From Polymyxa betae A26-41 (taxonomy: Eukaryota; Protista; Endomyxa: Phytomyxea): 64,000 bases of DNA. Positions 1 to 64,000 of this stretch are shown piece by piece. The stretch is from contig RBZT01000751.1 of assembly GCA_003693705.1 (NCBI GenBank), positions 1-64,000 on the forward strand. The letters run 5' to 3'. Made by a program: the position numbers and the translations under genes. The first letter of the stretch is position 1; the number at the start of each line of letters is the position of its first letter. The notes under the pieces are model-generated. The model saw only the letters and a list, made by a program, of their open reading frames with translations, made no database searches and was not told the origin of the DNA.

Positions 1-129
1 ATTTCCAGGAAAAGACTCTTATTTTATTATATATAAACGGCCCTATAGTCAGGACGAACTCCGCCACGGACTCAAATGGACTCCGTGACGGAATAACCGG
101 TCTGGATCTGGGAGCTGGATACAGACTGA

Positions 130-1760
130 AGCTTGGCTCGATCATGAAGCTTGAATTCGTCGAACTGCTACAAAGACGTCTTATCTAGCACAAGATGACT
201 GTGATTACTACTGAAAAGAGTCTCCGAATCATTCTGGCGCAATGTCAGTCGAATATGACGAGGACGACTCCAGATATGAAGCGACGAACAAAGAAAACCT
301 GGAAGAAGACAATGGAAATGAAGAAGCCGGTGACGACAACGAAGAGCCCTCCGACTCGGCGATGGCGACAGCGAAGGAGATAGCCGATAGGCACTGGTAT
401 ATTCTCTAACGCTGATATTGTTCGGCAGCAGAGCAATCACCAAACAGAAGAAGTGGCTGACAGTAAAGGTCACAGCCATTGGGGGACGGGACAGCGCAAC
501 GCAGCCTCCGGCGGTCTCGCAGTCCTGGAGACCAATCGCGCTCTGGCCCTAAAAGTCCCTGACCTGAACCGTATCCTAAAATTCCGTAAAGACCGAGAAC
601 ATTACCTACGCGTTTTCCGAGAGGCCGAACTCCAGGGAGTAATCCCCCGTTCGCTGGTAGCTAGTATTGAACCATCAAACCTAACCAACCCTAACCCGAA
701 ATAGACAGAAAGCGAATAAGATCACAACCACAAACAGATGCCAACAGGATGGAAAGACCAGTGATGATCAGCAGCAAAGTCTAGGCAATGATAATTGCGG
801 CAAAGGCGCAGGCAATAACGGCAGGAAGGCTCTGCCAGACAGCTTTGAGGACGAGAATGATATGTCTTCTTTGAGACTCATCAGATTTATCCAGATGCGC
901 AGGGCAAGAGTTTGCGAAAGCAAAATAGGTCGTCATTGTGGTCTCGTTAACACACTTGAGACAATGGCGATACGCCCTCTTCCCAAGTACCAGCATCAAA
1001 ACTATAACACAGCAGTCGTTAAAGCTCGAGTCTAATCAGAGAAAACCATCGATCATAGAGGATCCCATGATTGTGCTGAAAAGTCAAAAGACTGTCAGCG
1101 AAAGCTCAGTTCCTTAACAAAGACAGATAACAACCAGAGAAGACGTGGATAATTTCCTCAACTGCCTAAAACAGGTAGAACCAAACTGCCCAGCAGAGAT
1201 CCGACTAAACAGACATCCAAGGATAGTATATACAAATCGCCAAAGTCGCTGAGGATCACCCAATCATCATTGTTCATCCTCAGTATAAAGAGAAAGACGA
1301 GACCGTACTGCTGTGGCTTTCGGGATTCCACCCAAAGTCGCGAATTCTACGCTGTTTGCAAATGCGTGTCGTGATCCAGAAATCCCGACAAAAATCATCA
1401 AACTTAGATCTGATTCCGATATCAAGCTTGCATATAATTCGAATGAAGAAGCAGACAGAGTCCTACAACCAGGTTTATTGGAGCTTACGGCCAAAATTTA
1501 AAGTTTCAAACCCCAAAAAAGTCAAGCATATGCAAAAGTTGCAAAACAATTGACTGATGAAAAAGAAAAGTGCGGTATACTGGTAAACAAGGATGCTGTG
1601 AAAAGTCTGCACCACAAACCCAGACGAAAATACCACATGCGTCACATGCCAAATGCCAGGCCAGGGTTTTTTTAAGTGTCTCGTTATCGTCTGTAAAAAA
1701 CATCTCAAATGTCAATCAAAGGAACACACTCTGCGCAGTCAAGGAGCAATGGTAGACGTT
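130..1760 (+). mobile_element. Degenerate retrotransposon gag-like relic
   Basis: Broken reading frames. Near 1570-1740 lie three eroded CX2CX4HX4C-like knuckles (RYTGKQGCCEK; CVTCQMPGQGFFKC; LKCQSKEHTLR). Many stops and frameshifts. Boundaries approximate. Confidence 0.5.
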
Positions 1761-2017
1761 CCAGCAATGCCGAATTTTAGGCTGTGATATCTTTCTTGGA
1801 GATTCCAGAGAACTTTTTAAATTAATATCCGGATCGGCGTCGAAATGCAATTTCGTCGTCGCTGGCCAGAAACTTTACGGTAGAGTTTGAATGGATTCGC
1901 ACTTCTTAAGTGCGCATCTCCGTGATGCACCCCAACAGTAGCAGGTTGCCAGGTTCGTAGAGAAAACTGCGTGAAGAAGTTCGACGATCAGACTCTCTTA
2001 ATCTCTTATGCCTGATA

Positions 2018-4090
2018 ATGTTTGGTCGAGCGATTCCCTTCTTGATACTGTGTCTATCTGTGTGCCTCGCTGCATTCAGTCTTGGACCTAGTAATGTTAC
2101 AGACTCATTGAAGGAGACTCCTGATAGAGTCTTTCCTTTCGATCTCAACGTGAGTGTCTATAATCTCGACCTCCATACTTTTAACCCTAAACCCTAACTG
2201 CTGTTTCAGGAAGAGGTCACATCTCATCTACCTGATCTTGGAACACTATCAACACCAATATCCCTATCACTCCATACAGATATTGTTCCGGTTTTACCTC
2301 CTATTCATGAATTTATCAATGTAATGTCTCTCCTTATCAAGTTTAAGTTGTTGATATTTTATCAATCAGAATGAAGAATCAGTTGAAACTATATCCGGGA
2401 AACGTTCTCGTATTGACGAGACATCATCGCTAACCGACCTTCCATGTTCCTTCAATCATGATGTGATTGATATCAATGATTATAACAGTCTCTGCAAGTT
2501 TTTGGTGAAGTTTGAGGAGCCTTATGTCTCTCTGAAAATTGACTATATATTAGAGCAAAGAGCCGAATGATGAAGAACTTCAATCTCTGTCTCCAAAGTC
2601 CGATTGTGATGCAGTTCAAACATCCAAGATCGACTTTCATTTAGTTATCAATGTGTTAGGACATGACATTGATGTGAGCGAAACCAGACGAATCCGTTTT
2701 GCTCAGAACACATTACAAAAGCTGATTCTGATTGCGAATCTGTATCGGAAATTGATCTGGGCCTCCTGGAACTATGAATGGAGTTGGTTGAAGGTTGATG
2801 GGAGAATACATTATTGGATGTATCGAGTGTGTCGTCCTGTGCTCCGATGTCTCATGGAATGCTGTCAGAAAGATCTCCGGAGATTTCAAACAGTTTGGGG
2901 GAATCTCTTCTATCATCGGAAACTCCATCACGAATGTTCCGGAAATGATTGCCGATCTAAATTGTCAGCTGTTGATCAGTCTATGAATCTGGTCCGAGAT
3001 AGTTCTTTCATCTCTATCGACCTTTCTGATCTTCAAAGTGACCAAAATCCGTGCTTAAAACGGATGAAATTTTGCGCACCACCAAAGAAACGCATTCTGA
3101 CTCTTTTTACCGTTGTGCCTGAATTTCTGAAATCTTTTGATTTTGGGGTGGAGGAGATCACAGACTATATTACTCTGTGTGCTTTTCTGGTGAGATTTAT
3201 TCATTTTGAACGGAGAATATCACACTGAAACTGTCATTCAGCAAAAGCAGCCTGATGATGACGAGTACGCGTTTCTTACTGATACGAACAAATTAATCAA
3301 ACCAAAAGGGAAAAAAAAGTCGTAAAAGACCCCCATATTATCAAAATTCTCGATAATCAGCTCATATTGACCGAAACCTCGGAAATCTCATCTTCGAAGA
3401 CCACGTTACAGAAGTTGATATTGGTGGCCAGTTTATGTCTAAAGTTAGTTCGGGCCAAGATTACCGACCCGAAATTGAGCATGAGACGTGATAGATGTGA
3501 GAACTGGCTACAGAAAACATGTTACTCAGTACTTTCATGTGTTACAATATGCTGTCAGAATGATCTTCGGACTTTTCAATCTCGTTGGGGAAATCCGTTT
3601 TTGCACTCTGAGTTTCGCACGCTTTGCCTAAGGCACAATGGCAAGAGTAAACAGTGCGGACTTGAAACTCTCATTGCCCGTGACAATATGAAATACTCCA
3701 TCAAATCACAACTAGTTGGTGATAGAGAAGGACTTGATCATTGTCTATTGAGATATTCTATGAAAGGATTTGAGACGGTATTACTGTGTTCAGGTTTTAT
3801 TTGTAATTTGTGAATTTGTCACAGAACCTCATGTTGGAGTGTATTCAGCGAATGAATGATGAACTGAATGATCAGAATTTGAATCCATCATCTGATCTGA
3901 GTGAGTATATCGGACATTCACTAAATCCAATATGTACTGTCTTGAACATCATTGTAATAATGATGTCAATTATTTCTCTCATATATTTGGACATTATATA
4001 GATCATTATCAATTTCAACACAATTACTGTCCTGGACCTACTGAACAATGTCCTGCTCTATCTGCAGTAAATGCTAACAAGAATATTTAA
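2018..4090 (+). pseudogene. Paralog 1 of the secreted triple-repeat family (signal peptide, FDLN, three YR-C-terminal-like domains); two 1-nt frameshifts
   Basis: ATG 2018 gives MFGRAIPFLILCLSVCLAAFSLG. Five GT-AG introns sit at the same positions as in 8627-10702 (e.g. 2150-2209, 3778-3824). Collinear with that copy. Frame breaks at the A8 run 3311-3318 and at ~3932. Stop TAA 4088-4090. Confidence 0.75.
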
Positions 4091-4169
4091 ACATAAAAAC
4101 ATGGTTCAATTTGACTCCGCTCTACAAGTTCCTAAACTCCATATTTACTGACTATCTTTCCTGCCTACA

Positions 4170-4760
4170 ACAGCTGGCCACATTGCCTTACAAACATAAA
4201 AAGTAGTTAGCACCATAGTAATAGATGAGGCTGAAAAGTTAGCAAAACTTGCAAAAGAAAATAGATCTTCATTTTATACCCTGTCTCACGGATAAAATCC
4301 CTGAAAAATGTTTTTGTAAGAAAGTAGGAAAGATAATGTCAAACGAAGTCATTTTACAAACTATCCAGAGAGAATTTCTTTAAGTGATGGATATCTGAGA
4401 GTCCGACAAAGGAGATACATATTCCTCTTGAAAAGAAAATGCGCTTTAAACACGAACAGGCTATACTTGATGTAGAGTACATCTTAAAAGGTAATATTGG
4501 CATTGAAGAAGATAATACTTGTAGACATTGCGACAAACATCCTGACACAATCGAACGTAAATCAGTGCTAAAACCTCAACTCGCAATTACAGAGATATCG
4601 ACGCAAAATACAAAAGACGAAAACTCGCAGATTTCAATAATGCACTCCACCTAGAAGAAGAATTCATGAGAAGATTTCCTGCAAGCAGCTCATATGCACG
4701 GATGCTTCGTATAGCGAGGTACTGATGGATAGCTGGATGCCTTTTACTTGTGCTATCGCA
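4170..4760 (+). mobile_element. Possible retroelement relic (RNase H-like TDAS motif, CxxC)
   Basis: LICTDASY at ~4689-4712 and CRHC in ORF 4439-4654. Frames are broken; weak evidence. Confidence 0.2.
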
Positions 4761-5032
4761 TGTTCTTCATCATAGTGACATCGTCCTCACAATTGACTCC
4801 ATGAACTAACCTTGATGCCGTTTCCTGATCCCCAGGTCGACAGGCGACTCTTATGAACGGCCCGGGTCGGCCCAGAGCCATCAAGGATCCGTATCGATCG
4901 GCATTCAATCAAAGTCTCTGGATAGTTTCTATGTCGTGCCAACCATGTTGAATCCGTTCCTCCCAAGATTACTAAATGCTCGTCCCGCTAAGTCCGAACC
5001 GAAGAATGCCTCTGTAAAGTAGGATAGAAAAC

Positions 5033-5058
5033 CGCCCAATCGAACAGGGACTCGAACC
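5033..5058 (-). other. tRNA-Lys(UUU) 3'-half-like fragment (B-box or PBS-like)
   Basis: Minus strand reads GGTTCGAGTCCCTGTTCG-attg-GGCG, resembling the T-arm and acceptor of tRNA-Lys. No 5' half is present. Confidence 0.35.
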
Positions 5059-5755
5059 TTTGTACCAAACTTCACCTAATACGTCCCTACTCAATGTCCT
5101 GCTCTCAGTCATTACCTGGTTATATGAAGCATCCGTGCTTATAAGCTGCTTGCTGGAATATTCTCTTGAATGTCTGGAATGTTACGTGATGCGAATATCG
5201 CTGCGGATCTGGATAGAAATGGTGATATTTTGTGGAATCTCTGCCTTCCGTTCTTAAAGTCATGGTTCAGTGATCCAGCCGCTGACGATCTCGTGTTGAT
5301 TCTTAACAAGTTCCCGAAGTACAATCTCGGTAATTGTGACAGCTAGGATATGATAACATTATTAATGATGGGATTTAGCTCTAGACCCGATATAGGTATT
5401 TCACCAGCCTGAATATGATTCATTCATTGAACAACACATTCAATATTCCTGCTTTTTCGACTTCTTAGTATCAGTGCTGCCTTATCTTAGCCCCGACCAG
5501 CTCCTTCCAACCGATCGCATCCAAGTACAATGTATAGAAATCGAAAACGATATCTCGTTAGTCCATCCTTTTGGAGCAATTAAACTTTCGCAAATCAAAC
5601 GTAATAAATATGGTAAGCTATATGAATAGATCTGTATTAATAAGTCCGATGGTATCTTCTTGTACAGTATATGACAAGACGATTATGAAGGCGATATCAC
5701 TACGATGGGAAATCACAAGTAGAAGGCATCGTGATCGGGTCATAAAAAAAATGAA

Positions 5756-5837
5756 AGCCGTTGACGAGACTTGAACTCGCGCGGGCAGAGCCCAAATGAT
5801 TTCTAATCATTCTCCTTAACCACTCGGACACAACGGC
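5756..5837 (-). tRNA. tRNA-Ser(AGA)
   Basis: Acceptor GCCGTTG/CAACGGC; D-arm TCCGAGTGGTTAAGGA; anticodon arm AATGA-TTAGAAA-TCATT; long variable arm GGGC-TCT-GCCC; T-arm GCGAG-TTCAAGT-CTCGT; T-run terminator downstream. Confidence 0.93.
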
Positions 5838-6368
5838 GACTTATATACGGATCCATCAAAGCGCTATCTCCACTACTTTATCATTGGAGCTCCGAACTTC
5901 CAACGGAAGCACTCCTGCTACTGCACGTCCGTCATCCAATCATCTACTTTGAATACAACTCACTCTTTCTTCTAACCCTATTGTCAACTGCTATTTTAAC
6001 CAGATTTTACTTTCTACTTCGGTCTCCGCCCAAACAAACAATATTCATGGCCGACTTCCTGACTCACTCTTACTAGAAAGGCTGCTACATAGAACGCTTA
6101 AGATTGGAATCTGGGAAACCAAGGCTCGAGTCACTTTAGGGTTGGGCGGGTGCCCACCCTACCTCATCAATGGTTCAATATAGATACTACTAACATTGCC
6201 GATCGAGATAGAATCAAACAGATTCGGGTGAATTGAATAACAAATTCGAAATTGGAACTAGAAGCACAGCTAGATATTACGGTCAGACGCCTTTTAAAGA
6301 TCCAATCCAATCCTTGCAGAAGATCTCGGATTTTGAGCTCTATATAGATATAGTCGGTAGTAAAGTTT

Positions 6369-6940
6369 TCAGATCGTTGAAAGTATAGTGAAAAACTGAC
6401 CCGCTTGTAGAGTTCCTTCAAGTGAAAAACCCGACAAGGACATCCGGAGTGGAATTTTCTCATGTTTGATGGTCGGAAAATCGGCTTTCACTCCAGCAGT
6501 GTTACGAAATACTGTAGCGATGCCTCCACAGAACATTTGTAGGGTTTAACTCGCCCATTGAACATCTTTCAGCGAAGCAAGCGTCTACAGCAGCTTTAGT
6601 ATGTCGCTCGTCTTGGTATCCAGCACGTAATGTACAGGAACCGTCCTCAATCCATTGGATATCAGCATCAGAAATCCCGTTACGATGCAGGCGCGCTTTC
6701 ATTCGAAGAATGATCGAACCGAATTCAGATCCCCTTAACTTGACAAGCTCTTATGGCATGACAGGAGGGGTCTTGTTCTGCGATGCTTCATTCATGGCAT
6801 CCCATTCTGCAACCACATTCGGAATACCATCCACCAATTAAACAAAAAGCTGGGAGGCTAACTTAGCAATGTTGTCTTGTTCTGAAAGTGGAATCTGACG
6901 CATAGCTTTCATCACGTGCGAGCTTAGATCATCGATAAAG
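6369..6940 (-). mobile_element. Degenerate hAT-like transposase, C-terminal part
   Basis: Minus frames give ...PPVMP*ELVKLRGSEF... and FCGGIATVFRNTAGVKADFPTIKHEK...SLSGFSLEGTLQAGQF. This resembles the FCGGLATVFPNTATVESDFS...SLEGILH dimerisation-like region recalled from oomycete hAT-like transposases. Stops and a frameshift are present. Confidence 0.65.
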
Positions 6941-8626
6941 TCACTGAAAATAAAAACCTTTTTCTCCAAAAATGGAAATTTATTTAAAAACAAGAACTTT
7001 TTTATAAGAAATCGCATTTTGAGCACCCTTATTTAGGGCTCGCTGCGAGATCTATTTAGTGATATTTAAGTACCATCCCCATACAAGGGCCCTATTTAAA
7101 GAGGGCCGGCTATAACCGCCAAACGCGATCTGATCCCGATCTTCGCATCTGGAAACTCCTCGACCTACTTGGGCCAGTACGATCCGCAGCGGTTCACATG
7201 GCAGGCGACGCTGGGCGCCGGACGACCCGCTGCTGGGCGCGTTCGTGTACGTCTTTCTTTCGGACAAAATTCGGACTTGCTTCTTCAATACGGCTCGTAA
7301 ATCCGCAAACCGAACCCATCGTCGTGCTGGCCCCGGACTATTGATCTTCAGTTACGAAAGTCGACGATCGGCTCCAGCTAATTGCTGAGGACTCCGTGAC
7401 GCACCCCGAACGCTTGGAATTCAGTGGGTGTTCGGCCCGGCAGCGGTCCGTGTCCGAAAGCGGACTGATTGACGTGATCACGGAGTTTGAGCGGGATCCG
7501 GACGAAATCAAACGGACTGATTCGGTCGATTTTCAGATCGTCGTTGTCCCGAGTTGATCTGATAAATGATACGGATATGATCTCTTGTACTTAAAACGGG
7601 TCTTTAATCAACATATGAGGCATAGAACGCAATTGTTTCAAACTATTTAATGTAACAATCGCTATTGCATTTACAGGAAAACGAGATCATGATCGAGGCG
7701 AGAGATCAGTGGCCATGATCGTTGTTAACTCTGTCAAAAACAAGCACGATCTGCTGTTTCTGCATCTTGATTAGATCGTTAAGTCGCTCAGATTCTGGTT
7801 CTTGTCGTTACTTTTACAATGAGGCACTTGAAAATGGCGGCTGAGTGATCTGAACACCATCATATGGTCGGCGTTGCCACATGCTTCGACAATGATGACG
7901 CAAATATCACAGGCTTGATCTTCTCTGTACCATGCAGCTGATTGATTTCTGTGTTATTAACAGGGACCGACATTGGCACCAAACATGGCGCACAACCACT
8001 AAAATCTGAGTAGGAAAAATTCCTTAAAATAAAGCTTTCTTTATCAAACTAAACATCAGCAGCGGTCTGACAGTTTCAAACGGTTACTAAAAACACGACT
8101 AGATAATATCGAGTTACTTTTCGCTGTCTGGTTTTAGAGAAGGGTTGGAAGCAGATGGTACAAGCAGCCATAGTTATACGAAGAGTTCCTTTTTCAAAGA
8201 TCAGGGTGATACTATCGACCGAATATTTTCGATAAACGAAGCTAATAGGAGCACGACCGGGTTTCATAGATGCATTTGCATGGTGTCATGGAGACATCGT
8301 AGGTCGCTGCTGTTCAGCCCGCAGCTTCTGCAGAGAACGAAGAGAGGCCCGGATTGAGGGTCTCAAACAATCCGACCTTCGTTCATACTTCAAATAAACT
8401 TCGAAAATTATGCTTGCTTGGGGGCTTTACTTGGTATTATCATAGAGCTGATTTTAAAAAGTTTTATCAGTAATTAAGAATAGGAGAATAGTAGTTATTG
8501 TTAATAGAACGGATGTCGGTGGAATACAGGTTTGTCAGGTCTCAAAGAAAGTAGTTTGAAAATTTTCTGTAATAAGAGAGTCTACGGTTTTATAGACCGA
8601 GGTTCACACTCCATTTGTTTTTGATA

Positions 8627-10702
8627 ATGGTTGGCCCAACGATTCCCCTCCTGATACTAAGCCTATCTGGGATCTTCGCTTCATTCAGTCCTGGGCTTGT
8701 TACAGACTCATTAGAAGAGACTCCTGATAGAGTTTATCCTTTCGATCTCAATATCAGTGTCTATCCTCCCGATATCAATGTCAGTCTCTATAATCCCGAT
8801 CTCACAGACACAGGAGTCACATTGCTGTATCAGGAAGAGGTCGCATCTCTTCTACCTGATATTGGAACACTATCAACATCAACATCTTTATTACTCCATA
8901 CAGATCTTATTCCAGATTTACCTCCTATTCAGGAATCTATCAATGTAATGCTTCCGTATCGTGCCCCATGTCTTAGAAATCTCTGAGATTTTCTTAATCA
9001 GAATACAGAACCTGATGAAACTCTCTCCCGGAAACGTCCTCGTATTGACGAGACATCATCGTCAACCGAATTTATGTATTCCTTCAATCATGATGTGACT
9101 GATATCAATGACTATAAAAGTCTCTGCAGTTTTCTGGTGACTTCTAGTGAGCCCTTTTGTCCCTCTGTATATTGACTATATATTAGATCAAAGAGCCGAA
9201 TGATGAAGAACTTCATTCCCTCTCTTCAGATGATGCAGGTCAATGCTCCAAGGTCAACTGTCAATATGTTATCAAAGTAAAAGGACATGATCTGGATCTG
9301 AGCGAAATCAAACAACTGCGTTCTGCTCAGAGCACATTACAGAAGCTGATTCTGATTGCGAATTTGTATCGGAAATTGATCTGGGCCTCCCGGAAATATG
9401 AATGGAGTTGGAAAGCGATTGATAGGAAAATCCGGTATCTCCTGTATGAGGTGTGTCGTCCTGTACTACGATGTGTCATGCGATGCTGTCAGAAAGACCT
9501 CCGAACGTTTCAAACTCTCTGGGGGAATCCCTTCAATCATTGGAGTCTCTATAAGAAATGTTCCGGAAATGAATGCCGATCTAAACTGTCTGATCTGTCT
9601 ATGAATCAGGTCCGAGATAGCTCTCTCATCTTTATTGACCCTCCTGCTCTACAGAATGACGAGAATGCCTCCCTAAAACGATTGAGATTTAGTTCACCAC
9701 CGACGGATTTCGTTTTGCCAATGTTTACCGTGATGTCTGATTCTTTTGCATGGTTTGATTTTGGTGTGGAGAAGATCACAAACTACACTACTCTGTGTGC
9801 TTTTCTGGTGAGATTTATTCATATTAAATGGGGAATCTCACACTGATTTTTCAATTCAGAGAAAGCAGCCTGATGATGACGAGAACGCGTTTCTTACTGA
9901 TACGAACATATTATTTTCATCAAATGGCAACAAACACGCTGCCAAAGCTCCCATTTCTATCAAAGTTCTCGATGATCAGCTCATATTGACCGAAACCTCG
10001 AAAATCTCAACTTCCGAGAGCACGTTACAGAAGTTGATATTGGTGGCCAGTTTATGTCTAAAAATAGGTCGGGCTAAGATTACTGACCCGAAATTGAACA
10101 TGAAACGTGAAGGATGTGGAGTTTGGCTGCGGCGAACATGTTACTCAGTACTTGCATGTGTTCGAATATGCTGTCAGAATGATCTTCGGACTTTTCTATG
10201 TCGATGGGGAAATCCGTTTATGCATTCTGATTTTCGGACGCTTTGTTCAAGGCACAATGGCAAAAGTAAACAGTGCGGATTTGAGGCTCTCATTGTCAGT
10301 GACAATATGAAATACTCCATCATATCACAACTAGTTTGTGATAGAGACGGACTTTCTCATTGTCTATTGAGATATTCTATGAAAGGATTTCAGACGGTAT
10401 TACTGTGTTCAGTTTATTTGGATTTTCTGATTATACCACAGAAGCTCATGTTGGAATGTATTCAGCGAATGAATATTTACCTGAAGAAGCGGCAGAATCT
10501 GATACATCCACCTGATCTGAGAGAATACCGCCGAGATTCTCTTCATCCAATATTATACTGTCTTGAACATCATTGTAATAATGATGTCAATTATTTCTCT
10601 CATATATTTGGACCGTATATAGATCATTATCAATTTCAACACAATTACTGTCCTGGACCTACTGGTCAATGTCCTGCTCTATCTGCAATGAATGCTCTCT
10701 AG
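8627..10702 (+). CDS. Paralog 2, intact ~605-aa predicted secreted protein: signal peptide, FDLN motif, RKRPR NLS-like motif, three tandem YR-C-terminal-like domains (candidate effector)
   Basis: Exons 8627-8779, 8834-8944, 9002-9136, 9187-9807, 9860-10396, 10442-10702 total 1818 nt and stay open throughout. All introns are GT-AG, 45-57 nt, phase 0. N-terminus MVGPTIPLLILSLSGIFASFSPG. Confidence 0.8.
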
Positions 10703-11145
10703 AGGACTTCAATCAGTAAAGAATTGTTGACTTTGACTCCGTTCTACTCCATATTTTTCAATCATAAAACGAATCACCCAACAAAACAAAGATTCCAATT
10801 TGTCCTATTTCTGCAATGGCGAATTCTTTATAGATGCAAAAGCGGATTCGCTTGCGGTCCTCCGAATCTTTTCAACCACTTCAGAATAGCCTTGAAAAAT
10901 TCTATCAATATTCAATATAGCATATCGGTGTCCAAACATTACAGCAGATTTCTGACGGCCAGAAGGCTGCCACTTCATCCTCGGGAATCTCAAAACCTCG
11001 TCCTGAAATGATCTCGAATTCTGGGCTCTAACTAGATCTTGTCTGCTGATTCTGATCATGACTGCAAACAGGCATGTCCTGTATATAATGTATGGAAGCA
11101 GACTTAGTATGTTTGAGGGGGATTTTCGTGTAGACGGATGATGGA

Positions 11146-11210
11146 GGACAATGTCCTGCTCTATCTGCGGTTAATGCTGATTTGAGTATCTGCTCAGTAA
11201 AAGAATGGTA
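11146..11210 (+). repeat. Third copy of the 3' end of the triple-repeat genes
   Basis: caatgtcctgctctatctgc (GQCPALSAVNA) matches ~4046-4066 and ~10668-10688. Confidence 0.7.
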
Positions 11211-11689
11211 TTCTATCTGTAGCGTGTTTCAGCCAGGGTTTATGTAGATAGAATTCCTTAAGACGCGGGGTGTGAGGGTGCACAAAGGACCAGAAAGGAG
11301 CCCGAATCGATCCGTGAACATTATGATATCGTGAGATCTTACAAGGTCAAGGATGGCGTCCGATCAAAATGAGATAGACGACCTCGGAATGTTTGGATTG
11401 AATTGGATTGGATTCGACGAGTTTAGATGATTATACACGAGGGCGGCGATCTTTCCCATCACACAGGGCTCGGAGATCGAAGTCGTAACGTAACAACTTC
11501 GGCGGATACTCCGAGTTCTCTGGGATTCAGAGATACCGGAATTTCGCCCTTCCACGGCAACTTTTATGAAGGCGTTGCCTGATCCAACGGCCTCTGAGAG
11601 CAGTTAACTGTTGACAAATTATCTGAGCATAGACCAACGAGCTATTCAGTATCAGGGTAGTCACTGGACCAAATCCGTACGCATTCGAG

Positions 11690-12200
11690 TCAGCGGCAGG
11701 CGAAATTCGTCGCGCTGGCCCGCGACTTGTGCGAACAGCAACTGCGTAATTTCATTTGACCGGACACCTTGTCGGATGTGATGCCGAACGCGGAACAGCT
11801 CAAGAAATCTCGGCCGGCTGTGTTCGATTTGTTGTTCGGGTAGGGTTTAGGGTTTACGAATTGAAGTGTGCAGTTAATGTTGCGTTTGGTAGTTTGATGC
11901 CGGAGGCGTTCCGCCTCTTGAACTCCGAACAGCAAGTCACGGAGATGACGTCGATGAGGTCTTTGAGCTCACTAAACTTGCTGGCGATGATCCTCTTGTC
12001 TGGTGGAAGACAAATAAGTAAGAATCGCTTACTTTATATTCAATTGCTGGCAACAGATTCATTTATGGCAGTGGCTTCTTCGGGGGCGTCCGAATCGCTT
12101 TTCTCGGACTGTGGTCATTTTGTGACTGGAGAGCGCTCCAGGCTTTCAGATACTCCAAGAAAACTGAAACTTCGGGCTTGGAATCGTCCCGAAATATCGA
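11690..12200 (-). mobile_element. Possible gag-like relic
   Basis: Broken frames with an eroded knuckle-like LSCSAFGITSDK. Interrupted by a telomere-like motif at 11838-11856. Confidence 0.25.
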
Positions 12201-12280
12201 AAGAAATGTAAAAACATTTCATCAAAATTACAGAACGTTTTGTAAAATCGTGGTAGATGCCTTTAAAGCCTCATATTAGG

Positions 12281-12322
12281 AACCGATTAGCTGTCGGCTA
12301 ACCGGTTACATAAGCGGTTAGC
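12281..12322. repeat. Cluster of three inverted AACCGGTTAGC-like motifs
   Basis: AACCGATTAGC (12281-12291), GCTAACCGGTTA (12297-12308), TAAGCGGTTAGC (12311-12322). Confidence 0.7.
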
Positions 12323-13245
12323 GAGTTAGTGGCGGACATTTAGCCTGTAGGCCGTCACCGGAGCCGTGCCGACCCCTCGATCTCCAGTGTTTGGGGCGTT
12401 GGTGTAGTTGGTTATCACGCATCGTTCGCAACGATGAGGTCGCGGTTTCGATTACCGCACGCTCCATCTGTTCTTTTTGTAAGCAGTGATTTCTGATACC
12501 TATCTCATAGATGGTCTGATATAAACGTGCCAATGAATTTCCAGATAATTTTGTGATTTCACATGAAGTTAAGGAAAAAAACTCATAGTATCGCATCGAG
12601 TTCTCACCAGACGAATCGCTGAGATTTCAGTAATGCTCGGGTGGTTCCATCTGAAACGAGATGGCGTTGTGTGGAATCGGTAGCGATTCATTCATTGTTA
12701 TAAAGGATGTCCACTACGAAAAGGAAGCAGCAACTACGATCTTTGTGCTCGTTCCCACTTGGTCACAGCGATTATGAATGACGAGAAAGCTCATCGGCTC
12801 CTGCTTTATTGCGAAACATTCCAGATTCCGCATCCTAAAACAAGCATGATTTCCGCTCCGATTCCCAATGGATTTTATTATTCAGAGCGGTAATAAACGA
12901 AGCTTGAAAACACAGCTGAGGAGCAGATGCATCCGTCCATATTATGATTATATCAGGGACAAAAAATCACACAGCTGAGAATTATTAGGGTTTAGGACTA
13001 GGTGGGATAATGTGAATTTGGCAGAAGATCATGTAATGTGCTATTATTGATGTGCTGCGGGGGTGATGCAGACAAAAGTGCGCGCATTTTTCTCCAGAGT
13101 GGCTGACTCACACATGCAGGATGTTGTATCATGCACGAATCCTTCTGCATTGCTAATAAAGAAGCCAATAAGATTTAGGAATAAAGTCCCAATTTATGAA
13201 CAAGTGAAAAATTATTGATTGCATCTACTGTGAATTCTGTGGGGT

Positions 13246-15716
13246 CTACAATTGGCAGTTTTCAGTGGTTCCAGAACAGATTTTCGAAAAAAGGCGATGT
13301 CGGTACAAAATCGGAGCCGCGCCCCAAGAATCGATAAAATTCTGCTCATGGCCATGGAAGAGGCTGTCAAAGCAAAGCATCAAAGGTCGCAACGTCTGTG
13401 ATTCGAAGTTTCGAAAAGCATTAGAAAACTGCTTCCGCTCGACCCGACTGGAGCTGCTGGCAATTTGCTGAAAGAATCGAAGTTTTTCGAGTCCATTCAG
13501 TGTCTGCAAAGGCGTGCGATCCACGTCGAAGTCGCCAAAGGTCTGCTTCCGCCGGACTGTGGTATTCGCAGCATGAGGAGGAGCTATCACAACAGAATCG
13601 GGCTGGGGAATATGGCGGTCACATCCCAATTCGACGTCTTCCTGAATTTCCGAGCCAGATTCAAGCGCACTTACCAGGTTCATATTCGCCACCGCCGATG
13701 CGGTAACTGTAGCTGATTGTCGAACATGTTCCATCATCTTCTCCACCACCGACTCCAGTTGAATCACCAATTCGGGGCTTGCGGAAGCCTTGAACTTCCC
13801 AAAAAGCTCCTGGTACTGCTGATAAGGGCTTTCGTCCACATGGTCCGATTGAAGAATAGCCTGGCTTAGCCGTCGGTAGCTTATGTCGCGGCCATCTTCA
13901 GTGAAGCCCAGAAAATGGCGAGCCTTCAAACTTTCCATGAACTCGGCAGCTAAAACCGCCAGGCTTCGGGTTTCATTGCCCGGTCGACGTGAGTGAATCG
14001 TAAGGTTCTCCCGAATTAGGTGACCGTTCTCAATAGCAATGGACTGCCATTTTGGTTGAATCCTGCTCATGATATCGTCACTATAGAAACAATAAATCCA
14101 GAATTAATCAGCAAGTTAAAATCAGACTTACGGAGCCGTCGCCTTAATCATTTCGATTATTGTTCCGGCATCGTTATAATATCGTTGAGCGTTAACATGT
14201 GCAACATGCCTAGCAGCCTTCATAGCGTCAAGCATATTTGCGCCATACCAAGTGGCGAAGAGATACGCCGTCTTTCGAGCACAATGAAGTCCAAAAGGGC
14301 CTCTAGGACGCAGAAGCTTCTGACATAGGTCCTGGAACACATTGAAGAATTCTGAATACTGCATGGGGCGGAGAAACTCTTGGTTAGGGCCAGAATCGAA
14401 CCATTTCTTGCAGGGAAACAGGCAGCCTTCTGTGAGACCATTCGATCCAAGATGAGCGAGCAGATGCGAGATTGCATCAAACTCTGGGACATCTCGATCT
14501 CGGTGGAGCAGCAGCAGCGTCTTCCGATCTCGACGTTTTTCCGTCTTCCCATCGACCCATACTGCAAGCTTGTCAACGACATTCGATTTAATCTATATAT
14601 ATCAGAATTAAAGAGCCAGCTGATAAAACTGTTATGCAAACTAACCACGAAAAATCTCTCCTCAAAATCGCTAAAAAGCATATCTTGCCCATCGCCATTC
14701 CGTAAGAAGAGTTTAACGAACAGGATAAAGATTGTGTAAAGCATGAAATAATATGGGTCGTCCTCTTTCATGCAGAAATCCCGCAGAATCAACACTTCTG
14801 CTGGTGTTAGCTGCGTTACCCCATTTGACACATTCTTTCAAATCCTTTTTGATACGCGTGAAAGCGTTCTCGAACAGAAGAGATTCGTTTGGCATTCCTT
14901 TCCGCCAGATCAGCGGAGTGGGAGCGTGCCGATCGCAGCCAGAGCGGTTGGGAGGATTCTTCTGGCGCTCTTCAATACAGTTCGAGCACAAACCTTGATA
15001 GCCTCCTCGATGATCGAAGGCTTCATGAATACTCTTAATTGCAGACCCCATTTGGGAAATATTATCAGGATTCGCCCATGTACCAGAGCAGCTGATCTGT
15101 AATCCAGTAAAAACACTTAATACAGGAGATCCATCAGTGCGTGATAAAGGTGCTCCCTCTTCAAAAGTTCTCCAGTCCATATACAGCACTGAAAAAGAGT
15201 AAATTTCCAATGCAGAATTCAATCAGTAAACTTACGAATCGATTCCACGTTCATTGCCGGAACGCTTTCAGGGGCGTCACGAAGCAGAATTATAAGGGAC
15301 TCGAAATCCCCTATTATCGATAGAAAGTACCAAAGACCACGGAGATGCTTTTCATAGGCAACCTTGGAAGCGGGTTCAAGAGGACGATCATCAAACCAGC
15401 CCCGATCCGGCCTTCCAGAGAATCCAGGACGCCGCTCCATTCCCATTCGAGACAAAACAGTGTCGATTTCAGTTAAAACAGCTGCATTCAGCGCATGAGA
15501 TAATTTATAAACCTTTTTTTAGGGTTTCGTTGGTCTTTCAGCACCCAAGATGGTTCGTTCCTCCATGTTTGCAGGACGTCGTACCCGGCGTCGATAAACG
15601 GGTGCAGAGGTTGCAGATGGTGCAGGCCGCAGATGCAATCGGCGCGGCCTCTGAATTTTGTGATGCACCTTGTGATGCGGGCTGTATACGGGCTGTGATG
15701 CGCGTGATGCGGACAT
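13246..15716 (-). mobile_element. Crypton-like tyrosine recombinase gene, 4 exons, ~770 aa if repaired; one in-frame stop and one frameshift
   Basis: Introns 15235-15189, 14645-14593 and 14131-14081 (GT-AG). The spliced product carries the YR catalytic set: LFLR(NGD), DGKTEK, GLHCARKT, ARH, QRYY. N-terminal CSNC-x12-CDRH motif. TAA at 15519-15521; frameshift at ~14832. No RT or gag attached. Confidence 0.85.
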
Positions 15717-15841
15717 AATATAGAGAAAAAAAATGCGTATGATAGAGTTTTACTGAGATAATGAGATTACAGAATATCAATAAATTATTACTATTTTATT
15801 GAACGCTCTGTCGAGGTTTCCTTGTCATTGGCACCGAGAAT

Positions 15842-17052
15842 CTATCTGCAACACGCGCTGAGTGGGCGATAGAACGACCGACGTACTGGCCCTGCCCCGA
15901 CCTGTGTATGTGAGAGGGAGACTGGTGTGGATTGGTCATATAGAGATATAGAGAATGAGCAGACAGAAGACAGTGTTACAGACTTAAGCCCGTACAAATA
16001 GAGTCCAAGACCTATCGCATTCGTTAGAATCCTGTCCCAAGTTAATTCCTGAAGACAGCGTGGTTTAGGGGGTAGGGAATAAAGGTAGAGAAAGAGCACG
16101 ACATGGAACCTATTAGGCATCGAAATCCAGCTCTATCCTGATATCTTTGGCGTTGTGCACGATCATAGAGTCTTCACAAGTTCTGAGAGTCGCTCGCTTT
16201 GCAGCATTCAGAGAGTTCGAACTCGTTCAGGAGGGGTCAGTAGGTTTTTGAGATGCGCTGCAGCTGTAATAGCGCTGAAAGAGCTCATTATAAGGTCAAT
16301 CGTGTGATTGTTTATTGATGTTATTATTAGCTGTGGCTATATAGATTTGAAGGGAGATGATGACGCCGAACGTCTGTTTATGGACTTCGATCGATAGTGG
16401 AATGAGTTCAGTGTCCTGTGAATTCATTAGTAGACGATATGGATCGTTCCCGTCTCTGTTGAGTCCATTCCCTTTTTCCAGCCCCATTCCCCAGAGTGAC
16501 AATGATATACTTTTTTCGTCATAGGACGGCATTTGCCATCGAGATTGCTGAGATATGTTGAGGGTATTGGATTGAATTGAGAAACAACTGACGATTATAT
16601 TCAATATGAGAAGAAGACAAGAAGCCAAATTAATTATAACGGCACCACTAACAAATGTCAAAGCCGCGATCGGATAGGTTCTTCAAGACATGATCCAATG
16701 AAGTCAATGACGTGAGCGATCATGATGGAAATATCGGATGTCTCCGATGAAGTATTATCTTGGATATGATGTCATAGCGATCCTCCAACACCCTTCACAA
16801 TACCCACGACTCTCTTAAACCTATACCCTAACTACACAATAGTTGTCCATAATTATCCCAAACACTCTCCAAGACCACCAAATAACCCCTGATATACCAC
16901 CAAAAGATGGCCAATGGATTTCTTGAAGGTCTCTCAAAATAGACCAATACCATTGTTATAAAAAAACTCAAAAACGCCCATATTTTCATCATATTCTCTA
17001 AAGTTTCACCCAAATTGTCCAATGTCAGATCGTCATGCAGAAAGGCCTCCAA
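15842..17052 (-). pseudogene. Degenerate membrane-protein gene of unknown family
   Basis: Hydrophobic ORF pieces (16828-17052, 16296-16661) separated by stops and frameshifts. Confidence 0.35.
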
Positions 17053-17380
17053 AAAATCCCGAAAAAAATCGTAAAAAACAGTTTTTTTTTCAATTTTGTT
17101 TTTGTAAAATACAAAATTCCCAGATATTTTTACGGTCTTTTTTTGTTTTCATAGACTTTTTTAGGCGTCCAGATTTTTCCGAAATTAAAAAATGTTTTTT
17201 TTTTTTTAATTATGAGAAGCGCCTAAGGCTCACTACCAAAGGACATGATCACAAACTACCTTCATACTTGGAGACCAGAGTTTGGTGATCGGTGACGGGT
17301 TCGGAGGATGGAACCGAGTCGTCATCGATCGCTTCCAAAACGATACCGATGTTCTGTTTTGTTGGTAATAGATCGATGTG

Positions 17381-17413
17381 CCTAACCAACCCTAACCCAA
17401 TAGGTTTTAGGGT
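17381..17413. repeat. Interstitial telomere-like motifs at the edge of the accessory island
   Basis: CCTAACCAACCCTAACCC (identical to 680-697) followed by TTTTAGGG. Confidence 0.6.
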
Positions 17414-17449
17414 TCGGTTTCGCTGCTCCCTCCTTTATAAGGCATCATA

Positions 17450-18850
17450 GAAACTGGTGCTTGAGATTGGAAGCCAATCGATTCTTTAATTGCTGAGAAT
17501 CACGAACAGATTGCTTATTGATGCAATACAGCGTGATGGCAGTACTGGCTTAGATCTGATTTAATCGTTGGTTCATGTTTACCGCTCATGGAAGATAATC
17601 GTCAATGGTTCGGCCGCAAGACTCTGCGTTCGAGCGTTGAACGAGATGTATTCACGAATTTCCCCTTTGGTTTTGGCAAATTATTGCATAACCTTTTGTA
17701 TGCAATTCGCATCTGGTCCGTTTATCCTTAATGAGTTAGGCTCGGTGTCAAATAATGCAGGTCGATAGATCAATAAGTGTCACAAATCAAAACGACTTCT
17801 TCACGCTGTTTTGAGGCGTTTTTGAAATTGGTCGCGATCAGTGCAACGGGTTTGTTATCATCGCCTAAGACATGGCCAAATACACAAACCGACACGTGTC
17901 GTTCACTGAAATGCTTCTGAATTACATTCTCTGTCGAGTCAGCAGTTTGTTTCTTAGATCTGGACGGTATCAAGTTTCTATAAAATCCGATTTGAATGGA
18001 TAGCGCGCAATTCGCAATCGTATGGCCGAAGTCAAAGATCCCAGTTGATAAGCAAATGCAAGTACTGTAGTTCAATTCTTCGATTGTCTTACTAACAGTT
18101 CTGTGAAGCTTTCAAAGCACGATGTGTAGGGTTAGCTCTACAGATTTATAGGTCAAAATTACATCTGGTAGGAGCTGTCGACGATCTTTTTGGGCTGTCG
18201 TTGCAGGCGAATCCAGAGGGTCCAGAATATCATCGGTCCAGTATGATATTGTTATCAGCTGTTCCTCAAACCATCGTCAACAACCGATATCTGCAGAAAC
18301 TTGAATTCTTGATGTTTTCAAAGCTATGAGATTATGGACGATAATCAGCATCCTTATCGACACGATGCGATCTCCAAACACAACATTCTGACAATCCGGC
18401 TGCTGCTTCTGAAAAATACAAGGTGGAAGCAGTTTCTCACCAACTCAACGACTTTTAACTAGTTGCTGCATCTCATATTGTGAGAAGGAGAATTGCTGAG
18501 TTTCCATAAAATCAGCACGACTTGGAGCAATCAAAAAGTGATTGAAGGAAAAGTAATAAATTCCACTCTGGACAACAGCCAAATCTGGTTGGCATGTATT
18601 CCAAAGATTTAAGATATCATTCACGTGCTGGCAAAAGCTGAAAACCAAACGACCAAAAGCGCGAACAGAATTGCTCGGAAACTTCCAGAGGCCGGTCAGC
18701 ATACGGCTTCGAACAAGGCTATATCATTCGCAACTATATAAATTTCGATAATGAGTCAACAGCATTGTTGCTGCGAGCAGACCCGATTTGCAGCAAGCCA
18801 TCCTCGTCCGGTCCTGAAGTATGAAAAACAGAATAGATAGAAACATGTGG
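17450..18850 (-). CDS. Probable multi-exon gene of unknown function
   Basis: Protein-like minus ORFs (17770-18075, 18445-18702) with intron-sized gaps, divergent from H2A. Ends are approximate. Confidence 0.35.
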
Positions 18851-19446
18851 CAGTTCCTTTCCAAGAAAATAAACACGACGGCGCAACGTCTGAACGTTGC
18901 TCTCGATTTATAACCCTGTTGATCGATGTAGTAAAGATAATAGAAATCTTAGATTAAAATGACGGTCCGAAAATCGAAGGACCAAATTCCTGCCAAAAAA
19001 ACTCCCTCAGAAGCGCTTTCAAGTCTCAACTATCAGGATTATTGGGGAACCATAGAGACAGCAAAACATTCAAATTGGAGGAGCGGGCTCAAATTAATCG
19101 CCGACCGATCACTACCTCAATCTACTACAGCATTGGCGCTCAGCAGCAGTTGAATCGCCTGTCGCCTGCCACCTTGGCGGCGTCGGCACTCGGCGTCTCG
19201 GGACGAAGGACCGAAGAGGTATTTTGAGCGCCAAAATATTGGCGGGAGTCCGATAGACGGGAAGCCATATTGAAGGCCAGTGGTGGCGCGGCCATCTCAT
19301 CCAGTCAAGAGTAAGCTTAGCGCCACTGATTGGTGTCTACGCAACTTTTCGCGCGCCTTTTTATCTCTATCTACCGCGAGGAGTAGAGAGCACCACAGCC
19401 CATTCTGTTATCGGTCGTCCTCTTCATACATCTGTACTAATCGATC

Positions 19447-19920
19447 ATGTCGGGCAAGGGAAAGGGAGGACGCGGCAAGGCCAAGGGCGGCAAGTCGCAG
19501 ACCCGTTCGTCTCGTGCCGGTCTGCAGTTCCCAGTCGGGCGTATCAACCGTTTCCTTCGTGATGGACGTTACGCCGCTCGTGTCGGAGGTGGTGCCCCAG
19601 TCTACCTGGCCGCCGTTCTTGAATATTTGGCTGCCGAAATTCTCGAATTGGCTGGTAACGCCGCCCGTGATAACAAGAAGACCCGTATCATTCCTCGGCA
19701 CATTCAGCTGGCCATCCGAAATGATGAAGAATTGAACAAGCTGCTGCACGATGTCACCATCGCTCAAGGTGGTGTCCTGCCTAACATCCACTCGGTTCTC
19801 CTGCCAAAGAAGAAGGCCGGTGAAGGTGCCGCCGCTCCTGCCCCGACCACGAAGAAGGAGACCCCAGCCAAGTCTGTTGCCAAGAAGGGCGGCAAGCAAT
19901 CTGCCTCTCAAGAATTCTAA
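19447..19920 (+). CDS. H2AX: Histone H2A with H2A.X-type SQEF C-terminus
   Basis: [46 protein letters not shown]; ends SQEF. Confidence 0.97.
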
Positions 19921-20008
19921 GTTTATATCTGAGCTTGATGCTGTCAATCATTATAAATAAAGGTCGCAAGCCCATAATTATCATTACTCTATTTTGTTCA
20001 AATTTAAA

Positions 20009-20772
20009 CTAGTGACCCCACGAAGAGAACTTCTCGTACATTGATGTAATCAACCGTAGTCGCAGAGGATTTAGCTCCCCATATCTGGGTAACGACATAA
20101 TTCTGAAGAGATCGCCTAGAATTTGCAGTGACATTCCCCAAAGATATCTTGGAGGCTCTCCATCGATAGAGGGCAATTTAATGCTTGGTAATGATAGAAC
20201 TTGTTCTGCAAGATTCGTACAGCAAACCGGTAAATAATTTTTCGCAAATCGAGAAAGCGAAAGCCTCCACGAAACAGGTAAAATCACGCTTGCAATAGAA
20301 TATCGATCCCAGCCGACCTCCGCATTCGACAGGTATTCTATTGGAATCCAGAATGCTGCTTTGACCTCGGATTCTTGCAGCGTCAATTTCGGTGTTGTAG
20401 CACAGATCTGCTCGAAGACTATTTTAAACCTAAGAATTCTGATAACGGCTGAAACATCAATTTACCAAATGGGTAGACTGCAAGGCCATGGCGGTTCACA
20501 GGGGTGAGCCTTCCTATCAGTTGAAAATGATCTTTATTCGTCAGTTCCAATCCGACTTCCTCCAACGTCTCACGAATCGCATCCTTCAGTGGATGCTCTG
20601 AAGGTTGAGCACGTCCACCAGGATATGCAACATGCCCGCTATATCGGTCTCTCTCGACAACCGCCCGCTCTATCAAAAGAATCTGGCTCTGCTGTATCTG
20701 AATCCCCTTCAGTGAAGTATTGCAGCGGCCAGCGCCACGAACGATCACGGCAACAGCAGCGATGCGTGCCAT
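20009..20772 (-). CDS. Nudix hydrolase, CoA pyrophosphatase-like (NUDT7/8, PCD1 type)
   Basis: YSGHVAYPGG followed by the Nudix box GGRAQPSEHPLKDAIRETLEEVGL; C-terminal LWGMS. One intron near 20417-20467. Start uncertain. Confidence 0.85.
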
Positions 20773-21320
20773 AAAGATTCTGAAAACAATAGCGCCAGCA
20801 ACATCTCTTTTATTGTTAAGAGCGGCAGTAACATGAACAAGGCCTTCTCTCTACAAATTACATTCGCAGACCTTAAGAGACGGTCTATTTAAAGATTTGG
20901 TTGTGGTAAAATCTATAAGGAAGTTTCACATGTCTTTTAAAAATATAGATTAGAAGACTCCGGCTTCAGATAGCCTACTTGGAACGAATGCAGCAAGTTG
21001 CTGTGCCGCAAAAGGGTCTTTCCCATTGCAGTCGAATAGTAATCTCGCTAACGCAAACATTAGTGTACAGATGGAATACTTCGAGAAGACAAACGCCTCT
21101 GATATCGGCGTCTATTTTTAGCGATTTTGTTGATACCCTTGCGCAATCGAATCGCTTATCTATCTAGTAACGCAAAAATGATGAAAGCTTGCGAAAGGAG
21201 CTGGAAGGCGCAGCCTCTACTTCACAATGGCAATGTGAATGTTACCTCGTTGTTCATTGTAGCAGTCGCCGTCATCACAAAGATAATCCGACAGACCTAT
21301 CAGTTCTGTATTCGAGAGAC

Positions 21321-24002
21321 ATGGCAGTGCCATGTCTAATTCGGGTCGTATCACGCTCCGATCGCCACCTGCTACGTTTGTCGTGTCAATCCCCGGCCGA
21401 GATCAAAAGGGACCTGGCTCAGCGTCTGAAGGTCGATGCCGCCATGCTTGTTGTGATTCATCATGGCTCTATATTGCCTGATGATAGCAGTTTTGCGGAG
21501 TTGAAGCGCCCAACCAGCTCGGAAGTGAATCTGATTGCAATCGTTTTGGACCCGGAGCAATGTCGGCTGGCAGAAGCTGCCAAGAAATTCGAATCGGTTC
21601 TGGCGTCTCCTGTTGCGTCCCCTTCACAACCTACAACGGAGAGGAATATCGTCTATGAAACTCCAGTGCTCAATGCCATGGAATTTCTTGGAAGGTACCT
21701 GATGTATGGTGTTAGATAAACGATGCATACTCAATGTGACTCCAGCCATGTTTCTGCTTCTTTAAGAGAGCCTTTAGTCGGTATGGGCTTTCCAGAATCA
21801 AGGGCCGTCAAAGCTCTACTGCTGAATGGCCTGAATATGGAGAGGGCCATGGAGTGGCTGCTCGATCATGCCAATGACGAAGATGTCGACGCCCCGCTCA
21901 CGCCTCATCAAATCAGCCAGCTAATCTCTTCCTTAATCGCATCCCAGGGTACGAATGTTTGCTGTATGCCTCGATGTTGCTGCATTTCTGATCACAAAAT
22001 TCAGGGATGCTTCTATCTGGAAGATCAGCTCCTGCTGTTATGCGGGCTGTTGACGCTGCGATTGCCAACAGGCAATGTACATATGCTGTCACACGAAACC
22101 GCTACGTCCCTCAGCAATTCCGATGCTGTAATACCTGCTCGTTCGTAAACGGTTGAGGCGATTGTCGTTTGCCTCGTTGCTTTGCTTACTGAAAATCAGG
22201 CCGTGGTGTTTGCCTATCGTGCGCTGCTGTCTGTCATGCTGGCCACGACCTCGGTGAAGAAATTTCTGGAGAAGGTTTCTATTGCGATTGTGGGAGCGGA
22301 TCGGGCAATGTCGCCTGCCGATGCATGCGTTAGTGCTATGAATTTTTGATTGCAAATGCTTATTCGGCTTAGAGCCTGTGGCTAGACCTGAACCACTGCC
22401 TGAAAGGATATTTTCTAACAGGAATCCCTTTATGGTGACCGATTTGGCATTACAAACTGATCCTTTGGCTCACCAGCCTTTTGCAATTCGGTTAGGATCT
22501 GACGAGATGTGGTCCTTGCTCAACTTGCTAAGAAGGTTGCTAGATAAGTCGCCCTTTGTAAATTGCTGAATGGCGTAAACAGGTTATCCGAATCCGATAA
22601 TGCAGATATATCGGGACACGACATTGAGATCGCTGCTTTGCTTCTCGACGTCATCGATCAGATACCTGTCCATGTCATTGCCTTATTTGCCATGATTATA
22701 GGGCAGAAGCAAGGCATGTTGTCACCTATTAGGCTTTCTTCCTTCTTACTGTTGCATCAGGCGTCGAGCGTATCCTGCAATCCAGCACGCTGTCACATTC
22801 GCTGATTCCTCGTATAACATCAGTCTGCATCGAAAGCAATGTACAGATTCAGATCTTGAGGACATGTCTGGCGTTTAGCATCAATCTAACTGCCAATGCT
22901 ATTGCGAACAAGCAGTGGTATTCATTTGCGTTGTCTTCATTTTCTCACGTATGTTTCTCCAAGTGCTCTCGAAATAGTTACGAATTTTTTTTGACAGATG
23001 ATCAGTGTGTGTTCGTCCCTAGTTTGTAGTGGTTCTGGAATCGAATCTTTATTCGCCATTGAGCTTCTAGGTATCTTTCCGATATGTTATGGTTCGTTTG
23101 TAAGTGATTATCTATATTTAGGAAACTATGCTCTTCTGTCACAGCATATGCCCGAGACCCAGAGGCGAATACTGTTATCAGAGTTGCTGAATGGGGCTGC
23201 CGCTCGAACAGAAAATGCACCTTTGGTGTTGAAAATCATAATTGCCTTCGGAACAGTGATCGAGCTTGTTCCCAGCATTGTATTAATCGCTAGACAGATG
23301 ATGAATCTGGGCCAGTTTTTTGACCAACTGAGCAGCAGATGGTCCAACCTTATTCCAGCCATAACTCGTTTACGAGAAATGGTGAGTGGATCGTAGCCCA
23401 GACAGCTTTATTGTAAAAAGTATAATACAGATGTGTTCTCTCATAGAATCTGACCGTACTTGTTATCGATCTGACAATGGTAAGGCGGCCAGCCGCATCT
23501 TGCTTTTCACTGAATTTCTCCTATACTCCGTAATGTATCTGCTGATTCCAAACATTGTCGTCCTAGCATCCCTGAGTGTTGATGACGCGTGTATAATATT
23601 CTCGTTAGACTGTGGAAACCAGTCTGAAACTAAGCTAGCGTGTTCTGGTTTCCTCTATTTTCTCGCCTTTGTATACTGTTCTAGTCAAGGTGGTCAACTT
23701 TGCCTCAATGACCTGGGTTTTTCTATCAAGTCTACAAGATGATGAGCAGAGAGAAGATATGATTTGAAGCGTTAATGAAGCCATTTAGGAGCGATTCCTA
23801 TTCATACTCGGCCGGCATTACAATAGCCTAGCAATACTTATATCGCAAACCAAATCGGTCGTCGGTGGTCAGATTTCTGGAGTTCTTCTCGATGGTTGAA
23901 TCTCAGCAGGTCGTAAACGACAGTGTGATCGTGGTGACGCTCTGCGATTGCTGCAGTGCTATCAGCCGGGCTATCACTGATTATCATAGACATCATAGTT
24001 GA
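21321..24002 (+). CDS. Multi-exon protein with UBL-like, UBA and UBR-type zinc-finger domains plus a helical C-terminal region
   Basis: IHHGSILPDD (UBL-like); LVGMGFPESRAVKALLLNGLNMERAMEWLL (UBA); CTY...CNTC...VCLSCAAVCHAGHDL...FYCDCG (zf-UBR). 3' end approximate. Confidence 0.7.
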
Positions 24003-24206
24003 AATGCGGCATCCAAAAATTCGACATAAATTCAGTGAACTTATAAAACGTACCTTTTGGGATGTGCCTCTTGGTGCAGCTTCGGCTATCCATGGCCTCT
24101 GCAGCAAGCTATGATCACGGAAACGTCATAGAACCCGGACTGCCTTAATCGAAAGAGGGAGCACACCAAACTGGACCCTCAAGGACAGTACTTCCCTCTT
24201 TCGACG

Positions 24207-24865
24207 ATGCCTCCAGCGGGAGAATTCGATGCAGATTTCATCCCGCCGTCCATTATGTCTGTCGACGCCAGCCAGGAGAACCTTCGCTTGCGGCAAGAAA
24301 TCGACCAGATTGCCGAACTGCCTCGCGACGGTTTCGCGCCTTGCCAGCTGTCAATCTCAGAACGACTCTGCCCCTTCTGCTACGAATTCTTCGACGACGA
24401 TCAGCACCACGCGATCCGCGAGCCGTGCTGCCCCGCCCGTGTTTGCGCTGCATGCAACGATAAATACCGCTCCAACGTGTGCCCGTTTTGTGAGACGACG
24501 CTGCCAAGAACGCGACGCCAAATCCCAAATCGGAAGAAGGCCAGCCGGCATTCGTGCCCATATGAATCCTGCACGATGTCTTTCCAGAAACCGTGTGCCT
24601 TAGCCAGGCATTTGCGACGGCACACAGGCGAGAAACCCTACGTATGTAGCTTTGAAGGCTGTGGGAAAGCTTTTTCTGAAAAAGGCAACATGAACGTAAC
24701 TGTGGTATGAATTCGGCCAAAACGGGTTTTCATTTTTTCTGACAGAGGCATTGTAATGACGTTCATCGATGTGAGCGACCGCATGTCTGTGAATTTGAGA
24801 ACTGCAATCAGCGATTCGCCCGGAAAAGCCATTTGATTGCACACCAATCGACGCAGCACAAATGA
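24207..24865 (+). CDS. RING-like finger plus three C2H2 zinc fingers
   Basis: CPFC...CC...CAAC...CPFC; C2H2 fingers with TGEKPY linker. Intron 24696-24745 joins MN|RH. Stop TGA 24863-24865. Confidence 0.85.
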
Positions 24866-24924
24866 CACAAAAAATCGCTTGATTGCACTCCAATCGAAGC
24901 AGCACAAATGACACGAAAAATCGC
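24833..24924 (+). repeat. 46-bp tandem duplication spanning the zinc-finger stop codon
   Basis: ttgattgcac.ccaatcga.gcagcacaaatgacac.aaaaatcgc occurs twice, period 46. Confidence 0.9.
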
Positions 24925-25046
24925 TACCGAGTTGTGAAGTGGTGATGGAAGGAATAAGCGGCTACGCCGCTGGGACTGACGGCCAATTCTAGGACCATGT
25001 GCTTGCTCTGTGGTGGGAATGTACGACCAGTCCCATTTGGTTTTCA

Positions 25047-26203
25047 ATGGAAGCTGATCCATTCCAGATGATCGCCACAGCCGAGCCGGCCGGTAAGAAA
25101 TCCAAGAAGGGGAAACCGGCGACCGCCTCGGAAACAACCGCCCACGCTCGTCGCACTAACAGCGATGAAGCGTTCGAGCGCGCCCTGCAATCGGCGGTCA
25201 GCAGCCCGCGACGACGAAGCAGCATCAACCTAGATGACATTTTTCTAAGCTTGCAGGAAAATAATGTAAAAATGTTTTCTGCAGAAGATGAAAAGTTCTC
25301 AAAATGATTTGTTTAGATCTGCGAGGATCCTTATGCTGTCGCCGCTGAATTTATCGGAACCTTCTTGTTCTTATTTGCGACTACTCTCAGCGTGACCTAT
25401 TCCGGCGGGAAGCTGATTAATATCGCCACCTGCTATGGCATCACATTAGCTGTCATCGTCTTCATTACCGGCCCGGTCAGTGGAGGCCATATCAATCCAG
25501 CAGTCACTTTCGCGTTGGCTCTGCATCGTGCTATCAGCCCGAAACAAGCCTTATACTACGTCTTATCCCAGATCTTGGGCGCCATCTGTGGCGTCGCTAT
25601 GGCCTATGGTATTGCCGACGAACTAATCGGGTCGATTTTCGTGAACGAGCGCGTCTCGGTGTCGGCCGGGTTCTTCGGCGAGGCAATCGGTACCTGGTTC
25701 TTGGTGATGACCGTCTTCGCGACAGCCGTGCATCCCAGCGAAGGACGCCAGACCCCAGAGAAGCAGGCGCTTTGCAATCTGGCACCAATGGTCATTGGAT
25801 GGAGTAAGCGCAACTTTTTTATCATCGTTGAATAATTCCACTTGCAAGTCTGCGTTACAGTTTTACGACTGTAGTGTTACAGCCATTAACAGAAGCTCTC
25901 AATGACAGTTGCGAGTCTACGTTACACGTTTACGAGTGTATTGTTACTGCCATTAACAGAAGCTCTCTCATAGGTGTCTGGGCTATGCACTTTGCTCTGG
26001 TTGGCGTCACCGGTTGTGGCATCAACCCGGCTCGATACATCGGGACGGCCATGGTTCTGAACCAATGGAGCGGAACCGAATGGATTTACATTCTGGCACC
26101 GATGTTCGGAGCGCTCGTGGCATTCCCGACTCAGAAGATGATTTACAAGCCAGATCCGGCTGATGAAGAAGAGCTCGCTCTAGACGCCCCTCGTACCGAT
26201 TAA
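25047..26203 (+). CDS. Aquaporin (MIP family)
   Basis: AEFIGTFLFLF, GGHINPAVT, GCGINPARY. H, C and R at filter positions resemble orthodox water channels. Spliced; start uncertain. Confidence 0.92.
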
Positions 26204-26296
26204 AACTCCTGTACTGTTCTAAATATGTGCAAACTAGTAAACTTTTCGCAGTCATATCGTAGCTAGAGAATATATTAGTGGGTTATAATACAGAAA

Positions 26297-28096
26297 TCAC
26301 GATGGCGTCCTTAGAGGTACTTCAAAGGGAGATTTAACGCTTAATGATGTAAGCGTTGTAAGCAGCCTATGCAGAGTGGCTACAAGTTGAAGGTCAAGCA
26401 AAAGAGGAGAGTCCGTCGACGAATCATTCGGCAAGACAGCGCTTGGCTCTGACATTCCCGATAACGACAACATCGTAGATGGCTCTGCGCTAAGCAAAAT
26501 TTTCCCCAAACCGTCAGGGTTTTCCTGAACGAGTTGCTGATATTGAGGATTTTGGCGTAGCCGCGACGTTGCATCGATAAAGATGTTGTGCAAAACTTCC
26601 GAATGACGATTGTTTAGACCACCACGCTCGACATGGACCAGCTCCGTCAGTAGATACCCGACCAAAATCATGGCTTCTTGATTAGGCTTGACAGTCAGCA
26701 ACTTGAAGCAGGCGTCGACAACATCCTCGGCATAGGTCGATTCAGAATCCTGTGATTCTAACGCCACAGAGAGCTGCCGCATCCTGGAAATAGGCTCCGG
26801 TGACCGTGATAGTGTCGTGGGCTCTGACGATAGCAGAGAGGACAGCAAACGCCGTTTCTTGATAGTTTTCTGCGGGCAGAAGTTGATCGATATAAGCAGG
26901 TCATGATCAATCTCTGGGTTCCTCAGAATCGACAGCAAAAGAGCTGCTGCAAATTGCGATATCTCTGAATGCGATAGGTACTCCAACAGGATAGGCCTGG
27001 CTGGATTGGAAAAGACATCGGCGTTCCTTTCCTTCACGGCGGCAATGTCATCGTACAAAGATCTTCCCAAAGTCGGCGAGGCGTCCATTCCTGAAGGCCG
27101 ACCATCGGACGGCAGCGGTTGCAGTAAGCACATTAGCGTAACATTCACCAGAGCGTTGTCGGTGAAGATATGAAAGACTTGGAACAGAACGAAAAGCGCC
27201 AAACGCGGTGATAAAGTGGTGCTTGTCGGCTTTAGCAACGCCTCTAATAGGACTGGAACAATGAAATTTGTTAGCAGCTGCTGAACAAGCACTCGGTTGA
27301 GAGTTTCAATATCCAGACGCAAAATGTCCATGATATAATGGAATTGGTCGATCTGAACATCAAGAAGTCGGGTCAGTTTGTGTTTTGACGACTCAGTTAG
27401 ATTTTGTCGTAGCATGGAATCCACCTCCGATATTTGATTACGAATGAACCAGACCAGATTAGAGAAGTACGGTACAGCGCTGACATCGACGATGAATTTT
27501 CTCAGATCGGAATCGTCAACTTTGTAAACGTTCAATGTCACGGTTCGTACAGCAATGCGCACCATTGCTTCGGAATGGTGAAAGAACTGAATCGCTTGAG
27601 AATAAAGAGGAAATGTACCTTCGTCGCGATTGAAGAAAAACTGCAACGTGTCCCGGTTTAGCTTCAATGAGAGCGTTTTCAGAAACGAGATGTAATAAGC
27701 GATAACTTCTTCGTCGCCAAAATCAAATTGGTGCAGAATCAAAGCATTGATGTGGTTATTTGATAAAAGATAGAAGACAGAAGTCTGCCTGTTGAAGTTC
27801 TGAATCATGATTGATAAAGTCTGCAGAATTTGGACAGTAATTTGGCGATCCAGAGGCAGAGACAAAATACGTAGAAAATGACCTAGAATGTTCTTTTCGC
27901 AGAAGAAATAAAAAACGTGGTCGTTATGCTGATCGCCCCAGATCATCAATTCAGCAATAGAGCGTAAGATTTCTACCACAGCGTCTTTATTAGACTCATC
28001 AACGACGTCATGGGTGATGAGTTCCTCATAGAGATAGCGAAGATTCTCGAGCGAGAATTTGTCGCGAGGGCGACGAGGCCATAGTAGCGACCACAT
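26297..28096 (-). CDS. CLEC16A: CLEC16A/TT9-like FPL-domain protein
   Basis: LRSIAELMIWGDQH, YLLSNNHIN, YYISFLKTLSLKLN, FPLY, MVRIAVRT. Single 599-aa ORF. Confidence 0.92.
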   Translation of the reverse strand: MWSLLWPRRPRDKFSLENLRYLYEELITHDVVDESNKDAVVEILRSIAELMIWGDQHNDHVFYFFCEKNILGHFLRILSLPLDRQITVQILQTLSIMIQNFNRQTSVFYLLSNNHINALILHQFDFGDEEVIAYYISFLKTLSLKLNRDTLQFFFNRDEGTFPLYSQAIQFFHHSEAMVRIAVRTVTLNVYKVDDSDLRKFIVDVSAVPYFSNLVWFIRNQISEVDSMLRQNLTESSKHKLTRLLDVQIDQFHYIMDILRLDIETLNRVLVQQLLTNFIVPVLLEALLKPTSTTLSPRLALFVLFQVFHIFTDNALVNVTLMCLLQPLPSDGRPSGMDASPTLGRSLYDDIAAVKERNADVFSNPARPILLEYLSHSEISQFAAALLLSILRNPEIDHDLLISINFCPQKTIKKRRLLSSLLSSEPTTLSRSPEPISRMRQLSVALESQDSESTYAEDVVDACFKLLTVKPNQEAMILVGYLLTELVHVERGGLNNRHSEVLHNIFIDATSRLRQNPQYQQLVQENPDGLGKILLSAEPSTMLSLSGMSEPSAVLPNDSSTDSPLLLDLQLVATLHRLLTTLTSLSVKSPFEVPLRTPS

Positions 28097-28230
28097 TGAA
28101 GTGCATCCGAGACAGTACTGACTCCCCTGTCGTTCTCAGAACCAAAACATCACCATATCGGATTGTACCCAGCGTCTTGGAAAATGTCAGAATCAGACGC
28201 CTGATAACGAAAAGGGGGGACAGGCGCAGC

Positions 28231-28654
28231 CACCGATACGCTCTTTCATCGATTGCATTTGACATTAGAAGCTCATCATCACTGGTTGTCTTCAGCAAAA
28301 ATGGCTGTTTGAATAATGAAAAATGTCACTCTCGACTGCAGCGACTCCTCTGTTTCAATGGGCTCCTCTTGTATTACTATTTTATCAGCGTATTATTAAT
28401 GTGCTACAATTGCGCTGGACTAAATTTTCCTGAAGATGTCTTCACCGATACGCTCTTTCATCTTTTGCATTTGACATCAGCAGATCATCATCACTGGTTG
28501 TTTTCAGCAAATGGCTGTTTGAATAACGAAAAAATGTCACTCTCGATTGCAGCGACTCCTCTTTTTCAATGGGTTCCACTTGTATTACTATATTATCAGC
28601 GTATTATTATTGTGCTACAATCTCGCTGGACTAAATTTTCCTGAAGATGTCTTC
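28231..28654. repeat. ~212-bp tandem duplication
   Basis: caccgatacgctctttcatc...cctgaagatgtcttca starts at 28231 and again at 28443. It covers the last codons and 3' UTR of the channel gene. Confidence 0.9.
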
Positions 28655-31600
28655 AGCAACAGCGTTTGCGATTTGTTCAGGGATGCACGTGAAGGCGTTA
28701 AACGCAGATCGGATACCTTCGTGTCATTGGATGCTGTTTCGAGCGGTTTTGTCGCCACCAAAGTCGCATCACTCTCGGCCATGAAGAGCTCATTACTGGT
28801 TATCCGGAAGTCAACCAGACGATACAATGAACTGAGATCAATCCTAAAAGAACGTTGAACTTTTCATTTAACAAAGGCAGATGCACGTACAGTGTGCCAT
28901 CATGAGGCGAGGACGGTGCCGATCCGGCAGCATCATTGCGTTTTGATGCACCCAAATGTGTTGTTGGTGACAGGATACCCAGTGGCCTCAAGTTACCATT
29001 CAACAACAGTTTGTCAGTTAACTCGCTGGCTTCAGCCTCGTTGCATTTGAGCTCTTTGCGTATGAAAGCGACAATTTCCTTTCCAGTGTGTAAATTCGTG
29101 CTGACTGGCGATTCAACAGATATGCTGAAGAAGTTGCTGTCTCGGGACAAACAATTCAATGTATCCATCAGCCTCTACCAGAACCTCGTTAGTGTATCGG
29201 AATTCAGATTTCTGAAGGACATCTACCTGATCTTCAAAATCCGATGAATCATGGTGATGTGATGCTAATTCTTCGACGGCTTTTAAGTGCTCTTCTTCAT
29301 TAAACGCCTCGAGAGCAGCCTCAAGTGCATCTGCTGTCAAAGTGCCAAGCGTACATCCTGATAGAATTCAGTCATTCCGAACAGTATGGTTTCGATTCGT
29401 CACATACCGGTATATGTCTGAACAGATGTGTCGCGTAAGCCGATCTTGTTCAAAATGGCTTCTTCACCAAAAAACGAACCGGGTCCCATAAGTGCAGGTT
29501 CATGGCCACTATGCCCCAGAGCTACGACGCCGTCGAGAATAATGTACATATTGCTGCCCATTTCCGACTTCCGATACACGTATTCGTGAGCCGGTATAGA
29601 CATGTACTCGAAACATTCCAAAATGGATTGAATGAGCGACTCGGAAAGGTTTGAGAACATAGGCACTTGACGTACAAACCGAAGAGTAATATGTTCTAAA
29701 ACACGAACTCTCAAAGCTTTTGGCAAATCTGCTATCGCTTCTTTCAATCCGATCCCATGTGTGCCTATTGTTTAAGAATTTTAGTTACGCACAGTAGTTA
29801 CAATGTCTTGGCAAAAGCTGAGACTAGGCAAGAAAAACAGAGGAAACCCGAATAGGACTTACATTCCCAACGGTAGGCAAGATAAGAACGAACACGTTGC
29901 TGTAATGATAGAGGGAACTTCTTGTACTTCATGAAATGATTGATATTGTCGACATCAGCTTGATGAATAAATCGAAGAGGGTTGAAATGGGCGACCAGGA
30001 CACCAACTTCACCGATGAGGAAAGCGACGCCGAACATACCGAACATAGATGAAATAATCAGAAACAGCAACTGGACAACTGAATGCGGCAGCCCTATGCA
30101 AAGCCGTCAACACAGCTTCTAGAGAGTCGAATAGTGACGATGACCTTGAGGTTTGTTACCACGACCAGTTAGAATTTTCAAAGAATGCAGCGTTGCGATG
30201 CTGTATTGAACGAAGAAACTCGCATTCTGAGCGGAAGGTCCAGGTAGAAAATCTAGAGACAACTCAGCGAATTCAACATTGAGCAGAGCACAAATCACCA
30301 TCATCGGTGTCAGCGTATCCTTCAACTTTGACGATGCCGAAATAGCAACACGAGACCAAATGTGTGATCAGAGTGAAGTAAATAATCTGTCTGGACAGCT
30401 TCTGTAGCGTGCTATTCGCTGTAAGGCGTTGTTTAGCAAAACGATACCGAATGAGGCCCAGAAGTCGCGGGAGGCGGAATAGCGGATTGAAGATCTGGAT
30501 AAAATGAAGTGGTAGGAGAGCCATTGCATCAAGAATGAAATAGCCTGTATGCCTTCAGAGAATGATAAACCGATGACAAATGAGCTTAACCTTTGAGGTA
30601 TTTAAGCGCAGTGTCCCAGCGCGACGTTATCAGCTCTCCATACCTTGCATGCTGTTCGTGAAATCGCGCTATGATGCAAAGTGCCGCTCCCAAATCAGCC
30701 AAAGCGTCTAACGATAATACGACCAGAATTGATGGACTCTCCACGTCGAACCCCTGCAGAAAGAAAGTGCATTTTAGCTTGAGATGATACACAGGAAGAA
30801 TACTTTTTGCTCATTCGGCCACTGCTATATGAGAAAAAAGACAAAGAACACAAAGCGCCCCAGAGACAGTGCAGTAAAGGACAAAGGATAACATTGGTAG
30901 GTTTCTGAAGTCGAATTCTTACAATACGAAAAAGAACGGCAAAGGCGTTATAAAGAGCGATTGTATCTTGAACTATCGACAAAGCAAGTGCCACGTTCGA
31001 TCGATAGCTGAAAAGCGGCAATTGAAAGGGCATGCTGAGTTTGGAAACTTCGGTACGTGAAGGTCGACCTTTTTGTATTCCCTTGCCTTAATAAGATATC
31101 AGTATGAAACATTTAAGAGCTGCATTGAGACCTTTGGTCATTTTCGCCATGAATGCAGCTTCAACAGGAAACGCAGCGAGAACCGCTGCGACGTCGGATA
31201 CCTCAAGAACGTACAGTTGGCAGAATGTTCGGGCGATGTACGAGCAGGACACGACCGCTTGTGAGCGTAAGATCTCGTCACCGAACATTTCGCCACGACT
31301 ATATCATCATAAGAATCGTCGTTTTTCTATCAGCAACCACCTTTGTAACACTTTCATCCAGATCTAGAAACCCATTTGGAAAAAAACACGGTACAATTAA
31401 TCAACTGCACAAAAACGAATTCATCCATACCGCAACGAATGCGACTTGGTTCCGCGACGAGGGATGACATCAACGACCCCAAAATTGATAAAACAAATGC
31501 CAAAGGGAGTCTGGCCTTCCGCCATGATTTTCTCTCCTATAAATAATGTCATTCAAAGTCGGCAGAATAGGTCGATATCATGTGTACCGGGAGACCGAAC

Positions 31601-34183
31601 AATCATGCCCATCCGTTTGGCAAGCTCACTAACTACAGAGGCTGGCATTCGTTCGAAGAATTCCACCTAATACCATCTAAGGCAGCGATCTGTAAAAAGC
31701 GGATGACATCGTACTTTACTGAGATGCGTTTGGTATATGAATGACGATACGTCGACACCGATACAAACTGGTAATGTGTTCAGCACTGAGGTAGCATCGA
31801 ACCCTCGCATCGATTCCCATGTATATCTGCAATGATGTCTGTATAGAGCCGAGACGTTATTAACATGTTATTCTACCTGTAAAATTCGAGTAGATCTTGA
31901 CCGAGCTCATCCGGAATCTCATGAGTTGCGATAAACTGCTCCATAATCGTGAGGCGAAGATCAAGGTTCTCTTTACGAGCGGTTCTCCTAAAAATCCTCT
32001 TGAATAGCATTGACAAACGATATTAGGGCTCTAACCTGGAGACCCAGTCTCCTGTTCGACCAATGACATAAGCGAAGAGAAAAGTTCCGATCAAGAACGT
32101 CAAAGTAGTAAACAGATATTGAAAATCACTCTGTGGTGTAGGAGTTTCCCGAAAACCCTATGACAATTCAAGTAAGCTGATTTTGCAGAGAAAGAAAAAA
32201 TGCAAAAAAGAACCCCTGGAGGTAGGTTAAGAATTCGAAAATTTTCAAAGTCATTGAGATAAGAGAGCAGAAATTTGTCGCCATAATGATGAACTTTTCC
32301 GACATGGTACACACCGTCATTATATCCAGAGACCAAGTTAATGCATGTAGATATTGATGTAACAAATCCTGGGAAAGTACATAAGTCTCTATTTTCCACC
32401 CATCCTCCTCATGTGTGCCAATAACGCTGAAGGCGATATATCCACACGCTAACAGATGCGCGACGAACATTGACATGGCCACAACGCCAATTAGCCCTTC
32501 ATAAGATGGTCAAACAGGATAAATAGTTTCCAGCAAATTTTTACCGTTGTCTGACATGTCGTGCTGTCGCTTCGATAGCAGACGACAGATTCGTAGTGAA
32601 CGTAGCAGTCTGGTGGTTAAGCTTGTAGTAATCCACATGCTCATTAGATAGGCATCCTTAATGGGAAATCAACGTCAAGAGGATTGCAGCGCATAGTAAC
32701 CCCACCAAGAAGAGAGGCAGAATCGATATGAGATCTGGTATGAAACTGGATTTGGTGTACATCTTTACGAGGGTGGACCTGTCGGTGATTAACTCGCCCT
32801 TTAGAGATACCGCCTTTACAGAAGTGAGCTTAGTAAAACGAATCTGAAGCTGTATTACCGTGAAAAGCAATATCAGAACACAGCCAATGAAGAGAACATC
32901 AAAGGCCATATCAAATCCTATGAAGACAGTGTGCAGTTCGCTGCTGTCCAGGAAGCAGAGCTCGAATGGGACGGCTAATGCAGTATAACACCATATGAGC
33001 CTTAATGTCCAAACCGTGTAACTCACAAGGAGCGAATAAGGCGATATCACGCCGTTTTGCCAACTGGCAATCATAATAAGCAATGACAAAAGCGTCCACG
33101 AAAACAAAAACAATGCAAACATAAATGAAAAGCCAAGATAATATTACCCAAGAAAGACCCGTCCATTTGACGTATCTACCATATAAGGAGCAGCAACGTC
33201 GATAGACACTGCACGAGCTCTAATCTGCTTCCCTACAGCTCCGCCAACACCTTTTTGTACTGACAAGGATCCACGAGTCATGGAGAAAGACTCGCGATGG
33301 GTTGGTAGGATTGGGTGGTGCTGAGTTCTTGCTGTCAGTGAAATTGCTCATATTGAGAATCGGCTTCTTACGTCTGGCGGCGATGGCAATTCAGAGCCGT
33401 CATCTTCGTCCAAGACAGTTGTATTGCTTGCAACGGCCATGGCTCTTTCTGTAAGAGCATGTGCAGTCGTTATCACCTTCTTTACATTAGATAAACCCAG
33501 AGGAAAACCAGCTACAGAGATTACACGTCGATCCGATATGATACGAGGTGCTCGTGGTTCTCGTTTCTTCTCCAAAGCCTCATCAGCCTGTGCAAATTGT
33601 GTCACTAGACAAATGTAGTTTGAACTAATAATGAGAATTACTGGTTTCCCGGCTATGCCCTCATTCTTGTCCCAAGTCTTAACATCAGCACTAGGGATAT
33701 CCTGCATCTATTACAAGCTCAAGAATGAACCAGCTTTCAGTTAAATATATTACAGAAGCCAGATCAGTATCTGCTCCCGATTCGACATTGAGTGAGAGCC
33801 CGTCTTCTACAGAAGCCTGCAATGCCGCCTAAGGAGCGCCTATGTTAAAAATAATGAAATACTAAATTTCGAATGCGTATCACTTTTCCAATCCTTCGGA
33901 ATGTTTCTAAAAAAGGCGATTCGTGATTTGCTCGTCGAATACCGGTAGACTTAGGAGCGTAGAATCTTGTCGGGACAGAAAACTGATCCCCAGGAACAGG
34001 AACAGTATGAGGCTCCAGAAGTTTCAGCGCAGTGCCAAACGAAGAATGGCGTCTTGCAGACGGTTCGTCTATTGGGAGAGCGCCCAGTATTATTGAAGCA
34101 TCACTAGTAGAAGATCTGCGAGCTTTTCGACGACGAACAATGTCCTCGACAGGAGCGCCATCCTGATCAGGCAGTGATCGCAT
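28615..34183 (-). CDS. Cyclic-nucleotide-gated-like channel with two tandem TM+CNBD units and a C-terminal DEP-like domain
   Basis: Unit 1: S4 LTTRLLRSLR and CNBD MFGDE...ARTFCQLY. Unit 2: S4 FRLPRLLGLIR and CNBD VPMFSNLSE...GSFFGE...RDTSV. C-terminus TGKEIVAFIRKELKCNEAEASELTDKLLLNGNL. Many introns; start approximate. Confidence 0.82.
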
Positions 34184-34285
34184 TGAGAGGAGGCATAAGC
34201 TAATGTACGACCAGAATCTGTGATTTGAAGGACGTACTATCGATCGAGTTGCAGCATTGTACATCTTATCCAATAGATACAAACT

Positions 34286-35704
34286 TCAAGATCCTGCCCA
34301 TGGTTTATTTGCATTTCGGTGATGACGTACAATTCCAAGAGACATATCTATCACTGAATTTGGATCCATATCCGTGATCGACAACCCGGCGGTACTATAG
34401 CTGTAGGCAATTTGATTACACCTTATGAACTCAGTTTTGAAAATAACATTACAATGAATGCAATAAATCAGGATCCGAACCCGGCATTTTACCGAATCCG
34501 CCAATTCTGCACTTGCAAGACAACAAAAAGTCGCGATTCGATTCGGATGACGTCATATGCGTTGCATTCAACAGTTCTATTGTGGCACCGACTAAGATCA
34601 TTGAATAAGACAAGCCAAAATGGAATCAACATTACGAATTTTTACCCCAAAAACTATAACAGGAGTCCTGATCCTTATTTACACGGCCACAAAATCCTTG
34701 GCCCTGTTGGTATAGACACCAACGTAGCAGCTTTGACCTTTGTCTAGAAGTCAACCTGTCAAGCGTCCCCATAAGGCATAATGAGGCGACCGATACGTAG
34801 GTGGAACCGCCTGATACCCGTATTCAATAAGCTTGTGAAATCGCAAATGTGAATTTTTACCGTGTCCTTCCAAACCTGGTTGTAATCCGAACGCTCCATC
34901 GAAATTTAAACAGTTCAACACAAATCGGGTGGCAGCATCGCGATCAACACCGCTCCAGTCGTTCAAAAATGTCGAGATAGCGCAGCTATTCCTTCGTTAA
35001 GAACTGGTAACAGTGTTGTTTGATATTTACGCGCAATACACAAATCTAGTATCGGTTTCCTCGCTGTCGACGCTTGGACCAAAACTGAACTTAATGCTCT
35101 TAAAAGCGGAAAACGACACAGATAACGATTGTGACCTGCCGTTTTCTCGCTGAAGATAACGAAGCGACGATATGATCGAGTTTTGATCTATCCCAGCAAA
35201 ACGTTTACGACCCAGCATATGTAAGACAGCAACTGGTTGAATAGTCGGTAAAAGGTCCCAAAGCAAGTCTAAGCTACTGACGGGCGGTATAAGTCATAGC
35301 AAGATGACCCTCGTTATATGGATGGGCATTACCATCTGATTCGGTATCCCATTTTAGACCCAGCCATGATCCACCACGAAAGCCACCATACTGGTCTATG
35401 TTCTAATATTAAAACAACCATCATGAAATTAACCGGATTTACTCAAAACCACAAAAATAAACTCTGAGATCAAACCTTTCCTACTATCAAGGACCTGCTG
35501 ATGCAAAACCCACTCGCAAATCCGATCGGCATCGTCGCCTTCAGGGACGGCACCAAGCAGATCAAGAGCGCCCACGATAAAGTACAGCAAGGTCATACGA
35601 TTCGGACACAGACTCAGATAAGCGCCCGGCAGATGCCTGAGATGGGCCAAATAGAACCGGGTCTCGACATCGATGTCCAATGAAGATGTCAGTCCACAGG
35701 ACAT
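34286..35704 (-). CDS. PGGT1B: Geranylgeranyltransferase type-1 beta subunit
   Basis: NRMTLLYFIVGALDLLG, GHLAMTY, DTRFVYCA, FDGAFGLQPGLEGHG, DQDSCYSF. Multi-exon. Confidence 0.88.
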
Positions 35705-35990
35705 TTTCAAACTAAGAGCGGATGAGCGAAGGCCGCTCCGCCAACCAGGGTCACCTGAAGCTGAATATAATTTAATAAGTGAAACAAATGATAAGGAACC
35801 CTTGACCCTTCCCCCCCGTCGCCACTAGTAAGCGTTGCCATATCTGACGTATCTAATATTGGATCCGCGGAAAAACAGTCGCGGGTCGAATTGAATAATT
35901 TGAACGAGCCATTCGTCTACCATTTCGACCAAGTCCAGAGGCCGCGTTGTCGGAAGTTGAGTATCTCGAACGATCGGGAGCCGAATCGAA

Positions 35991-60372: not shown

Positions 60373-61305
60373 TTATACGGGAGAATGCATTCTGCCAATA
60401 TGGTGACGTTTATGTCTGAGCCACATCAACCCAACGCCTGCCAAAATCCCAAATAGCACAGCTCCTCCTACAGACGATGCAATGATCACTGCTTGGGCGG
60501 TCCTTGACGAATCGTCATCTGGTAGTGCTGGGCTTGGAGTTTCCTGGCTTGGAACACTGTCGTTTGCTTGGTCTTTGGAGCTGGCGACTTCGCTCGGTGG
60601 CGCAGGCGTCGCGGGCAGCGTGAAATCGGCGATCGGTGGGATCGGCGGGATACCGAAAGCACTATTGGCGTTGGGAAGACTGCCGGGACCTGGCATAGCT
60701 GGATTGATAGCATTGTTGTTGAGCAGACCATTGGTAGGATCTGTCATGGACCGACCTGGCCCCGGCTGTCGCGCCTGTCCTTGCTGTTGGGGTAATGGGG
60801 CGCCTTCTGGGGCCTGTCCTTGTTGCTGGGGTGGTGGGATGTCCTCATTGGCAGCCTTCTCAGCCTGATGCTGTTGGATCTGCTGTTTTTGCTGGTCCAG
60901 CACCTGGTCGACCACATTCTCGTCGCCAGGTCGTGGCTCGCCGGCCCCACCAGGAGATGGCGCTGTGATACCAGATCCATAACCTCCAGGCTGGTCTGGG
61001 CCGATGTTATCGACCCCAACGCTACTGAGCAGATCCTTTAAGATTGGATGAGGGTCGCTTGGGTCGGGATCTTGAGCCTGTGAGGCCTGGATAGGCAGAG
61101 GATCTTGCTGGCCTTGGGCCGGCATTGGCTCACCAGCCTGTGGCGCTTGGATTGGAGCTTCTGCAGCTTCAACAGGCAGAGATTGACCACCATATGCACC
61201 CTCAATAGGCGTAGAGTCTGGCAATTGAGGAGCATCAATCTGCTGCGGTTCTTGCTGAGCGAATACGACGTGCGCTAGCAGCAGAAGAACGGTGGCTGCC
61301 TTCAT
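60373..61305 (-). CDS. Pro/Gln-rich type I membrane protein
   Basis: Signal MKAATVLLLLAHVVFA; low-complexity ectodomain; TM IIASSVGGAVLFGILAGVGLMWL; short basic tail. Confidence 0.8.
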   Translation of the reverse strand: MKAATVLLLLAHVVFAQQEPQQIDAPQLPDSTPIEGAYGGQSLPVEAAEAPIQAPQAGEPMPAQGQQDPLPIQASQAQDPDPSDPHPILKDLLSSVGVDNIGPDQPGGYGSGITAPSPGGAGEPRPGDENVVDQVLDQQKQQIQQHQAEKAANEDIPPPQQQGQAPEGAPLPQQQGQARQPGPGRSMTDPTNGLLNNNAINPAMPGPGSLPNANSAFGIPPIPPIADFTLPATPAPPSEVASSKDQANDSVPSQETPSPALPDDDSSRTAQAVIIASSVGGAVLFGILAGVGLMWLRHKRHHIGRMHSPV

Positions 61306-61851
61306 TCTGAAATTGGATAAATGCAATGCTCAACAATTTCGAAATGATGTTTGGTGGGTCATGAAGCAAGAGGGAATCGCCTTCGGTCGATCATTACCAC
61401 AAAGAACCTGTTGACATCAGCCGGTCAAAATCGGCGTCCTGATAAAATATGGTAATCGAAGCTACAATTATGCATACGGCTAAGCCACATTTTCTACAGA
61501 TAAGTAGGAGCCATCAACAAAAGGGAATAATATCGAAAAAAACTCGCTCATTCATGACTGAATCTTTTTGTACGATGAGAACATTCCCTCAAAAGATTCT
61601 TTATAGGATAATCAGCGATCATTCGAGAAAGCATAACTAGCGCGTTATGTCCTGGGCAGAAAACTCGGGCAGTCGACCAATCGATTTAGATCGAGAAATC
61701 GTTCAAAAGCGATTGAAAAATTCGGGCATATTAGCGCTACGGACAATATATGACGAGGTCGTGAATGCGTGGCGGACTCCGCCTCCCAATTTCCTCAGCC
61801 GTGTTCCTCTAATTTCGCTCGTGGTCGCCATCGTCGCCAACGCCATCCACG

Positions 61852-62298
61852 ATGTCGTCGACGCCGTTCACCCTGCGTACCCGCAAGTTTATGTCCAACC
61901 GCTTGCTGAACCGCAAGCAGATGGTGAGAAGGTCGCTGTCGCTGAATTCCACCATTCAAATTGATTCTTAGATCCTGGATGTCATCCATCCCAACCGTGC
62001 CTCTGTGTCTAAGGCCGATATCACCGAACAGCTCGCTCGTACCTTCAAGGTGAAGGATGTTAAGACGATCTTCGTTTTCGGTTTCAAAATCGCCTTCGGT
62101 GGTGGCAAATCGACCGGTTTCGCCCTGATCTACGATTCCCTGGACGATGCTCGTCTGACCGAGCCCAAATACCGCCTGGTCCGCAATGGCATGGCCCAGT
62201 CTGTGGAGAAGTCTCGTAAACAGATTAAGGAATTGAAGAACCGACGAAAGAAGGTTCGCGGCACTGAGAAGGCCAAGATCGGAGGTGGTGCCAAATAA
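61852..62298 (+). CDS. RPS24: 40S ribosomal protein S24 (eS24)
   Basis: TLRTRKFMSNRLLNRKQM | intron 61924-61971 | ILDVIHP...FGGGKSTGFALIYDS...EPKYRL. Confidence 0.97.
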
Positions 62299-62665
62299 AC
62301 AATACAATACACATTTCTATGTTCATTTCTTAACCGATGGGTCACCTTTCAGTTGATTCGTTTGAATATGTTTGGAAAATCTCTTGGTTTTTCAAATCAT
62401 CTCAGACCAGGTTTATATTATCTCTTTTTATGAAGGTTCTATGCCCTGGGAGTTCTTCGGCATTCAGGGTTATCCGGATCTAAAAGTTTCTGGAAGCGCC
62501 GAGTGCCTGATTGCTGCTTAGAACATGCCATAGAAAGAAACTTTGTCAGATCAGAAGGTCGCGAGATTCGAGGCCTGTCTTTGTCGATCTCTTTTTCTTA
62601 ACTGGAGTCGTGTATCGCTAATCGCACTTAACAGATGGTCGGCTCGTCTGTGGTGATCAGTTCCC

Positions 62666-64000
62666 ATGAGTAAGGATTACTATGCCATCTTGGGCATCAG
62701 CCGCGATGCCACCGACGAACAGATTCGCCATGCCTACCGAAAGATGGCTCTCCGATACCATCCAGGTTGCTGTCGACTGGTCGTTTTTCGGACCGCTCTC
62801 TTTTGAGTTCTGATAGACAAGAACCCTGGCGATAAAGAAGCTGCTGGTGCTAAATTTCTCGAAATTGCTGAGGCTTTCGATGTTCTTGGAGATTGTCAGT
62901 ACTTCGATTGTTTGCAAGTTTCGCCTGATTAGTCGCCCCAAGTGTCTATTCAAGCTATCAAATTATGCTGTTCAAATTTTCGCTGCTTAGCGTGGCTTTG
63001 TTTGCAAATTTTAGCAACGAGGGCCCTGCTATCAAATAGTCTTACTTTGAATTCTTTTAGTGGAAAAAAAGGAAGTTTACGATCGATTTGGAGCCGAAGG
63101 TCTCGAAGCTGGATTCGACGATGGTCAAGAGCATCAACAGGGCTATCATGGCTTCAGCGGCGACGCTGAGGAATTCTTCGCCCAAGTATCAAATTCTCCT
63201 GTCTATTCGTTTATTGGATTAACAACGTCCTCTAGTTCTTCAACGAAAACGGAGTATTCAACAGACCGCCAAATTTCGATTCAGCTGGAATTCCAATGGC
63301 CAATTCGGGCTATCCTTTCGGTTCTCAGACCAATCCAGGCCTTCCTAAATCCCCTCCCATTCTGGTAATGCTGCGCCTTGTTTTCGAAAATGCTGGAATT
63401 CAACTCGTAATTTTTAGCATGATATCCCGTTGTCGTTGGAGGAATTATTCACGGGGATCGTGAAGAAGATGAAGGTGACCCGGATACGGAAGGGCGTGGA
63501 TGAACCGACAATTCTCGCGATAGACGTCAAGTTAAACTGGCTTTTGCATAATTAGTACAAATTCTTATATACAATTAGGAGAGGATGGAAAGCTGGAACT
63601 CGAATAACGTTTTTCGGTGCGAAAGCCGCCTCTGTTCTGATTGCTTTTCGCATTCTTATTGGATGCATAGAGGAAGGTGACGAGCTACCGAACTTCACTC
63701 CAGCAGATATCATATTCGTGATCCAAGAGAAACCACATCCATTGTTTAAGCGTCTCGATAGCCACCTCTTACACGAAGTGAAAGTTTCCCTTAAACACGT
63801 CCGTTTTGTGTGTGAATGGCTATCTCCTGATAATCTCTCTCAATTAGGCATTGACTGGATTCGCTGTTGAAGTAATAGGCATTGATGCACAGAAACTTCG
63901 TATTCGTGTGAAGCCCCTAATGGTTCGACCAGTCTGCTTGCTGTGAATTCAAACTGAAATTTGTTTTAGTCTTCATCGTATCGGAAAGTGGTGAGCGGCC
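62666..64000 (+). CDS. Class II DnaJ/Hsp40 (DNAJB type), truncated by the window end
   Basis: KDYYAILG...MALRYHP|DKN; [16 protein letters not shown]; [10 protein letters not shown]; [11 protein letters not shown]. Confidence 0.93.

What the first reader, a model, noticed from the sequence alone, without database searches (positions are those of the whole stretch)
2018..15716. Secreted protein family built from tandem copies of the C-terminal domain of a neighbouring Crypton-like recombinase
Seen: the last ~95 aa of the YR (GDFDVD..L...GLEKL...RPLMLCFDSLFHGHEQNFIDSWG...HRLFSKICSG...C) share an ungapped motif, PxxxC-x11-F-x3-[WF]G, with three repeats in each paralog. The repeats in 8627-10702 are RPVLRCVMRCCQKDLRTFQTLWG, YSVLACVRICCQNDLRTFLCRWG (P replaced by S) and HPILYCLEHHCNNDVNYFSHIFG. 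All have an upstream KL motif (LQKL, QTKL, LEKL) and a downstream H...C...C. The paralogs have no YR catalytic region but do have a signal peptide. Established: the GCR1_C domain of fungal Cryptons was domesticated into host DNA-binding proteins (Gcr1, Msn1, Hot1, Ndc10). Inference: a transposon-derived, probably Zn/DNA-binding module has been multiplied and fused to a secretion signal, giving a candidate host-nucleus effector family that lies next to a donor-type element. I know of no description of this.
Basis: partly seen in the sequence, partly recalled or inferred. Interest (0 to 1): 0.93.

Follow-up and report, generated by a model that had tools for sequence, protein, structure and literature searches.

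The report
Transposon-derived secreted repeat protein family
A sugar-beet root parasite carries over a hundred genes for apparently secreted, nucleus-addressed proteins built from three copies of a small domain taken from the tail of a transposon recombinase, which suggests an undescribed family of host-manipulating proteins.

Summary
The genome matches Polymyxa betae. The core observation holds: the three repeats are homologous to the C-terminal ~95 aa of Crypton-type tyrosine recombinases (hhalign 97.4%, decoys at most 2.5%; each profile retrieves the other class).

Corrections:
- The domain is not GCR1_C. It has no Pfam or fold match and fits the unnamed conserved tail described for CryptonS.
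- The adjacent recombinase is broken and among the least similar tails, so it is not the donor.
- The 2018-4090 copy is broken by two frameshifts.

The family has over 100 loci, a conserved signal peptide, an SRKRPR nuclear signal, conserved splice sites, a constrained Cys/His core and a few hypervariable sites. Shared flanks are short, so these are host genes. A Spongospora transcript product joins a signal peptide to three such domains. A fungus-like metagenome organism has a parallel family. At two P. betae loci the same header lies in frame with a recombinase, which this scan had noted before on other DNA (s1-657946).

Origin is shown. Secretion is predicted. Host-nuclear DNA binding is inference only. 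I found no description in the papers searched.

The parts
8627..10702 (+). Intact family gene (copy B). Exons 8627-8779, 8834-8944, 9002-9136, 9187-9807, 9860-10396, 10442-10702; 605 aa (623 if the first intron is retained)
   Evidence: All introns GT-AG, phase 0, no stops; splice dinucleotides conserved in about 90% or more of copies
8627..8683 (+). Signal-peptide-like N-terminus (about 19 aa; hydrophobic core, small residues at the likely cleavage site)
   Evidence: Met and hydrophobic core conserved in 36 copies, Met in register in 31; SignalP not available here
9026..9043 (+). Monopartite NLS-like motif SRKRPR in the short exon
   Evidence: RKRP retained in 23 of 29 stop-free copies, RKR in 27
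9265..9591 (+). Repeat 1 (Crypton-tail domain; C-x3-C ... C-x4-C)
9947..10285 (+). Repeat 2 (C-x3-C ... C-x9-C)
10442..10681 (+). Repeat 3, last-exon part (C-x3-H ... C-x6-C); the repeat that single YR queries match best
2018..4090 (+). Broken paralog (copy A), same exon plan, frameshifts near 3290-3310 and 3932-3944; left as it is
13246..15716 (-). Decayed, intron-containing Crypton-type tyrosine recombinase. Catalytic R about 14702, H-x-x-R about 14286-14277, H about 14208, Y about 14181; frame breaks near 15518 and 14835; 5' end uncertain
   Evidence: 95-97% identical copy on contig C790, shared DNA ends at 13034
13249..13554 (-). YR C-terminal domain homologous to the repeats; this copy has Leu at the His/Cys position
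11146..11207 (+). Isolated fragment of the 3' end of a further family copy
   Evidence: (family D7)

Best explanation
SHOWN: the C-terminal domain of CryptonS-like tyrosine recombinases (a small helical domain with C-x3-[H/C] and a later Cys pair) was captured in a plasmodiophorid ancestor. It was placed in tandem behind a signal-peptide header and expanded by gene duplication to over 100 loci in P. betae, many now broken (birth-and-death evolution). PREDICTED: the proteins are secreted by the intracellular parasite and carry an NLS. INFERRED: they enter the host nucleus, and the repeats, probably zinc-stabilised and mostly basic, bind host DNA or chromatin, as the tail is assumed to bind element ends in the recombinase. 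The hypervariable positions at the start of the long helix and just before the third Cys would change target preference or escape recognition. The acidic, Pro/Ser/Thr-rich N-terminal part would be a flexible linker or activation region. My odds step by step: origin 0.95, host genes 0.9, secreted 0.8, host nucleus 0.55, nucleic-acid or chromatin binding 0.4-0.45.
For: Homology. Host genes: shared flank only about 50-270 nt upstream and about 70 nt downstream, with ragged ends; dN/dS 0.5-0.7 overall and invariant columns 9-30 times above neutral. Secretion. S. subterranea A0A0H5REK9, a transcriptome-derived model, has a signal peptide plus three domains and is in the SignalP6 secretome of PMC12503489. 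NLS. Zinc: the C+4 position is His in 27 of 29 YR tails and His or Cys in the repeats, on one helix with the invariant Cys. Charge: repeats 1 and 2 are +14 and +10. In CryptonF the same position holds a DNA-binding domain (PMC3212892). Diversifying sites. The header lies in frame with a YR at C323 and C40.
Against: No RNA run was listed for P. betae, so expression and splicing are not shown for this species. No fold or family match gives a function (123/127). The function of the YR tail itself is unknown. Repeat 3 is neutral in charge (+1) and one Spongospora domain is -2. Secreted Cys-rich domains often form disulfides instead of binding zinc. Only about 4 of 15 sampled loci look intact. No clear NLS was seen in the Spongospora protein.
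Confidence: 0.45

Rival explanations
1. Same origin and secretion, but the domain serves as a protein-interaction scaffold, like oomycete WY modules. It binds host proteins in the nucleus or cytoplasm, and the variable patches track host targets or immune receptors. No DNA binding is retained.
For: Tandem helical modules with a conserved core and a variable surface; charge is not uniformly basic; repeats 1 and 2 have diverged far from YR tails.
Against: The His/Cys set and aromatic core of a recombinase domain are kept in all repeats and in the parallel fungus-like family; NLS conserved. Neither point excludes this reading.
Confidence: 0.33
2. The proteins work inside the parasite, for example as domesticated repressors that occupy Crypton ends or as regulators in its own nuclei. 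The hydrophobic N-terminus is then not used for export to the host.
For: Crypton domains have repeatedly become host nuclear factors (PMC3212892). The genome holds at least 18 related YR loci.
Against: A cleavable-type signal peptide is conserved across 36 copies and recurs in Spongospora and in fungus-like homologs. It would route the protein away from the parasite's own nucleus.
Confidence: 0.12
3. The genes are passengers or internal ORFs of a multicopy mobile element, or a largely non-functional expansion.
For: Many broken copies; they lie in repeat-rich stretches beside YR elements; overall dN/dS is fairly high.
Against: No shared termini; conserved introns, signal peptide, NLS and core residues; a homologous architecture is expressed in another genus.
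Confidence: 0.07
4. The direction was the reverse: the YR elements acquired their tail from the secreted family.
For: The domain tree is unrooted and poorly resolved.
Against: The tail ends YRs from many unrelated samples, including P. brassicae. Secreted forms are patchy and fall in separate parts of the tree.
Confidence: 0.03

Closest known systems
CryptonS elements (Kojima and Jurka 2011, PMC3212892)
   Same: [quoted passage not shown]
   Different: Described from oomycetes and a diatom, not from plasmodiophorids. The paper reports no host gene derived from the CryptonS C-terminus in the passages read.
GCR1_C-derived yeast genes Gcr1, Msn1, Hot1, Ndc10 (from CryptonF; PMC3212892)
   Same: Domestication of a Crypton C-terminal domain into host genes.
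   Different: A different domain (no PF12550 match); those are single-domain intracellular transcription or kinetochore factors, not secreted tandem arrays.
Crinkler/CR effectors (Zhang et al. 2016, from memory; paper not held)
   Same: Works like them in plan: an N-terminal header fused to domains of mobile-element origin, NLS, large expanded families with many pseudogenes.
   Different: No LxLFLAK or ubiquitin-like header was seen; the header is a classical signal peptide plus a low-complexity region. The cargo is a non-catalytic tandem domain, not a nuclease or kinase.
Oomycete (L)WY-repeat and Albugo CCG effectors
   Same: Secreted proteins made of tandem small modules with a conserved core and a variable surface.
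   Different: No structural match to solved WY effectors. CCG modules include a beta-sheet and disulfides (PMC12503489). No transposon origin is known to me for those.
TAL effectors (own knowledge)
   Same: Possible functional analogy only: NLS, tandem repeats, variable residues at fixed positions.
   Different: No homology; three large divergent domains instead of many near-identical 34-aa repeats; DNA binding not shown.

Membership tests
Tyrosine recombinase (window YR) | Catalytic R, K, H-x-x-R, H/W, Y in order | tested here: met
   Motifs read directly; aligns over its length with full-length YRs, including a P. brassicae protein named Tyr recombinase. The ORF is broken by frameshifts.
CryptonF / GCR1_C | C-terminal GCR1_C domain (PF12550) | tested here: not met
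   0 of 37 tails match; 28 PF12550 places elsewhere in the genome serve as a positive control, none here.
CryptonS | YR without GCR1_C and with a conserved C-terminal region | tested here: met
CryptonS | 5-6 bp terminal direct repeats, mostly TATGG | tested here: inconclusive
   No convincing pair around the window YR; scattered TATGG around homologs could be chance.
CryptonS | YR clusters with the Repbase CryptonS elements | not testable with these tools
   No CryptonS sequences in the paper's held supplements.
Secreted effector candidate | N-terminal signal peptide | tested here: met
   Hydrophobicity and conservation in 36 copies; the Spongospora homolog is in a SignalP6 secretome. SignalP was not run on the P. 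betae proteins.
Secreted effector candidate | Expressed and spliced during infection | tested here: inconclusive
   No RNA run listed; splice sites conserved; a homolog comes from the S. subterranea transcriptome.
Secreted effector candidate | Delivered to and active in host cells | not testable with these tools
   Needs experiment.
Crinkler (CRN) | LxLFLAK/ubiquitin-like header | tested here: not met
   Absent from the N-termini; no Pfam match.
Internal ORF of a transposon | Copies share defined termini beyond the gene | tested here: not met
Zinc-binding domain | Four Cys/His ligands in tetrahedral geometry | tested here: inconclusive
(L)WY-repeat effectors | WY helical fold | tested here: not met
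   No such entry among the listed rows; best Z 5.5 and 4.4 to unrelated helical bundles. A weak match does not prove a different fold.

The most novel reading that the evidence does not exclude
The family is a set of secreted, host-nuclear DNA-binding proteins in which each Crypton-tail repeat reads DNA and a few hypervariable residues per repeat set the target. That would be a eukaryotic, transposon-derived counterpart of TAL effectors, built separately in plasmodiophorids and in a fungus-like organism, with header-recombinase fusions in P. betae showing the capture still going on.
Probability: 0.2. Interest if true: 0.93.

Novelty: new variant of a known kind. Interest (0 to 1): 0.76.

Why it matters
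A recent structure-based survey concluded that P. betae has no large (n over 30) effector clusters (PMC12503489). This family has over 100 loci, and its Spongospora member was modelled below that survey's confidence cut-off (pLDDT 55.9). It gives a concrete candidate family for how plasmodiophorid virus vectors manipulate host cells. It also defines an unnamed domain with no known fold and records a further route of Crypton domestication, into secreted proteins. The function of the Crypton tail and of the repeats can be tested together with the same simple assays.

Tried and rejected
- Pfam on all exons, tails and homologs: nothing.
- PDB by sequence and by fold, viral and Atlas libraries: nothing significant.
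- GCR1_C identity: rejected.
- Adjacent YR as donor: rejected on score and tree. A formal AU test of that grouping did not return.
- Single versus separate origin of the plasmodiophorid and fungus-like secreted families: the free tree separates them, but one clade is not rejected (p-AU 0.104), so this is open.
- Transposon-ORF reading: rejected.
- RNA support: no run listed.
- Zhang et al. 2016 and the two Decroes 2022 papers were not read (the first is not held; the others were not looked up), so a prior mention there cannot be excluded.
- Literature searches for Crypton with plasmodiophorid, and for Crinkler with tyrosine recombinase, found no paper.
Full report
Source. The window is the first 64 kb of contig C592 in a 27,085,814-bp, 1,001-contig assembly. 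That matches the Polymyxa betae draft (1,001 contigs, 27,085,946 bp, 45.1% GC; PMC6328671). P. betae is an obligate intracellular root parasite of sugar beet and the vector of rhizomania virus. The identification rests on size, contig number and the Spongospora and Plasmodiophora homologs, not on a named hit.

Anatomy. Two paralogs lie at 2018-4090 and 8627-10702 (+), about 80% identical in DNA. Copy B has GT-AG, phase-0 introns and no stops. A further 54-nt intron at 8780-8833 is likely, because the same stretch has GT...CAG ends in other copies and in five of them holds a stop or a length not divisible by three. That gives six exons and 605 aa: a signal peptide, an acidic Pro/Ser/Thr-rich region (net -13 for the first ORF), a short exon with SRKRPR, and three repeats. 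Copy A has frameshifts near 3290-3310 and 3932-3944 and was left as it is. On the minus strand, 13246 to about 15716 is an intron-containing tyrosine recombinase (YR) with recognisable catalytic residues and frame breaks near 15518 and 14835. I searched the model exon by exon by reference; the joined protein was not searched or folded.

Is the homology real? Yes. The quoted ungapped core is present in all four places. Profiles built separately from 31 repeats and from 7 YR tails align at 97.4%, E 1.4e-11, while reversed and shuffled decoys reach at most 2.5%. A deeper tail alignment gives 99.4%, but some of its members were found with the repeat profile. The tail-only profile retrieves repeat genes across the genome. 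The repeat-only profile finds 88 proteins among 1.84 billion, including full-length YRs matched at their extreme C-terminus, one a P. brassicae protein annotated as a Tyr recombinase. A single unrelated YR also hits repeat exons directly.

What the domain is. It is not GCR1_C: PF12550 matches none of 37 tails, and its 28 places in this genome lie elsewhere. Kojima and Jurka state that CryptonS elements lack GCR1_C but have a conserved C-terminal region (PMC3212892). The domain fits that description, although I could not compare Repbase sequences and terminal repeats were inconclusive. AlphaFold2 gives the same helix order for repeat 1 and the tail (pLDDT 80 and 86). Neither model matches a solved or predicted fold (best Z 5.5 and 4.4). 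P, C and W are invariant in tails. The position four residues after the Cys is His in 27 of 29 tails and His or Cys in the repeats. With the later Cys pair this suggests a zinc site, which is an inference.

The neighbour is not the donor. The window's tail has Leu at that position and scores 16 bits against the repeat profile. Most other P. betae tails score 30-43 and metagenomic ones up to 60. It groups with two other YRs away from the repeats. With at least 18 related YR loci and over 100 family loci, adjacency is expected in repeat-rich stretches.

The family. Exon searches give 153, 142, 119 and 95 matches; the last-exon list implies over 100 loci, about 55 with a stop-free, near-full last exon. 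Only about 4 of 15 sampled loci look intact, and one has four repeats. The start Met and hydrophobic core are conserved over 36 copies, splice dinucleotides in about 90% or more, and RKRP in 23 of 29. Homology mostly fades 50-270 nt upstream and about 70 nt downstream with ragged ends, which fits a shared promoter and UTR rather than transposon ends. Pairwise dN/dS is 0.5-0.7. Invariant columns are 23 against 0.7 expected, and 49 against 5.3, under a simple neutral simulation. Three sites in each of the two large exons are more variable than that simulation allows (0.1-0.2 expected), and they fall in equivalent patches of repeats 1 and 2. The simulation ignores recombination and rate variation, so diversifying selection is suggested, not shown.

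Beyond P. betae. S. subterranea A0A0H5REK9 (CRZ07019.1, 639 aa) has a signal peptide, the same DY-x-SLC-x-FL linker motif and three domains. Its models come from a de novo transcriptome (PMC4471660), and it is listed in a SignalP6 secretome at pLDDT 55.9, below that study's cut-off (PMC12503489). This is the best evidence that signal peptide and repeats share one mRNA. The first domain of a close homolog (P0003) groups with P. betae repeats 1 and 2 (SH-aLRT 97-98), so the family predates the split of the two genera. A second P. betae family has three domains in one exon. Intronless, clustered genes with a signal peptide and one to three domains occur on metagenome contigs whose neighbouring RhoGAP is 40-44% identical to those of early-diverging and other fungi. 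They fall among different YR tails, but a single origin is not rejected (p-AU 0.104).

Header-recombinase fusions. At C323 the family's first-exon and NLS-exon matches are followed by YR N-terminal and catalytic homology inside one 518-aa open frame. C40 shows the same order and frame with one stop. I could not read that DNA. The header there is as close to copy B as ordinary paralogs are, so I read it as a later capture rather than the ancestor.

Mechanism. Shown: origin from a Crypton YR tail, tandem multiplication, expansion as host genes under constraint. Predicted: secretion and an NLS. Inferred: entry into the host nucleus and binding to DNA or chromatin through zinc-stabilised repeats (0.45). 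The main rival is a protein-binding scaffold (0.33); an intracellular role (0.12), passenger status (0.07) and reverse direction (0.03) are less likely. No RNA run was listed for this gene.

Novelty. Crypton domestication is known, and effectors with mobile-element cargo are known to me from the Crinkler literature, which I could not read here. A secreted tandem array of this unnamed tail domain was not found in the papers searched. I rate it a new variant of a known kind, interest 0.76. No contig was taken for human, and no step needed referral.

Noticed in passing
G000 C323:97-2168 (-) and C40:1014-3217 (+); similar YRs at C84:285-1346 (-) and C47:17516-18565 (+): The family's signal-peptide and NLS header lies in frame with a YR N-terminal and catalytic region (518-aa open frame at C323; one stop at C40). 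Possible secreted, nucleus-addressed recombinase. Judged from coordinates only.
   Followed up: partly
L031 (C329:2923-4053), L033 (C166), C721: Second P. betae family with three tandem tail domains in one exon, closer to YR tails; 5' end and signal peptide not determined.
   Followed up: partly
L077, L079 (ENA GROS21-1 metagenome contigs) and L083 (SRR27418475): Gene-dense, intronless contigs with clusters of signal-peptide genes carrying one to three copies of the same domain. L079's RhoGAP points to an unidentified fungus-like eukaryote; L083 was not placed.
   Followed up: partly
window 5756-5837 (-) and 12392-12468 (+): tRNA-Ser(AGA) between the two paralogs; tRNA-Ala(CGC) about 570 nt beyond the end of the YR element's shared DNA (13034).
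   Followed up: no
window 4332-5171: A repeat with 62-nt inverted arms (4676-4737 and 5097-5158) that also occurs next to other family copies (L004, L064); possibly a small non-autonomous element.
   Followed up: no
upstream 100 nt of many family copies: A shared promoter-like motif resembling AAAACTGCGCGCAGA recurs 50-90 nt before the ATG; both window copies have diverged from it.
   Followed up: no
G000, 23 places over cut-off: P. betae also holds GCR1_C domains, some in frames of 480-535 aa, so CryptonF-type elements or derived genes probably coexist with the CryptonS-like ones.
   Followed up: no
P0225: A 130-aa protein labelled Bacillus sp. SRB_28 on a 391-bp contig closely resembles the Spongospora family member; probably contamination of that assembly.
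   Followed up: no
window 2150-2209: The first intron of copy A contains telomere-like AACCCTA units.
   Followed up: no
window 19447-19920: Histone H2A ending in SQEF (H2A.X-type); the rest of the window holds ordinary housekeeping genes.
   Followed up: no
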